A DNA stretch of 64,000 bases from Cytophagales bacterium. GTDB taxonomy: Bacteria > Bacteroidota > Bacteroidia > Cytophagales > JAAEPT01. The DNA lies in the NCBI GenBank assembly GCA_024232295.1, contig JAAEPT010000103.1, forward strand, positions 5,063-69,062, in the 5' to 3' direction. Shown here one piece after another: positions 1-64,000 of the stretch (position 1 is the stretch's first letter; the number at the start of each line of letters is the position of its first letter). The translations under genes were made by a program, and so were the position numbers. The notes beneath the pieces are model-generated. The model did not search any database. It was not told the origin of the DNA and worked only from the letters and a program-made list of their open reading frames with translations.

Positions 1-1
1 T

Positions 2-817
2 AAAAAAGTTGCTAAAATTGGCTGGTTCCGAAAACCCCAACTCATAAGCAATCTCTTTTGCACTAGCATCTGTAAAATACAACATTCTTTTGGCAGCTGT
101 TGTAATTCTTGATTGAATATATTCTTTGGCGGTTTTACCAATTAATGATTTTACGGTACGATTCAAATAGTCTGGAGTAATATTCAACTCTTCTGCATAT
201 TGGCTTGTACTGTGCCACTCCTTGTAGTGTTCATCTACTAACTTTTTAAAATTCTTAAGAATTGTATTTCCGGATTCTGTTTCTTGAAGATTATCTGAAA
301 TGGGTAAAAAATCAGTGCATTGAATCAGAAAAAGCTTGAGTAATGATCCAAGTGCTTGTTCTTTGAAACGAATAGAAGAATTAGAATATATCACCATTTC
401 CTCACATAATTTATTTAGTTGAGTCAATTGTTCTTTTGTAAGTACTAAAGGAGGAGTTTTTCCATAGTCATGAAACAAATTAAGGTTGGCAATAAAAGAA
501 CGATCAATATTATTTTCAAGCAAAAATTGAGATGAAAACACAAAAGAAAAACCCATAGATTTCTGTTCTTCGACTACATGATGAACCTGTCCCGGACTTA
601 CAAAAAACACCTGTGAACTCTCCAGTTCATATTCATGAAAATCGATAATATGTTTGCCTTTTGCTTTCTCTGTAAGAATGACTGTATAATAATTATGACG
701 ATGAGGCTTCTCTCCACCACTTTGTTTTATCTTTTCATAAATATCCTCCATTCTACTAATGCGAAAACTTCCTTCCTCTCCTCTATTTACTTCTCGATAT
801 GTCTTAATTTCTGCCAT
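2..817 (-). CDS. AraC-family transcriptional regulator (3' end runs off the window)
   Basis: Manual translation from ATG at 817 (MAEIKTYRE...PHRHNYY...FVSPGQVH...) ends in the AraC HTH signature KEIAYELGFSEPANFSNFF at the window edge; absent from the ORF track because it is truncated. Confidence 0.9.
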   Translation of the reverse strand, partial: MAEIKTYREVNRGEEGSFRISRMEDIYEKIKQSGGEKPHRHNYYTVILTEKAKGKHIIDFHEYELESSQVFFVSPGQVHHVVEEQKSMGFSFVFSSQFLLENNIDRSFIANLNLFHDYGKTPPLVLTKEQLTQLNKLCEEMVIYSNSSIRFKEQALGSLLKLFLIQCTDFLPISDNLQETESGNTILKNFKKLVDEHYKEWHSTSQYAEELNITPDYLNRTVKSLIGKTAKEYIQSRITTAAKRMLYFTDASAKEIAYELGFSEPANFSNFF

Positions 818-913
818 TTCTTATTCTCAAAAAATCCTTTTACAAGTTAGAAAGTTTAGTGAATAAAAATTGTATTTTTGTTAAATTCACTGAACCTAAA
901 AAGCCATCTAACT

Positions 914-3751
914 GTGGAGAAAAAAAACACTATAGAACAAGAGTACATAGAAGTTTATGGAGCAAGAGAACATAATCTCAAAAACTTTGATGTAAAAATA
1001 CCTCGCCAAAAGCTTGTTGTAATTACAGGGGTTTCGGGCAGTGGAAAGTCTTCTTTGGCTTTTGATACAATTTATGCAGAGGGACAGAGAAGATATATGG
1101 AGAGTTTTTCGGCTTATGCTCGTTCATTCATTGGGAATATGAAACGCCCTGATGTGGATAAGATCGAAGGATTGAGTCCTGTTATCTCTATTGAACAAAA
1201 GACAACTTCTCGTAATCCTCGTTCTACAGTAGGTACTACTACAGAAATTTATGACTTTTTACGTTTGTTATTTGCTCGTGCAGGTATTGCCTATTCATAC
1301 AAGACAGGTGAGCGAATGATTAAACAAAGTGAAGATCAAATCATCTCACTAATCCTAGAACACTACAGTAATCAAAAGATAAATATCCTTGCTCCTGTGG
1401 TGAGGGCAAGAAAAGGACATTATCGTGAGCTATTTGCTCAAATTAGAAAATCTGGATACTTGAAAGTACGTGTTGATGGTGAAATTATTGACATTACTCC
1501 TTCCCTACAACTCGACCGATACAAAACACATGATATTGAAATTGTAATTGATCGCATAAAAGTGCAAGAAAAAGATGAAGATCGCATTCGTCAATCGATC
1601 AAACAAGCACTAAAACAAGGAAATGGTGTACTAGCAATTGTAAATCAAGACAATGAGCTTAAGTTCTATTCAAAGCATTTGATGTGTCCAACAACAGGAA
1701 TCTCTTATGATGAACCTGCTCCGAATTTATTTTCGTTCAATTCTCCTTATGGAGCTTGTGAACAATGTAATGGTCTGGGGAAAATTGAGGAATTTACACA
1801 AAATTCTATCATTCCAAATGATGAACTAAGCATTGCTGATGGTGGTATTGCTGCTATTGGAAAACAACGAAATATACAAATATTCAAAGAGATAGAAAGT
1901 GTATTAGCTCAATTTGATGAGAAAATCACAACTCCTATCAAAGACCTAAAACATAAAGCACTAGAAACTGTACTTCATGGAGGTGAATATGAACATCTTG
2001 TAAAATCAAGTGGAGGTACATTTGTTCCCTACTTTGATGATTTTGAAGGAGTAATTCCTTTCATGACTCGTCATTTCAAAAAAGGAACAGGAAGTGCACA
2101 AAAGAGCTACAAAGACTATTTACATTCCAAAACATGTCCTTCCTGTAATGGTGCTCGTCTAAAAGAACAGGCTTTATTCTTCAAAATTCATGATAAAAAC
2201 ATTGCTGAAATATCACAAATGGATATTGAGCAATTAAGTATTTGGTTTGGGGAGTTAGATCAACATTTGGAAGAAAAACAACAGGTAATTGCTGAAGAAA
2301 TTCTGAAAGAAATCAATAAAAGAATTAAGTTCTTGGTTGATGTTGGCTTAACCTATTTATCATTAGACCGATCACTTAGAACACTTTCAGGTGGAGAAGC
2401 TCAACGCATTCGTCTAGCTACTCAAATAGGAACTCAACTGGTGGGGGTAACTTATATTTTGGATGAGCCAAGTATTGGACTGCATCAAAGAGATAATGTA
2501 AAACTTATTAATGCTCTACAAGATTTAAGAGATTTGGGAAATACAGTATTGGTTGTAGAACATGATAAAGATATGATGTTGGCTTCTGACTATGTACTGG
2601 ACATAGGACCAAAAGCAGGTCGTTTTGGTGGACAAGTAGTTAGCTCTGGTAATCCACAATCTATTATCAAAGAAAATAATAGTACGACTGCTCAATATTT
2701 ATCTGAAAATGTACAAATAAAAGTTCCCACAGAACGTAGAGAAGGAAATGGAAACTTTCTGATCTTACACAATGCTCATGGGAATAACCTCAAAAATGTA
2801 ACACTTACGCTACCTTTGGGTAAGTTAATTTCAATTACGGGAGTTTCGGGAAGTGGAAAATCTACTTTGATTCATAATACACTACACCCAATTCTTTCAC
2901 AACACTTTTATCGCTCCAAAAAAGATCCTTTGGCTTATGATAAAATTGAAGGATTGGAGCATATTGATAAAGTAATTGAGGTTGACCAATCACCAATTGG
3001 TAGAACACCACGTTCTAATCCTGCTACTTATACAGGTGTTTTCACAGAAATTCGTAATTTATTCACACAAGTACCCGAAGCAAAAATTAGAGGATATAAA
3101 TCTGGACGTTTTTCTTTCAATGTAAAAGGAGGACGATGCGAAACTTGTGAAGGTGGAGGTTTGAAACTAATTGAAATGGATTTCTTACCAGATGTTTATG
3201 TGGAATGTGAAACCTGTAAAGGAAAACGTTATAATCGTGAAACCTTAGAAATTAGATGGAGAGGAAAGTCTATTTCTGATGTATTGGATATGACAGTAAA
3301 TGATGCTGTGAAATTCTTTGAAAACCAACCACGCATTATTCGCAAAATTCAAGCTCTTCAAGATGTAGGATTAGGCTATATCACACTAGGTCAACATGCT
3401 ACAACTCTTTCGGGAGGGGAAGCCCAACGTGTAAAACTAGCTACAGAACTTGCCAAAAAAGATACAGGAAAAACACTTTACATCTTAGACGAACCCACAA
3501 CAGGACTTCATTTTCAAGACATTCAACAATTGTTAAATGTTGTTCATAAATTAGTGGATAAAGGGAATACAATCATCATTATCGAGCACAATCTTGATGT
3601 GGTCAAAGTATCTGATCATGTAATTGATATAGGGCTTGAGGGAGGAAAAAATGGAGGAATTATTCTTACAGAAGGAACACCAGAGGAGGTAGCCAAACAC
3701 CCAACAAGTTATACTGCGAAGTTTTTGAAACAGGAACTTCTCCAAAAATAA
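914..3751 (+). CDS. uvrA: Excinuclease ABC subunit A
   Basis: GAREHNLKN, two GVSGSGKS Walker A motifs, CxxC zinc fingers, LSGGEAQR twice. The track start TTG 878 lies inside a TATTTTTG promoter motif, so in-frame GTG 914 is preferred. Confidence 0.97.
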
Positions 3752-3795
3752 AAAAGATTGTAAAAATATTTGGACTCAAAAGGTCTTTCTTACGT

Positions 3796-4215
3796 ATGGT
3801 AATACCGAAAGAAAGACTTTTTTATTTAGATATGGGTGTTTATACAAAAACAGCAAAATATTACTTCATCGAAGATAAGATTTTTGTTTCGGAGGTTTTA
3901 CCCGACTCTGAAATTGTATTGGAAGATGTAGAAATCAATAATCAAAAACGAACAGAAGTTCTCAATGGATTAAAATATCCAATTTTGATTGATATTCGAA
4001 AAATCAAAAGCATTACAAGAGAAGCTCGTTTGCTTGCTCGTAATGATGCTTGTACTGGACAATACATTGCTGCTGCTATTTTGGTGGAAGGTACCATTAG
4101 TAGGTTAATTGGAAATATTAGTATAGGTTGGAACCTACCAGAAATTCCAATGAAAGTTTTCTTGGATAAAAAAGAAGCTTTGGAATGGTTAGAAAATTAT
4201 GTAAGCAAGGAGTAA
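3796..4215 (+). CDS. STAS/SEC14-like small protein
   Basis: 139 aa; LIDIRKIKSITREAR...AAAILV...P.KVF...EALEWL pattern typical of STAS/SEC14-like Bacteroidota proteins. Confidence 0.55.
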   Translation: MVIPKERLFYLDMGVYTKTAKYYFIEDKIFVSEVLPDSEIVLEDVEINNQKRTEVLNGLKYPILIDIRKIKSITREARLLARNDACTGQYIAAAILVEGTISRLIGNISIGWNLPEIPMKVFLDKKEALEWLENYVSKE

Positions 4216-4267
4216 ATACTTAATATTTTACCTTATTTTTAATACAAATTCTAAACTTTGTATTGAA

Positions 4268-6298
4268 ATGAAAGCACCTATTGCTCCACAAAAACCACAT
4301 ATTCTCAACAAACATGGACATGAAAGAATCGATAACTATTATTGGTTGAATCAAAGAGAAGATCAAGAAGTTATTGATTATCTGAACAAAGAGAATGAGT
4401 ATACCCAAAATTTTTTAGCTCCTACTCAACAATTACAAGATAAGTTATATGAAGAAATAGTAGGCAGAATTAAACAAAATGATGAATCTGTGCCCTATTT
4501 CTGCGATGGATATTACTTCTATTCTCGTTATGAAAAAGGAAAAGAATACCCTATTTTTTGTCGAAAAAAAGAAAGCTTAGAAAACAAGGAAGAAATTTTA
4601 TTGGATGTAAATGAATTGGCAAAAGATCAGTCTTATTGTCAAGTATCTTCTATTTCTGTAAGTCCAAATGATCAATTATTAGCATATAGTGTGGATTATG
4701 TTGGACGAAGATTGTATACAGTATATATCAAAGACCTTAGTACAGGAGAAGTGTATGAAGAAACAATTACTCAAACAAATGGAGACATTGTATGGGCAAA
4801 TGATAATCAAACCATTTTCTACACAGTCCAAGAACAAGAAACACTAAGGGATCATAAAATCTTCTCTTATAAATTGGGTATTAAAGAACATAAAGAAGTT
4901 TTCCACGAAGAAGATGATACATTTGGTGTTGCAATTAGCAAAAGTAGAGACAAACAATTTTTAGTCATTACAAGCTATAGCACACTTACCAATGAATGCC
5001 ATTATATCAATGCTCTTCAACCAGATGATGAACCTAAAGTAATCTTACTGAGAGAAAGAGGTCATGAATATAGTGTTGACTTTTATAATAATCAGTGGTA
5101 CCTCTATACCAATAAAGAAGCCCAAAACTTTAAATTAGTTACTGCTCCATTTGAACAACCTTCACAATGGACAGAGTTAATTCCACATCGCGAAGATACA
5201 TTATTAGAAAGCTATGAGCTCTTTGAAAACTATTTGGTTTTAGAAGAAAGAAATAATGGATTGGTCCAAATTCGTATCATTGATACCAATACACACACAA
5301 CACACAATATTTCCTTTGAAGAAGAAACATATAGTACCTATTTAGGAGTGAATTATGAGCCAAATACCAAAAAATTACGCTACATCTATACTTCAATGAC
5401 AACACCTCATTCTGTCTTGGATTATGATATGGAAACAAGAGAAAAAACACTCTTGAAACAACATGAAGTACAAGGTGAGTTTGATTCAGCTAACTATGAA
5501 ACCAAAAGAATTTGGGCGACTGCAAAAGATGGTACTCAAGTTCCAATGTCAATTGTTTACAAAAAAGGAATTAATCTAAAAGGAAACAACCCTACCCTAC
5601 TCTATGCTTATGGCTCTTATGGAATCACAATTAATCCTTCTTTTAGCTCTGTTCGTTTAAGCTTATTGGATAGAGGATTTATTTATGCGATTGCTCATAT
5701 TAGAGGAAGTGAATATTTGGGTAGGAAGTGGTATGAGGATGGGAAATTACTCAAAAAGATGAACACCTTCACTGACTTCATTGATTGTGCAAAACACCTA
5801 ACAAATGAAGGATATACTTCTTCTGATAAATTGTGTGCAATGGGCGGAAGTGCTGGAGGTATGCTAATGGGAGGAATTGTAAACCTTGCTCCTCAACTAT
5901 TCAAAGCAATAATCTCTGCTGTTCCTTTTGTAGATGTTGTGACAACAATGCTTGATGATAGTATTCCATTGACTACAGGTGAATACGATGAATGGGGAAA
6001 TCCAAATGAAAAAGAATACTATGAATATATGCTTTCTTATTCTCCCTACGATCAAGTAAAAGCACAAGACTATCCTGCTCTTTTGGTAACAACTGGACTT
6101 CATGATTCACAAGTACAATATTGGGAGCCTGCAAAGTGGGTCGCAAAACTGCGTACACAAAAGACAGACAACAACCCATTATTGTTACATACAAATATGG
6201 AAGCAGGTCATAGTGGAACTACAGGTAGGTTTGCAATTCATAAAGAAACGGCTATGGAATATGCTTTTCTACTGCATTTATTAGCGATTAATTCCTAA
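4268..6298 (+). CDS. ptrB: Oligopeptidase B (S9A prolyl oligopeptidase family)
   Basis: HG..RID.YYWL N-terminus, GGSAGG nucleophile motif, GLHDSQVQYWEPAKW, AGH catalytic His. Confidence 0.93.
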   Translation: MKAPIAPQKPHILNKHGHERIDNYYWLNQREDQEVIDYLNKENEYTQNFLAPTQQLQDKLYEEIVGRIKQNDESVPYFCDGYYFYSRYEKGKEYPIFCRKKESLENKEEILLDVNELAKDQSYCQVSSISVSPNDQLLAYSVDYVGRRLYTVYIKDLSTGEVYEETITQTNGDIVWANDNQTIFYTVQEQETLRDHKIFSYKLGIKEHKEVFHEEDDTFGVAISKSRDKQFLVITSYSTLTNECHYINALQPDDEPKVILLRERGHEYSVDFYNNQWYLYTNKEAQNFKLVTAPFEQPSQWTELIPHREDTLLESYELFENYLVLEERNNGLVQIRIIDTNTHTTHNISFEEETYSTYLGVNYEPNTKKLRYIYTSMTTPHSVLDYDMETREKTLLKQHEVQGEFDSANYETKRIWATAKDGTQVPMSIVYKKGINLKGNNPTLLYAYGSYGITINPSFSSVRLSLLDRGFIYAIAHIRGSEYLGRKWYEDGKLLKKMNTFTDFIDCAKHLTNEGYTSSDKLCAMGGSAGGMLMGGIVNLAPQLFKAIISAVPFVDVVTTMLDDSIPLTTGEYDEWGNPNEKEYYEYMLSYSPYDQVKAQDYPALLVTTGLHDSQVQYWEPAKWVAKLRTQKTDNNPLLLHTNMEAGHSGTTGRFAIHKETAMEYAFLLHLLAINS

Positions 6299-6346
6299 AA
6301 AAAATGTATATTTAATCTAACTTTTTAACAATACCTAAATCTAAAC

Positions 6347-8113
6347 ATGAGTAGCAAGAATACACTTATCGAAATTGCTTGGGAAGTTTGTAATCAAGTA
6401 GGAGGAATCTACACGGTAATTCGTTCTAAAGTTCCTGCTATGATGCAAGGCGTTGATGGAGATTACTTACTTGTAGGACCCTACTTCAATAACCATGAGT
6501 TTGAGTCAATCGAAGATGCTGATGACGAATACTTTGAGGTAGTCCAAAAAATGCGTAGCATGGGCTATGAAGTACACTATGGGTATTGGTTGGTAACAGG
6601 AAAACCCAAAGTAGTATTGATAAACCCCAAAAGTGCTTTTGATCAATTAGGTGCAGTACAATATGAACTTTGGGAACACCATGATATTTCTAGCCCTGGA
6701 GGAGATGATTTATTAAATGATGTGATTGCCTTTGGATTTTTATCCAAAGTATTTTTGGCAGAATTAGCTCTTCTAAGAGATGAAGTAAAAGTACATATCC
6801 ATGAATGGATGGCAGGAGTTTCGATTCCTCTTTTGAGAAAAGATCAAGTACCTGTACGTGTTGTATTTACAACGCATGCTACTTTATTAGGGCGTTATTT
6901 GGCAATGAATGACCCTAATTTCTATGATCATATTCATACATTTGATTGGATAAAAGAAGCTACTTATTTTAATATTGATGCACAAGTACGCATTGAACGT
7001 GCTGCTGCTCATGGTGCAGATATTTTCACAACAGTAAGTGAGGTTACAGCCAAAGAATGTATTCATTTATTGGGAAGACAACCAGAAATTATCTTACCAA
7101 ATGGATTGAATGTAGAGCGTTTTAGCTTTTTGCATGAATTCCAAAGTTTGCACAAAGAATACAAAGAGAAAATTCATGAGTTTGTGATGGGACACTTCTT
7201 CCCTAGTTACAACTTTGATCTAGATAAAACGATTTATTTCTTTACTTCTGGACGTTTTGAATACACAAACAAGGGATATGACCTAACACTAGAAGCCTTA
7301 GCAAGATTGAATTATCGCTTGCAGCAAGAGGGTTCTGATATTACGGTGGTAATGTTCTTTATCACAAAACAGCCTTATCATTCTATTAATGTTGGAGCCA
7401 TGGAGTCTCGTGCATTGATGGAAGAACTAAGAGAGACTTGTCAAGCAATTCAGAAGCAAGTAGGAGAACGATTATTCTTCACTGCTGCAAATAGTGAGAG
7501 TGATTTACTACCTGCTCTAGATTCGTTTGTAGATGAATACTGGCGTTTTAGATACCGTAGAACAATCCAATCTTGGAAATCTGATGCTTTGCCACCAGTG
7601 GTAACACATAACTTAGTGGATGATGATAAAGACCCAATTTTAGGTTTCTTAAGAAATTCAAATATGGTCAATAATCGTCATGATAAAGTAAAAATTGTTT
7701 ATCATCCAGATTTTATTGCTTCTACCAATCCACTTTTCCACATTGACTATACTCAATTTGTACGTGGTTGTCACTTAGGTATTTTCCCTAGTTATTATGA
7801 ACCTTGGGGATATACTCCATTGGAATGTGTAGTACGAGGTGTACCTGCTGTAACAAGTGATTTATCTGGTTTTGGTGATTATGTTTTCAAACACTTACCA
7901 AATGCTGATGAAAAAGGACTTTATGTAGTAAATCGAAAAAACAAAAGTTTTGAAGAATCTGCTGAACAGTTAACTGACCAAATGTATCACTTTGTGAAAC
8001 AAAATAGACGTGAGCGTATTAAGCAACGTAATAGTGTAGAAACAATGGCTGATGAATTTGATTGGGGAAAACTAGTTGAATTCTACTTGAAAGCTTATCG
8101 TATGATAAAATAA
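6347..8113 (+). CDS. Glycogen synthase, GT3 family
   Basis: EIAWEVCNQVGGIYTVIRSK, HEWMAG, FTTHATLLGR, FPSYYEPWGYTPLEC motifs. Confidence 0.9.
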   Translation: MSSKNTLIEIAWEVCNQVGGIYTVIRSKVPAMMQGVDGDYLLVGPYFNNHEFESIEDADDEYFEVVQKMRSMGYEVHYGYWLVTGKPKVVLINPKSAFDQLGAVQYELWEHHDISSPGGDDLLNDVIAFGFLSKVFLAELALLRDEVKVHIHEWMAGVSIPLLRKDQVPVRVVFTTHATLLGRYLAMNDPNFYDHIHTFDWIKEATYFNIDAQVRIERAAAHGADIFTTVSEVTAKECIHLLGRQPEIILPNGLNVERFSFLHEFQSLHKEYKEKIHEFVMGHFFPSYNFDLDKTIYFFTSGRFEYTNKGYDLTLEALARLNYRLQQEGSDITVVMFFITKQPYHSINVGAMESRALMEELRETCQAIQKQVGERLFFTAANSESDLLPALDSFVDEYWRFRYRRTIQSWKSDALPPVVTHNLVDDDKDPILGFLRNSNMVNNRHDKVKIVYHPDFIASTNPLFHIDYTQFVRGCHLGIFPSYYEPWGYTPLECVVRGVPAVTSDLSGFGDYVFKHLPNADEKGLYVVNRKNKSFEESAEQLTDQMYHFVKQNRRERIKQRNSVETMADEFDWGKLVEFYLKAYRMIK

Positions 8114-8134
8114 AAAATTAATGATATACAAATG

Positions 8135-8164
8135 AGAGGTTGTCCATACAGACAACCTCTTTTT
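8135..8164 (+). terminator. Intrinsic terminator after glycogen synthase
   Basis: AGAGGTTGTC-CATACA-GACAACCTCT followed by a T-run. Confidence 0.8.
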
Positions 8165-8190
8165 GTTTTCGATACAAAAAAGAAAAAAAA

Positions 8191-8763
8191 ATGATCATTT
8201 ATATACATGGTTTCAATTCAAGTGGAAATGGTAGCAAATCGCAGAAACTAAAAGAATTATTTCCGAATGCAGCAGTTTTTTCTCCTAGTTATGATTCTTC
8301 TGATTTTAACTCCATAGAATTGATGATTCAAGAAATTGAAAAAGCTGTTGAAAAACAGGATTCTAAGCCTCTATTTATTGGTTGTTCATTAGGTGGGTAT
8401 TTGAGTCAATACTTGGCAAAACACTTTGGAACAAAAGGAATTTTACTCAATCCAAGCTACTCTCCTACCAAACGATTACAAAGAGCGTTGGGAGAAAATA
8501 CAATGTATTCCACTGGAGAAACATACATTCAAACACAAGAAAACCTTGAGATTCTAAAAAAGTATGAATTATCACCAGAGGAATTAAAAATGGTAGATAT
8601 TTCGGTTTTCACAAATAAGGATGATGACCTTATCCCTTACCAAGAAGTTGTAAAGTACTATTCCAATAAACCCGTAACCATATTTGAAGAAGGTGGACAT
8701 CGGTTTGAAAACCTAGAAGATATTCACAGAGTGATTATAACAGCATATCAAAATATAAAGTAG
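8191..8763 (+). CDS. YqiA/YcfP-family alpha/beta esterase
   Basis: IYIHGFNSS, GCSLGG nucleophile elbow, EGGH; ATG 8191 chosen because the track start 8140 lies in the upstream terminator. Confidence 0.85.
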   Translation: MIIYIHGFNSSGNGSKSQKLKELFPNAAVFSPSYDSSDFNSIELMIQEIEKAVEKQDSKPLFIGCSLGGYLSQYLAKHFGTKGILLNPSYSPTKRLQRALGENTMYSTGETYIQTQENLEILKKYELSPEELKMVDISVFTNKDDDLIPYQEVVKYYSNKPVTIFEEGGHRFENLEDIHRVIITAYQNIK

Positions 8764-8828
8764 AAAAAAAGCTCATTCCAATAATTGAAATGAGCTTTTG
8801 TATCTTCTTATAAATACTTTAAATGACA

Positions 8829-9297
8829 TTAACTGTCTGTCCCTAAATTAGAAATTATGTCAAACAATTCCTCTCTTGAAATATCATCATTGATTTTAAT
8901 AGCAGGAAAAAATCCTAATTGAAAAAAGGACTGACATTTTCTTACAAACTCATAATATTGTTCATCTGTTAATTCTTCATAATCCTTTACTGAATCCGGA
9001 AAAACCTCATCCCATTAATTTATGAATCTTTTCTGTTTTAAATTGAGGAGTCTCATACCAACCATCTCCATATTCTTACCAAATATTGATCATACCAAGT
9101 AACCTTAAGGGGTCTTCAGCATCAAAACACTTATTCCCTTTCTTTGCAATAAATTTCCCTAACATATCAGATTCATGATCTTCAGGATAAGGATACAAAA
9201 AAACTTCAAAGCCCTTTTGTTTAATCATTGTTAAAGCCATGTTATACAGATTGGGGTGATCTGTCATCCTCACATAACCATCTTGTTCTTCATTCAT
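8829..9297 (-). pseudogene. Hypothetical protein pseudogene (in-frame TAA plus a frameshift)
   Basis: Protein-like sequence continues past TAA 9076-9078 (W*EYGDGWYETPQF...) and, after a 1-nt shift near 9011, reads DEVFPDSVKDYEELTDEQYYEFVRK...LGTDS to a stop at 8829. Confidence 0.65.
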
Positions 9298-9343
9298 TAA
9301 CTTAAAAAATGTTGATGTACTAGAAATCTAATTACTTTATTTC

Positions 9344-9507
9344 GAAGTCATTTAAGGTTTTGTTGACAAAACACAAATAAGTATCTGTATTTCAGTTAGT
9401 TAACATCTACTTTGATTAGTACTATAAATATCTAACTAAAAGTAAGATTGTTTTGCTGTAAATCAGTCAGTTACACAGTTATGAAACCTAAAACTTTAAA
9501 TCACTTC
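9344..9507. mobile_element. 164-bp MITE-like element, copy 1
   Basis: Terminal inverted repeats GAAGTCATTTAAGGTTTT / AAAACTTTAAATCACTTC (16/18 match), TTC duplicated on both flanks (9341-43, 9508-10), same-length second copy at 50868-51031. Confidence 0.88.
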
Positions 9508-10332
9508 TTCTTTAAAATCAATGTGATAATGTTCATCATGTAAAGAATTAATTAATGGTCCTAGCTTTTGAACAATATAAATACCACTATTTTTTAACTC
9601 TTTTCCACACTTAGCAGCAAACAACTCATCTTTTAACTCGACCTTAATAATCACTTTTGCAATAGCTAAACCATTTTGTTTGGCAGTCTTATTCAAAGTC
9701 AAAAGGTGTTCAACAACAGCATCAAAATCAATGGAAACAGTTTGATCTTCACTATACTTTCCATCATTATCAAAATCCAACCAGTAATGATTTTTTCCTG
9801 TATTATCAAGATCATAATAAGGTTGATTATTTTTGATTAAAGGCATCATAAAATCCACACTTAACCCATTTTGATGAGTTCTATGTGGATACAACTTGCC
9901 TCCATGTTCATGAGAACATTCCATGATCTGATATTGTCGATTATTAGGTTCTAGTTTTTGGTAAGTCTGAACAACAGCATCTCTCACCTTAATATTTGTA
10001 AAAGCTCTTTTTGCCAAATAGCTTGAAGTATCAAAATATTTATAATTTTTTCCTGTATAAGGCATCAAAACTCCATTATGAAGAGAACCATTTGACACTG
10101 TACCTCTAGACTCACTGCTGGTAATATTCTGTATACTATATTTTTGATAAAACTGCTCTATTGGAGTTAGTTCCTCTGAATCAATTTCAAGTTGAGTATT
10201 TGAAGTATCACCAAGTGTTGTTTCAATCATACTTGATGTATTGGCTGTTCCTTCAATTGTTAGGTTTTGAACTTGAGTATTACATGAAGACAAAATAGAT
10301 AAGAAAACTAAAGAAGAGAGTAAATATTTCAT
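9496..10332 (-). CDS. Penicillin-insensitive murein endopeptidase (MepA-like) lipoprotein
   Basis: Lipobox LSSC; GTVSNGSL, HGGKLYPHRTHQNGLSVDF and H..H.H.D metal-ligand motifs of the MepA/LAS family. Confidence 0.75.
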   Translation of the reverse strand: MKYLLSSLVFLSILSSCNTQVQNLTIEGTANTSSMIETTLGDTSNTQLEIDSEELTPIEQFYQKYSIQNITSSESRGTVSNGSLHNGVLMPYTGKNYKYFDTSSYLAKRAFTNIKVRDAVVQTYQKLEPNNRQYQIMECSHEHGGKLYPHRTHQNGLSVDFMMPLIKNNQPYYDLDNTGKNHYWLDFDNDGKYSEDQTVSIDFDAVVEHLLTLNKTAKQNGLAIAKVIIKVELKDELFAAKCGKELKNSGIYIVQKLGPLINSLHDEHYHIDFKEEVI

Positions 10333-10511
10333 ACAGATTTAAGTTAATGATGGAAGTTCGCATCACACACAATTTATGTACCAATACAACTCAAATCTAT
10401 TTTTTGATGATTTGTAAATTGACAAAAGTCATGTTGCTAATTGAGTTTCATCATAGAACTAAACTTCATAACTGGTGAAATTGAGGTAAATAATAACAAA
10501 AATCAGTACCT

Positions 10512-10910
10512 ATGGATAATACACTAATTAATGATGTAAAAATGAGTTATGGTAGATGTTGCTTATCTCCTGTTTTTTTTGATGATTTTTATGACACATT
10601 TCTTAAATCAAATCCAAAGATTAAGGAAAAGTTTGTAAATACTGATTTAGAAAAACAGAAGAGTCTTTTGAAACATGGAATCTCTTATTTATTGATGTTT
10701 TATGAAGGAAAGCATATTGCTAAATTTAAAGTAAGTGAACTAAAAGAAACACATTCCAAAAGAGGACTTGATATCTCTGTAGATATGTATAATGATTGGC
10801 TAAAGTCTCTTTATATATGTATCAAAAAACATGATCCAAATATTTCAAAAGACTTGATGAAAGCTTGGCATGAAGTGCTCTCTTATTCAATCAGAAGAAT
10901 GGCATCTTAA
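10512..10910 (+). CDS. Single-domain globin
   Basis: SYGRC...FFDDFYDTF...KF..TDLEKQK...L...HS..GLDI...Y..W pattern of bacterial globins; 132 aa. Confidence 0.8.
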   Translation: MDNTLINDVKMSYGRCCLSPVFFDDFYDTFLKSNPKIKEKFVNTDLEKQKSLLKHGISYLLMFYEGKHIAKFKVSELKETHSKRGLDISVDMYNDWLKSLYICIKKHDPNISKDLMKAWHEVLSYSIRRMAS

Positions 10911-10916
10911 TTTCTT

Positions 10917-10956
10917 TTCAACTTCAGGTTTTATCTATCCAAAACCTGAAGTTGAA
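10917..10956. terminator. Hairpin between convergent genes (likely bidirectional terminator)
   Basis: TTCAACTTCAGGTTTT-8nt-AAAACCTGAAGTTGAA perfect stem. Confidence 0.75.
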
Positions 10957-10961
10957 TTACA

Positions 10962-11420
10962 TTACAAATAGGGTAAGGAACTTATGATAGTTGCGATAAT
11001 TCCAGAACTAATTACTCCTCCCCAAATACAAGCATTCTTATTATCAAACCCTAAATCATAGATTACAAATTCATAGATAGGAGCACCCTGCCCATCCAAT
11101 AAAAACCAAGGATCTATAATTAATGAAAAAGGACCTGTCACAAAGCCTGCACAAAAGTTTGCAGGAGAGTTATCTATATTTACTTCATTTTCTTCTATAG
11201 AAAATGAGCTATTACCAATAATTAGGTTATCATTAACATAATTTGAATAATAGTTTTCAATTGCTTTTTTGTCCATTGATTCTATTGCATTTTCCAAGAC
11301 AACTAATTGCTCAAACTCTTTTTCTAACTCATCATTATCAATAACGAATAAACTGAGGTTGTCGGCAAATGAAAAACTTGATAAAGTGATTAGTAGGATA
11401 ATTAATAATTTATTTTTCAT
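10962..11420 (-). CDS. Hypothetical exported/membrane protein
   Basis: Signal peptide MKNKLLIILLITLSSFSFA and hydrophobic C-terminus; no family recognised. Confidence 0.6.
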   Translation of the reverse strand: MKNKLLIILLITLSSFSFADNLSLFVIDNDELEKEFEQLVVLENAIESMDKKAIENYYSNYVNDNLIIGNSSFSIEENEVNIDNSPANFCAGFVTGPFSLIIDPWFLLDGQGAPIYEFVIYDLGFDNKNACIWGGVISSGIIATIISSLPYL

Positions 11421-11548
11421 AGACTTTGGAGGGTAAAAGTGATAGTCTATGAATTTATCGAATCATTAGATAAAAGTCAACTCACAAAAGAGGATTGAGG
11501 ATGAAACATTTAAGATTATTATTTCAAAATAAAATTCTGAAGTTTCCC

Positions 11549-13057
11549 CTAAACTATCTTCAAAATTTCCTCCAAATGTGTACGGTTATTTGCTAGACGA
11601 GGAACTTTGTGTTGTGCTCCTAATTTTCCTCTCTTCTTCATCCAATTATAAAATGTTCCTTGTGGAACATTATGAATTTTAGGAAAACGTAAAGCAATAT
11701 CTTGATAACGTTTTGCCTCATAATCAGAATTGATTTCTTTGAGCTTGTTATCCAAAATATGACAAAACTTATCAAAATCAGTTGGTTGTTTTTCAAACTC
11801 AATAATCCATTCATGTCCTCCATTCTGATTTCCTTCAAAGTAAAGAGGACCAGCAGTATAATTACTAATTTTTGCTTCAGTATATAAACAAGCTACTGAA
11901 ATGGCTTTTTCTGCATTATCCACAATCAACTCTTCACCAAAAGCATTGATAAAGTGCTTGGTACGTCCTGTAATTCTAAATCGGAAAGGGTACAATGTTG
12001 TAAATTGAATGGTATCTCCTATCAAATACCTCCAAAGCCCTGCATTGGTAGAAATTACCAAAGCATAATTTTTACCCAACTCTACTTGGTCTAATGTTAG
12101 TGCTGATGAATTTTCTTCACCAAAGTGCTCCATGGGAATGAATTCATAAAAAATTCCTAAATCAAGCATCAATAACATTTCTCCTGTATTGGGTCTGTCC
12201 TGAATGCCTATAAAACCTTCAGAAGCATTGTATAGCTCCAAATAATTCATTTCAGGTTTTGGAAGTAGCTCCTTAAAAAGTTCACGATAAGGTTCAAAGG
12301 AAACAGCTCCATGTCCATACAACTCCAAATTTGGCCAAACCTCCAAAATATTATCTGCTTTTGTTTTGTCCAATACTTTTTGAATCAAAACCAACATCCA
12401 TGTGGGTACACCAGCCAAACTGGTAATATTTTCCTTGATGGTTTCTTCTGCCATTTGCTCAATCTTACTTTCCCACTCTGACATCAAAGCAGTTTTGAGT
12501 CGAGGTGCACGAGCATATTTAGCCCAAGCAGGTAAGTTCTGAATAACTACTCCCGAAATATCACCATAAGATGAGCTAGGATTATCTGGATTGATTTGAT
12601 GAGTCCCTGCTATAGAAAGGCTTTTTCCTGTAAACAGGTTTACATTTTCATAATTGTGTGCATAAAGTGAAAGCATATCTTTTCCTGCCTTAAAATGACA
12701 ATCGACCAAGGCTTCTTGTGAGACAGGAATAAATTTGCTTTTTGCATTGGTTGTACCTGATGATTTGGCAAACCATTTAATTTTGGAACCCCAAAGAATA
12801 TTTTGTTCTCCTCTAAGTACTCTTTCTATATAAGGAAAAATATCCTCATAAGTAGAGATAGGAACACGTTCTTGAAAAGTTTGTATGCTTGTAATTGAAG
12901 CATAATCATATTTTTTACCCCATTCCGTATTTTTAGATTGTACCAAAAGTTTTTGCAGAAGCTCTTGTTGAACCTCCACAGGATATTTCAAAAATAATTC
13001 GATTTGATGAATTCGTTTTTTGAGTACCCAAAAAAGAACGGAGTTAAAAAGTTTCAT
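11549..13057 (-). CDS. GH3 auxin-responsive-family acyl-adenylate ligase
   Basis: FAKSSGTTNAKSKFIP, YNASEGF, AGLWRYLIGD, GAQHKVPRL. Confidence 0.9.
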   Translation of the reverse strand: MKLFNSVLFWVLKKRIHQIELFLKYPVEVQQELLQKLLVQSKNTEWGKKYDYASITSIQTFQERVPISTYEDIFPYIERVLRGEQNILWGSKIKWFAKSSGTTNAKSKFIPVSQEALVDCHFKAGKDMLSLYAHNYENVNLFTGKSLSIAGTHQINPDNPSSSYGDISGVVIQNLPAWAKYARAPRLKTALMSEWESKIEQMAEETIKENITSLAGVPTWMLVLIQKVLDKTKADNILEVWPNLELYGHGAVSFEPYRELFKELLPKPEMNYLELYNASEGFIGIQDRPNTGEMLLMLDLGIFYEFIPMEHFGEENSSALTLDQVELGKNYALVISTNAGLWRYLIGDTIQFTTLYPFRFRITGRTKHFINAFGEELIVDNAEKAISVACLYTEAKISNYTAGPLYFEGNQNGGHEWIIEFEKQPTDFDKFCHILDNKLKEINSDYEAKRYQDIALRFPKIHNVPQGTFYNWMKKRGKLGAQHKVPRLANNRTHLEEILKIV

Positions 13058-13065
13058 GATAAAAA

Positions 13066-13803
13066 TTACTCAAAAACTTTACGATTTAGCTTAAAGTGAT
13101 CACCTAAGTATACTTCTCTTACTAGTTTATCGCTTGCTAATTCCTCAGCAGAACCAGATTTTAAGATTGTTCCTTCAGATAAAATATAAGCTCTATCAGT
13201 AATTGATAATGTTTCATTTACATTGTGATCTGTAATCAAAATGCCAATGTTCTTCTTCTTCAGCTTCCAAACAATTGACTGAATTTCTGCTACTGCAATG
13301 GGGTCAACTCCTGCAAAAGGTTCATCAAGCAATACAAACTTAGGATTTACAGCCAAAGCCCTAGCAATTTCTGTTCTTCTACGTTCTCCACCAGAAAGCA
13401 CCATTCCTAAGTTTTTGCGAACATGAGTCAAAGAAAATTCTTCTAATAATTCCTCTACAATCTCTTTTTGCTTTTTCTTTGGATAATCAGTCATTTCAAG
13501 AACAGCTTTGATATTCTCTTCTACTGTTAGCTTTCTGAAAACAGAAGCTTCTTGAGCCAAGTATCCCAAACCTCTTTGTGCACGCTTATAAACTGGTAGT
13601 TTTGTTACATCCTCTTCCCCTAATAATACATTACCTGAATTAGGTTTTACTAAACCCACTATCATATAGAAGGCTGTCGTTTTTCCTGCACCATTAGGAC
13701 CTAGTAGTCCTACAATTTCTCCTTGTTCTACATGCACAGAAACATCATTAGAAACTGTACGAGAACCATATTTTTTGACGAGGTTTTTTGCTTGTAAAAT
13801 CAT
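13066..13803 (-). CDS. lptB: LPS export ABC transporter ATP-binding protein
   Basis: [52 protein letters not shown]; ATG 13803 (MILQAKNL) preferred as start. Confidence 0.95.
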
Positions 13804-14046
13804 GAGAACGAATAAAACAATGATTGGACCACTAATTAAAGTAGTGAATTTAAGTTTTTTTTGAGGATTTAAAAATAAAAAAGAAAACACGAATATTGGC
13901 TGGGAACCTGTTTTAGTGTTTTCTAGATAGTTTATTAGCTAATCAGTTTGGGTAATTTCATAGCTAGTATAATTATATGCCACTTCTATTGAGTATAGAA
14001 GTTTATTATAGATTGAATATGTTATTATAAACGAAAAGCTTTCTGA

Positions 14047-15705
14047 TTAGGTTTTATAAAATTGAATATCTTTTATAAATAATTGCAATTGGCTTTTTCC
14101 TTTAAATGAATTTTCTTCCACAGTATAAGCCAAACTAAAAGAAACTCCATGACGAAAATAAGGAACAAAATGGCTCATATTAAAGCCAATAGCAGAAGCT
14201 TTGTTTTGTTGCTCATCATAAACTTCAAGTTTGATGTGTTTGTTTTTGAGAACTGATAACTTAGAAAAATAAAGATTATGAGAAACAAAAATAGGTTTTG
14301 AATTCTTTTGACCGAAAGGTTCTAATTTTTCAATTATTCGAAGTAGTTGACGGTTAATATTTTGTAAAGGCAATATCGCATCAATTGCTAATTCCTTCTC
14401 TTGAACTTCTTCTGATAAATGTTTTTTTGCTTTTGCATCAAACATTTCCTTAAATAATTCAAAATTATCATACTTTAGTTTTAGACCACCAGCCAAAGCG
14501 TGTCCTCCAAACTGAATCAATACTTCTTCACATTCCTTCATCAATTCATAAACATTCGTTCCTTCTACTGAACGGGCAGAACCTACTAACTCATCCTTTG
14601 ATTGTGTTAGGATAATTGTAGGTCTATGGTATTTTTCCATGCATTGAGAAGCAACAATTCCGACTAAACCTTTGTGCCAATGAGGAGCAAAAAGTACAGT
14701 AGTAGAAGCCATCTGTAGATTCACATCATTGTCAATCATATTCAAGGCTTCTTGAGTCATTTTTTGTTGAATTTCCTTTCGTTGTATGTTTAGTTTATCT
14801 AAATGTCTTGCTTTTCCTTTTGCTTGAATAAATGTATCACTTAGTAACAAATCAACAACAAGGCTTGCACTTTCCAAGCGACCACCTGCATTAATTCTTG
14901 GAGCAATTCCAAAACTAATTGTTTCACTATCAATCTTATCTCCCAAAGCACCAGCTACATCAAGCATTGCCCTTAGTCCCAAAGAAGGCTTTTCATTCAA
15001 CTGCTTTAAACCATAATGCACAAATATTCGGTTTTCATTCAACACAGGAACCATATCTGCACAAGTTGCGGCAGCCACTATATCCAAATACTCATACAAA
15101 AGATCTAGGCTATATTCTTGTTCAATGCACCATGCTTGTAACAACTTGAAAACAACTCCACATGCACATAATTCTTTGAAAGGATACTCACAACCTTTTT
15201 GCTTTGGGTTTAGAATGACTGTGGCAGGAGGCAATACTTCTGAGGGAAGATGATGATCACAAATCAAAACATCAATTCCTTCTTGTTCTGCTTTGGTTAG
15301 GTTTTCATGAGCACTAATTCCACAGTCAACTGTAATTATCAAATCAATCTTCTTTTCAATCGCATAATCAATACCTTGTTCAGAAACTCCATAGCCTTCC
15401 TTGTATCGATCAGGAATATAGTACTCAATACCATCTGTGTATTGCTTCATAAAAGCACAGAATAGAGAAACAGAACTTGTTCCATCTACATCATAATCTC
15501 CATAAACCAAAACCTTCTCTTTCTGATCAACCGCTTGTTTTAACCTTTCTATAGCTTCTTTCATTCCTTTCATAGAAAAGGGATTATGCAAATCAGATAA
15601 TGAAGGGTGCAAAAACTGTTGGATGATGGCTTCTTCCTCTACACGATGAGCAAGTAATTGTTCTAATAAGTCATTTTTTTCGGTTTTTAAAAATTTCCAC
15701 TGCAT
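14047..15705 (-). CDS. recJ: Single-stranded-DNA exonuclease RecJ
   Basis: YGDYDVDG, TVDCG, DHH, APRINAGGRL, GSARS, FGGH motifs. Confidence 0.95.
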   Translation of the reverse strand: MQWKFLKTEKNDLLEQLLAHRVEEEAIIQQFLHPSLSDLHNPFSMKGMKEAIERLKQAVDQKEKVLVYGDYDVDGTSSVSLFCAFMKQYTDGIEYYIPDRYKEGYGVSEQGIDYAIEKKIDLIITVDCGISAHENLTKAEQEGIDVLICDHHLPSEVLPPATVILNPKQKGCEYPFKELCACGVVFKLLQAWCIEQEYSLDLLYEYLDIVAAATCADMVPVLNENRIFVHYGLKQLNEKPSLGLRAMLDVAGALGDKIDSETISFGIAPRINAGGRLESASLVVDLLLSDTFIQAKGKARHLDKLNIQRKEIQQKMTQEALNMIDNDVNLQMASTTVLFAPHWHKGLVGIVASQCMEKYHRPTIILTQSKDELVGSARSVEGTNVYELMKECEEVLIQFGGHALAGGLKLKYDNFELFKEMFDAKAKKHLSEEVQEKELAIDAILPLQNINRQLLRIIEKLEPFGQKNSKPIFVSHNLYFSKLSVLKNKHIKLEVYDEQQNKASAIGFNMSHFVPYFRHGVSFSLAYTVEENSFKGKSQLQLFIKDIQFYKT

Positions 15706-15813
15706 TGTATTGATAGGCTTTTGAGTATCTAAAAATAGTTGATTTGAAACAAAAAAAGACTACCTCTAATGAAAGTAGCCTTTTTATATATGAAGCTATA
15801 TGTATTTGCGTGG

Positions 15814-16434
15814 TTATTTCTTTTTCAATTTTTCTGAGAAAGCCTTTTGGAATTTTGTCAACTTTGGTTGAATTACAAAGCTACAATAAGGTTGTTTCCC
15901 CTTATTATTTGCAAAATAATCTTGGTGTCCTGCTTCTGCCTCATAGAAAATTTTCAATGGACTTACCTCAGTGACAATTAGCTTACGGTAAGTACCAGAA
16001 TTATCTAATTGGTCAATGTATTCTTCTGTTTGCTTCTTTTGCTCTTCTGAATGATAAAGAACAATTGATCGGTATTGAGTTCCTGTATCCGCTCCTTGGC
16101 GGTTGAGAGAAGTGGGGTCATGTGTTTTGAAGAATACTTCTAATAATTCCTTAAAAGTGATTACACTAGGGTCAAAAGTAATTTGTACAACCTCTGCATG
16201 TCCAGTATAGCCTTTGCACACCTCTACATACCTAGGGTTTTCTGTATGCCCACCAGCATATCCAGATATCACCGTTGAAACTCCTTCTAATTCTTGAAAT
16301 ATGGCTTCTACACACCAAAAACACCCTCCTCCAAATGTTGCTTTTTCCATCTTTTTAGTTTGATTTTGCGCTTGAACAAAGAGACTAAAAAGTAAACAGA
16401 TAATTACCAAATATGTTTTTCTTACGTTTGCCAT
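15814..16434 (-). CDS. msrA: Peptide-methionine (S)-S-oxide reductase with N-terminal signal peptide
   Basis: GGGCFWCVE, HDPTSLNRQGADTGTQYRS, HQDY. Confidence 0.95.
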   Translation of the reverse strand: MANVRKTYLVIICLLFSLFVQAQNQTKKMEKATFGGGCFWCVEAIFQELEGVSTVISGYAGGHTENPRYVEVCKGYTGHAEVVQITFDPSVITFKELLEVFFKTHDPTSLNRQGADTGTQYRSIVLYHSEEQKKQTEEYIDQLDNSGTYRKLIVTEVSPLKIFYEAEAGHQDYFANNKGKQPYCSFVIQPKLTKFQKAFSEKLKKK

Positions 16435-16510
16435 ATGCCGTATTTTTATTTTAAAACTTCCATTTTTATTATAAAATATCAGTCAGCTAAACGACACTTA
16501 TATTAAATAA

Positions 16511-18334
16511 TCAATTAGAAAAGTGGTATTCTAGCCAATAGGACAACAATAATAAACTCCACAACTCCAAAGTAAAATCTTGACGATAATTTAGGTGTGA
16601 AGTAATTATTTTTTGCACTTCACTATAATTCAAGTATTTGTATACTACAGCATGTTGATTATTTAAGATTGATAACCATCTTTTGTCTCTTCGTATCCAT
16701 TGTCCAAAAGGAATTCCGAATCCTTCTTTTTTTCGTTGAGTATAAACTGATCCTCCTCTCTCTTGAAGCAGCTTTTTCAAAATCCATTTGCTTGGTTTTT
16801 GAACTAATTGCTTGGCGGAAACTGTATGCAAAAGATGAATCAAATTAGTGTCTAAGTAAGGCATTCTCATTTCAATTCCTGCCATCATACTTGCTTGGTC
16901 TGATAAACTAAGAACATCTTCTACCAAATAATGTTTTTGATCATACTCCAAAGCTTCTTGCAAATCAAAATATTCATCTGTATACTTTGTAAAAGAGGCA
17001 AAGGGAATATTCAAACTTGTGAAGTTTAAGAAAGTTTGTTTGGGAGAAATATGTATCCTATTTGTCATTTTCTTCATCAACTGAAATTGCTTGCGAAGAG
17101 GATGAGAAAAACCTGTTGGTAACAAGTGACTAAATTTCTGAAAAGAGTGAATTAAATGAGGTTTTCCATGAAAATAATTGAGGTAAGCATTAAAGGCATG
17201 ATGGCGATTATATCCACCAAAATATTCATCTGCTCCTGCTCCAGACCAAACAACTTTCACTTCTTCTTTTGCTTTTTGACTCAGTAAATAAGTTAAAAAA
17301 AAAGCTCCATCTCCTATCGGTTGATTAATCTTACTCACAAAATCCAAATAAAGACCATAACTATCTTCTGCTAAATGTAGTTCTGTATGTTTCGCTCCAT
17401 ATTGCTCTACTGCCAACCTTGTATAATGAGTATCCTCTGTACCAAAAGAAGTATCTTTCTCATCATGAATAATTGAAAATGTCTGCATTTGTGGGTAACC
17501 TATTTCTTGAAGTAAAGCCAACAACAAAGTAGAATCTACCCCTCCACTCAAAAACAAACCAATAGGAACATCAGCCTGCAAGTGTTTCTCTACACTTTTT
17601 TGAAGTTTATCTTCTACCAACTTCAATAATTCATCATCAGTATATTGCTTGTGTTGTGGTTTTTGTGAATAGTTTTCAATACTTTTTATTTGTCCTTGGA
17701 AACATTCCATCACTTTTCCACTCTCCAAAGACTTGATTCCCTTAAAAAATATTTCTGTGGGAAAGCGATAATGTAAATAAGGTGTAATTTGTTCAACATC
17801 TAATTCTTTAGAAACCAAGCCACTTGCAAAAATTCCTTGAATCTCAGAAGAGGCAATTAAATAATTATCATTTTCGAAATAATGCAAAGGTTTCATTCCT
17901 GCTTGATCCCTTACCAACCATATTTGTTCTTGATAAGTATCCACAAAAGCAAAAGCAAACATTCCCTCTAGGTGTTGAATTGTATTAATTCCTTTGTGGA
18001 TCAACCACTGAAATAATACTTCTCCATCTCCTTCACTCTCAAAAGAAACACCCTCCTTTTGTAATTTTGCTTTCAGTTGTAAATAATTATAGATTTCTCC
18101 ATTAAAAATAAGTGCATAGCGTTCATCTTGTGAAACAAAAGGTTGATGAGAAGAAGCATTGCAGTCAATAATCTCTAAACGAGTATGTCCCAACCAAATC
18201 TGTTGATTACTCTTTAACTCAATTGCTTGTTGAAAATCTCTTCCTCTGTGGATAATTGCCTTATTCATTGCTAGAATAGATTGTACTTCTACTCTATTTT
18301 TTGTCTTGTTAATGATAAGGTTTATGCCACACAC
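16511..18334 (-). CDS. asnB: Asparagine synthase (glutamine-hydrolysing) family amidotransferase
   Basis: N-terminal MCGI, FNGEIYNY, FLSGGVDS, SGAGADEYFGGY. Confidence 0.88.
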   Translation of the reverse strand: MCGINLIINKTKNRVEVQSILAMNKAIIHRGRDFQQAIELKSNQQIWLGHTRLEIIDCNASSHQPFVSQDERYALIFNGEIYNYLQLKAKLQKEGVSFESEGDGEVLFQWLIHKGINTIQHLEGMFAFAFVDTYQEQIWLVRDQAGMKPLHYFENDNYLIASSEIQGIFASGLVSKELDVEQITPYLHYRFPTEIFFKGIKSLESGKVMECFQGQIKSIENYSQKPQHKQYTDDELLKLVEDKLQKSVEKHLQADVPIGLFLSGGVDSTLLLALLQEIGYPQMQTFSIIHDEKDTSFGTEDTHYTRLAVEQYGAKHTELHLAEDSYGLYLDFVSKINQPIGDGAFFLTYLLSQKAKEEVKVVWSGAGADEYFGGYNRHHAFNAYLNYFHGKPHLIHSFQKFSHLLPTGFSHPLRKQFQLMKKMTNRIHISPKQTFLNFTSLNIPFASFTKYTDEYFDLQEALEYDQKHYLVEDVLSLSDQASMMAGIEMRMPYLDTNLIHLLHTVSAKQLVQKPSKWILKKLLQERGGSVYTQRKKEGFGIPFGQWIRRDKRWLSILNNQHAVVYKYLNYSEVQKIITSHLNYRQDFTLELWSLLLLSYWLEYHFSN

Positions 18335-18403
18335 TTTTTGGATAATTTTTTTGTGAATATAAGCTTTTTTTACGTTCTATGAGCTTTGAAATCATAAGAT
18401 ATC

Positions 18404-19510
18404 ATGACAAACACACATCACCCAATAAAACTACCCGTCAAGTTTGTGCCCAAAGACAAAAAGGATTTCTTTATTGTACTTACCCAAAGAATCAATGCTT
18501 ATTTTAAAGAAAAGGAAATAAGTAAATTTGCCAATGGAACAATGGTTTTCAAAACTATCTTCTTTATGGTAGGAGTTTTTACTTTGTATGGATTGATTAT
18601 AAGTCAATTATTTAACCCTTTGGTTATGTTGGCTTTGGCGATTTTATTAGGTTCATTCAAGGCATTTTTGGCTTTTAATGTAGGACATGATGCCATTCAT
18701 GGTTCTTATTCAGAAAGTAAACTAACAAACCAAATCCTTTCAAAAACATTCGATTTTTTAGGAGCAAATTCTTATATGTGGAGTATTACACACAACAAAG
18801 TACACCATACTTACACCAATATTCCTGGGCATGATGAAGACATAGACCTTGCTCCCGGAATTATTCGCTTATGCCCTGACGAACCTTGGAAACCTATGAT
18901 GAAATATCAGAAATACTATGCTTTCTTACTTTATGGTTTAGCTGGTCTATTTCGTATTTTCAAACAAGATTATTACAAGTTTTTCAAAAAGGAAATTGGT
19001 TCTTTTGACAATACAAATCACCCAAAAATTGAATACTTCAATCTGTTCTTTTACAAATTGGTTTATTATAGCATTTTCATTTTTGCACCCCTTTATTTTA
19101 TTGATTTACCAATCATTACAACTTTATTAGGTTTTATAATCATGATGCTGACAGAAGGGTTTGTATTAGGTTTGGTTTTTCAATTGGCTCATGTGGTAGA
19201 AGATGTAGACTTTCCAGAACCTACTTCAGAGAATCATATTGAGGAGGTTTGGGCAATTCATCAATTACAAACAACTGCTAATTTTGCTCGAAAAAATTGG
19301 TTGGCTACTTTTCTTTGTGGTGGATTAAATTACCAAGTAGAACATCATTTATTTCCTAATATCTGTCATATTCATTACCCTGCAATGTCCCATATTGTGA
19401 AGAGTACAGCAGAAGAATATGATATTATTTATAATGAAAATGAAACATTTTTCTCTGCTCTTCAATCACATTTCAATATGTTGACTAAGTTTGGAAAACA
19501 ACCCAATTAA
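18404..19510 (+). CDS. Membrane fatty-acid desaturase
   Basis: His boxes HDAIH, HNKVHHTYTN, QVEHHLFP. Confidence 0.92.
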   Translation: MTNTHHPIKLPVKFVPKDKKDFFIVLTQRINAYFKEKEISKFANGTMVFKTIFFMVGVFTLYGLIISQLFNPLVMLALAILLGSFKAFLAFNVGHDAIHGSYSESKLTNQILSKTFDFLGANSYMWSITHNKVHHTYTNIPGHDEDIDLAPGIIRLCPDEPWKPMMKYQKYYAFLLYGLAGLFRIFKQDYYKFFKKEIGSFDNTNHPKIEYFNLFFYKLVYYSIFIFAPLYFIDLPIITTLLGFIIMMLTEGFVLGLVFQLAHVVEDVDFPEPTSENHIEEVWAIHQLQTTANFARKNWLATFLCGGLNYQVEHHLFPNICHIHYPAMSHIVKSTAEEYDIIYNENETFFSALQSHFNMLTKFGKQPN

Positions 19511-19544
19511 AAAGGTGTATTAAGTTTAATACACCTTTTTTTGT

Positions 19545-20162
19545 TTATTCTTCATAAGAAGGGTCATAAAAATCGTAAAACTCACTAAATACATTTTTCT
19601 TATTGGTAAATGTAATCTCAACTCCATCAAGATTACAGACATAAAAAGTGTTAGTTTTATACCTTTTTACAAGTGGGTGATTATCATTTAATGTAATTGT
19701 ATAGAAATCAATTAATGCCTTATCATAATACTTAACAAGTTTTTTCACTTTTATATAATTAGAAACATCAAGGTCAAAATCTTCAGATGTCATGATAGAC
19801 AAATATTTCTTAGGGAAAACGAGAGGCGAGGGATACTTAATTTTGGTTTTGAGAGTTTTCCCTTTATCCCAATCATAATCCTTCACATAAGTGAATATAC
19901 GTTTTTCTGTTGCTAACCACTCCTGTTTTTCATTATATACAACAGAATAAGTTGTATCATTTAAAGTAAAAACTGCAAACTGTATTTTGGTCTTTGAACA
20001 CTTTTTCCACACAATATCTTCAGCCTTTGGAAATCTACTCAATACATCTGTTTTTTTGTCTTGATTAAATTTTTCTCCTGAACAGGAACTACACCCTGAT
20101 TGAGCAAAAACATAAAAAGAGAAACAGAATAAGGTAGCGATAAATAATAATTGCTTTTTCAT
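19545..20162 (-). CDS. Hypothetical exported protein (possible PepSY/BLIP-like periplasmic fold)
   Basis: Signal peptide; RFPKAEDIVW...YNEKQEWLATE resembles Bacteroidota PepSY-like repeats (weak). Confidence 0.5.
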   Translation of the reverse strand: MKKQLLFIATLFCFSFYVFAQSGCSSCSGEKFNQDKKTDVLSRFPKAEDIVWKKCSKTKIQFAVFTLNDTTYSVVYNEKQEWLATEKRIFTYVKDYDWDKGKTLKTKIKYPSPLVFPKKYLSIMTSEDFDLDVSNYIKVKKLVKYYDKALIDFYTITLNDNHPLVKRYKTNTFYVCNLDGVEITFTNKKNVFSEFYDFYDPSYEE

Positions 20163-20185
20163 AATTTGAATATTTACTATAATAG

Positions 20186-21382
20186 TTATTTTACATAGTC
20201 AGTTAAATACTGATACTTTTCTGTTAATCTACCATTTTTTGTAATCATTGCTCGATCAACAATTGGTTGTTCTTTCTCTAACAACTCAGCAAAAACATTC
20301 TCTAATAATTGACTACCAAAACTTGTAGAAGCATCTCTTGGCAATTCACAAGGTAAATTATCAACAGACATTACAGTAATGTTTTGTTCCTCAGAGAAAG
20401 GTAAAGCTTCTATTTCCAACATTGGATTATAATCAAAATGAGGTTCATCAATTGTTGTTGCTTTGAGTGTAGAAGGAATTGAACCTTCGATATCACAAGT
20501 AATATCAGCAATCACCTTAATCTTAAAACTCATTTGTTTCATATCTTCTTTGGTGAAAAGAACAGGTGCCTTAGGGTCCCAAAAAGCTCCAGCAATCAAC
20601 AAATCAGCTTCTTTGGCATAAGGTAAAAATGATGATTCATATTCTATGGGATTCTCAAAGAAGTGACTCACAGGTAATTCTTTTCCTTCCTTATGAGTAT
20701 TATAGTCCAAAGCATCTAATTGTGTATAAACAGGCTCATCAAATGAGTTTTCCAAAAATTCTTGAGGATTCACTTTTCTTATTTTCATTCCCTTCAACAC
20801 CTCTACAGCTCCTTGTCCTACTCTTCCTGCTCCTGTCAATACAATTTTGATATTTGGTAATTTCACCTTAGCAAATTCACACCACATTTCTTCCATATCA
20901 AAGCATTTATTGGCCGGTTTTAGGTCAAATAAATTGAATCGTTTTCCATAGGTCAAAATTCCGTTATAAGCTCCTACAATCCCTGCATAACGTCCAAAAG
21001 CAACAATTCTTTGTCCTTGTTCATTTGTCAAACACTCATAATCTACCAAATTGATGTTTTTGGCTAAAATAGTTTGTAATAACTCTTTGTTATAAGGCTG
21101 TTTTTTTATTGTATGTGAAAAGAAAAAATAAGTTTTGCCTTCCAATAAGCTTGGAATAGGCACTTCTTTGACACCAAATAATACCTTACAATGAGATAAA
21201 TCTTTTTGTACTTTCACTCCCACTGTTTCATACTCTTTTTGAGCATAACAACGAACAGTACTTGGCTCTATGAATAAATTAACTGATGGGTATTTTGCTA
21301 AAATCTCTTGACAATGGCTTGGTGTAAGTGCTACTCTATGGTCTACAGGTACTTTGCCCTCATGAATAATTCCTATGTTCAT
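20186..21382 (-). CDS. AlaDh/PNT-family NAD(P) oxidoreductase (lysine-ketoglutarate reductase/saccharopine dehydrogenase-like)
   Basis: GVKEVP, FFSHTIKKQPYN, DYECL, TGAGRVGQGA, DITCD, VDNLPCELP. Confidence 0.8.
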   Translation of the reverse strand: MNIGIIHEGKVPVDHRVALTPSHCQEILAKYPSVNLFIEPSTVRCYAQKEYETVGVKVQKDLSHCKVLFGVKEVPIPSLLEGKTYFFFSHTIKKQPYNKELLQTILAKNINLVDYECLTNEQGQRIVAFGRYAGIVGAYNGILTYGKRFNLFDLKPANKCFDMEEMWCEFAKVKLPNIKIVLTGAGRVGQGAVEVLKGMKIRKVNPQEFLENSFDEPVYTQLDALDYNTHKEGKELPVSHFFENPIEYESSFLPYAKEADLLIAGAFWDPKAPVLFTKEDMKQMSFKIKVIADITCDIEGSIPSTLKATTIDEPHFDYNPMLEIEALPFSEEQNITVMSVDNLPCELPRDASTSFGSQLLENVFAELLEKEQPIVDRAMITKNGRLTEKYQYLTDYVK

Positions 21383-21442
21383 ATTTTATTGCATTTAAAA
21401 AGTGATATAAACAAGATACAAAACCATAGGAATTTCTCCTAT

Positions 21443-22072
21443 CTATTTTCGTTGAAGCTTCTCTTTTAGTGAAGTATGATTTTCAATATAATAATAAATG
21501 ACTGTAGATAAGATTACTCCAATCATACCACCTACATAAGTGTCTTCATAGAAATGCTGGAATAAATAAACTCTTGAAAGCCCAACCAAAATAGCCATAA
21601 TGGCACACAATACTTTCAACCAATCTTGTTTGGAAAGTAGGGCTAAAATTACAAAAAAGGCAAAACCAGTATTTGTATGACCAGAAGGGAAACTATAACG
21701 AGCATGTAACTTTACTCCTTCTACCAAATGATATGATTCCTTTCCTAATACTGCTGAAGGTCTCATCACATCACTAAAAACCAATCGTTTGAGCAATTGC
21801 ACAAAAAATCCATTCAACACAATATTAATTAACAAAAGAATTGCTTTATAACGATATTTATATAAAATAACAAAGAACAGAGGTAATAAAAACACTTCTT
21901 CTCCCACTTTTGTAAAATACTTAAAGAAGAAATCTAATGTAGGTGTATGGTATTGATTAATCCAAATAACAATATCTCCTCGATTAATTAAAAAAAGTAC
22001 AATTGCTCCACACAAAAAATAAAGTGCATAAAACAAGTACAATGATTTATTCTTCAATAAAAGCGTTTTCAT
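21443..22072 (-). CDS. PAP2-family phosphatase
   Basis: K......RP, SFPSGH, SRVYLFQHFYED motifs. Confidence 0.9.
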   Translation of the reverse strand: MKTLLLKNKSLYLFYALYFLCGAIVLFLINRGDIVIWINQYHTPTLDFFFKYFTKVGEEVFLLPLFFVILYKYRYKAILLLINIVLNGFFVQLLKRLVFSDVMRPSAVLGKESYHLVEGVKLHARYSFPSGHTNTGFAFFVILALLSKQDWLKVLCAIMAILVGLSRVYLFQHFYEDTYVGGMIGVILSTVIYYYIENHTSLKEKLQRK

Positions 22073-22081
22073 TCCTTTTGG

Positions 22082-22345
22082 CTAATCTTTTACTTCTTCA
22101 TAATCTACATATTCTCCATCATCAAAACGAATATTATTTCCTGTTTTGCTACCTGAAGTATGTTCAACATGAATTTCTCCTTCCTTTCTTTGAGCTTGTT
22201 GATATTGACGATATTGTTGTTCTTGCTGTTGTCTAAAACTATCTGTTCTCTTTTTGATATATGACTTTAAGAAATAACCACTTACTTTTCTGATGATCCA
22301 AGTGGCACAGATAAATATGATAATAAACTTTAATATTGCTCCCAT
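22082..22345 (-). CDS. DUF4834-like small membrane protein
   Basis: N-terminal TM helix, Q-rich linker, C-terminal GEYVDYEEVK. Confidence 0.75.
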   Translation of the reverse strand: MGAILKFIIIFICATWIIRKVSGYFLKSYIKKRTDSFRQQQEQQYRQYQQAQRKEGEIHVEHTSGSKTGNNIRFDDGEYVDYEEVKD

Positions 22346-22414
22346 TTTAGTAAATGCTTATAAACAGAAAAACCTCCCCAAACATGGAGAGGTTTTCTTA
22401 ATTATTTTGAAAAC

Positions 22415-25228
22415 TTAGAAACTTAAATAAAGGTTTCTTTTGTTATAAATTTCTCTGAAGAAATCATCGTTTAAGTCATCAATGAATTGGATTGCTTCAC
22501 CTGTAGATTTCATCTCTGGTCCTAATTCCTTATTTACTTTAGGGAACTTATGGAAAGAGAATACAGGAATCTTGATGGCATAACCTTCTTGTACTGGGTT
22601 AAACTCAAAGTCTGTTACTTTTGCTCCCATCATTACCTTAGCTGCATAATTTACATAAGGCTCTTGGTAAGCTTTACAGATGAAAGGAACTGTACGAGAT
22701 GCTCTTGGATTAGCCTCAATGATGTATACTTTCTCATCTTTAATTGCAAACTGAATGTTAATCAAACCAACTGTTTTAAGAGCTACAGCGATACGCTTAG
22801 TGTAGTCTTCAATTTGCTTGATTACATTATCACTTAAATCAAATGGAGGTAAAACTGCATAAGAGTCTCCAGAGTGGATACCAGCAGGTTCGATATGCTC
22901 CATGATACCTACAATGTGAACATTCTCACCATCACAGATAGCATCAGATTCAGCTTCAATTGCACCTTCTAAGAAGTGGTCTAATAATACCTTGTTACCA
23001 GGGATTTCCTTCAAGATATTAACAACATGCTTCTCTAGTTCATTTTTGTTGATAACAATCTTCATTCCTTGTCCACCCAATACATAAGAAGGACGAACTA
23101 ACATAGGGAATCCGATTTTATCAGCTAATTCTAATGCTTGATCAGCAGTTTCGATAGCTCCATACTCTGGATAAGGAATTCCCTCTTCTTTCAATAAGTC
23201 AGAGAAACGACCTCTATCTTCTGCTAAATCTAATGCTTCAAAACTAGTACCAATAACTTTTACGCCATACTTCTCTAATTTCTCAGCTAACTTAAGAGCA
23301 GTTTGTCCACCTAACTGAACAATTACACCTTCTGGCTTCTCATGTTCAATAATGTCATAAATATGCTCCCAAAATACTGGCTCAAAGTACAGTTTATCTG
23401 CAACATCAAAGTCTGTAGAAACAGTCTCAGGATTACAGTTGATCATGATTGTTTCATAACCAGCTTCTTTTGCTGCTAAAATTCCATGTACACAAGAATA
23501 ATCAAACTCAATACCTTGACCAATACGGTTAGGTCCAGAACCTAATACAAGAATTTTCTTTTTATCAGTAACATGAGATTCATTCTCTCCATCAAAACTA
23601 GAGTAGTAATAAGGAGTTTTTGCCTCAAATTCTGCTGCACAAGTATCTACCAACTTATAAACACGTTTGATACCTAAGTCCAAACGCTTATTATAAACTT
23701 CACTTTCTAAACAACGAGACAAGTGAGCGATTTGTCTATCAGCAAAACCTTTTTGCTTAGCTTCTACTAATAAATCTTTTGGTAAATCTTGGATATGATA
23801 TTTAGTAATTTCTCTCTCAATAGTTACTAAATCTTCAATTTGCTTTAAGAACCACTTATCAATTTTTGTTAATTCATAAACAGTCTTCATTGGGATTCCT
23901 AATGCAATTGCATCACGAACATGGAATAAACGATTCCAACTAGGATGTGATAAGCTATATAGAATTTCCTCTTGGTTTGTCAATTCTTTACCATCAGCTC
24001 CCAAACCATTACGTTTGATTTCTAACGATTGACAAGCTTTTTGAAGAGCCTCTTGGAAATTACGTCCGATACCCATTGCTTCACCAACAGCTTTCATCTG
24101 TAATCCTAATTGACGCTCAGCACCTTTGAATTTATCAAAGTTCCAACGAGGGATTTTTACAATTACATAATCTAATGCAGGTTCAAAGAATGCACTAGTA
24201 GTTTGTGTAATTTGATTTTTTAATTCATCTAAGTTATATCCAATTGCTAATTTAGCAGCAACTTTTGCGATTGGATAACCAGTTGCTTTAGAAGCTAAAG
24301 CAGAAGAACGAGATACACGAGGGTTAATTTCAATACCAATGATATCTTCAGTCACTGGATCAACAGAGAACTGAACATTACATCCACCTGCAAAATCACC
24401 AATTGCGTTCATCATAGTGATTGCTTGATCACGCATGTTTTGGTAAGTAGTATCAGATAATGTCATTGCAGGAGCAACTGTAATAGAATCTCCTGTGTGA
24501 ATTCCCATAGGATCAAAGTTCTCAATAGAACAAATAATTGTTACATTACCTGCACTATCTCTTAGTAATTCTAGCTCGTATTCTTTCCAACCTAAAATAC
24601 TTTGCTCAATTAATACCTCATTAATTGGAGAAGCATGTAAACCTGCATTAAGAGCTGTTTCGAACTCTTCTGGAGTATTCACAAAACCACCTCCATATCC
24701 TCCCATTGTAAATGAAGGACGAATTACAAGAGGAAAACCAATTTCTTGAGCAATCTCTTTTCCTTTTAAGAATGATGTAGCTGTTTCACCTTTACAAACT
24801 CCTACACCAATTTCTAACATCTTTTTACGGAAAATCTCACGATCTTCTGTAGTGTGAATCGCATCAATGTTTACTCCTATTAAGCGAACATTATACTCCT
24901 CCCAAATACCTGCTTCATCACAGTCAATGGCTAGGTTTAGAGCTGTCTGTCCTCCCATTGTAGGAAGTACTGCATCAATATTAGGGTGATTCTTTAGAAT
25001 CTCAATAATAGATTCTTTCACCAAAGGCTTCAAATACACATTATCAGCAGTTACCTGATCTGTCATGATGGTTGCAGGATTTGAATTGATAAGTGTTACT
25101 TCAATTCCTTCTTCTCTCAACGATCTTGACGCTTGAGAACCAGAGTAATCAAACTCACATGCTTGACCAATAATAATTGGACCACTACCAATTATTAATA
25201 CCGATTTTATGCTACTGTCTTTAGGCAT
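22415..25228 (-). CDS. carB: Carbamoyl-phosphate synthase large subunit (937-aa short form)
   Basis: IGSGPIIIGQACEFDYSG, two ATP-grasp halves, LGPEMKSTGE. Confidence 0.97.
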   Translation of the reverse strand: MPKDSSIKSVLIIGSGPIIIGQACEFDYSGSQASRSLREEGIEVTLINSNPATIMTDQVTADNVYLKPLVKESIIEILKNHPNIDAVLPTMGGQTALNLAIDCDEAGIWEEYNVRLIGVNIDAIHTTEDREIFRKKMLEIGVGVCKGETATSFLKGKEIAQEIGFPLVIRPSFTMGGYGGGFVNTPEEFETALNAGLHASPINEVLIEQSILGWKEYELELLRDSAGNVTIICSIENFDPMGIHTGDSITVAPAMTLSDTTYQNMRDQAITMMNAIGDFAGGCNVQFSVDPVTEDIIGIEINPRVSRSSALASKATGYPIAKVAAKLAIGYNLDELKNQITQTTSAFFEPALDYVIVKIPRWNFDKFKGAERQLGLQMKAVGEAMGIGRNFQEALQKACQSLEIKRNGLGADGKELTNQEEILYSLSHPSWNRLFHVRDAIALGIPMKTVYELTKIDKWFLKQIEDLVTIEREITKYHIQDLPKDLLVEAKQKGFADRQIAHLSRCLESEVYNKRLDLGIKRVYKLVDTCAAEFEAKTPYYYSSFDGENESHVTDKKKILVLGSGPNRIGQGIEFDYSCVHGILAAKEAGYETIMINCNPETVSTDFDVADKLYFEPVFWEHIYDIIEHEKPEGVIVQLGGQTALKLAEKLEKYGVKVIGTSFEALDLAEDRGRFSDLLKEEGIPYPEYGAIETADQALELADKIGFPMLVRPSYVLGGQGMKIVINKNELEKHVVNILKEIPGNKVLLDHFLEGAIEAESDAICDGENVHIVGIMEHIEPAGIHSGDSYAVLPPFDLSDNVIKQIEDYTKRIAVALKTVGLINIQFAIKDEKVYIIEANPRASRTVPFICKAYQEPYVNYAAKVMMGAKVTDFEFNPVQEGYAIKIPVFSFHKFPKVNKELGPEMKSTGEAIQFIDDLNDDFFREIYNKRNLYLSF

Positions 25229-25359
25229 TTCGTACTGATTGGATTTACTTTAAAATTTAACAAAGTTAATAATAAATTTATTATCACACTATGCTTTAAT
25301 GCCAAAAACTCACTTTTGAGGGTGTTTTTTTATTTCGATCAAAAAAAACAAAAAAATGA

Positions 25360-25390
25360 TTTGCATTTAAAAAAATAAGCCATACTTTTG
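25360..25390 (+). promoter_or_regulatory. Bacteroidota primary-sigma promoter of the tRNA operon
   Basis: -33 TTTG (25360-63), 19-nt spacer, -7 TACTTTTG (25383-90). Confidence 0.8.
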
Positions 25391-25428
25391 CATCCGTCAT
25401 TTAAGAGAAGAGACACAAAAATACTATT

Positions 25429-25506
25429 GGGAGATTAGCTCAGTTGGTTCAGAGCACCTGCCTTACAAGCAGGGGGTCACTGGTTCGAATCCAGTATCTC
25501 CCACCA
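25429..25506 (+). tRNA. tRNA-Val(TAC), CCA encoded
   Basis: GGGAGAT/ATCTCCC acceptor stem, CCTGC-CTTACAA-GCAGG anticodon arm, TTCGAAT T-loop. Confidence 0.97.
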
Positions 25507-25513
25507 TATTATT

Positions 25514-25588
25514 GGGGAATTAGCTCAGTTGGTTCAGAGCACCTGCCTTACAAGCAGGGGGTCACTGGTTCGAATCCAGTATTCCCCA
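25514..25588 (+). tRNA. tRNA-Val(TAC), variant acceptor stem
   Basis: GGGGAAT/ATTCCCC acceptor stem, otherwise identical to copy 1; CCA not encoded. Confidence 0.97.
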
Positions 25589-25606
25589 CAGAATACCACA
25601 CATATT

Positions 25607-25681
25607 GGGAGATTAGCTCAGTTGGTTCAGAGCACCTGCCTTACAAGCAGGGGGTCACTGGTTCGAATCCAGTATCTCCCA
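25607..25681 (+). tRNA. tRNA-Val(TAC)
   Basis: Identical to the copy 1 body; CCA not encoded. Confidence 0.97.
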
Positions 25682-25687
25682 CATTAT

Positions 25688-25725
25688 CAAAGCGTAACAT
25701 ATTTTATTTGTGTTACGCTTTTTTT
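25688..25725 (+). terminator. Terminator of the tRNA-Val operon
   Basis: AAAGCGTAACA...TGTTACGCTTT followed by a T-run. Confidence 0.8.
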
Positions 25726-25915
25726 ATTTAGCACACAACCTTCAATGACTATTTTTCGTTGCAAAAAGAACTAGAACGGTGTAAAAAAAGGCATATATAT
25801 TACTAAAAACCAAATTAGTTCAACTATATTTATCCCCGTAACTATTTATATTAAATCTACTTTTCTTACGAAGGGTAATAATATTCATTTACTTGAGAAA
25901 TTTATTCAAATAATT

Positions 25916-28900
25916 ATGAAACATTCTTTTGCGCTAATGCTACTTTGCTTGATTAGTTATCAATCCTTTGCAAGTGCATTTATTACAACATGGCAATCCG
26001 ATAATAGTGACTCAAATAATGATCCGAGTGCTATTACGATCCCGACTACTGGAGGAGGATATAATTATGATATCTACTGGGAGTCAACAGATGATGCAGG
26101 TATCAATGGTACTGTAACAGGTGTCACAGGAACTATTGACCTAGATTTCGATGGTGAAGAAGGAGAATTCAGAGTAGAGATTACTGGAGACTTTCCTCGT
26201 ATCTATTTTAATGGTATGGATGATGCGGCAGAATTAATTGCGATCAACCAATGGGGAGATATCCAATGGACTTCTATGGAAGATGCTTTCAATGGATGTA
26301 CAGAACTGACATATGCAGCTAGTGATGCTCCAAATTTAACTGGTGTAACAAATTTGAGAGAAATGTTTAGAGACGCATCCTCTTTCAATGGAGACCTTTC
26401 TGATTGGGATGTATCCACCATCACAAACATGAACTCCATGTTTAGAGATGCAGATAGCTTTAATGGAAATATCACAACATGGAATGTTACTGCAGTAGAA
26501 GATTTTAAAACAATGTTTAGAGGAGCATCTTCTTTTAACCAAGACATTTCTGAATGGAAATTAATTTCTGCAACAGGAATTAGCAGTATGTTTTATAATG
26601 CTAATGCTTTCAACCAAAATATTGGAGAATGGGATGTAAGTAAAGTTACTTCTTTTAGTAGTGTATTTAGAGGGGCATCTTCTTTTAATCAAGATATTTC
26701 TGGATGGAAATTGACTTCTGCAACAAGCTTAAGCAGTTTTTTAAGAGATGCATCTAGTTTTAATCAAAGCTTAGGAGCATTAGATATTTCTACAATCACC
26801 AACTTAACTAATATGTTGAATAATACTGCAATGAGTACAGAAAATTATGACAACACATTAACTGGTTGGGCTGCTTTAACTTTACAACCTGGAGAAACTA
26901 TAGATGTTTCTGGTCTTACTTACTGTTCTGCTGCTTCTGCAAGAGACCAAATCATATCAAACTTCTCATGGACATTCTCTGGAGATGCTGAAGCTACAAG
27001 ATCTTCTGCTACATTTGTAACAACAGAGCCTACAGATATGGCTGTTTGTGGATTGTCACAAACAACAATTGCTGCTGATGTTTCTGGTACTGGTTTATCA
27101 TTCCAATGGCAAGAAAACACAGGTGGTGGTTTTACAAATGTTTCTGAAGGAGGAGATTATACTGGTGTAACTTCAACAAGCCTTACAATTGGGAATATTC
27201 AATCAAAAGTTGGAAATGTTTATCGATTATTAATCACAAGTAGTGCATGTGAAGCAGATACTTCTAACAGTTCAACAATTTTTAATTCTATTTTAGGTAC
27301 TTCTGTTTGGACAGGTGCTATTGACACAGACTGGTCTGAATGTGGTAACTGGTCTAACGGATTAGTTCCTACAAATGCTAATGATGCTCAAATTACAACA
27401 GCAGGAAGCTCTCCAGTAATTGGATCTGGAACTAGTTCTGTACAAAACCTTACTTTTGATAGCGGTGCTATGTTCACAATGGCTGATGGAGCAACTTTAG
27501 ATATCTATGGTAACATTACAAATGATAACAATTTAACATTAACTACAGGTACTATTCAATTTAGAGGCTCATCTCTTCAAAATGTAGCTGGAGGAGGAAC
27601 ATACAGCTTATATAATGTAACAGCAAATAATTCAAACTTTGTTGTTTTTGATGCAGATGTAAACATAAGTGGAGCATTAACAATCAATAGTAGTACATTT
27701 CTTAATACAGGAAAAACTGTTACTTTAAAGAGTACTGCTTCTGGTACTGGTTTATTAGTTGAAAATGCTACATTTACCAAAAACGGAAACTTTATTTGTG
27801 AGAGATTTATCAACCAAAATTCAAGCTTTGGAAACTCTTCTGCAGGTTCTAGATATATCACATCTCCTGTTTCTAGTGCAACAGTATCAGAAATCAATGA
27901 CGATCAATCACTAATAATCACACACCCTTATTCAACTAAAAATGGAGGAGATGGAAATGCTACAGACCCATTCCCTAACATGTTCTACTACAACGAATCA
28001 TTATTCTCTACAGTGGATGATGGCAGTAGTGTAGGTTGGGAAACTCCTGCTTCTTTGAGTGAATCAATGCCTATAGGACGTGGTTATAACTTAAGAACAA
28101 GCTCTGGTATTACACTTGATATCACAGGAACACCAAATAATGGTGACCAATCTGTAATTGTAACTAATACACTTGGTGATGCTTCCTCTGGGTTCAACCT
28201 AATTGGAAACCCTTATCCTTCTCCTATTGATTGGGATTTAGTATATGCAGATAATAGTAGTGACATTGGTTCAACAATCTGGTTGAGAAATGCTACTTCT
28301 CAGTATGGTGGTTCTTTCATCACATACAATGCAGGTAGTCAAATTACTGTTCCTAGTGCTGCTAGTTATGATGGAAAAGTAGCAATGATGCAAGGTTTCT
28401 TCGTTCAAAACCCATCAGCAGGTGCTGCAGTAGTTAATTTTTCAAATACACACAGAGTGACAACACATGCTGCAGAGGTTTTCTACAGAGAAGAAGCTCC
28501 TAAGCCGCAAGTGTTATTACAATTAACTGGATCTGATAATTACTTTGATGAAATTGCAGTTTATACTGATGATAATGCTACTGATGGAGTAGAAAAAGAA
28601 TTTGACAGTGAGATGTTCCAATACAATAGTTTACCAAACCCTACATTGTACACTATTGTAGAAGATAAGAATATTAAGATTAACGGAATCCCTACTCCTG
28701 AACAAAACAAAGTTATTCCACTAGGTATGTACTTACCAAAGAATGGAAATTTTACATTCTCAGTAAACGAATTGATTGCTGGAAATGAAGATTTAAAAAT
28801 GTTCTTGGAGGATATGCAAACAGGTGAATTAGTAGAATTAGATAAAAATGCAACATATAGTTTCTCTGGAGACAAAGGAACTGTTGAAGAGCGTTTCAAT

Positions 28901-29206
28901 ATCATTATTCAACCTAAAACAAGTGTAATAACAGACAATATCAAAAACATTCAAGAGGAAGTATCTATCTATCCTAACCCAGCAATCAATCAAATTACAA
29001 TCACTTTGATTAACTCATACATTGGTGATTATAATGTAAGTATTGTTGATATGCAAGGTAAAGAAGTTTCTTCTTCAAGTTTTGAGAAAACACAAAACAG
29101 AACATCTTTCAACACAAATCTTGATCTGGCAAGTGGAATTTACTTTATTCACTTAACTCCTACTCAAGGTGGTAATACAGTTGTTCAAAAGTTAATCATC
29201 CAATAA
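25916..29206 (+). CDS. T9SS-secreted surface protein with BspA-like/DUF285 repeats, Ig-like region and type A C-terminal domain
   Basis: Signal peptide; repeats MF..ASSFN.DIS.W.V; WTGAIDTDWS..GNWS; GFNLIGNPYPSPIDW; C-terminal IYPNPA...LASGIYFI...QKLIIQ. Confidence 0.88.
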   Translation: MKHSFALMLLCLISYQSFASAFITTWQSDNSDSNNDPSAITIPTTGGGYNYDIYWESTDDAGINGTVTGVTGTIDLDFDGEEGEFRVEITGDFPRIYFNGMDDAAELIAINQWGDIQWTSMEDAFNGCTELTYAASDAPNLTGVTNLREMFRDASSFNGDLSDWDVSTITNMNSMFRDADSFNGNITTWNVTAVEDFKTMFRGASSFNQDISEWKLISATGISSMFYNANAFNQNIGEWDVSKVTSFSSVFRGASSFNQDISGWKLTSATSLSSFLRDASSFNQSLGALDISTITNLTNMLNNTAMSTENYDNTLTGWAALTLQPGETIDVSGLTYCSAASARDQIISNFSWTFSGDAEATRSSATFVTTEPTDMAVCGLSQTTIAADVSGTGLSFQWQENTGGGFTNVSEGGDYTGVTSTSLTIGNIQSKVGNVYRLLITSSACEADTSNSSTIFNSILGTSVWTGAIDTDWSECGNWSNGLVPTNANDAQITTAGSSPVIGSGTSSVQNLTFDSGAMFTMADGATLDIYGNITNDNNLTLTTGTIQFRGSSLQNVAGGGTYSLYNVTANNSNFVVFDADVNISGALTINSSTFLNTGKTVTLKSTASGTGLLVENATFTKNGNFICERFINQNSSFGNSSAGSRYITSPVSSATVSEINDDQSLIITHPYSTKNGGDGNATDPFPNMFYYNESLFSTVDDGSSVGWETPASLSESMPIGRGYNLRTSSGITLDITGTPNNGDQSVIVTNTLGDASSGFNLIGNPYPSPIDWDLVYADNSSDIGSTIWLRNATSQYGGSFITYNAGSQITVPSAASYDGKVAMMQGFFVQNPSAGAAVVNFSNTHRVTTHAAEVFYREEAPKPQVLLQLTGSDNYFDEIAVYTDDNATDGVEKEFDSEMFQYNSLPNPTLYTIVEDKNIKINGIPTPEQNKVIPLGMYLPKNGNFTFSVNELIAGNEDLKMFLEDMQTGELVELDKNATYSFSGDKGTVEERFNIIIQPKTSVITDNIKNIQEEVSIYPNPAINQITITLINSYIGDYNVSIVDMQGKEVSSSSFEKTQNRTSFNTNLDLASGIYFIHLTPTQGGNTVVQKLIIQ

Positions 29207-29218
29207 ATATTCACCCTC

Positions 29219-29262
29219 AAAAAAGATATATTGATATTTGTTTTTATCAATATATCTTTTTT
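29219..29262 (+). terminator. Terminator-like hairpin after the T9SS protein
   Basis: AAAAAAGATATATTGAT...ATCAATATATCTTTTTT. Confidence 0.7.
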
Positions 29263-29288
29263 ACTTGCAGGGTAAAAAAAGCTAGATC

Positions 29289-29564
29289 ATGAAAATTTCA
29301 GAATTCTTATTAAAGTTCTCAACGAACGTAACAGAAGCTGTAGAGAAGGCTAATAGGACTCAAGGTGCTAGAAATGCTGAAGGTGCATTACAACCAAATG
29401 TTCCTAAGCCAATGGGACCTCCAGATGATCCATCTCCTATTCCTTTAGAAGGATCTGAGATATTCTTCGTAGTAGCAGTTGTTGTTACAATTGGGGTATT
29501 CTTATACTACACTTATCAAACCAAAGAAGAAGACAAACTTGAACTTGAATTGGAAAAAAAATAA
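29289..29564 (+). CDS. Small protein with PID-CTERM-like sorting signal
   Basis: Pro-rich PKPMGPPDDPSP-IPLEG followed by a TM helix and charged tail; immediately upstream of and overlapping an exosortase gene. Confidence 0.6.
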   Translation: MKISEFLLKFSTNVTEAVEKANRTQGARNAEGALQPNVPKPMGPPDDPSPIPLEGSEIFFVVAVVVTIGVFLYYTYQTKEEDKLELELEKK

Positions 29565-30063
29565 AGGTATAAAGTTCCTAGTAATTATAATTCTACTTTT
29601 TATTACTTGGAACTTTTTATACAAATCTTGGTTGTTAAATTCTTCTTTTTCTTACCAAATTTGCCTACTTCTCACTAAAAGTAGTGCAATATTTTTCTCC
29701 ATGCTTGGATATGAAGTAACTCACACAGGTTATGACATTACAGTAAATGGAACACACTCTCTACACATCGCAGAACCATGTAATGGTTTAGATTTTTTCG
29801 GATTATTTATTTGCTTTATTTTAGCATTTCCTACAACTATCAAAGAAAAGTTAAAATTTCTCCCAATTGGTTTATTAACTATTCATGTCTTAAACATGAT
29901 AAGAATTAATCTCTTAATTTTTAATTACTATCATTTCAGAACATCATTTGATTTCAATCATAAAGTAACTTTCAACCTTATAGTATATGGTATAATGTTA
30001 GTTATGTGGGTTTTATGGACAAGAAAACAAATACAAAAAGGTGGAATTAGCACAACGAAATAA
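29479..30063 (+). CDS. Exosortase-family protein (Bacteroidota XrtF/XrtX-like); true start may be a TTG near 29545
   Basis: IAEPCNGL (catalytic Cys), NMIRI (Arg), FNHKVTF (His) within multiple TM helices. Confidence 0.85.
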   Translation: MLLQLGYSYTTLIKPKKKTNLNLNWKKNKGIKFLVIIILLFITWNFLYKSWLLNSSFSYQICLLLTKSSAIFFSMLGYEVTHTGYDITVNGTHSLHIAEPCNGLDFFGLFICFILAFPTTIKEKLKFLPIGLLTIHVLNMIRINLLIFNYYHFRTSFDFNHKVTFNLIVYGIMLVMWVLWTRKQIQKGGISTTK

Positions 30064-30481
30064 AAGAATTATCTATGCCAGCATCATCTTTTTGTATCAA
30101 TCTGTTATAGACTTTTTCAGAGATGATATTGCTACCTTTTTAGATAATCAAAATATTAAAATATTATCTTTTTCTATTACAGGGATATTTTTATTTGTAT
30201 TAATCATACATAGGGCATTCATACATGGAATCATCATTAGAATACTAACTCAACAAAAAAAGCTACTTAAATACTATGTAGTTATAGATATTAGTATGTT
30301 TTCATTCTTTTTTCTATATGAAGTATTAAATAACTTTATGAAGTTTGGAAAATACCCAGAAATATTAAAGGACACCTTTCATAAGTTTTTAAGCACCCCT
30401 ATTCTATTAATGATATTTCTATCTGCTTACTTTATATTTATGGAAATCGAAAAGCTAGAAAACAAAAAGGATGAAAGTTAA
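30041..30481 (+). CDS. Exosortase-associated membrane protein
   Basis: About 4 hydrophobic helices, FL.TP.LL near the C-terminus, overlaps the exosortase stop. Confidence 0.55.
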   Translation: MELAQRNKRIIYASIIFLYQSVIDFFRDDIATFLDNQNIKILSFSITGIFLFVLIIHRAFIHGIIIRILTQQKKLLKYYVVIDISMFSFFFLYEVLNNFMKFGKYPEILKDTFHKFLSTPILLMIFLSAYFIFMEIEKLENKKDES

Positions 30482-30521
30482 ATATACTTTCATCCTTTTT
30501 GTTTATGTAATAAGAAGTAGA

Positions 30522-31250
30522 TTACTTGTTATACTGAATTATACAGCTTTCATCAACCTCATAATACCATCTACTTTCTCCACCACCAATTGTTCTATCT
30601 GTAAAAGTTAGCGTTTTTGTAGAATCAGTACTTGAAAAAGAAACATTATCAATAATTGTTGAAGACTGTTCATTGTTACCAGTGATTACACCCTTTATTT
30701 CTAAAAATCTATTCAAAATAAACTCAGTATTATAGCTTTCATTTGTTTCTAAGACAACTTTATGACCTGTTGGATGATTCTCTTCATAAGAAATTACAAC
30801 AAGACCATATTGAGTTAATAAATCAGAGACTACATCATTTTGGAGATCATCATCACTCCAATCTATTGCCAATTCACTAGTGTTATCAAGATAAAGTATA
30901 ATTTGATTCAAACTTGGATAAGGAATTATATCTAAAGCTAATGATTCTGTCTTTTTAATCAACCCTTCTGCGTTTTGGATAGCATAAAAAACAGATAATA
31001 CATCATCCACAAGGGCATCAGAAATACGAGCAGAATCTGTCCAATTTGTATTTTCTTCTAATGTATATTTTACTGCTATTAATTGTGCTTTTTGCAATAA
31101 CTCTTCTGTTTGTAATGTATTTGTTGAATCAGTACATACAGACTCGATAGGTGTATTTGTAACTATTGTTGTTGAAGAAGCATCATCATCTGTACCACAT
31201 GACATGAAACACAATGCTACAGAAAATACGATCCATTTAATATCTTTCAT
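30522..31250 (-). CDS. Hypothetical lipoprotein
   Basis: Lipobox FMSC followed by acidic GTDDD. Confidence 0.65.
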   Translation of the reverse strand: MKDIKWIVFSVALCFMSCGTDDDASSTTIVTNTPIESVCTDSTNTLQTEELLQKAQLIAVKYTLEENTNWTDSARISDALVDDVLSVFYAIQNAEGLIKKTESLALDIIPYPSLNQIILYLDNTSELAIDWSDDDLQNDVVSDLLTQYGLVVISYEENHPTGHKVVLETNESYNTEFILNRFLEIKGVITGNNEQSSTIIDNVSFSSTDSTKTLTFTDRTIGGGESRWYYEVDESCIIQYNK

Positions 31251-32040
31251 TTAAAACTTGTTTTAATCTATAATGATAACTATTGAATGAGTTCAAATTG
31301 TTATGCCTTGCTCTTGGAATCAAAAATAAATTAATTTTATGACTAACTCGTTCTTTTATTTTCAAACTTGAATCATGAGAAATAACTTTGTCAGATGTCC
31401 CATGAAAAATAGAAATAGGAATAGATGTTTCTATTTCTTGACAAAAATAATAGGTTGGAATTTCGTACTTCAATAGAAAAGTAGGAAACCAAGAAAAGTA
31501 TTGTTTAGACAAATCTCTCATACTATAAAACGGGGTTTCCATAATTAGTTGGTAAGGATAAGCTTTTGAAGATACATAAGCAGCTAATCCTGCTCCCAAA
31601 GATTTACCATATACATGAATATTATTTTCTGAATAATGTTCTTTTAGGTTATCATACATAAACATTGCATCCCTCATCAAACTATTACTCGTTCTTACCC
31701 CCTTACTTTTTCCATATGATCGATAATCATACATGAATACATCATATCCTAAGTTTAAGAAATCTTCTCCAACATCACTTCCCCATTTTTGGATATTACC
31801 AGCATTTCCATGTAAGTAAAAGATAACTCCTTTACTCTTCAGAGGTGTTTTAATCAAAACAGAATTTAAAACCACACCAATAGAAGGAGAATAATTTCGT
31901 TCTTCAAACTCAAAGGAGAAATTGAATTGATAATTTGCTTTAAGTCGAACTGGATAGAAAATATATCTATCTTGAATAATGAAGAATAATACACCTATTA
32001 TGCTACATAACGCAAAAAGAATTACAAAGAAGTATGCCAT
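31237..32040 (-). CDS. Alpha/beta hydrolase
   Basis: YLHGNAG, DYRSYGKS, GKSLG, HGTSD, HNN. Confidence 0.88.
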   Translation of the reverse strand: MAYFFVILFALCSIIGVLFFIIQDRYIFYPVRLKANYQFNFSFEFEERNYSPSIGVVLNSVLIKTPLKSKGVIFYLHGNAGNIQKWGSDVGEDFLNLGYDVFMYDYRSYGKSKGVRTSNSLMRDAMFMYDNLKEHYSENNIHVYGKSLGAGLAAYVSSKAYPYQLIMETPFYSMRDLSKQYFSWFPTFLLKYEIPTYYFCQEIETSIPISIFHGTSDKVISHDSSLKIKERVSHKINLFLIPRARHNNLNSFNSYHYRLKQVLNERY

Positions 32041-32305
32041 GCTTTTTAGTAGAATTGTTAATTGTGATTATTTCTTTTATATAGTCGCAGCATAATGAAC
32101 AAAAAATAATACTAAAAAACAAAAAATGTCATTATTTAGATAATGACAACATCATTGTTTCTTAGAGAATTACAATATTCAAAACAACTAAAAACAACTA
32201 GAAACAAGTTTCTACTGCCAATAAATAGACAATTAGCTTATAAATAAAGTTTGATTTGATATTATAAAATATTAGTTTTGTACAAATTTAACAATGTGAT
32301 ACTTT

Positions 32306-33217
32306 ATGGAGAATTATAACAAAATAATAGAATCTCTTAATGTAAAAATTGCAAAAGCAAAAAATATCGGTGTTGCCAAAAATGTTACTGTAACTGATTT
32401 TTTTGACATTACAAACACAATTATTCTTGTTAATCAAGGTGAAATTGTATTTGGAGACGAAGATACAGTCGCAAAAGAAGGAGATATATTATTTGTTCCT
32501 AATAATGCTTCTACCCAAATTACGTATGGTAATAAGCAAAAATCTGTTGAGGTAAGTAATGATGAATTACACAAGAATCTAGAAACTTACTTTGCTTATG
32601 AAAATATCAACGCTTATGATAACTTTAGTTATATTACTTTAAACACTAAAGTTTTTGATTCTGTAAATTTCTTTCAATCACTAGATATCCCTCCATTTGT
32701 CATTCCTCAACACAAAAAAATGGAAAAACTTGTTAGGAGTATTATTGAAGAACAATTACAAAGTAATATAGGAAAAGATAGAGTTATTTCATTATTAGCA
32801 GATCAGCTAATTATTGAAGTCATTCGATACATTGATAAGAATAACTTATTTGTAGAACAAATAGCTACCAACACTAGTTATTTGAAAGACCCTCGCCTAC
32901 TAGACTTATTCGGTTATATTCGTGAGAATCTTAGTGATGACTTATCAAATAAAGCACTAGCCAAAATCGCTAATGTATCTGAAGATTATGTGGGGCAATA
33001 CTTCAAAATGCTAACAGGTATTAATCCTCAAGATTACATTGAATATCAACGTATGGAAAAGGCTGTTCATTTACTTAGAACATCTAAACAAAGCATCAAA
33101 GATATTGGACAAGAAGTTGGATACAAAGACACCGCTTATTTTTGTAGAAGATTTAAAATGATGTTTGGTATTTCTGCTGGAAAAATGAGAAAACGAGAAT
33201 CGTTAATGAATTTATAA
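32306..33217 (+). CDS. AraC-family transcriptional regulator
   Basis: C-terminal LAKIANVSEDY...IKDIGQEVGYKDTAYFCRRFK; upstream TAGTTTTG promoter motif at 32273-80. Confidence 0.9.
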   Translation: MENYNKIIESLNVKIAKAKNIGVAKNVTVTDFFDITNTIILVNQGEIVFGDEDTVAKEGDILFVPNNASTQITYGNKQKSVEVSNDELHKNLETYFAYENINAYDNFSYITLNTKVFDSVNFFQSLDIPPFVIPQHKKMEKLVRSIIEEQLQSNIGKDRVISLLADQLIIEVIRYIDKNNLFVEQIATNTSYLKDPRLLDLFGYIRENLSDDLSNKALAKIANVSEDYVGQYFKMLTGINPQDYIEYQRMEKAVHLLRTSKQSIKDIGQEVGYKDTAYFCRRFKMMFGISAGKMRKRESLMNL

Positions 33218-33278
33218 AAATAAAAAAGCGAATGAAATTTGATTCATTCGCTTTTTTGTTGGTCATTAATTAATATTT

Positions 33279-35918
33279 TTAATTATACATCTTATGAATA
33301 ATATCTGCTACTAAAGCTGTCCATCCTGTTTGATGTGAAGCTCCTAATCCAGCTCCATTATCTCCATGGAAGTATTCATAAAATAATACATAATCTTTGA
33401 AATGAGGATCATTTTGCATTTTTGGATGACGATTATAAACTGCTCGTTTCCCTTCCTCATCTTTTGTGAAAACACCAATCATTCGTTTTGATAATTCCCT
33501 TGTAACTTCCGGAATTGTTAAGTGATTTTTGCTACCTGTAGGGAATTCCATTGTAAAGTTATCATCATAATAAAAATCAAACTTCCAAAGAGACTCTAAA
33601 ATCAAGTAGTTTACAGGAAACCAAATCGGTCCTCTCCAATTCGAATTACCACCAAATAAGTAAGAGTCAGACTCTCCTGGGTTATATCCAACAGAAAATA
33701 CTTCATCTCCTACTTTAAACTCATAAGGGTTCTCTTTATGGTGTTTTGATAAAGCTCTGATACCATAATCAGACAAGAACTCTTCCTCATCCAATACACG
33801 TTCTAACAATTTCTTCATTCGGAAACCTCTCATTAAAGAGAATAAACGTCTTTCTCCCTTACCAATCTCATCCCAACGAGAGACCAAACGAGCTAATTTT
33901 GGACGAACTTTTTGATAAAAGTCCAATCGATCTCTAAATAAGTGAAGCTTCTCATGAGTTTCGCTTTTCAATGTTTCTACAGCAAATAAAGGAATAATTC
34001 CGACCATTGAACGAATCTTCAATCGCATTGTAGGACCATTTTCCATATGAAGAATATCGTAATAAAAATTATCTTCATCATCCCACAAACTTACTTTATC
34101 ATCAGTAGCATCATGAATTGCTTCTGCAATGTACAAGAAGTGATCTAAGAACTTCATTGCCATCTCTTGATATACTTTATTCTCAGTAGCCAAATCTAAT
34201 GAAATACGAAGCATATTTAAGGCAAACATAGCCATCCAGCTTGTTCCATCAGCTTGTTCTAATTTTCCACCAGTAGGCAAAGGACGACTTCTATCAAATA
34301 CTCCAATATTATCAAGTCCTAAGAAACCTCCTTCAAAGATATTATTACCACTACTATCTTTTCTATTCACCCACCATGTGAAGTTTAACATCAACTTATG
34401 GAAAGCTTGTTCTAGGAATTCTAAATCACCATCACTTCCTTTTTGCTTCTTATCAATGTGGAACACTCTCAATACAGCCCAGGCATGTACAGGAGGGTTT
34501 ACATCACTAAAATTCCATTCATAGGCAGGAATTTGCCCATTAGGATGGATATACCATTCATCCAATAAAAGCAATAGTTGTTTTTTGGCAAAATCTGCAT
34601 CAATACGAGCAATTGGAATACAGTGAAAAGCTAAATCCCATGCAGCATACCAAGGATATTCCCATTTATCTGGCATTGAGATAATATCAGCATTATGTAA
34701 GTGTCTCCAATGCTGATTACGTCCCTGCTTTCTCTCTTTTGGAGGAGTAGAACGACCTTCATCACCATCCATCCATTCCTTTACATTATAGTAGTAGAAT
34801 TGCTTAGTCCACATCAAGCCACCAAATGCCTGACGTTGAATATTAATCAAGTCGTCTTCTTCATCTGGAATTTTTGCTTGAATTTCTTCATAAAAATCAT
34901 CTGCCTGTTGAAGACGCTCAGCAAATAATTGATGAAAATCTACAAAAGGCTGTGACAATTCTTTTTTAGAAAGACGTACACAAACCTCTTTTTTTCCATT
35001 TGCAGGAACTACTACCTTGTAAATACCTGATACTTTGGTTCCCTCCCTATCCACATTAATGGCTTCTTTATGACCGTTTACTACATAGTCATTAATTCCA
35101 TCTTTAGTATACTTACTATTATTAGTGCCTCCATAAAGCAGTTTTCTATTTGTTTCATTATCACAAAAAGCTAACTCTACTCCATCTTCAAAGTATAAAT
35201 GATAATTCCCTAACTCTTCATGGTTAATGGCAACATAAGTATCACTTTCTGCAACCATAGTAGGTACCGAAGTTGTGTATTGTAACCTCCAAGTATTTCT
35301 AAACCATGCAGTAGGTAATAAATATAATTCCTCTTCTCGATCTCCTCTATTCTCAATTACTGCTTTAAATAATAAATCATCTTCATCTACTTTAGCATAC
35401 TCCAAAAAGATGTCATAATACTCATCATTATCAAAGATTCCAGTATCTAGAATTTCGTATTCTAAATCTTGTTTTCCTCTGTGTCTATTCTCATCAACAA
35501 GTTGTTTATAAGGAAATGGATTTTGAGGGTACTTATATAACATTTTCATGTATGAATGTGTAGGAGTACTATCAAGGTAATAATACATCTCTTTCACATC
35601 TTCTCCATGATTTCCTTCATTACCTGTCAACCCAAAGATACGTTCCTTAAGTATAGGGTCTTTTCCATTCCAAAAAGCCCAAGAAAAGTTCAACAGTTGT
35701 TGGCCATCACTTACTCCTCCAATTCCTTCTTCTCCCCAACGATAGGCATTACTACGAGCCATATCATGTGAAACACTTTCCCAAGCAGATCCATCAGCAC
35801 TATAATCTTCTCGGACAGTTCCCCATTGTCTTTCTGTCAAATAAGGTCCCCATTTCTTCCAAGAGACTTTTCCTTCTTCTTCGTCTTTTAGGCGTTGTTT
35901 TTCAATATTATGTTGCAT
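33279..35918 (-). CDS. MGH1-like glycoside hydrolase (GH63-related)
   Basis: WGPYLTERQWGTVREDYS, PDKWEYPWYAAWDLAFH, NSNWRGPIWFP, GLGASHQTGWT. Confidence 0.9.
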   Translation of the reverse strand: MQHNIEKQRLKDEEEGKVSWKKWGPYLTERQWGTVREDYSADGSAWESVSHDMARSNAYRWGEEGIGGVSDGQQLLNFSWAFWNGKDPILKERIFGLTGNEGNHGEDVKEMYYYLDSTPTHSYMKMLYKYPQNPFPYKQLVDENRHRGKQDLEYEILDTGIFDNDEYYDIFLEYAKVDEDDLLFKAVIENRGDREEELYLLPTAWFRNTWRLQYTTSVPTMVAESDTYVAINHEELGNYHLYFEDGVELAFCDNETNRKLLYGGTNNSKYTKDGINDYVVNGHKEAINVDREGTKVSGIYKVVVPANGKKEVCVRLSKKELSQPFVDFHQLFAERLQQADDFYEEIQAKIPDEEDDLINIQRQAFGGLMWTKQFYYYNVKEWMDGDEGRSTPPKERKQGRNQHWRHLHNADIISMPDKWEYPWYAAWDLAFHCIPIARIDADFAKKQLLLLLDEWYIHPNGQIPAYEWNFSDVNPPVHAWAVLRVFHIDKKQKGSDGDLEFLEQAFHKLMLNFTWWVNRKDSSGNNIFEGGFLGLDNIGVFDRSRPLPTGGKLEQADGTSWMAMFALNMLRISLDLATENKVYQEMAMKFLDHFLYIAEAIHDATDDKVSLWDDEDNFYYDILHMENGPTMRLKIRSMVGIIPLFAVETLKSETHEKLHLFRDRLDFYQKVRPKLARLVSRWDEIGKGERRLFSLMRGFRMKKLLERVLDEEEFLSDYGIRALSKHHKENPYEFKVGDEVFSVGYNPGESDSYLFGGNSNWRGPIWFPVNYLILESLWKFDFYYDDNFTMEFPTGSKNHLTIPEVTRELSKRMIGVFTKDEEGKRAVYNRHPKMQNDPHFKDYVLFYEYFHGDNGAGLGASHQTGWTALVADIIHKMYN

Positions 35919-36044
35919 AACATTCGGTGTTTGTGATTGATCTTAACGAAAAAATAATTAAGGTAACTAATATATAAAAAAATAAGCCCTTATGAATGAA
36001 CATAAAGGCTTATTTCTTAATAATTCGATAAACGAAATATATTT

Positions 36045-36734
36045 TTATTTTAAGGCTTCTAAAGATGCAGATAAAGACTCATCAATATTACCAAATTTAT
36101 TCTGGTAATCTAATTGACTTTTCTTGATTACTTCTAATGCTTCTTCTTTTCCATAAGTTTCAACAATCTCACATTTAGGTTTTTGACCTTCAGCAGGAAT
36201 TTCTTTATAAGTTAAGAAGTAATGCTTCAAACGGTTGATTACAGAAGCAGGAACATCAGAAACATCCTTCCATTGTTGGTAAACTTCATCACCTTTCAAT
36301 ACAGCTATGATTTTATCATCAGCCTCTCCTCCATCAATCATTCTAAACCCTCCAATAGGAATAGCAGGAACGATTAAATTTCCGTGAGTAATTTGTCTCT
36401 CTGTCAACACACAGATATCTAAAGGATCTTGATCTCCTACGATTTCTGGTAAGTTGTTCTTATCAGCACAGTTTTTTGCAACTTCATCATCACAATAAGT
36501 TTGTGGAACGAAACCATATAATGCTGGTACAATATTAGAGAATTTTTGAGGACGATCTACCATTAAGTATCCTGTCTCTTTGTCAATTTCGTACTTTACT
36601 TGGTCAGTCGGTACAATCTCAATAAATGTATTGATAACTTCTGGAGCATCTTCCCCTACACTGATTCCATGCCAAGGGTGTGCTTTGTAACGTAACCCTA
36701 AATTTTTCAAAAGGTTATTTGACTCTTTACTCAT
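36045..36734 (-). CDS. ppa: Inorganic pyrophosphatase (family I)
   Basis: HPWHG, VKYEIDK, YGFVPQTY, GDQDPLD, DGGEADDKII. Confidence 0.93.
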   Translation of the reverse strand: MSKESNNLLKNLGLRYKAHPWHGISVGEDAPEVINTFIEIVPTDQVKYEIDKETGYLMVDRPQKFSNIVPALYGFVPQTYCDDEVAKNCADKNNLPEIVGDQDPLDICVLTERQITHGNLIVPAIPIGGFRMIDGGEADDKIIAVLKGDEVYQQWKDVSDVPASVINRLKHYFLTYKEIPAEGQKPKCEIVETYGKEEALEVIKKSQLDYQNKFGNIDESLSASLEALK

Positions 36735-36851
36735 TGTATTAAAAAATTTTAATTTTTTTCTAATAAACTCACAAGTTAGGTATTTTTATCAAATTTGACG
36801 TAATACTCCTTCCATAATCTTTGATTTGATCAGATTATTCAATCATAATCT

Positions 36852-37454
36852 CTAAAATTCATTATCAATCGAGGTGGTTTGTTTTTTCGTTTTGACACCT
36901 AAGAAACCAAATAGACTACCACAAATACCTCCCAAAATATGACCAAAATAAGAAACATTTGATTGTTCTTTCCAACCAATTGCTTCTTGTGAGGCAAAAG
37001 CAAACTCCTTTCCTAGAAATACAACTACTACCAGAATAAAGGTCATTGGTATTTCTCCAGACTTAACATTTACCACTGAACTCAAAATAATAAACATGTA
37101 AACCAAACCACTTGCTCCCAACAATGCAGTATCCATAAATAAGACATTTAACACACCAGGAATTAGAGCAGTAATTAACATCATAATCATCAAATCTTTT
37201 GAACCATATTTTTCTTCCAAAATAGGTCCAAGAAGTAGAATGAAAATAAAGTTATTGGTAAAATGAGTCCAGTCAGCATGTCCCATTGCATGAGAAACCA
37301 AACGAAAATAACTGATGGGATTTTGAAAAGTAAAATCAGGATAAACAGTAAACAAAGGCATTACACTTCCTACCAAAATATTATCCAATAATAGAATAAA
37401 AGCACAGAAAATGGTAAAAGTTAGAATAACTGGAGAATTGTATCTTAGTCTCAT
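36852..37454 (-). CDS. Rhomboid-family intramembrane serine protease
   Basis: H...H...N, GASG, SYFGHILGG. Confidence 0.9.
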   Translation of the reverse strand: MRLRYNSPVILTFTIFCAFILLLDNILVGSVMPLFTVYPDFTFQNPISYFRLVSHAMGHADWTHFTNNFIFILLLGPILEEKYGSKDLMIMMLITALIPGVLNVLFMDTALLGASGLVYMFIILSSVVNVKSGEIPMTFILVVVVFLGKEFAFASQEAIGWKEQSNVSYFGHILGGICGSLFGFLGVKTKKQTTSIDNEF

Positions 37455-37542
37455 ACTATCAAAAATTAAGTGTCACTTACTATATACAAAAATAAGAGAT
37501 TTAATGAAGGTCTCAAGAATTTTATTTTTTTTTCGAAAAAAA

Positions 37543-37570
37543 TGTAACCCTTTTCAAAACACTCCGTTAT
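37543..37570 (+). promoter_or_regulatory. ECF-sigma-type promoter
   Basis: TGTAAC (37543-48), 16-nt spacer, CGTT (37565-68); fits the general ECF -35 AAC / -10 CGT pattern. Confidence 0.6.
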
Positions 37571-37575
37571 AAATG

Positions 37576-38006
37576 ATATCAACACAAAATAAAAACAGTA
37601 AAAAACACTGCTGTAGTTGATAAAATCAAGTGTTTAAGCAACTATGTTAAATTCAGGGAGTCCTTTTCCCCATAGAGGTTCAAGTGAGAACAAGATTAAT
37701 CAAATCAAAAGAAGTTTAAGTTTAACTATGGGAAGTTCGCTGTCTCCCCAAGGGTCTACAAGACAAGATATCCAAGTATCGCAGTAAGTTCTTAAAGGTT
37801 TGCGCATTTATAAAATAAAAATTACTCCAATCATTTATTGCAGTCTTTTAAACCGGGTAATAAAATAAAAATAAGTAGTGCAAATTATCATTAATCTAGG
37901 GATATGTCCGATCCCAGAAAGGCTTAAAAGAGAGCAAGATGTAAAAATCACGGAAAAGAATTATCAAACACCTCATATTCTATCTTGAATATGAGGTGTT
38001 TTTTTT
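37576..38006 (+). ncRNA. Candidate ~430-nt structured ncRNA with three repeated modules
   Basis: Bounded by the ECF-like promoter and a terminator; no ORF of 60 aa or more; three 40-42-nt GGGA..TCCC hairpin + AGG + CAAGAT modules. Confidence 0.5.
37966..38006 (+). terminator. Strong intrinsic terminator upstream of apt
   Basis: AAACACCTCATATTC-TATCTT-GAATATGAGGTGTTT followed by a T-run. Confidence 0.85.
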
Positions 38007-38055
38007 GCCCCATATTTAGTTTTCTCTATCTTTGTTTCTTACAATAATAAGAATT

Positions 38056-38592
38056 ATGGAAACTATTCAAGAACGTATCAAAAGCAGTATCCGAGACATC
38101 AAAGACTTTCCAAAAGAAGGAATTATTTTTAAGGATATTACGCCTATTCTAAGTGATGTTAGTTTATCAAATGACATTGTAGAAGAGTTTGTAAAAAGCA
38201 TTCAAGAAAAAGGGATTAAAATAGACGCAGTAGCTTGTATTGAAGCAAGAGGCTTTTTGTTTGGACCTATGATTGCACAACGTTTATCTGTTCCTTTTAT
38301 TCCAATTCGTAAAAAAGGAAAACTTCCTTATGATACTATCTCTTATGAATATGATTTGGAATATGGTTCTGCTGTTATTGAAATGCACAAAGATGCTGTT
38401 CAAAAAGACTGGAATGTATTGATTCATGATGACTTATTGGCTACAGGAGGTACAGCAATTGCTGCTGCTGAGCTAATCAAAACAGAAGGGAATGTAGCTG
38501 GTTTTTCATTTTTAGTAGATTTAACTTTCTTAGATGGGAATAAGAAACTAAAAGAGTATTCTGATAATGTTCTAAGTCTTATTAAGTACTAA
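38056..38592 (+). CDS. apt: Adenine phosphoribosyltransferase
   Basis: DFPKEGIIFKDITP, EARGFLFG, YDLEYG, DDLLATGGT; own TATCTTTG promoter motif at 38027-34, so ATG 38056 is preferred. Confidence 0.95.
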   Translation: METIQERIKSSIRDIKDFPKEGIIFKDITPILSDVSLSNDIVEEFVKSIQEKGIKIDAVACIEARGFLFGPMIAQRLSVPFIPIRKKGKLPYDTISYEYDLEYGSAVIEMHKDAVQKDWNVLIHDDLLATGGTAIAAAELIKTEGNVAGFSFLVDLTFLDGNKKLKEYSDNVLSLIKY

Positions 38593-38726
38593 TTAAAAAT
38601 ATCTAGACAAATAAGGAAGGTGTGGGTAAAAATCTCACACCTTTTTTATTTATCTAAACTTGAATAATTGTACAGAAAAGAGAAAATACTTATATTTTAC
38701 CGTTAGAGATAAAGATTAAGTTATAT

Positions 38727-39074
38727 ATGGGTAATAATGATTGGAAAGATAGATTAGGTACTGTATTTTCTACAGATCCTAATTTCAAGTATGAATATGA
38801 TGGTGAACAAGAAGAAGAAACACTTCCTCCTTCTGAACAACATCTAAAGGTATTACTTGATAAAAAACAAAGGAAAGGAAAAGCCGTTACACTTATTACT
38901 GGTTTTGTAGGAACAAATGATGATCTAAAAGATTTGGGGAAACTATTAAAATCAAAATGTGGTGTTGGTGGATCTGCCAAAGATGGTGAAATTATCGTGC
39001 AAGGTGATTTTAGGCAAAAAGTTCTCGAGATACTCCAGAAAGATGAATATAATGTAAAGAAGGTAGGAGGTTAA
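38727..39074 (+). CDS. SUI1/YciH-family translation initiation factor
   Basis: RKGKAVTLI, LKSKCGVGGSAKDGEIIVQGD. Confidence 0.92.
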   Translation: MGNNDWKDRLGTVFSTDPNFKYEYDGEQEEETLPPSEQHLKVLLDKKQRKGKAVTLITGFVGTNDDLKDLGKLLKSKCGVGGSAKDGEIIVQGDFRQKVLEILQKDEYNVKKVGG

Positions 39075-39157
39075 TTCCGTTTTACAAATTTTGTCGCCTA
39101 TTTGCTATTAGGTCTCTACAATTAATGTTATTGTATAATCCGTAAAATTGGAAAGAA

Positions 39158-40636
39158 ATGAGTTCAGCAATAGAAAAAATATTAAAGAATAGTTATACAC
39201 GTTTACTTCTCTCTGTTTTCTTAGGTTTAGTAGCTTTATGTCTATATTTTAATATTGTAATCTATAACACACATGTTAGTGATTCACAAGAAAGTGAGTT
39301 AGCTAAGATTCAAGGAGTTGCAAGAAGTACTGCTTCAGTTATAAAAGCAGAAGACATTCAAAATACTTGTACTAAGTATCCTAAAATGGATGCTATTAAG
39401 GACAATATGCAAGATTCTATTTACTATAAAAATGTAAAGCTCCTAAAAGAAATTCAGCATAGAAATAATATTAAAACTCCAGTTTATGTACTAGTTTTTG
39501 ATGAGAAATCTCAACATTTTTTATTTGTTTATACTTCTAATGATAATCCATACTACTTTCACACATACACAAGTTTTCCAGAAGAACTATTAGCAAATTA
39601 CAAAGCAAATATTGGTGGAATTATTCCTCCCTATGAAGATGAACATGGTACTTGGATGTCTGCCTTTGAACCTATCAAAGATGAAAATGGAACAGCAATA
39701 GGAATTGTTCAAGTAGATGCACAATTTGATCCCTTCATTCAAGAAGCTCGTGTAGATGCTTTCAAACAGTTAGGAATTGCTTCATTTATCTTTATTATTA
39801 TTGGTTTTGCTTTGTACAAAAAAATACAAACATTCTTAGATGACGAAGAAGAAAATCAACGTACAATTCATCAAAAAAACCTACACATTACATCAAGTAT
39901 TCAATATGCCAAAAGAATACAAGAAGTAATTCTCCCTACTGAAGAACAAATAGCAGAAGAACTTCAAAACTTTGTGTATTATGAACCCAAAGATATTGTG
40001 AGTGGTGATTTCTATTGGTTTAGTAATAAACAAGAAAATCATGTGTTTTTGGCTGCTGTAGATTGTACAGGACATGGAGTACCTGGAGCATTTATGTCGA
40101 TGATTGGTAACACTGTATTGAATACCTTAATCAATGAAAAAAAGCTTTCTCATGTTGGAGAAATTCTAAAGCAAATGGAGGTTGAGCTAAGAAAAGCTCT
40201 TAATGCAGAAGATAAAAATAAAGCGACAACTGATGGAATGGATATTGCTTTAATTCACATCGACAAAGAAAAAAATAAAATTTGTTTTGCTGGTGCACAA
40301 CGTCCTCTTGTAATGATAAGAGAAAATGAAATAAAAGAAATTAAAGCAACAAAACGCTCAATTGGTTATCTGTATCATGATGATGTATCTTACAACACAG
40401 AGGAAATACCATTGGAAAAAGGGGATTGCTTCTATATGTTCTCAGATGGTTATCAAGATCAATTTGGAGGACCTAAAAATAAGAAGTTTATGAAGAAACA
40501 ATTGAAACGATTATTGTTAGAAATTCATGAGCAAGATATGCCAACTCAAAAAACAATTTTACATGAGAAATTACAGGACTGGAAAGGAGGTCATAACCAG
40601 ATTGATGATGTTCTAGTAATGGGGATAAGAATATAA
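39158..40636 (+). CDS. Membrane sensor with SpoIIE/PP2C phosphatase domain
   Basis: Two TM helices around a periplasmic domain; SIQYAKRIQ, VSGDFY, DCTGHGVPGA, SDGYQDQFGG, QIDD. Confidence 0.9.
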   Translation: MSSAIEKILKNSYTRLLLSVFLGLVALCLYFNIVIYNTHVSDSQESELAKIQGVARSTASVIKAEDIQNTCTKYPKMDAIKDNMQDSIYYKNVKLLKEIQHRNNIKTPVYVLVFDEKSQHFLFVYTSNDNPYYFHTYTSFPEELLANYKANIGGIIPPYEDEHGTWMSAFEPIKDENGTAIGIVQVDAQFDPFIQEARVDAFKQLGIASFIFIIIGFALYKKIQTFLDDEEENQRTIHQKNLHITSSIQYAKRIQEVILPTEEQIAEELQNFVYYEPKDIVSGDFYWFSNKQENHVFLAAVDCTGHGVPGAFMSMIGNTVLNTLINEKKLSHVGEILKQMEVELRKALNAEDKNKATTDGMDIALIHIDKEKNKICFAGAQRPLVMIRENEIKEIKATKRSIGYLYHDDVSYNTEEIPLEKGDCFYMFSDGYQDQFGGPKNKKFMKKQLKRLLLEIHEQDMPTQKTILHEKLQDWKGGHNQIDDVLVMGIRI

Positions 40637-40677
40637 GAAAAAAGCCTTTAAACACAGTGTTTAAAGGCTTTTTTCTT
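40636..40677. terminator. Bidirectional terminator
   Basis: AAGAAAAAAGCCTTTAAACAC-A-GTGTTTAAAGGCTTTTTTCTT between convergent genes. Confidence 0.8.
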
Positions 40678-40694
40678 ATCAATCTTTAGTGTTA

Positions 40695-42458
40695 CTAGCA
40701 ATCATAAATTCTCTCAATAGCATCTGCATATTTTTCTTTGATTACTTTACGTTTACACTTCATTGTAGGTGTCAACTCCCCAGTTTCAATTGTCCAACTA
40801 GTTGGTAGTAATTCAAAACGTTTTACCTTTTCATACTGAGCAAAACTTTCATTAAACTTGTCAACCTCTCTTTGGAATTTATCCATAATTTGAGGAAGCT
40901 TTAACATTTCTGCATCTGTAGTATATGGAATACCTTTATGACCACAATAATCTCTTAAACCCTCAAAAGATGGAACAATCAAGGCTCCAGGAAACTTTCT
41001 AAACTCTCCTGTAATCATAATTTGCTCAATCAACACAGATTCTTTGAACTTGTTTTCAAGCATTTGAGGATAAATATATTTTCCTCCAGAAGTTTTAAAT
41101 TGATCTTTCTTTCTATCAGTAATTTTAAGGTATTTCCCCTCTACCATTGTTCCAATATCTCCAGTATGGAACCAACCATCTTCATCAATTACTTCAGCAG
41201 TTTTATCTGGTTTATTGTAGTAACCTTGCATGATATGTGGACCTCTTGTTAGAATCTCTCCATCCTCTGCAATCTTAACCTCTATCCCTTCAATCAAAGG
41301 ACCTACTGTACCTATTCTTACTTCATCAGGATTCGGCTTATTTACAGAAATAACAGGGGAAGTTTCTGTAAGTCCATACCCCTCTAGTACAGGAATATTT
41401 GCAGACCAAAAGACAGTAGCTAAACGAGGTTGAAGTGCTGCACTACCAGAGGTAATTAATCGTACATTTCCTCCCAATGCTTCTCTCCATTTACTAAAAA
41501 TCAATTTATTAGCAAGATTTAACTGGAAGTTGTACCAAAATCCTTGATTCTTATTTAATTCAAATTTGTGCCCTAATTCTAATGCCCAGAAAAATAATTT
41601 TCTCTTGATTCCTGAAAGCTCTAGACCTTTTGCATAAATCTTATCATATACTTTTTCTAATAGACGAGGAACTGTTGAGAAAATATGAGGTTTGACTTCT
41701 TTCAAATTATCCCCAATTGTTTCCATACTCTCTGCATAATAGATGGAAACTCCTGCATAAACGTACAGATAAGTCAACATTCTTTCATATACATGACAAA
41801 GTGGTAGAAAACTTAACGCATCAGAACCTGCATCAACAGGTAAAATCTTCTCTGTAGCAAGTACATTACTCATCAAATTAGAATGATTAAGCATTACTCC
41901 TTTGGGCTTTCCTGTAGTTCCAGAAGTATAAATAAGTGTCAATAAATCTGTCTCATCTACTCCTGCTTTGTGCAATTTCAAATCTTCTACAGCCTTGTCA
42001 CTACCCAAATCAGAAACTTCTTCCCAATATTGAGCTCCATCAACCTTATCAAAAGTATAAATACCTACAATACCTTCAATATCCTTGACAGCTTCTTGAA
42101 CCTTGGCATATAGTTCTGCATCTGAGACAAATACAGCCTTCACACCAGCATCTTTGAAGATATAATTATAATCTTCTACAGTAATTGTAGGGTACATTGG
42201 TACACTTACAGCTCCTATTTGCTGAATGCCATAATCTACAAAGTTCCATTCTGGACGGTTCATAGAAATGATAGCAACCTTCTCTTGCTTTTTGATTCCT
42301 AATTCTAATAAACCTAAACTTATATTATTGGCATAATTAACAGCTTCTTGTGTAGAATATGTAATCCACTCACCATTTTCCTTTTTGGCAAATGCATTTT
42401 CTTGAGGAGTATTTTCGAGCTGGTACTCCAGCAAATCAAATAATCGTTGTGTTTTCAT
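40695..42458 (-). CDS. Long-chain fatty-acid-CoA ligase
   Basis: IYTSGTTGKPKG, GYGLTETSP, GWFHTGDIG, GELTPTMK; ATG 42458 (MKTQRLFD) preferred as start. Confidence 0.92.
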   Translation of the reverse strand: MKTQRLFDLLEYQLENTPQENAFAKKENGEWITYSTQEAVNYANNISLGLLELGIKKQEKVAIISMNRPEWNFVDYGIQQIGAVSVPMYPTITVEDYNYIFKDAGVKAVFVSDAELYAKVQEAVKDIEGIVGIYTFDKVDGAQYWEEVSDLGSDKAVEDLKLHKAGVDETDLLTLIYTSGTTGKPKGVMLNHSNLMSNVLATEKILPVDAGSDALSFLPLCHVYERMLTYLYVYAGVSIYYAESMETIGDNLKEVKPHIFSTVPRLLEKVYDKIYAKGLELSGIKRKLFFWALELGHKFELNKNQGFWYNFQLNLANKLIFSKWREALGGNVRLITSGSAALQPRLATVFWSANIPVLEGYGLTETSPVISVNKPNPDEVRIGTVGPLIEGIEVKIAEDGEILTRGPHIMQGYYNKPDKTAEVIDEDGWFHTGDIGTMVEGKYLKITDRKKDQFKTSGGKYIYPQMLENKFKESVLIEQIMITGEFRKFPGALIVPSFEGLRDYCGHKGIPYTTDAEMLKLPQIMDKFQREVDKFNESFAQYEKVKRFELLPTSWTIETGELTPTMKCKRKVIKEKYADAIERIYDC

Positions 42459-42574
42459 AATACTAAAAAATTTTTTGGTGAAATTAACTGAACTGAGTGA
42501 GGAAGAAAACCTCATTTTTTTACAAATAAGGACTTTTTTAATTTTACGATGATAAAACTTTGATAGTTATTCAT

Positions 42575-44377
42575 TTACTTAAAATCTCCCCTCAACTTTC
42601 TGTATTTCTTGCGTGACTCCATCACATAAATACTATTGCTATGCTCAATAATAATTTGTTTATAAAATTCCATAGCCTTTTGAGGGTTGTTCAGTTCTTG
42701 TTCATACAAATTAGCAAGTTTAAAGTACGCATTATCTGCCAAAATTCCATCTGAATGATCTTGAATAATCTTCAAAAGGCTTTGTTCTGCTAATGTATAT
42801 TGCTTGGTTTCGAAATATACGGCACTCTGAAGCCATAAAAGCTCATCTTGTAAGTTATGAGTCTCTAATTCTTTTTCGAGGGCTACAATCGCTTCTAAAG
42901 CGCCTTTATATTGTTTTTTGTAAACCAACAAATCGATAGAAGCATACTTTCTCAGCGCAATGTCTGATGTATCCAAAGCAGTATTATTTTGAATCAGCAA
43001 ACTTAAGTCAATGGCATCATTTGCAATTTCACGAGTGGTTGCCAATTTCAAAATATCCAAATGTGATCTTGATAACTCAAAATCTCCCTTGTAATAAGAA
43101 AGTTTTGCGTTCTTAAATTTTGCAATTTGAGCAAGGTCTGATTCCTTCAATGTTTTCTCTACCTCAAGATAAAGCAAAGTGGATTCCCAAGGTTCTTCGG
43201 TAAGAATATAAATATCGGCTAAATCCAATAAACTGTTTGCCCACAAACGTGAAGAACGAGAACTGACTTTTTTCACATTATTTAGGAGTTCGATTGCTTG
43301 TGAATAATCTTGAAGATGAAAAGCATACAAAAGTGCTTGATTTCGCATTATCTCTCCTTTATCTAATCTAGACCTAGTCTGAAGCAATAAAGTGTCGTAA
43401 TCGGCAATTAAAGCATTAATTTTCGCATTTTCTACTGGATATACACTCTTGACTGAAAGCTCTTGTGCTTTTATTGCCTGTTTTTTGAAATTTACATAGT
43501 TACTTCCAGTACTGTAAGTCGATGCCAAATATTCAAAAATTTCTTGGGCTGTGTTATAATCTTTATTATTCAAAGATATATATCCAAGTCGTTGTAATCT
43601 TCTCCCTCCTTCATTTCTCAACTGATCCAAAGATCTCAACTGTACAAATGCCTCATAAAAATCTTTTGTCTGAATATGTGCCCAAGACAAAAGTGAGAGC
43701 AAATGAATATTTTCTGAATGATTTGGTAGTTGCTCATAAACAATCTTGACAAGATTTTCATAATCTTCAGAACTTAACAATGGTTGTAGTGTTCTTTGAA
43801 CTTTACTAATGTCCTTGTCAGAAACCACACTATTGATGATCCAATCAACATAACTTCGAGCTACTTTCTTCTTATCTCCTTTTTGAATATATAAATCTAC
43901 CAAATAATGAATATAAATTGCTTTGTATTTGTCATTTTTACTTCCTTGTTCAAAAAGTTTTATTCCATATTTTACTTCCCCTCTAGTCTTCAAAACCTTA
44001 CCAGTTTGAATGGTTCGAGGAACGTCATATTTATATTTTTCAAAAAGTTTTTCTAAAAGTTTTTCTGTTTTTTTAACATCATCTTTTGCTTTAAAGACAA
44101 GGGCATAATCTACTTCAAATAAGGGAATTGCTTGTTTCTTTACTTTTTTCTTGAGATATTTTTCAAGTTTCTCCCATTCTTTAAGTTCCACCAACACAGT
44201 CCTATAATTTTCATATACATCTAAATCATGATCTTTCTTTACAATTTTTTCTAACAATACCAGTGCTTTTTCAAAATCTCCTTTCTCAATGTATGCCTTT
44301 GCCAAGGCTTCATCTTGGGCAAAAAGAGAGAGGTTAAACAAAGCAATAAAAGACAAGAAAAACAGAAAACGAAACAT
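42575..44377 (-). CDS. Exported tetratricopeptide-repeat protein
   Basis: Signal peptide and helical TPR-like repeats (AYFKLANLYE...AMEFYKQII). Confidence 0.8.
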   Translation of the reverse strand: MFRFLFFLSFIALFNLSLFAQDEALAKAYIEKGDFEKALVLLEKIVKKDHDLDVYENYRTVLVELKEWEKLEKYLKKKVKKQAIPLFEVDYALVFKAKDDVKKTEKLLEKLFEKYKYDVPRTIQTGKVLKTRGEVKYGIKLFEQGSKNDKYKAIYIHYLVDLYIQKGDKKKVARSYVDWIINSVVSDKDISKVQRTLQPLLSSEDYENLVKIVYEQLPNHSENIHLLSLLSWAHIQTKDFYEAFVQLRSLDQLRNEGGRRLQRLGYISLNNKDYNTAQEIFEYLASTYSTGSNYVNFKKQAIKAQELSVKSVYPVENAKINALIADYDTLLLQTRSRLDKGEIMRNQALLYAFHLQDYSQAIELLNNVKKVSSRSSRLWANSLLDLADIYILTEEPWESTLLYLEVEKTLKESDLAQIAKFKNAKLSYYKGDFELSRSHLDILKLATTREIANDAIDLSLLIQNNTALDTSDIALRKYASIDLLVYKKQYKGALEAIVALEKELETHNLQDELLWLQSAVYFETKQYTLAEQSLLKIIQDHSDGILADNAYFKLANLYEQELNNPQKAMEFYKQIIIEHSNSIYVMESRKKYRKLRGDFK

Positions 44378-44399
44378 GAAAATATGGACTTTTAAATGT

Positions 44400-46620
44400 G
44401 TGGGTAATAAATTATCTACAATTCACTATTTTAGTCAAATTTTTCCAAAAAAACATACATAAAAGCAGGTAAAAAAGTGCCTTATTGTGAATAAAATATC
44501 TACTTTTTTATTTTTTTTCAACAACTTATATACACCTATATATTGCTTTTCTGTATTTTAATCATTGTTATTGTACTAAACTCCACATATTATTAATAAG
44601 TATTTTTTAACATTTATATTTTTTAGAAAACTTTATACTAATAATTGCGAATTATTAATTCCTTAATTCTTCTTATTTGTGAATAACTAAAAGCTTATCT
44701 ACAAAAAATCACATATTTATTCACTTTTTCCACAAAAAACGAGCAATATCTATTATATTTTTTCCTTTTTTATTTTACGATTTTTAATTATGTGCTTTTT
44801 CTCGAAAAATGTATAAAACTATCAACAATAAGAATTTTAATGTGTGAATTCTTTAAATAAAGGATAAAATTTAGCTTAAAGCTACTATTATATAAGTAGT
44901 TATATATAATCATCTGAAAGATTTATAACCAATAAAAAAGCATTTGTACACGTGTAAAAATCTATTTTCTTCTATTAAATTGTGAATAAACTTGTTATTT
45001 TCCACTATTTAAACACCATTTGATTTATTTTTTGTGAAAAAATATTGGGAATCTTTAATGACTGGTTCTTTTTTTCTAAAAAATAAAAATGTAAGGGTTT
45101 AAAATTGAAGAACTCACCCCTAAAATTCAATAAGTACTAATACATTCTTTTTTATTAAAATATTCTTATTGCTTATTGTCATTAGTCATGTGAATTAGTG
45201 GAAAAATCAATCGTTTATTGTGAAAAATAGCTTTTATTGACTCCATTTAAACTTTTTGAATAAATCAAAAGCTATGTTTATTTGTTGAAAGTAAAGTGAA
45301 TTGTGCAGAGAAATACTGTGAATAGTCTAATTTTAATACACAAAAGAAGAGTATCAGAAAGAGCATGTGTGCAAAATCTGGAATTTATCACCTATTTACA
45401 CACATACAAACACTGGATATTTACATTTTTTGTGAAAAAGTACTGGAAATCTTTACTTCTTAGCTCTTTTTTCAAAGAAACTAAAAATGTATGTAGCTGT
45501 TCATTTCTTGATACAGTAATAAACAATTTGTATTTTTTTAATTTTGGATAACTTTCTCCCAATTATATTATTATAGCAAGTGTGAATTAGTGGAAAAAAC
45601 AGTTTAATAAACTGATAAAATTCTAATTAATAAGGATATAAAGTATTTTTCAATCAATATTAAGTGTTAATATTTATCTAAAATTACGTTAATTAGTAAT
45701 GTAAAATGTGTTGGTAATATTTTAGTTAAAAGTTTAATGAACATAAAAAAGTATAATATATGTGTAAAATCACATACTTTTTTATGATTTTCACACATAA
45801 AGATGATAGATATTTACATTTTTTGTGAAAAAGTACTGGAAATCTTTCTTCTCAAGTCTTTTTTTATGAAAAAATAAAAATGTAAGGGTTTAAAATTGAA
45901 GAACTCACCCCTAAAATTCAATAAGTACTAATACATTCTTTTTTACTAAAATATTCTTATTGCTTATTATCATTAGTCATGTGAATTCGTGGAAAACCTA
46001 ATTCTTTTTTTACAAATCACACTTTACAGTCTCTATTTAAACTTTTTCATTCATATTCCCTCCTACTTACATGTTGAAATAAAGGTGTACTTTCATCTAA
46101 AAAGCTGTGAATAGCTTATTTTTAATGCACAATAAACTAGTACCAATGTTAGAACTTGTGTAAAAAGCCTTATTTCTCCCATATTTACACACAGTTAATT
46201 AGTAAGTCTCTACAGACTTTGTGAAAAAATACTGGAAATCTTTATTATTTAGCTTTTCTTTTTAAAAAGGAAAAAATGTATGAGTTCATAAACTATGAAA
46301 AAAGTAATAAACAACTTTGAATATTCTATTTTTGGATAACTTTTTTATTATATATCATTATTATTTATGTGAATTAGTGGAAAAAGTAAGAATTAAGATG
46401 AAAAAATATCTATTCTAGAGGGTATAAAGGCATTTTGAATAAAAAATAAATGTTTATATCTATTGGTAATTACGTTAACTAATCATGTAAAAAGTGTTAA
46501 CAATATCTCATTGATAGATTGAAACTAACACTAAAAATCATAAAATATGTGTAAAATCACCTACATTTTTTAGATTACACACAGAAAATAGTTAGATATC
46601 TACATTTTTTGTGAAAAAAA
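44400..46620. other. oriC: Probable chromosomal replication origin / DnaA-box cluster
   Basis: 2.3-kb very AT-rich gene-free region with at least 10 exact TTWTNCACA matches (44486, 44678, 44726, 44981, 45033, 45219, 45431, 45824, 46220, 46610) plus near matches; close to mnmG and parS sites. Confidence 0.7.
45028..46620. repeat. Degenerate ~395-bp tandem repeat in A-B-A'-B' order (~790-bp dimer)
   Basis: TGTGAAAAA anchors spaced 398, 393, 396 and 390 bp; TGTGAATTMGTGGAAAA once per unit; 45080-45205 nearly identical to 45871-45996. Confidence 0.9.
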
Positions 46621-46665
46621 AGCGACAAAATCATTTTGTCGCTCTTGTTTTGCTAGAGATTTTTA

Positions 46666-48236
46666 TTAAAAAATAATCTTTTCATCATTTATTTCCCAAT
46701 TTGCCTTTAAAATTATTTTTTGAGGATGTTGGTGTACTTTTTCAGGTCTTACTTTATCAAGTAAACTTCCTCTTTCAAAAATTCCGTCTTTATTTTCATC
46801 AATTAAAACACGAAGGTAGTAAGTACCTGGTCTAATTTTCTGAAAGGAAAATTTCTTTACGTCTTTTTGTTCATCAACAACTTCCCCTTTCTTGTTGATT
46901 AGTTGAATTGTGTACTTTTCATAAATTGTAATAACTTCCCCTCCTAGACTTGAAAAGCTTTCTATATTTTGCTCTTGAAATAACAATGTATCAGAAAGTG
47001 TATTTTGTGAATTATTGATTGTATAAATCCCTTCATTAAAAAAAACATAAGTAGAATCTGTGAATTTTTCTTTTTACTAATTTCTAAAATTGTATTTCCA
47101 TTTTTGAGTTTAATATCATTTTTTGATAACTGATAAGTTTTTCCTTTATTTTCGATTATCAATTTTGTTGTATCAATATTTATTGGTTCAGAAAAAAATA
47201 AACTAAACTCTAAATTATTGGTGAAATACATCTCTGTACTTTTAGAGGTCATTAAATCTTTCTTTTTTACAGGGAAATCCTTGTAATTAATTACAAAGTT
47301 TGAATCAATAGTTCTATTCAGGGAATCAGTTATATTGAGTGAAATTGAATAATCTTTTCCTACTTCAAAGCTCTGATTGTACAATTTAATACTCTTTCCA
47401 TCTTCACTAATTACCGAATAACAACCTTTTGCATCTATTTTTTCAGTTCCTCTTCTTGTCTTTATCAGTACCCAGTTCTCCTGTTGACGAATATTTGTGA
47501 TTTGATTAGGATTGTGACTTTCTTTAAAAATCCTAAAGTCTAAAATACTATCCTGATAATTTTCTATGCTAATTTCTTGAGGAATAAAGTCAATTCCCTC
47601 TCCTTTATTGTACTTTTTGTTTTTGTTCTTATCTCCAATTGCATACACAAAATAAGTTCCTTTTTTGAGGTGTTTCATTTGAAAATCACCACTTGTATTC
47701 GTGTAAGTATAGTACAATGGACTTGAGTTATCTATGTTCAATGTATCTTTTGTGTCATACAAACCAATTAATTGATTATTAAGAGTACTTCCATCAAGAT
47801 AATTACTAGCTTTTCCAATTAACTTTAAAGAATCTAGTTGATTTCCTGTACTAAAAGCGAGCGTAATCCCTTGACTTTTATTATTTTCTGTAATATCTCT
47901 AACACAATTCCCTAATTGAATATTATAAGTTGTATTAGGAGCTAATTCCTCTTCAAACTCAATAATTAAGCGATTTTTGTCAATTTCATAGCCAATATTT
48001 TCTACTTTTGGCGTAATATAAACCTCACTATTAAAGCCTTGAACCTTGATGTACTCATCAAATTCAAAAGAAATAATTCTTCCTTTGTAGTTTGTATTGT
48101 TTTTTGAACTAGGTTATGTCCTTACTAATTTAGGAGGAGTAATATCTTTAGGGCCTCCTGTAATGCCTCTTTCATTGGCACATGATATAAATAATGCACT
48201 AAAAAGAGCAGGAATAACGTATTTTTTCAATTTCAT
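46666..48236 (-). pseudogene. Ig-like-domain lipoprotein, disrupted
   Basis: ATG 48236, lipobox and CANERGITGGPKDITPP; in-frame TAA at 48114-16; frame continues into track ORF 46962-47762; 1-nt frameshift near 47040-47075 joins track ORF 46666-46986 (PGTYYLRVLIDENKDG...ILKANWE). Confidence 0.8.
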
Positions 48237-48336
48237 ATACTTGTTTTTCAATAAGTAAATATCATAAAAATAAAAAAAAGTAGCTCACTATAAAGCAAAC
48301 TACTTTTGATAAAATTTAATTTTTATTATCTATTAA

Positions 48337-50202
48337 TTACTTGTTTAGATAAACCATTAAGACGGAAATATCGGCTGGAGAAACACCACTTATTCTGCTA
48401 GCCTGCCCTAAACTTTTAGGTTTCATTTCCTTTAGTTTGTGTCGAGATTCATTCGATAATCCCTTCACAGAATCATAATTAAAGTCAGCTTGAATAATAA
48501 TATTCTCAACCTTCTGCATTTTCTCTGCCAAATTTGCTTCTTTGGTAATATAATCCTCATATTTTACCTGAATCATAGCAGCCTCTACAGTCTCTGCCCC
48601 AAACTTATCTACATAAGCTTTTACCTCTTCAACTTCCTCACTCAATTCAAAGAAATCTAACTGTGGTCTCTTAAGCAAAGCATATAGTTTAACACCTTCT
48701 CTGATAGGAGTTGTATTAAGTTTCTCTAAAGTTTCATTGATATCTTTAGGCTTGATTTTATGTTGCTTAATATTGTTGATGAACTCCTTAATATCCTTCT
48801 CTTTTTGAAGTACAGTATCATATCTTTCTTGCCCTGCTAAGCCCAAATCATATCCCTTAGGAGTTAGTCTAATATCTGCATTATCCTGCCTTAATAAGAT
48901 CCTATATTCTGCCCTAGAAGTAAACATTCGGTATGGTTCATTAGTACCTTTATTAACCAAATCATCGATTAAAACACCAATATAAGCTTCAGATCTACTC
49001 AAAATGAACGGATCTTTTTCATGTATTTTATTATGTGCATTGATACCAGCCATCAAACCTTGACAAGCAGCTTCTTCATACCCTGTAGTACCATTGATTT
49101 GACCAGCAAAGAATAGTCCTTCTATCAGTTTAGTTTCTAATGTTAAGTTCAGTTGTGTTGGTGGGAAGAAATCATATTCAATAGCGTATCCAGGTCTAAA
49201 CATTTTGGCATTCTCAAACCCAGGAATCAAGCATAGTGCCTTATATTGAACATCTTCTGGTAGTGAACTAGAGAAGCCATTTACATATACTTCAATTGTA
49301 TCCCAACCTTCTGGTTCTACAAAGATTTGATGTCTGTCTTTATCTGCAAATCGGTTTATTTTATCCTCAATAGAAGGACAATATCTAGGACCTAATCCTC
49401 TAATTCTACCATTGAACATTGGTGACTGCTCAAAGCCTGTTTTAAGGATTTCGTGTACCTCTGGGCTAGTGTATGTGATGTAGCAACTTCTTTGCTTTTC
49501 TAACGATTTTGTAGTCTTTGAGAAAGAGAATTTGTAGTCATCATCATCACCTTTTTGTTCAGTCATTTTAGAATAGTCCAAGCTTCTTCCATCGATACGT
49601 GGAGGTGTTCCTGTCTTCATTCTTCCAGACTCAAACCCTAGTGAAATAAGTTGTTCTGTAAGACCAGTAGCACCTTTTTCTCCAGCTCTACCTCCTCCAA
49701 AATTCTTCTCTCCAATATGGATAATACCATTCAAGAAAGTACCATTTGTAAGGACTACGCTCTTTCCAAAAACCTCAATACCCAGCCCTGTTTTTACACC
49801 AACGACCTTCTTGTCTTTGATGATAAGTTCGGAAACCATCTCTTGCCAGAAGTCTACATTTTCTGTTTGTTCTAGCTGTAATCTCCATTCTTCAGCAAAT
49901 CTAAAACGATCATTTTGGCTACGAGGGCTCCACATTGCAGGACCTTTAGAGCGATTAAGCATTCTAAATTGAATCATGGATTTATCGGAAATAATACCTG
50001 ATTGACCACCCAAAGCATCTATTTCTCTTAGAATTTGCCCTTTGGCAACTCCTCCCATAGCAGGATTACAAGACATGTGTGCAATGGTATTCATATTCAT
50101 AGTAATGAGTAATACTTGAGAACCCATATTTGCAGCAGCAGCAGCAGCTTCACATCCTGCATGTCCTGCTCCTACTACTATAACATCATATTCTTTAAAC
50201 AT
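48337..50202 (-). CDS. mnmG: tRNA uridine-5-carboxymethylaminomethyl modification enzyme (GidA)
   Basis: VVGAGHAGCEAA, MSCNPAMGG, MKTGTPPR, GPRYCPSIEDK, AGQINGTTGYEEAA. Confidence 0.97.
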   Translation of the reverse strand: MFKEYDVIVVGAGHAGCEAAAAAANMGSQVLLITMNMNTIAHMSCNPAMGGVAKGQILREIDALGGQSGIISDKSMIQFRMLNRSKGPAMWSPRSQNDRFRFAEEWRLQLEQTENVDFWQEMVSELIIKDKKVVGVKTGLGIEVFGKSVVLTNGTFLNGIIHIGEKNFGGGRAGEKGATGLTEQLISLGFESGRMKTGTPPRIDGRSLDYSKMTEQKGDDDDYKFSFSKTTKSLEKQRSCYITYTSPEVHEILKTGFEQSPMFNGRIRGLGPRYCPSIEDKINRFADKDRHQIFVEPEGWDTIEVYVNGFSSSLPEDVQYKALCLIPGFENAKMFRPGYAIEYDFFPPTQLNLTLETKLIEGLFFAGQINGTTGYEEAACQGLMAGINAHNKIHEKDPFILSRSEAYIGVLIDDLVNKGTNEPYRMFTSRAEYRILLRQDNADIRLTPKGYDLGLAGQERYDTVLQKEKDIKEFINNIKQHKIKPKDINETLEKLNTTPIREGVKLYALLKRPQLDFFELSEEVEEVKAYVDKFGAETVEAAMIQVKYEDYITKEANLAEKMQKVENIIIQADFNYDSVKGLSNESRHKLKEMKPKSLGQASRISGVSPADISVLMVYLNK

Positions 50203-50234
50203 TTATACTTATCTAAATGAATTAACCTTACTTA

Positions 50235-50329
50235 TGTTCCACATGGAACATTACAAATTTACTGAATAATTTACTTAACTACATTCATAATTTGATACTT
50301 ATGAAAGAAGCTTTGTTCCACGTGAAACA
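50235..50329. promoter_or_regulatory. parS: parS sites (ParB-binding palindromes)
   Basis: TGTTCCACATGGAACA at 50235-50 and TGTTCCACGTGAAACA at 50314-29 versus consensus TGTTNCACGTGAAACA. Confidence 0.85.
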
Positions 50330-51206
50330 TAATACAATATTACTTACCTACCTTGTGTTTTTTTGAGTATTTATTTAGAATATTATATGACGTGTTTTAT
50401 GATTGTTTTAACTTCTGTGATGATTAAATAATTAATAGTTTATCAAAAAGTAGTCTTCTATAAATGTATATAACTCGATTATTAACCTTGATTAGTTAAA
50501 GTTTCACGTGAAACATAATATGGTTACCCTCCCCTACTTTGTGTTTTTTGAGAGTATTGTATGGGTATTTTATGATTGTTTTAATTTCTGTGATGGTTAA
50601 ATAATTAATAATTTATCAAAAAGTAGTCTTCTATAAATGTATATAACTCGATTATTAACCTTGATTAGTTAAAGTTTTGCGTGAAACATAATATGGTTAT
50701 CCTCCCCTACTTTGTGTTTTTTGAGAATATTATGTGGGTGTTTTATGATTGTTTTAACTTCCGTGATGGTTAATAAGCAATAGCTTAATCAAAAAACAGT
50801 CTTTTATAAATGTATATAACTAGATTATTAATCTTGATTAGTTAAATTTTTACGTGAAACATAATATGAAGTCATCTAAGGTTTTATTGAGAAACAACAA
50901 ATAAGAATCTGTATTTCAATTAGTTAACATCTACTTTGATTAGTACTATAAATATCTAACTAAAAGTAAGAGTGTTTTTCTGTAAATCAGTCAGTTACAT
51001 AGTTATTAAACCTAAAACTTTAAATCACTTCTATGTTTTCTCTCACCCTACTTTGTGTTTTTTGAGAATATTGTGTGGGTATTTTATGATTATTTTAAAT
51101 TTTGTGATGGTTAACTAAGTCATAGTTTATTAAAAGGTAGTCTTCTGCCAATGTATATAACTCGATTATTGATCTTGATTAGTTAAATTTTCACGTGAAG
51201 CATAAT
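50314..51206. repeat. ~173-bp tandem array with one parS-like site per unit
   Basis: parS-like 16-mers at 50314, 50500, 50673, 50846 and 51187 (spacings 186, 173, 173, 341); conserved unit sequence ATGTATATAACTCGATTATTAACCTTGATTAGTTAAA. Confidence 0.92.
50868..51031. mobile_element. 164-bp MITE-like element, copy 2
   Basis: Same terminal inverted repeats, TAT duplicated at 50865-67 and 51032-34; about 11 substitutions versus copy 1; accounts for the 341-bp array unit (174+164+3). Confidence 0.9.
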
Positions 51207-51556
51207 ACTATTCTACCTTTCTCTCTTCAGTTATGGTTAGATATTTTCACAAAGTATTATATAATTATTTTCTACCATATTTTAGTAATGTTACTTATGG
51301 TGAGCTTTACTAAAAAAGATCAATTCTATACCTTTGATTTTAAGAAAAGGTAAGCTGATCTTGTGATTATAGAAATATTTATGAAAAACACTCTATTTTT
51401 AGATGAATAGAATTATGTTTACAGTAGATTGGAGTTGGATTATTTAAAAAATGAATTCTAAAGCTCTATAATTAGAGTAGTAAATGATATTATACTAGAT
51501 AAAAGTGCGATTAAAGAGTATATAGGTGCTTTTTTAGCAAAAAGAAAGGAATTAAA

Positions 51557-52000
51557 CTATTTTAATTCCTTTTTGATTTTATATGATTTTAGGGCTAAAT
51601 TCTCTTGTTTTGTCATGATTTCTTGTTCTTCATTTGTCTTGTCATTAAATCCGATCAAATGAAGAAGACCATGAGAGACAACCCTTATAAACTCATCTTC
51701 AAAGTTAACTTGCTCTATTTTGGCATTATCTTCAATTCTATCAAGACTAATAAAGATATCTCCTTCAATACTTTCCTCCTCTTCCGAATTATCAAACGTG
51801 ATAATATCTGTGTAGTAATCATGATTAAGGTAATCAATATTTACTTGAAGTAAATACTCATCAGAACAAAAAATATAATTTATTTCTAAAACTGTTTTGT
51901 TGTGGTTTTTTGATAAATCAACTAAGTGATCATGTATTAGAGAAGTATCTAATTCAGGTGCTTCAATCTCCTCATAAAAGAAGTTAATTACTTCATTCAT
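51557..52000 (-). CDS. ybeY: rRNA maturation RNase YbeY
   Basis: N..YLNHDYYTDIITF, GDIFIS, HGLLHLIGFND. Confidence 0.93.
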   Translation of the reverse strand: MNEVINFFYEEIEAPELDTSLIHDHLVDLSKNHNKTVLEINYIFCSDEYLLQVNIDYLNHDYYTDIITFDNSEEEESIEGDIFISLDRIEDNAKIEQVNFEDEFIRVVSHGLLHLIGFNDKTNEEQEIMTKQENLALKSYKIKKELK

Positions 52001-52413
52001 TAGTCTTTATTGAAAACAAGTTCAACCTCTGTTCCTGCTTCATTAAAGTTAAGCTCATCACATAAGCTTTGCATTAAGAAAATGCCTCTACCACCTATTT
52101 TAGTGAGGTTTTCAGGAGCTGTAGGATCATCTATGTTATCATAATCAAAACCTTCTCCTTCGTCTTTTACAGTGAATTTTACTGCTTTTTCATCAACCTT
52201 TAGACTAAGCTCTACAATTTTATTTTTTTCTGACTTATTACCATGAAGAATAGCATTGTTTACCGATTCGGTTAAGCTAATCATTATATTTCCGTATAAG
52301 TCATCATTTATTTTGAAATCCTCTTTTGCATTATCCACAAAACTTTCTACAATTCGTATGTTTTCGGGAATTGAAGGGATTTTAATCTTAACTTCATTCA
52401 TCATAGTTCTCAA
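52000..52413 (-). CDS. RsbW-like anti-sigma/HATPase_c protein
   Basis: ESVNNAILHGN, VKDEGEGFD, GGRGIFLM. Confidence 0.85.
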   Translation of the reverse strand: MRTMMNEVKIKIPSIPENIRIVESFVDNAKEDFKINDDLYGNIMISLTESVNNAILHGNKSEKNKIVELSLKVDEKAVKFTVKDEGEGFDYDNIDDPTAPENLTKIGGRGIFLMQSLCDELNFNEAGTEVELVFNKD

Positions 52414-52444
52414 AAAGTTCTAATCTAATATAACAAGAGATGGT

Positions 52445-55400
52445 TTAATTTCCCAAATTATTGAAATATTCGTTTACTTCTTTTTTATAATAATGGTTTA
52501 AACTAGGAGTAACGGTTTTTAACAACTCAATTTGTTGTTGTTTTTTTCTAAGATACTCCTCATAAGGTGCAGGAGTTTCATTAATTCGTTTTTTACCTGT
52601 TTTAGATTTACGTTTATTGTCTTCTCCTTGTTCTTTTGCTGCCTTCTCTACCTCTAATAATCGTGTTTTTATTTGTTCTTGACGCTTAATTGTACGATTA
52701 GAAAGGTTTTTTCTTACTAAATCAAGCTCAGTTTCCTCCATTTGTTTTTCAATTGCTTCAATCTCTTTACTAAGCTTACTATTCATTTTTTGTCCTTTCT
52801 TCATTTCCTGAAGTTTTCTACGAATTGCCTCTTGCTGAGCTGCTAGCTTTGCCAATTGCTCAGACAATTGTCTACCTGACTTTTGTCCATTTTTGAGCTG
52901 TTGAATCATTTGGTTGAGTTGTTGTTGTTGTTTTCCTAAGTTTTGAGGTTGATTTCCTCCAGGTTTTTGACACATTTGATTTCCTTGCATTTGTTGAGCC
53001 ATTTGCTCTTGCATTTGTTGTAAGATGTCAGAAAGTAACAAAGCCAAATTATTCATAGAAGTCATGCTGTATTGCTGATGTTTGGTAGCTTGTCTAGGCT
53101 TTCTCATTTTTACAAACTCGCTACTTTTGTGCATATGCTCCTTCATATCTCCAAGTTCTTTGGTTACAAATGACTTAATTTGGAATACTCTGCCTGCTAG
53201 AGCCAACAAACTATCTTCAATGACTACAGCATCATCTTTTAATTTTAATTGTTTCTGTGACAAAGAAACAAACTGAGGATTTGATTGGCGAATATTTTTA
53301 AACTTCTTAAAAATATCTTCTTGTTCAAAAGAAACAGTAACAAGGTTTTCAAGAATGGCTTTTAGGTTCTCCATATTTTCTTGTTGTTGTTGCATTTGCA
53401 TTCCTTGTTGCATAGCCATCATTTGTTGAGCCATTTTTTTCATTTGTTGCCCAGCTTTCTCTTGTGACTTATTTGCCTTCTTTTTATTTCCTTGTTGTAA
53501 TTGTTGCTGCCCATTTTCACCTTCTTTTTGAGCTTGCTTCATCATTTCTTTTAGCTCTTCAGCATTTAAATCATTTGGACTTTTCAACTCTTTATTATCT
53601 TTTTCAAGCTGCTCCAATTGTTGTTCAGCACGCTCCATCTCTTTATTGAGTTGTTCTTGTTCTTTTGCCAATTGATCTTTGTCTGTATTTTTATCCAATG
53701 ACTTTTGAGCAAGCTCTTCCTGTTTTTGAGCAAGTTCTTTCATATCATTGATTTGCTGTTCTAAATCTTGCTCAAACTTTAGTTTTTTGTATAATTCTAA
53801 TGTTCTTTCTAATTCATTTTCAACATTATCTTCATCAAATTCCATTTGTTCTAGAAGCTCATTAACATCTTCAGGTTCATTATTTTGTTGGTCTTTGAGC
53901 AATTCTTGAAGCTTTTCCATTAATTCTTTCGTCTCTTCATCTAAGACCTCTTCCATAAGCTCTTGAATTTGCTCTGCTTTTTCCTGAATACTTTCACTTT
54001 GCTGTTCAAAACGCTCTAATTGTTCTTGACTTCTTCTAAACTCTTCTTGCATTTTCTCAATTTCTTGCTCTAGCTGTTTTTGATCTTGCAATAATTGTTG
54101 AAGTTCTTTTTTGTCTTGCCAAGTAAGTTTCTTTTTAGACTTTAGTTTATTTTTTGTCTCTTTGATATTTTTTTTCAATTGCTGAGCTTTGTTGATTGCT
54201 TCTTGCATATTGAGTGTATTTTGCTCATCATTTTGAGCAACTTGATTGTCTATTTCTTTTTGGTCAGGAATTGCAAATTCCATTTTTTGGGAGCTTGTGC
54301 TTTTTGCACCATTAATACCATCATTATCCCAAACCTTTACAAAGTATTCAATAGTCTCTCCTTCTTGTAAATCAACATTTAGTAAGTCTAATTGATAAAA
54401 TAGTTTTTGACTGGTTTGATTAGCTACAAATTGAATATTTTTACGAATGTATTGTGCTTTACTATTCACCTCTCCTTTTTTCTTTTTGCGGTAGAATAAT
54501 TGACATTTACTCAATCCATAATCATCAATCAAAGCACCTCCTAATAAAATATAGCTAAACAATACAGTATCTTCATAAGCCTCAACCCTCACAGTTGGAT
54601 AACGATCTTTGATCACTTGTACATTGTAAGAAATGGTTTCAAGGTTTTTACTGTGTTGATTCATTAATTCTAGCTCATATTTTGTAGAGTTTTTGAATGT
54701 CTTTGTGAATGTAAACTGATTATCTTGTAATGGTGTAGCAGATAAAGAATCTGTATTAAAAATCACCTGTAAACGTTCAGTTTCCTTTGTTTTGATTGAC
54801 CATTTTACTTGAGTTCCTTCTGGAATATTGAAACTTCCTATGTTTTCAATTTTCTCTTCTTTCTTCCCCAAATAAGATGGATAAACTAGAGAGGCATTGA
54901 TGTTTTGGATATTTGGTCGTGAAATAATGTTGATATGATGATTTATGGATTCATAACCAACTGCTACAAAATTGAAATCAACTTCATTTTTAATTTTTTC
55001 AAGAGTATAGGTATATAACCCTTCTTGATTCTTTTTCATTTTCCTTTTGAGTTGATTAATCATTACAAACACCTCATTAGGAACTTCTGTACCTTCTACT
55101 TGAAGAGATATTGTAAAGTCTTCATTTTTAAAGGCTTCTAATGTTTGATTTTGAAGAGCAAAAGTAAAAGGAGCTTTTGGTTCAAAAGTTTGTTGATATT
55201 GAATAATTCGTTTGGAACCTTCTGCAAAAAAATTGGGACTGAATAGTAAAAGCAATAACGCTAATGCTGCTGGAGGAATGATGTATTTTAAATATTTTTT
55301 ATTGATGCGATAGTCAACAGCTTTTTCAAAGGAAATATGAGAAATTTCTGTTGTTTTTTGTGCAATACTAGCTAGTACTAGAGCATTATTTTTTGAGTTT

Positions 55401-55750
55401 TGAGCAAGTTGTAAGGTATTTAGTAATTTATCTTTTATTTCTGGAAAGTAAGCACCTACTTGACGTGATGCCTCTTCATCACTCAATTCATTATCAATGT
55501 TGATAAGTTGTTTAATAGGGAGAATTATCCACTTAATGAGCGAGAAAAGAGCAATTGCAAGAAAGGAAAAGAAAAAAATGGCACGAGTTAGTTTATCGAA
55601 GTTTCCTACAAACTCTAATCCACTAAATGCTAATAAAGCAATCAAAAAAGTACTCAAAAACAAGATACTACCTTTGATAAGGAGGTTCTTATAATACTTT
55701 AGTTTATATTCTTTAAGTTGTTGTTTGAGTGATGTAATTGTACCATTCAT
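52445..55750 (-). CDS. DUF4175-like membrane-anchored coiled-coil protein
   Basis: N-terminal TM helices, VWDNDGINGAKS, long Q/E/K-rich coiled coil. Confidence 0.75.
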   Translation of the reverse strand: MNGTITSLKQQLKEYKLKYYKNLLIKGSILFLSTFLIALLAFSGLEFVGNFDKLTRAIFFFSFLAIALFSLIKWIILPIKQLINIDNELSDEEASRQVGAYFPEIKDKLLNTLQLAQNSKNNALVLASIAQKTTEISHISFEKAVDYRINKKYLKYIIPPAALALLLLLFSPNFFAEGSKRIIQYQQTFEPKAPFTFALQNQTLEAFKNEDFTISLQVEGTEVPNEVFVMINQLKRKMKKNQEGLYTYTLEKIKNEVDFNFVAVGYESINHHINIISRPNIQNINASLVYPSYLGKKEEKIENIGSFNIPEGTQVKWSIKTKETERLQVIFNTDSLSATPLQDNQFTFTKTFKNSTKYELELMNQHSKNLETISYNVQVIKDRYPTVRVEAYEDTVLFSYILLGGALIDDYGLSKCQLFYRKKKKGEVNSKAQYIRKNIQFVANQTSQKLFYQLDLLNVDLQEGETIEYFVKVWDNDGINGAKSTSSQKMEFAIPDQKEIDNQVAQNDEQNTLNMQEAINKAQQLKKNIKETKNKLKSKKKLTWQDKKELQQLLQDQKQLEQEIEKMQEEFRRSQEQLERFEQQSESIQEKAEQIQELMEEVLDEETKELMEKLQELLKDQQNNEPEDVNELLEQMEFDEDNVENELERTLELYKKLKFEQDLEQQINDMKELAQKQEELAQKSLDKNTDKDQLAKEQEQLNKEMERAEQQLEQLEKDNKELKSPNDLNAEELKEMMKQAQKEGENGQQQLQQGNKKKANKSQEKAGQQMKKMAQQMMAMQQGMQMQQQQENMENLKAILENLVTVSFEQEDIFKKFKNIRQSNPQFVSLSQKQLKLKDDAVVIEDSLLALAGRVFQIKSFVTKELGDMKEHMHKSSEFVKMRKPRQATKHQQYSMTSMNNLALLLSDILQQMQEQMAQQMQGNQMCQKPGGNQPQNLGKQQQQLNQMIQQLKNGQKSGRQLSEQLAKLAAQQEAIRRKLQEMKKGQKMNSKLSKEIEAIEKQMEETELDLVRKNLSNRTIKRQEQIKTRLLEVEKAAKEQGEDNKRKSKTGKKRINETPAPYEEYLRKKQQQIELLKTVTPSLNHYYKKEVNEYFNNLGN

Positions 55751-55754
55751 AATT

Positions 55755-57446
55755 CTAATAAACTTCTTTTAGGGTATGAGGAGGTTGAAAATACACCTCA
55801 CTAAAATCAGGCAAAGCCAGTGCATTGTTATAGAAATTACGGACTTTGGGTTGTAATATTTTAAACCCATGTTCGTGCCACAAAGTGATAATTCCAGTCT
55901 TATCCAATATTCTTTGTTCTGCCTTCAAAAGATATTTGGTTTTATCCTGTAACTTCTTACTTATCAACGCATTTTCAAAAAAAACATTGAATTCATAATC
56001 TTGAAAATTTGTGATGTTTGGAAAGTTCTTATGTTTTCCATAAAAACTCTGAAGAAAGTCACTAGCTTCTGTTCCTTGATAATGAAATTCTCCCAAGTAG
56101 AAAGCTGAACGTCCAGTAAGTACAGTTTCTAAATATTCATTAAGAGCCATTGGGTTAATCTCAATCACTATATTTAAGTGTTCTTTGAGTTGTTTTCGTA
56201 TGTTTTTGGCAACAACTGCATTTTTTCCTCCATTTGTATAAAGACTAATAGCTATTTTAGGAAACCCTTTTCCTTGTGGATAACCAGCTAGTGCCAAATA
56301 TTTTTGAGCAGAATCTAAATTAAAGTAAGGTACATTCAATACAGAGTCAGCTTTATTACTATACAAACCATAAGGCGTTATTGTTCTTTGTTGTGTACTA
56401 TCATAAGGTATAATTTCGCTAATTAGTTGCTGTGTATTAATAGCATACGAAATTGCTCTTCTTAAGGTATCTGTAAAAACTTTTCCTTGTAAGTTAAATC
56501 CTAAATAATGAGTACTTAGCTCTGGTTTGTGTTGTATTTTGAAATCATTATACTCCCCTATCCCCAAAGAATCCGTTAAAATTTTATCAAACTCTTTTTT
56601 TGGTAGTTGTTGAATATAATCAAGGTTATCGTTTTTGAATAGTTTAACTTCCTGTTGTTTTTCCTTCAGAAATGTAATCTTAATTCCATCCAAGTATGGA
56701 AGTTGATTGCCAAATTCATCTAGGTGATGGTAATGCTTATTTTTTCGGAGAACAATTTGTAAGTTTTCATTAAAGTCAGTCGCATTCCTCAATTGAAAAG
56801 CTCCTGTTCCTACAGGGTGTATTGTGATAGTATTTCCATATAGCTCATATGCTTCTCTTGGAAAGATATAAGTAAAAGAACTTGCTAATAGATTCAAAAA
56901 ATTATTATTAGGCTTTTTCAAGTAAAAATCAACACGATACTTACTTCTAGCAACCACTCCAGAATCCTTTTCAGCAAAGACATTTCGAAATATTTTGTTA
57001 CCTCTATTTAGTTTATTATCCTGTTGTAATAAGCGAAAACAATACTCAACATCTTTAGCAACTAACTCTCTACCTTTTTGTTGTGGAAAACATTCATTAT
57101 CATGAAAGTAAATATCATGTTTTAGAAAGAAAGTATAGTGTGTACGATTACTATCTACTTTATAATAATTAGCAATATTACCTTCCAACTGCATTGTTTT
57201 AGGATTATAAGTCATTAAACCCTCAAAAATATAGCTGGCTACTCTTCTTGATACAGGATCAATTATTTGATGAGGAAATAGACTTTCTATATACTCAGAT
57301 TCATTTGTTCTAAATGTTCCTCCATAGAATCGACCTCCTTTTGCTTGATTGATGTCTGTATTATTTTGTGGATGCTCTACCTTGGATTCTTCACAAGAAA
57401 ATAGAAAAAAGAGCAAAAGAAATGAAAATTGAAAAGTTAATTTCAT
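55755..57446 (-). CDS. ABC transporter substrate-binding lipoprotein (family 5)
   Basis: Lipobox LFSC, IFEGL, PVGTGAF, GNQLPYLD, AGYPQGKGFP. Confidence 0.85.
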   Translation of the reverse strand: MKLTFQFSFLLLFFLFSCEESKVEHPQNNTDINQAKGGRFYGGTFRTNESEYIESLFPHQIIDPVSRRVASYIFEGLMTYNPKTMQLEGNIANYYKVDSNRTHYTFFLKHDIYFHDNECFPQQKGRELVAKDVEYCFRLLQQDNKLNRGNKIFRNVFAEKDSGVVARSKYRVDFYLKKPNNNFLNLLASSFTYIFPREAYELYGNTITIHPVGTGAFQLRNATDFNENLQIVLRKNKHYHHLDEFGNQLPYLDGIKITFLKEKQQEVKLFKNDNLDYIQQLPKKEFDKILTDSLGIGEYNDFKIQHKPELSTHYLGFNLQGKVFTDTLRRAISYAINTQQLISEIIPYDSTQQRTITPYGLYSNKADSVLNVPYFNLDSAQKYLALAGYPQGKGFPKIAISLYTNGGKNAVVAKNIRKQLKEHLNIVIEINPMALNEYLETVLTGRSAFYLGEFHYQGTEASDFLQSFYGKHKNFPNITNFQDYEFNVFFENALISKKLQDKTKYLLKAEQRILDKTGIITLWHEHGFKILQPKVRNFYNNALALPDFSEVYFQPPHTLKEVY

Positions 57447-57452
57447 TAAAAG

Positions 57453-58217
57453 TTAAGGGTTTATTTCTAATACAATAGGACAATGATCTGAGTGCTTTAC
57501 ATCTGGTAAAATAGACGCATTAGTCAATTTTTCTTTAAGTGCTTCATCAGCTACAAAATAATCAATTCTCCAACCTTTATTATTATTTCGAGCATTGGCA
57601 CGATAACTCCACCAAGAATAATGATGAGGGTTTGGCTCAAATACACGAAAAGTATCAATCCACTGATTGTTGAAAAGATTTGTCATCCATTCTCTTTCTT
57701 CTGGTAGAAAACCAGATGTATTTTTGTTCGTTTTTGGATTGTGGATATCTATCTCAGTATGGCAAATATTGAAATCTCCACAAATAATTAGATTAGGAAT
57801 TTCCTTTCTCAATTCTTGTATATATTCAAAGAAATCAGCCAACCACTGCATTTTAAAATCTTGACGAGTATCACCACTAGAACCACTAGGCATATATACG
57901 TTCAATAGAGAAAATCCATCAAAATCAGCTCTGAGTGCTCTACCTTCCTGATCATAAGCAGAAATATTACAACCATATTCCACATGATTGGGCTTTACTT
58001 TTGAGAAAATAGCTACTCCACTATATCCTTTTTTTTCAGCCGAAAACCAGTAGTGTTCAAAATCATTTTCTTCTAAAAAAGAAGTGTCTACTTGTTCTTG
58101 TAGAGCTTTTGTTTCTTGTAAAGCAATAATATCAATATCAGAATTGAGCAACCATTCATCAAATCCTTTTTTGACAGCAGCACGAATTCCATTTACATTA
58201 TATGAGACTAACTTCAT
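57453..58217 (-). CDS. xth: Exodeoxyribonuclease III
   Basis: SYNVNGIRA, LQETK, GDFN, GWRIDY, SDHCP. Confidence 0.95.
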   Translation of the reverse strand: MKLVSYNVNGIRAAVKKGFDEWLLNSDIDIIALQETKALQEQVDTSFLEENDFEHYWFSAEKKGYSGVAIFSKVKPNHVEYGCNISAYDQEGRALRADFDGFSLLNVYMPSGSSGDTRQDFKMQWLADFFEYIQELRKEIPNLIICGDFNICHTEIDIHNPKTNKNTSGFLPEEREWMTNLFNNQWIDTFRVFEPNPHHYSWWSYRANARNNNKGWRIDYFVADEALKEKLTNASILPDVKHSDHCPIVLEINP

Positions 58218-58591
58218 TGGATCAAATCATTTTCATAAAAATACTGAATAATGTGATGTCTTAAAAAAGCAACTTGTTCTTTTAAGTCCAAAAATGGAAT
58301 TTCTTTGATTTGTTCAAAGTGTGGCCAAGAATCTTCATCCTTATGAGTTTCTCGATAATATTCTGTGAGCACGGCACAAGTTCCTATATGAATTAAATCC
58401 TGTTTTTCTTCTTTACTAAAATCTTGAACTCCCTTACCTAGCTCTTGTATTCCAATAGTATACAATACATTGTTAATATCTGCTGGTTTTTTACCTGTAA
58501 GATCTATGAAGAAGTCTACAACTTTTAGCCATTCTATACGAAGATTTCCATTATTATACTTTTCTCCTGATTCCATATTTGTAATATTCAC
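58214..58591 (-). CDS. Conserved Bacteroidota-type hypothetical protein
   Basis: IGIQELG...FSKEEKQDLIHIG; overlaps the xth start. Confidence 0.7.
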   Translation of the reverse strand: MNITNMESGEKYNNGNLRIEWLKVVDFFIDLTGKKPADINNVLYTIGIQELGKGVQDFSKEEKQDLIHIGTCAVLTEYYRETHKDEDSWPHFEQIKEIPFLDLKEQVAFLRHHIIQYFYENDLIQ

Positions 58592-58692
58592 TTTTTCTAC
58601 ATCAAAACAAATAGATAGAAGGATAGTTTCCTTGTATTCTTATTTTTAAAGTAGTAGATTCAATACGTTTTTAACTCAAAATTTATAAAATC

Positions 58693-59244
58693 ATGAAACA
58701 AACTTTATTATTGTTTGTGGCATTATCTGCCTTTATTTTTTCGTGTAAACCAAGATATTCTATGGTTTTCCACAATAGTTCACCATCTTATAAAGTAGAG
58801 AAAAATACTTCTACAATTGCCAAAAAGAAGAAAGTAGAATTAAATCAAGTAGAAACTGTAAATACTGTAGTTTCTCCAAAAGTAGAGAAAACTGAAAAGG
58901 TAAGTGTCAAGCAAATCTTGAAAGCTAAAAAAGCGATCAAAGAATTAAATAAAACTCAAGAAACTACAAGTCAATATTCAACAAGCACAAAAGCTAGCAA
59001 GAAAGCGACTAGAGCGAAGTTGAAAGCTATGAAAGAAGAATCTAAAAAGTCTAATAAGACAAACAAAGGACGTGGAGAGATGTGGGTTTTGGCAGTTATA
59101 TTATGTGTATTAATTCCACCATTAGGAGTTTTTCTTTTAGAAGGAGACTTTACAACCCATTTTCTTATTGATTTAATCTTAACATTGTTATTCTTCTTAC
59201 CAGGTGTGATTTACGCTTTATTGGTTGCTTTTAATGTAATTTAG
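58693..59244 (+). CDS. Lipoprotein with C-terminal YqaE/Pmp3 membrane domain
   Basis: Lipobox IFSC, K-rich linker, ILCVLIPPLGV...LTLLFFLPGVIYAL. Confidence 0.8.
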   Translation: MKQTLLLFVALSAFIFSCKPRYSMVFHNSSPSYKVEKNTSTIAKKKKVELNQVETVNTVVSPKVEKTEKVSVKQILKAKKAIKELNKTQETTSQYSTSTKASKKATRAKLKAMKEESKKSNKTNKGRGEMWVLAVILCVLIPPLGVFLLEGDFTTHFLIDLILTLLFFLPGVIYALLVAFNVI

Positions 59245-59303
59245 TAATTCAAAAAATTAACAAAGAAGCTGTTATTTTCCCATAAGTAACAGCTTCTTTA
59301 TTT

Positions 59304-60845
59304 TTAACCCTTCCAACTTTCTCTATCCAAACTTCTATATTGAATGGCTTCTGCCAAGTGTTCAATTTTTATTTTTTCACTGCCTGCTAAATCAGCAATT
59401 GTTCTTGCTACTTTCAGAATTCTGTCATAGGCTCGAGCTGACAAACCCAGTCGTTCCATCGAAATCTTTAATAACTTTTTCCCTGCTTCATTAATTTCAC
59501 AAACCTCTCTGACCATTTTAGAAGGCATCATTGCATTAGAATGCAATTTTGTATTTAGAGCTTCAAAACGTTCTTTTTGAACTTCTCTTGCTACAATTAC
59601 ACGCTCTCTAATTGTTTTACTACTTTCATTTTCTGATTCTTGTGTCATTTCATCAAATGAAACAGGTGTCACTTCTACATGCAAATCAATTCTATCCAAT
59701 AAAGGACCACTAATTTTATTAAGATACCTTTGTACTGTACTTGGTCCACAAACACACTCTTTTTCTGGATGATTATAATATCCACATGGACAAGGATTCA
59801 TACTTGCAATCAGCATAAAATTTGTTGGGAAATCTACAGATACTTTTGCCCTTGAAATTGTTACTTTTCGTTCTTCCAAAGGCTGGCGCATTACCTCTAA
59901 AACAGTACGTTTATATTCTGGTAATTCATCTAAAAATAAAACACCATTGTGAGCCAACGAAATTTCACCAGGTTGAGGAACCCCTCCCCCACCTACCAAA
60001 GCAACATCACTTACTGTATGATGTGGAGCTCTAAAAGGACGCTCAGTAACTAATCCCTCTTGTGTAGCCAATTTTCCAGCAACAGAATGAATTTTTGTAG
60101 TTTCTAATGCTTCATACAATGTTAGGTTAGGCAAAATTGAAGGAAGTCTTTTGGCTAACATTGTTTTTCCTGCTCCAGGAGGTCCTACCATAATTAGATT
60201 GTGCCCACCAGCAGCAGCAATTTCCAAAGCCCTTTTTATATTTTCTTGCCCTTGAACATCAGCAAAATCAGCCGCATAATTATTAACATTATAATTAAAC
60301 TCTTCTCTTGTATCATATTCAACAGGCTTTATTTCTTTTGAACCCTCTAGAAAATCAATAGCATCTTGAATAGTGTTTACCCCAATAACATCTAAATCAT
60401 TGACAATCGCTGCTTCATTTGCATTTTCTTCTGGAAGAATAAACCCTTTCAACCCTTGTTTTCTTGCTTCTATGGCAATTGGTAAAACTCCCTTGATTGG
60501 TCTTAAATAACCATCAAGAGACAATTCTCCCATAATAATGTATTGATCTAATGTAGGTGCATTAATTTGTTCATCAGCAGTCAAAACGGAGAGTGCTATG
60601 GGTAAATCATAAGAAGAACCCTCCTTACGAATATCAGCAGGAGCTAGATTTACAACCGTTTTTTGCCTTGGCATTTTGTAGCCGAAAAATTTAATGGCAG
60701 ACTCTACCCTTTGTTCACTTTCTTTTACAGCATTATCTGGTAGACCAACCATAAAAAACTTTGTTCCTTGTGTTACATTGACCTCCACAGTAATCATTTT
60801 GGCATCTACCCCATATACTGATGCCCCAAAAGTTTTTGCTAACAT
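59304..60845 (-). CDS. YifB/ComM Mg-chelatase-like AAA+ ATPase
   Basis: VGLPDNAVKES, NLAPADIRKEG, GPPGAGKTMLA, PFRAPHH, NPCPCG, LSARAYDR. Confidence 0.93.
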   Translation of the reverse strand: MLAKTFGASVYGVDAKMITVEVNVTQGTKFFMVGLPDNAVKESEQRVESAIKFFGYKMPRQKTVVNLAPADIRKEGSSYDLPIALSVLTADEQINAPTLDQYIIMGELSLDGYLRPIKGVLPIAIEARKQGLKGFILPEENANEAAIVNDLDVIGVNTIQDAIDFLEGSKEIKPVEYDTREEFNYNVNNYAADFADVQGQENIKRALEIAAAGGHNLIMVGPPGAGKTMLAKRLPSILPNLTLYEALETTKIHSVAGKLATQEGLVTERPFRAPHHTVSDVALVGGGGVPQPGEISLAHNGVLFLDELPEYKRTVLEVMRQPLEERKVTISRAKVSVDFPTNFMLIASMNPCPCGYYNHPEKECVCGPSTVQRYLNKISGPLLDRIDLHVEVTPVSFDEMTQESENESSKTIRERVIVAREVQKERFEALNTKLHSNAMMPSKMVREVCEINEAGKKLLKISMERLGLSARAYDRILKVARTIADLAGSEKIKIEHLAEAIQYRSLDRESWKG

Positions 60846-60868
60846 AGTTTTCTAAAAATAAAGATGAT

Positions 60869-61456
60869 TTATTGACTTATTTTTTGTTCAATTAATAGAA
60901 TAAGAATGTGTATGATTTTGATGTGAACCTCTTGAATTCTATCAGCATAGCCTCTATGAGGAACCCTCAACTCTATGTCAGCATATTCTGATAATGTTCC
61001 TCCATTTTTACCAGTTAAAGCAATTACTTTGATTCCTTTTTGTTTGGCATATTCTACAGCTTTCAATACATTTTTAGAATTTCCACTAGTAGAAATTGCT
61101 AAGAGCACATCTCCTTTAGTCCCTAATGCTTGTAGGTAACGAGAAAAAACACTATCATATCCATAATCATTAGATACACAAGTAAGGTGTCCTACTTCAT
61201 TCATAGCAATAGCAGGTAATGCTTTTCGATCTTCTCTAAAACGACCTGTTAATTCTTCTGCAAAATGAGCAGCATCACAACTGGAGCCTCCATTACCACA
61301 AGAAAGAACTTTTCCTCCTTGTTCAAAAGAAGCCACCAATAAATCAGCAGCTTTTTCTATTTTATTCAAATTAGCTTTATCACTCATAAAGTCATTCAAT
61401 ACTTTCTGAGCTTGTTCTAATTCTTGATATATCAATTTATCAAATTCCATTTCCAC
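60869..61456 (-). CDS. gmhA: D-sedoheptulose 7-phosphate isomerase
   Basis: [36 protein letters not shown]. Confidence 0.92.
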
Positions 61457-61465
61457 CTTTTAAGT

Positions 61466-63325
61466 TTAAGTATTCTGCATATTTGCTAGCTTCTGATACA
61501 ATCCATCTTCTACCTTGATTAACTCATCATGTGTTCCAACTTCTACAACTTCTCCTGCTTTTAAAACTACAATTTTATCTGCATTACGAACTGTACTTAA
61601 TCTATGAGCAATCACAATACTTGTTTTATCCTTCATTATATTATCAAAAGCCTCCTGAATCAACTTTTCACTTTCTGTATCTAAGGCAGAAGTTGCTTCA
61701 TCAAGTAAGAAAATAGCAGGGTTTTTTAATACAGCCCTTGCAATTGTAATCCTTTGTTGTTGCCCTCCAGATAGCTTTCCGCCACCATCGCCTACAAGAG
61801 TATCATAACCATTATCTAAGCCCATTATAAAATCATGAGCATTGGCAATTTTAGCAGCTTCTTCTACCTTTTCCATTGTCACATCCATACCAAAAGCGAT
61901 ATTGTTATAAACTGTGTCATGGAAAAGGATTGGCTTCTGAGTTACTATACCCATTTGCTTACGTAAAGATTGCAAATCATAATCCTTAATATTTTTACCA
62001 TCAATCAATAAACTTCCAGAGAAAACGTCATGAAAACGAGGGATTAAATCAATCATTGTTGACTTTCCACCACCAGAAGGACCAACCAAAGCCACAGTCT
62101 CTCCTTTCTTAATTTCTAAATTGATTCTTTTAAGAATTTCAGTTTCATCATATTTAAAGACTACATTTTCGAAAGAAAGACTTTCTCTCATTTCTTTTAA
62201 CTCCTCTGCTCCTTCTTTACTTTTTACTAATACTTCTTTATCCAAAATGGTGAATAATCTTTCTCCTGCAACTAACCCTCTTTGGATAATTCCTACCATA
62301 TTCGCTACAGCTTTTATTGGAGAAATAACTGATGCAAATAGGATAATGAATACTAAAAAATTACCTGGGTCGAGATTTCTTGTCCCCAATTCTAATTCAC
62401 CTTCACCAGTAAAGATTAATTTACCACCATAATATAGTATTACTACTACTACTAGAATACCAAAAAACTGAGAAATAGGAGAAGCTAGACTACGACTGAT
62501 ACCAATTTGACGAAGTAGTTTTTCATAAATTTTATTTTTTTGATAAAATTTATCATTCATATATTCTTCCGCAGTAAATGATTGAATAACTTTTACACCT
62601 GTTAGTGTTTCATCAATACTAGACAAGATCTCCCCTAAAAAGTGTTGTCCTTTTTTCGCTTTTCTTCTTAATCTTTTAGTAATCAAAGCAATTAAAATGG
62701 CAGATATTGGTAATATTACTAGTGAGAATAAAGTCATTGGAGTAGAGATATAAAACAATGCTCCAAAAGTAAAGATGATAGTAAGTGGTTGTTTAATTAA
62801 AGTATTGAATGTTTGAATAAGTGTTGTTTCTATTTCTTGAACATCATTAGTCATTCTTGAAATAATATCTCCTCTGTGTTTATCCGAAAAAAAACTTAAA
62901 TGCAATTCTAAAATTTTCTCATGTACTGCTGTACGTATTTTTCTGACTACTTTTCCTTTTACAGAAGCCATAAAATAACCAGCTAGAAAATGAAAAAAAT
63001 TAGCAATGAAAGTAAATACAACTAACATCACACACACATTGAATAATACATCTAAAGGAGATGTTCCTGTAGTTAGATATAACCTTCCCCATTCTTTTAA
63101 ATTAGTAAAATAAGCTTCACTAAATTCAAAAGTAGGAAGGTCTGTCCATGTAGTTGGCTCTTGAGTAATCTCTACATTATTATTGAATAAAACATTTAGT
63201 ATGGGAGCAAAAAAAGTGAAATTTAGTGTACTAAATACTGTAGCTAATACAATTGATAATAAATACCATGGAAAGAAAGTTCTTAATGGACTAGCAAATA
63301 ATAGTAATCTACGGTATGTTTTCAT
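61466..63325 (-). CDS. MsbA-like ABC exporter (fused TMD and NBD)
   Basis: TM domain plus GPSGGGKS, LSGGQQQR, LDEATSALD, IAHRLST. Confidence 0.88.
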   Translation of the reverse strand: MKTYRRLLLFASPLRTFFPWYLLSIVLATVFSTLNFTFFAPILNVLFNNNVEITQEPTTWTDLPTFEFSEAYFTNLKEWGRLYLTTGTSPLDVLFNVCVMLVVFTFIANFFHFLAGYFMASVKGKVVRKIRTAVHEKILELHLSFFSDKHRGDIISRMTNDVQEIETTLIQTFNTLIKQPLTIIFTFGALFYISTPMTLFSLVILPISAILIALITKRLRRKAKKGQHFLGEILSSIDETLTGVKVIQSFTAEEYMNDKFYQKNKIYEKLLRQIGISRSLASPISQFFGILVVVVILYYGGKLIFTGEGELELGTRNLDPGNFLVFIILFASVISPIKAVANMVGIIQRGLVAGERLFTILDKEVLVKSKEGAEELKEMRESLSFENVVFKYDETEILKRINLEIKKGETVALVGPSGGGKSTMIDLIPRFHDVFSGSLLIDGKNIKDYDLQSLRKQMGIVTQKPILFHDTVYNNIAFGMDVTMEKVEEAAKIANAHDFIMGLDNGYDTLVGDGGGKLSGGQQQRITIARAVLKNPAIFLLDEATSALDTESEKLIQEAFDNIMKDKTSIVIAHRLSTVRNADKIVVLKAGEVVEVGTHDELIKVEDGLYQKLANMQNT

Positions 63326-63345
63326 TCAATGCTTATTTTCTAAAT

Positions 63346-64000
63346 TTAGAACTCTTGGAGACGATGACGCATATTCAAACGCAAACCTACTGAAAGAAAT
63401 TGGTTTTCGTTACTTAAAATAGATAATTCATTTACTTCCTTACGGTACACATGTCGAACATCTATAAACAAGTTATGTTTCACTTGATAAGACACTGTCA
63501 AGTCCCAAAATAAAATATCTGAGGTAAAACCTTGACCTATTTCATTGTCATAATCTTGTTCTCTACTTCTGTAAGATTGTAGAATATCTTGCCCCCAATT
63601 TGTTCCCAAAGTATCTTTTCCTACTCTTGACCAAAACACTTTATTTGTAATATGAAGTTTTGGCAGAGGTTGAGCCTTGATAATTCCCAAGAACTCATAA
63701 AAGTTAGCACCCAAAGGATGTGCCAATGCTTGATTGAAGTGACTGTAGCTTGTATAATTGTCAATATGTCCGTACATGTAGGGACGCACAACATTCATTT
63801 CCATTTGCAAATCCAAATTTTTGACACCTGCTACATTAATGTATTTCAGACCTAATTGCCCAGATTGTTTATTTGCCCACCAACCATCTTGTGCTCTAAT
63901 GTGAGAAAGTTTAAATTCATCCAATACAATTTGTCCATACAATGAAAAACGGTGCAAAAACTTCCATTGAAAGTCTAAACCTAATAATGCATTCCCTGCA
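63346..64000 (-). CDS. Outer-membrane beta-barrel protein, Wzi/RemB-like (5' end outside the window)
   Basis: YGQIVLDEF, GWWANK, VRPYMY, HFNQALAHPLGANF, C-terminal Phe; frame open to the window edge. Confidence 0.6.
   Translation of the reverse strand, partial: AGNALLGLDFQWKFLHRFSLYGQIVLDEFKLSHIRAQDGWWANKQSGQLGLKYINVAGVKNLDLQMEMNVVRPYMYGHIDNYTSYSHFNQALAHPLGANFYEFLGIIKAQPLPKLHITNKVFWSRVGKDTLGTNWGQDILQSYRSREQDYDNEIGQGFTSDILFWDLTVSYQVKHNLFIDVRHVYRKEVNELSILSNENQFLSVGLRLNMRHRLQEF

Follow-up and report, generated by a model that had tools for sequence, protein, structure and literature searches.

The 601-bp gap between a divergent rhomboid-family gene and apt in a low-GC marine bacterium (2.94-Mb genome, 95.2% complete) contains what is probably a real stand-alone RNA gene. 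The RNA, with a predicted length of about 430 nt, carries three related structural modules (Table 1); an alternative-sigma (ECF-type) promoter probably drives it, and an intrinsic terminator of its own closes the unit. Taking these elements together, we tentatively propose a lineage-specific plus-strand non-coding RNA gene, controlled by an alternative sigma factor, whose three modules might dock and titrate a partner; we regard this full statement as possible rather than probable. Post-transcriptional control in the Bacteroidota is poorly understood, and the phylum is described as lacking Hfq and CsrA (PMC13370968). At its present standing the locus is one more well-formed orphan sRNA candidate, useful as annotation, which answers no open question, and any function ascribed to it is a guess. 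If confirmed, a modular RNA behind a non-canonical promoter common to rpoN would offer an entry to an alternative-sigma regulon, and the RNA might lead to a new RNA-binding partner.

Table 1. Features in and around the rhomboid-apt gap. Positions are those of the window, the whole stretch of 64,000 nt that was analysed.
Feature	Position	Strand	Remarks
Rhomboid-family gene	36852..37454	-	Divergent neighbour; Pfam Rhomboid 3.4e-17
Likely -7 box of the rhomboid gene, TATTTTTG	37494-37487	-	Read from sequence
Promoter-like motif TGTAAC-N15-CCGTTATAAA	37545..37575	+	ECF-type -35 'GTAAC', -10 'CGT' pattern
Predicted non-coding transcript, ~430 nt	37577..38009	+	Predicted start 6-8 nt past the CGTT box; predicted end at the terminator T-run
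5' hairpin, UAUCAAC/GUUGAUA around a smaller stem	37578..37622	+	Minimum-free-energy and centroid folds; no comparative support
Module 1	37645..37700	+	UUAA 37647-50; stem 1 GGGA 37656-59 / UCCC 37667-70; AGG 37676-78; stem 2 GUUC 37678-81 / GAAC 37688-91; CAAGAU 37691-96; 64.7 bits against covariance model R2, which has this module among its input
Module 2 (most divergent)	37719..37773	+	UUAA 37722-25; stem 1 GGGA 37730-33 / UCCC 37745-48; AGG 37751-53; stem 2 GUCU 37754-57 / AGAC 37761-64; CAAGAU 37764-69
Long hairpin, apical stem AUUAC/GUAAU	37797..37888	+	Minimum-free-energy and centroid folds
Module 3	37889..37944	+	UUAA 37891-94; stem 1 GGGA 37899-902 / UCCC 37912-15; AGG 37920-22; stem 2 GCUU 37922-25 / GAGC 37932-35 (with a U-G pair); CAAGAU 37935-40
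Intrinsic terminator	37966..38009	+	Perfect 15-bp stem (hairpin 37966-38001), loop UAUCUU, T-run
Promoter of apt, TTTG (-33), 20 nt, TATCTTTG (-7)	38003..38034	+	-7 box at 38027-34; read from sequence
apt, adenine phosphoribosyltransferase-like	38056..38592	+	Downstream neighbour; ATG 38056; Pfam Pribosyltran 8.6e-13

A preliminary description of this DNA had outlined a self-contained plus-strand unit that lacks a long ORF and has a promoter-like motif and a terminator with a 15-bp stem, in a gap of about 600 bp between divergent rhomboid and apt genes. All the sequence features it listed are present where it had placed them: Pfam confirmed both neighbours, the longest ORF in the unit has 47 aa, and the terminator is a perfect hairpin followed by a T-run, with no T-rich tail on the minus strand. 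Over more than 4 kb, the genes closest upstream (36852-37454, 36045-36734 and 33279-35918) all lie on the minus strand, and the terminator is therefore unusable by any plus-strand protein gene. The separate apt promoter claimed to follow the terminator was likewise recovered. As read from its letters it is a Bacteroidota-type -33/-7 promoter between the terminator and the apt ATG, and TAnnTTTG is given as the flavobacterial -7 consensus in PMC9723704.

Since the unit adjoins apt in the same orientation and closes with a terminator in the manner of a riboswitch expression platform, it might be a long cis-acting apt leader, in which a ligand or protein sensed by the modules would decide between termination at 37966-38001 and read-through. 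An alternative pairing is conceivable, as the 3' half of module 1 (37679-95) is 76% complementary to the 5' arm and loop of the terminator (37973-89), but this complementarity is weak and bridges about 280 nt. We consider such a leader very unlikely, given that apt has a well-spaced promoter of its own, that Rfam returned no riboswitch, leader or cis-regulatory match at gathering score, and that the region upstream of apt in G008 (1 of 12 family relatives read) is a minus-strand gene. The apt gene itself is present in 13 of 13 family genomes.

The central feature of the unit is the set of three modules, with cores at 37656-37696, 37730-37769 and 37899-37940 as described before, spaced by 74 and 169 nt and separated by A/U-rich linkers. 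The claim of three hairpin-CAAGAT modules needed a correction: the three related modules are real, but each consists of two hairpins and not one, namely one whose GGGA/UCCC stem is invariant and one with a 4-bp stem that covaries and leads into AAGAU. UUAA, AGG and AAGAU are unpaired and invariant and flank the hairpins in 3/3 modules. Pairing is held in 24 of 24 cells across the modules, a value reached by 5 of 500 shuffles, and falls to 38-68% when the stem partners are slid against each other. In stem 2, three of the four pairs are altered on both sides (GUUC/GAAC, GUCU/AGAC, GCUU/GAGC), whereas stem 1 never varies and is thus uninformative on pairing. The G-U and U-G pairs are feasible on the plus strand only, which is the strand of the terminator.

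Such an arrangement is rare in this genome. The ordered pattern GGGA..TCCC..AGG..CAAGAT has three matches on both strands genome-wide, all inside 285 nt at this locus, and a looser form has three matches in the window against 0.03 expected, with at least three in 0 of 100 shuffles. A generic test that is independent of the motif chosen in the preliminary description (any 6-mer found in three places, together with shared 4-mers in the same order upstream) gave 36.6 bits, a score that 4 of 2000 shuffles attained. In a plain ungapped comparison of the unit with itself, similarity is weak, and 69 of 1000 shuffles attain the real score. When a model is built from only modules 1 and 3, module 2 scores 15.3 bits, with an E of 0.0021 within the unit; window-wide the E is 0.29 and one chance site outscores module 2.

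Outside the modules, the additional pairings proposed earlier were found again. TATCAAC (37578-84) pairs with GTTGATA (37616-22), and ATTAC/GTAAT is enclosed at the DNA level by two exact TAAAATAAAAAT tracts (37811-22 and 37860-71), which form the internal loop of the long hairpin as two identical A-rich tracts UAAAAUAAAAAU. With the terminator removed, the unit folds modestly better than shuffles and about alike on both strands (z -1.98 and -1.65).

The unit is single-copy in its own genome, and a search of 312 further, distinct genomes of the phylum found no homologue of the RNA. With 37500-38030 as blastn query, the sole match in 40 other genomes was a low-complexity one of 25 nt, and a pattern search of 12 family genomes gave scattered matches about as frequent as those of the reversed-pattern control. 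The search of Bacteroidota with a module covariance model that had been suggested earlier did not reveal a relative with the module set: in the family (12), order (150) and phylum (150) sets of genomes, R2 gave single, chance-level matches only. At E<=0.05, matches occurred in 9 (order) and 5 (phylum) genomes against 7.5 expected per set. The R2 match in G073 lies within a minus-strand ORF. The best match outside the genome under study (G000) reached 27.6 bits (G003), and two neighbouring R2 matches were seen in G000 alone among the family, order and phylum sets. As no homologue of the RNA was found, selection on its structure rests on three paralogous copies in one genome, aligned by a model fitted to that structure. 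Rhomboid-based synteny searches of genome and metagenome contigs returned one locus each, a 46%-identical Treponema MAG. In the sole relative that keeps the rhomboid/apt pair, G008, an unrelated 328-aa minus-strand gene fills the gap; this gene is unlike the gap studied here (best tblastn E 0.58) and has no match at E<=0.01 elsewhere in G000, so a gene remnant was rejected. A literature search in a limited collection found no description of such an RNA.

The orphan status of the RNA, carried by no relative searched, and the occupation of the same gap in G008 by another gene would also suit a locus without function, that is, a fast-evolving spacer grown by local duplications, giving a real or sporadic transcript in which similarity and stems are relics. 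The short 4-bp stems, the weak thermodynamic signal that is not strand-specific and the modest self-similarity point in the same direction. Nevertheless, we judge this explanation unlikely, because an unselected recent duplication leaves unexplained that three of four stem-2 pairs changed on both sides while 24 of 24 cells stayed paired, and a 15-bp terminator together with a 17-base motif common to two other intergenic sites would be unlikely leftovers.

Further information came from a seawater metatranscriptome (RNA-library run X2, found because it holds this stretch). One of its contigs, 282 nt long, lies wholly within the unit at 37600-37881 and is 96.5% identical to it with 10 differences; such a contig is by itself no proof of transcription, strand or ends. 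Five of the 10 differences were located, and 0 of 5 falls in a module anchor or stem, a weak point against the absence of function given that by our own estimate about 13% of random placements do likewise. Two of the differences are 37803 C>U and 37804 G>A; with both changes, pairing of these positions with 37880 and 37879 is still feasible. The flanking genes are covered in X2 by a single 48-nt piece that runs into unlike sequence on both sides and are without cover in X3 and X4, an absence that carries no weight.

The contig also bears on a coding role. An ATG-initiated frame of 47 codons (37644-37787) covers modules 1 and 2, a 36-aa ORF lies at 37878-37988, and a Shine-Dalgarno sequence is dispensable in Bacteroidota (PMC9723704), all of which could suggest a small-protein gene. 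This we regard as highly improbable: among the 25-83 aa proteins of a 5.8-billion-protein set there were 0 homologues, Pfam gave 0 matches, and by our own reading two of the three located contig differences within the ORF alter the amino acid. Moreover, the anchors stand in different frames from module to module (GGG and C-AAG-AT in module 1, GGA and CAA-GAT in module 2), which makes the repeat a nucleotide-level and not a peptide one.

The locus is not a known Rfam family, tmRNA, RNase P RNA, tandem array, peptide repeat or recognisable gene remnant. The cmscan comparison with Rfam, put forward earlier as a check of novelty, matched no family: at the locus there was no match at gathering score, and the 19 matches at E<=10 include no Csr or Rsm family. 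The only match to a Bacteroides sRNA family in Rfam (FopS, GibS and BTnc being considered) was BTnc005, whose 22.4 bits fall short of the gathering score of 174.8 and whose alignment covers the terminator only, and these families were set aside. The stated lack of tmRNA, RNase P and SRP hallmarks agrees with these searches and with ARAGORN, which found nothing at the locus; tmRNA (C90, 132 bits) and RNase P RNA (C119, 261 bits) lie elsewhere in the genome, and SRP RNA gave below-cut-off matches only, at C24 and C17. The 6S-Flavo search was uninformative, as the control genomes were without matches just as this genome was. A type III antitoxin (ToxI-like) or other tandem-repeat array was rejected, as Tandem Repeats Finder gave 0 rows at a minimum score of 30 and the downstream gene is apt.

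In order to rationalise the modular architecture, we hypothesise that an alternative (ECF-type) sigma factor would direct independent plus-strand transcription of the ~430-nt RNA, in which internal duplication would have produced the three paralogous modules. Each module would present, in order, UUAA, hairpin 1 (invariant stem, variable loop), AGG, hairpin 2 (covarying 4-bp stem) and single-stranded AAGAU. The modules would then serve as a series of docking sites at which a partner is bound and titrated, most likely a protein reading the invariant stem-1 sequence plus the AAGAU tail, and the RNA would be a trans-acting decoy whenever the sigma factor is switched on. The combination of some 430 nt in length with several structured repeat sites suits titrating RNAs better than typical base-pairing sRNAs. 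Such a multivalent decoy is our preferred mechanism, held tentatively.

The closest comparison is with CsrB, RsmY and RsmZ, which offer CsrA/RsmA their GGA motifs in the loops of hairpins or in spacers that are single-stranded. Like these RNAs, the unit is intergenic, ORF-free and a few hundred nt long, with its own promoter-like motif and terminator and with repeated stem-loops. In contrast to them, its three GGGA make up the 5' side of the hairpin 1 stem in all folds, there are just three units, and no Rfam match and no CsrA gene was found. The search for CsrA (PF02599), which was positive in E. coli, B. subtilis and T. maritima, gave no match in this 95.2%-complete genome, nor was Hfq (PF17209) found there. 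With GGA inside a stem and neither CsrA nor Hfq found, the earlier suggestion of a CsrB-like sponge fails in the strict sense; by analogy, the candidate RNA may work like CsrB/RsmZ but is no member of that group. A second comparison concerns the CrcZ/CrcY sponges and Staphylococcus RNAIII/RsaE, which use unpaired motifs (A-rich or CA-rich tracts; UCCC in loops). The unit resembles them in repeating a short conserved motif along a long RNA, with a regulatory role that is inferred here; unlike in those RNAs, UCCC is paired with GGGA, and the unpaired invariants are UUAA, AGG and AAGAU. MicA, RybB and MicL are sigma-E (ECF)-dependent envelope-stress sRNAs that are short, Hfq-dependent and single-seeded. 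As in their case, a non-coding RNA gene lies behind an ECF-type -35 'AAC' / -10 'CGT' pattern, but the present RNA is modular and some 430 nt long, Hfq is not detectable, and no ECF sigma gene carries the motif; an Hfq-dependent single-seed architecture was rejected on the first two of these grounds.

Within the phylum, PMC11697453 describes the FopS sRNAs of Bacteroides as 14 separate genes of ~65-70 nt, each with canonical sigma-A promoters and a 5' seed that is single-stranded, and the paralogous FopS/GibS sRNAs as associated with the RRM protein RbpB. The setting is alike in the absence of Hfq and CsrA, the repeated related RNA units and the presence of an RRM-type protein (one RRM_1 gene in this genome, on C152), and differs from FopS in that three units lie within one long predicted transcript behind a non-canonical motif. 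By extrapolation, the locus could be the founding example of a new RNA-protein titration system, within a phylum devoid of CsrA and Hfq, in which three GGGA/UCCC + AAGAU modules sequester a dedicated RNA-binding protein, with the RRM protein as a candidate, under alternative-sigma control and in a tiny regulon with rpoN and a second structured orphan RNA; we think this extended version quite improbable.

Known paralogous sRNA families with a common 5' seed in Bacteroides (FopS; PMC11697453) also lend some weight to a base-pairing regulatory RNA, or a precursor of sibling sRNAs, that would offer three short seeds per transcript (AAGAU, possibly AGG, or a hairpin loop). The unpaired invariant UUAA, AGG and AAGAU beside the hairpins of every module and the A/U-rich linkers that set the modules apart would suit this role. 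Furthermore, CAAGAU of the modules is matched in reverse complement by the terminator loop plus the G that follows it, so the hexamer has an exact pairing partner at least in cis. We nonetheless find this role rather unlikely, as the conserved unpaired stretches measure merely 3-6 nt, the most strictly conserved part, GGGA/UCCC, is locked in a stem, the RNA is long for such an sRNA, and signs of processing are absent. In addition, among 40 of the 186 matches (taken by contig, unranked) of a blastn search at word size 9 against its own genome, the longest antisense match was 18 nt with one mismatch at E 3.8, which is chance.

Finally, we turn to the motif from which the decoy RNA would be transcribed. 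TGTAAC at 37545-37550 is followed after 16 nt by CGTT at 37567-37570, and TGTAAC-N16-CGTT agrees with the ECF-type pattern (-35 (G)AAC, -10 CGT, 16-17 nt spacing) as a pattern match only. In a TSS map of a flavobacterium, a CGT box at -10 is interpreted as the signature of an ECF sigma factor (PMC9723704), and RNA-guided transcription by dCas12f with sigma-E is described in PMC13472631. From its letters we infer that the motif is a promoter read by a particular sigma factor; the class of this factor and any stress induction would follow the same reasoning. The label 'ECF promoter' held at the pattern level only, and the suggested genome scan gave different results for the bare and the extended motif. 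The bare form occurs 3 times, against 4-12 for scrambled controls, and so shows no enrichment, and in a search for an autoregulated sigma factor the motif occurred within 250 nt upstream of 0 of the 11 ECF-type sigma (sigma70_r4_2) genes. On the other hand, the extended motif, GTAAC-N15/16-CCGTTATA or GTAAC-N15/16-CCGTTRTA, has three sites in the genome, all intergenic, with 0 for the reversed-pattern control; for the 17 shared bases, ~0.003 second copies are expected by chance at the genome base composition. A motif match in G008 falls inside a gene. Of the two further sites, one lies ~50 nt ahead of rpoN, and the motif also precedes rpoN in one relative, G009, where a looser search gave coding-region matches only besides that site. 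The other copy, at C128:14055-14083, precedes the second ORF-free orphan unit, which likewise ends in a terminator and folds with a z of -6.2.

The 601-bp gap between the divergent rhomboid and apt genes probably holds a stand-alone RNA gene. Re-reading the sequence returned the contents that the preliminary description had reported, namely a promoter-like motif, about 430 nt in which the longest ORF has 47 aa, a 15-bp terminator and a separate apt promoter. The nearest genes upstream of the unit, over more than 4 kb, all lie on the minus strand, so that the plus-strand terminator can serve only a transcript starting inside the gap. The unit could alternatively be a leader of apt, with which it shares its strand, and this we regard as very unlikely; the terminator and the apt promoter both lie ahead of that gene. 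The surrounding genes are of the housekeeping kind (GH63-like hydrolase, inorganic pyrophosphatase, SUI1, SpoIIE-type phosphatase). In the T-run at position 37525, between the rhomboid promoter and the unit's promoter-like motif, the long contig of the DNA run has one T fewer; either the homopolymer varies in length or the assemblies differ.

Features of the rhomboid/apt gap and related sites (C33 and C128, other contigs of the same genome; L088, locus extracted from C128)
Feature	Position	Strand	Basis or remark
Three tRNA genes in a row	25429-25503, 25514-25588, 25607-25681	+	The window's only Rfam matches at gathering score
Rhomboid gene	36852-37454	-	Bounds gap on left
Promoter-like motif TGTAAC-N16-CGTT	37545-70	+	Sequence reading
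Modules 1, 2 and 3	37656-37696, 37730-37769, 37899-37940	+	
Long hairpin between modules 2 and 3	37797-37888	+	Predicted folds
Terminator, perfect 15-bp hairpin and T-run	37966-38009	+	Sequence reading
apt promoter TTTG-N20-TATCTTTG, Bacteroidota type	Between terminator and apt, directly ahead of apt	+	Sequence reading
apt	38056-592	+	Bounds gap on right
Motif copy before rpoN (sigma-54)	C33:92339-92366		Motif search; ~50 nt upstream of rpoN start codon
Second RNA-like unit, motif GTAAC-N16-CCGTTATAAA	C128 ~13795-14083 (L088:496-784)	-	Motif and fold

An RNA library contains a near-identical sequence: a 282-nt contig from one rRNA-depleted seawater metatranscriptome, a run chosen because it contains this stretch, maps wholly to 37600-37881 with 10 differences, while strand, ends and level lie outside what the contig shows. 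Five of the differences were located, at 37672 in a module spacer, at 37698 and 37703 in a linker, and at 37803 (C>U) and 37804 (G>A) in the long hairpin, where both positions can still pair with 37880 and 37879.

Each module reads UUAA, 4-5 nt, hairpin 1 (GGGA, a 7-11-nt loop, UCCC), 2-5 nt, AGG, hairpin 2 and CAAGAU, the last G of AGG opening hairpin 2 and its closing C starting CAAGAU. A search of the 2,936,691-bp genome on both strands with the pattern GGGA-N5-14-TCCC-N1-7-AGG-N9-18-CAAGAT gives three matches, every one within 37656-37940; a looser version, for which 0.03 matches would be expected, has three in the window, a number that none of 100 shuffles attains. As both patterns were composed after the data were seen, two less tailored tests were applied to 37577-37962. 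Without gaps, the strongest self-match there pairs module 1 with module 3 and is not significant, as 69 of 1000 dinucleotide shuffles reach it. A generic statistic (any 6-mer present three times plus ordered shared 4-mers in the 45 nt upstream) selects CAAGAT with TTAA, GGGA and TCCC at 36.6 bits, reached by 4 of 2000 shuffles. A covariance model from modules 1 and 3 alone finds module 2 in the 451-nt unit (15.3 bits, E 0.0021); in a scan of the 64-kb window module 2 has E 0.29 and a chance site at 9987 scores higher, at 19 bits. From these sequence comparisons we take the triple module of the preliminary description to be real, with module 2 a distant copy.

The stems of hairpin 2 are GUUC/GAAC, GUCU/AGAC and GCUU/GAGC in modules 1 to 3, both sides changing in three of the four pairs. 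Over the three modules all 24 cells of the two helices pair, values reached by 5 of 500 shuffles, in an alignment fitted to the same structure, with 4-bp stems and a GGGA/UCCC stem that is invariant in its natural register; sliding the helix partners lowers pairing to 38-68%. A U-G pair in module 3 and a G-U pair in module 1 are possible on the plus strand only. The body of the unit folds only modestly better than shuffles, with little difference between the strands (z -1.98 and -1.65), so it is the modules and the terminator that carry the case for structure. In the long hairpin, the internal loop carries an identical 12-mer, UAAAAUAAAAAU, on both sides. Between its apical loop (37838-37854) and hairpin 2 of module 3 (37921-37937) there is 82% complementarity across 17 nt, possibly an alternative fold hiding that module.

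Rfam has no family reaching gathering score at the unit, the outcome that would support novelty according to the preliminary description, and matches at E<=10 fall mostly over the terminator region. The description had also seen no hallmarks of tmRNA or RNase P RNA; ARAGORN is negative at the unit and both RNAs were located elsewhere in the genome. No tandem array was detected within the unit, which is single-copy in the genome and hence not a dispersed repeat. A small-protein gene is the least probable reading: the 47-aa ORF is without homologue or Pfam match, and the repeated anchors lie in different reading frames across modules, so that the repetition is not that of a peptide.

The genus is represented once, and identity in apt to relatives in the family does not exceed 69%. 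Neither blastn of the unit in 40 genomes nor the three-module model in 12 family, 150 order and 150 phylum genomes gave a second instance, so that the conserved module sought in relatives was not found among 312 distinct other genomes of the phylum (the search sets overlap). Single matches to the model at E<=0.05 occurred in 9 order-set and 5 phylum-set genomes against 7.5 expected for each, and two large contig collections held nothing close. A rhomboid gene lies within 1.5 kb of apt in one of 12 relatives (G008), whose gap between the still divergent pair holds an unrelated 328-aa minus-strand ORF (L053:450-1432, the extracted locus) with what looks like an N-terminal signal peptide and no match at E<=0.01 in the genome studied here. 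The unit might be a non-functional, fast-evolving spacer transcript, a reading we consider unlikely. We regard it as a well-formed candidate: the non-coding RNA family it would stand for is new and orphan, its general kind known.

What such an RNA would do can be proposed tentatively: an alternative sigma factor would control it, and the three modules would act as repeated docking sites for one partner, which the RNA would titrate. We favour docking and titration because of the length, the repeated structured site, the stem sequence kept beyond pairing and the short invariant single-stranded flanks. The unit may work like CsrB, RsmZ and CrcZ, but the CsrB-like sponge first proposed does not extend to membership of those families, since the GGA here is part of a stem and the 95%-complete genome yielded no CsrA and no Hfq; one RRM_1 protein is encoded. 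With the RbpB/FopS system of Bacteroides the unit shares the phylum setting, whereas its architecture differs (PMC11697453). Base pairing with mRNAs, or processing into sibling sRNAs (the latter being the other early proposal), is a rather unlikely alternative. The terminator loop UAUCUU and the next G (37979-37986) contain AUCUUG, which is exactly reverse-complementary to the CAAGAU closing all three modules, and the 3' half of module 1 is 76% complementary to 37973-37989. This complementarity may be an internal contact or chance, and it fits docking sites and base-pairing or processing alike. A 19-nt stretch of the linker between modules 1 and 2 (37705-37723) recurs exactly (E 0.004) at C118:48986-49004, on another contig, inside a coding region: a 725-aa ORF, perhaps sucrose-phosphate-synthase-like from its N-terminus; the match is same-sense and so gives no pairing with that mRNA.

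Of the ECF promoter label, the pattern itself stands and recurs in an extended form, GTAAC-N15/16-CCGTTATA, at three sites in the genome, all intergenic, with no match for a reversed control; by our own estimate from genome base composition, about 0.003 second copies of the 17 shared bases are expected by chance. The bare motif is not enriched (3 matches, where scrambled versions give 4-12). In a TSS map from flavobacteria, a CGT box at -10 was taken as the signature of ECF promoters (PMC9723704). Because the motif is absent upstream of all 11 ECF-type sigma genes in this genome, the sigma assignment is one that we infer. The variant TGTAAC-N15-CCGTTGTACA also precedes rpoN in relative G009, and no motif was seen within 160 nt upstream of rpoN in 11 other relative loci (10 further genomes); its presence in both genomes suggests that rpoN is under an alternative sigma factor in part of the family. 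The third site heads the C128 unit, which gives no Rfam match at E<=0.1; a search of 20 relatives returned no homologue of it. The unit is about 250 nt long and ORF-free, with a 15-bp long-range helix and a fold (z -6.2) equalled by 0 of 200 shuffles, and closes with an intrinsic terminator immediately ahead of a gene that, judging from its N-terminus, may be LOG-like.
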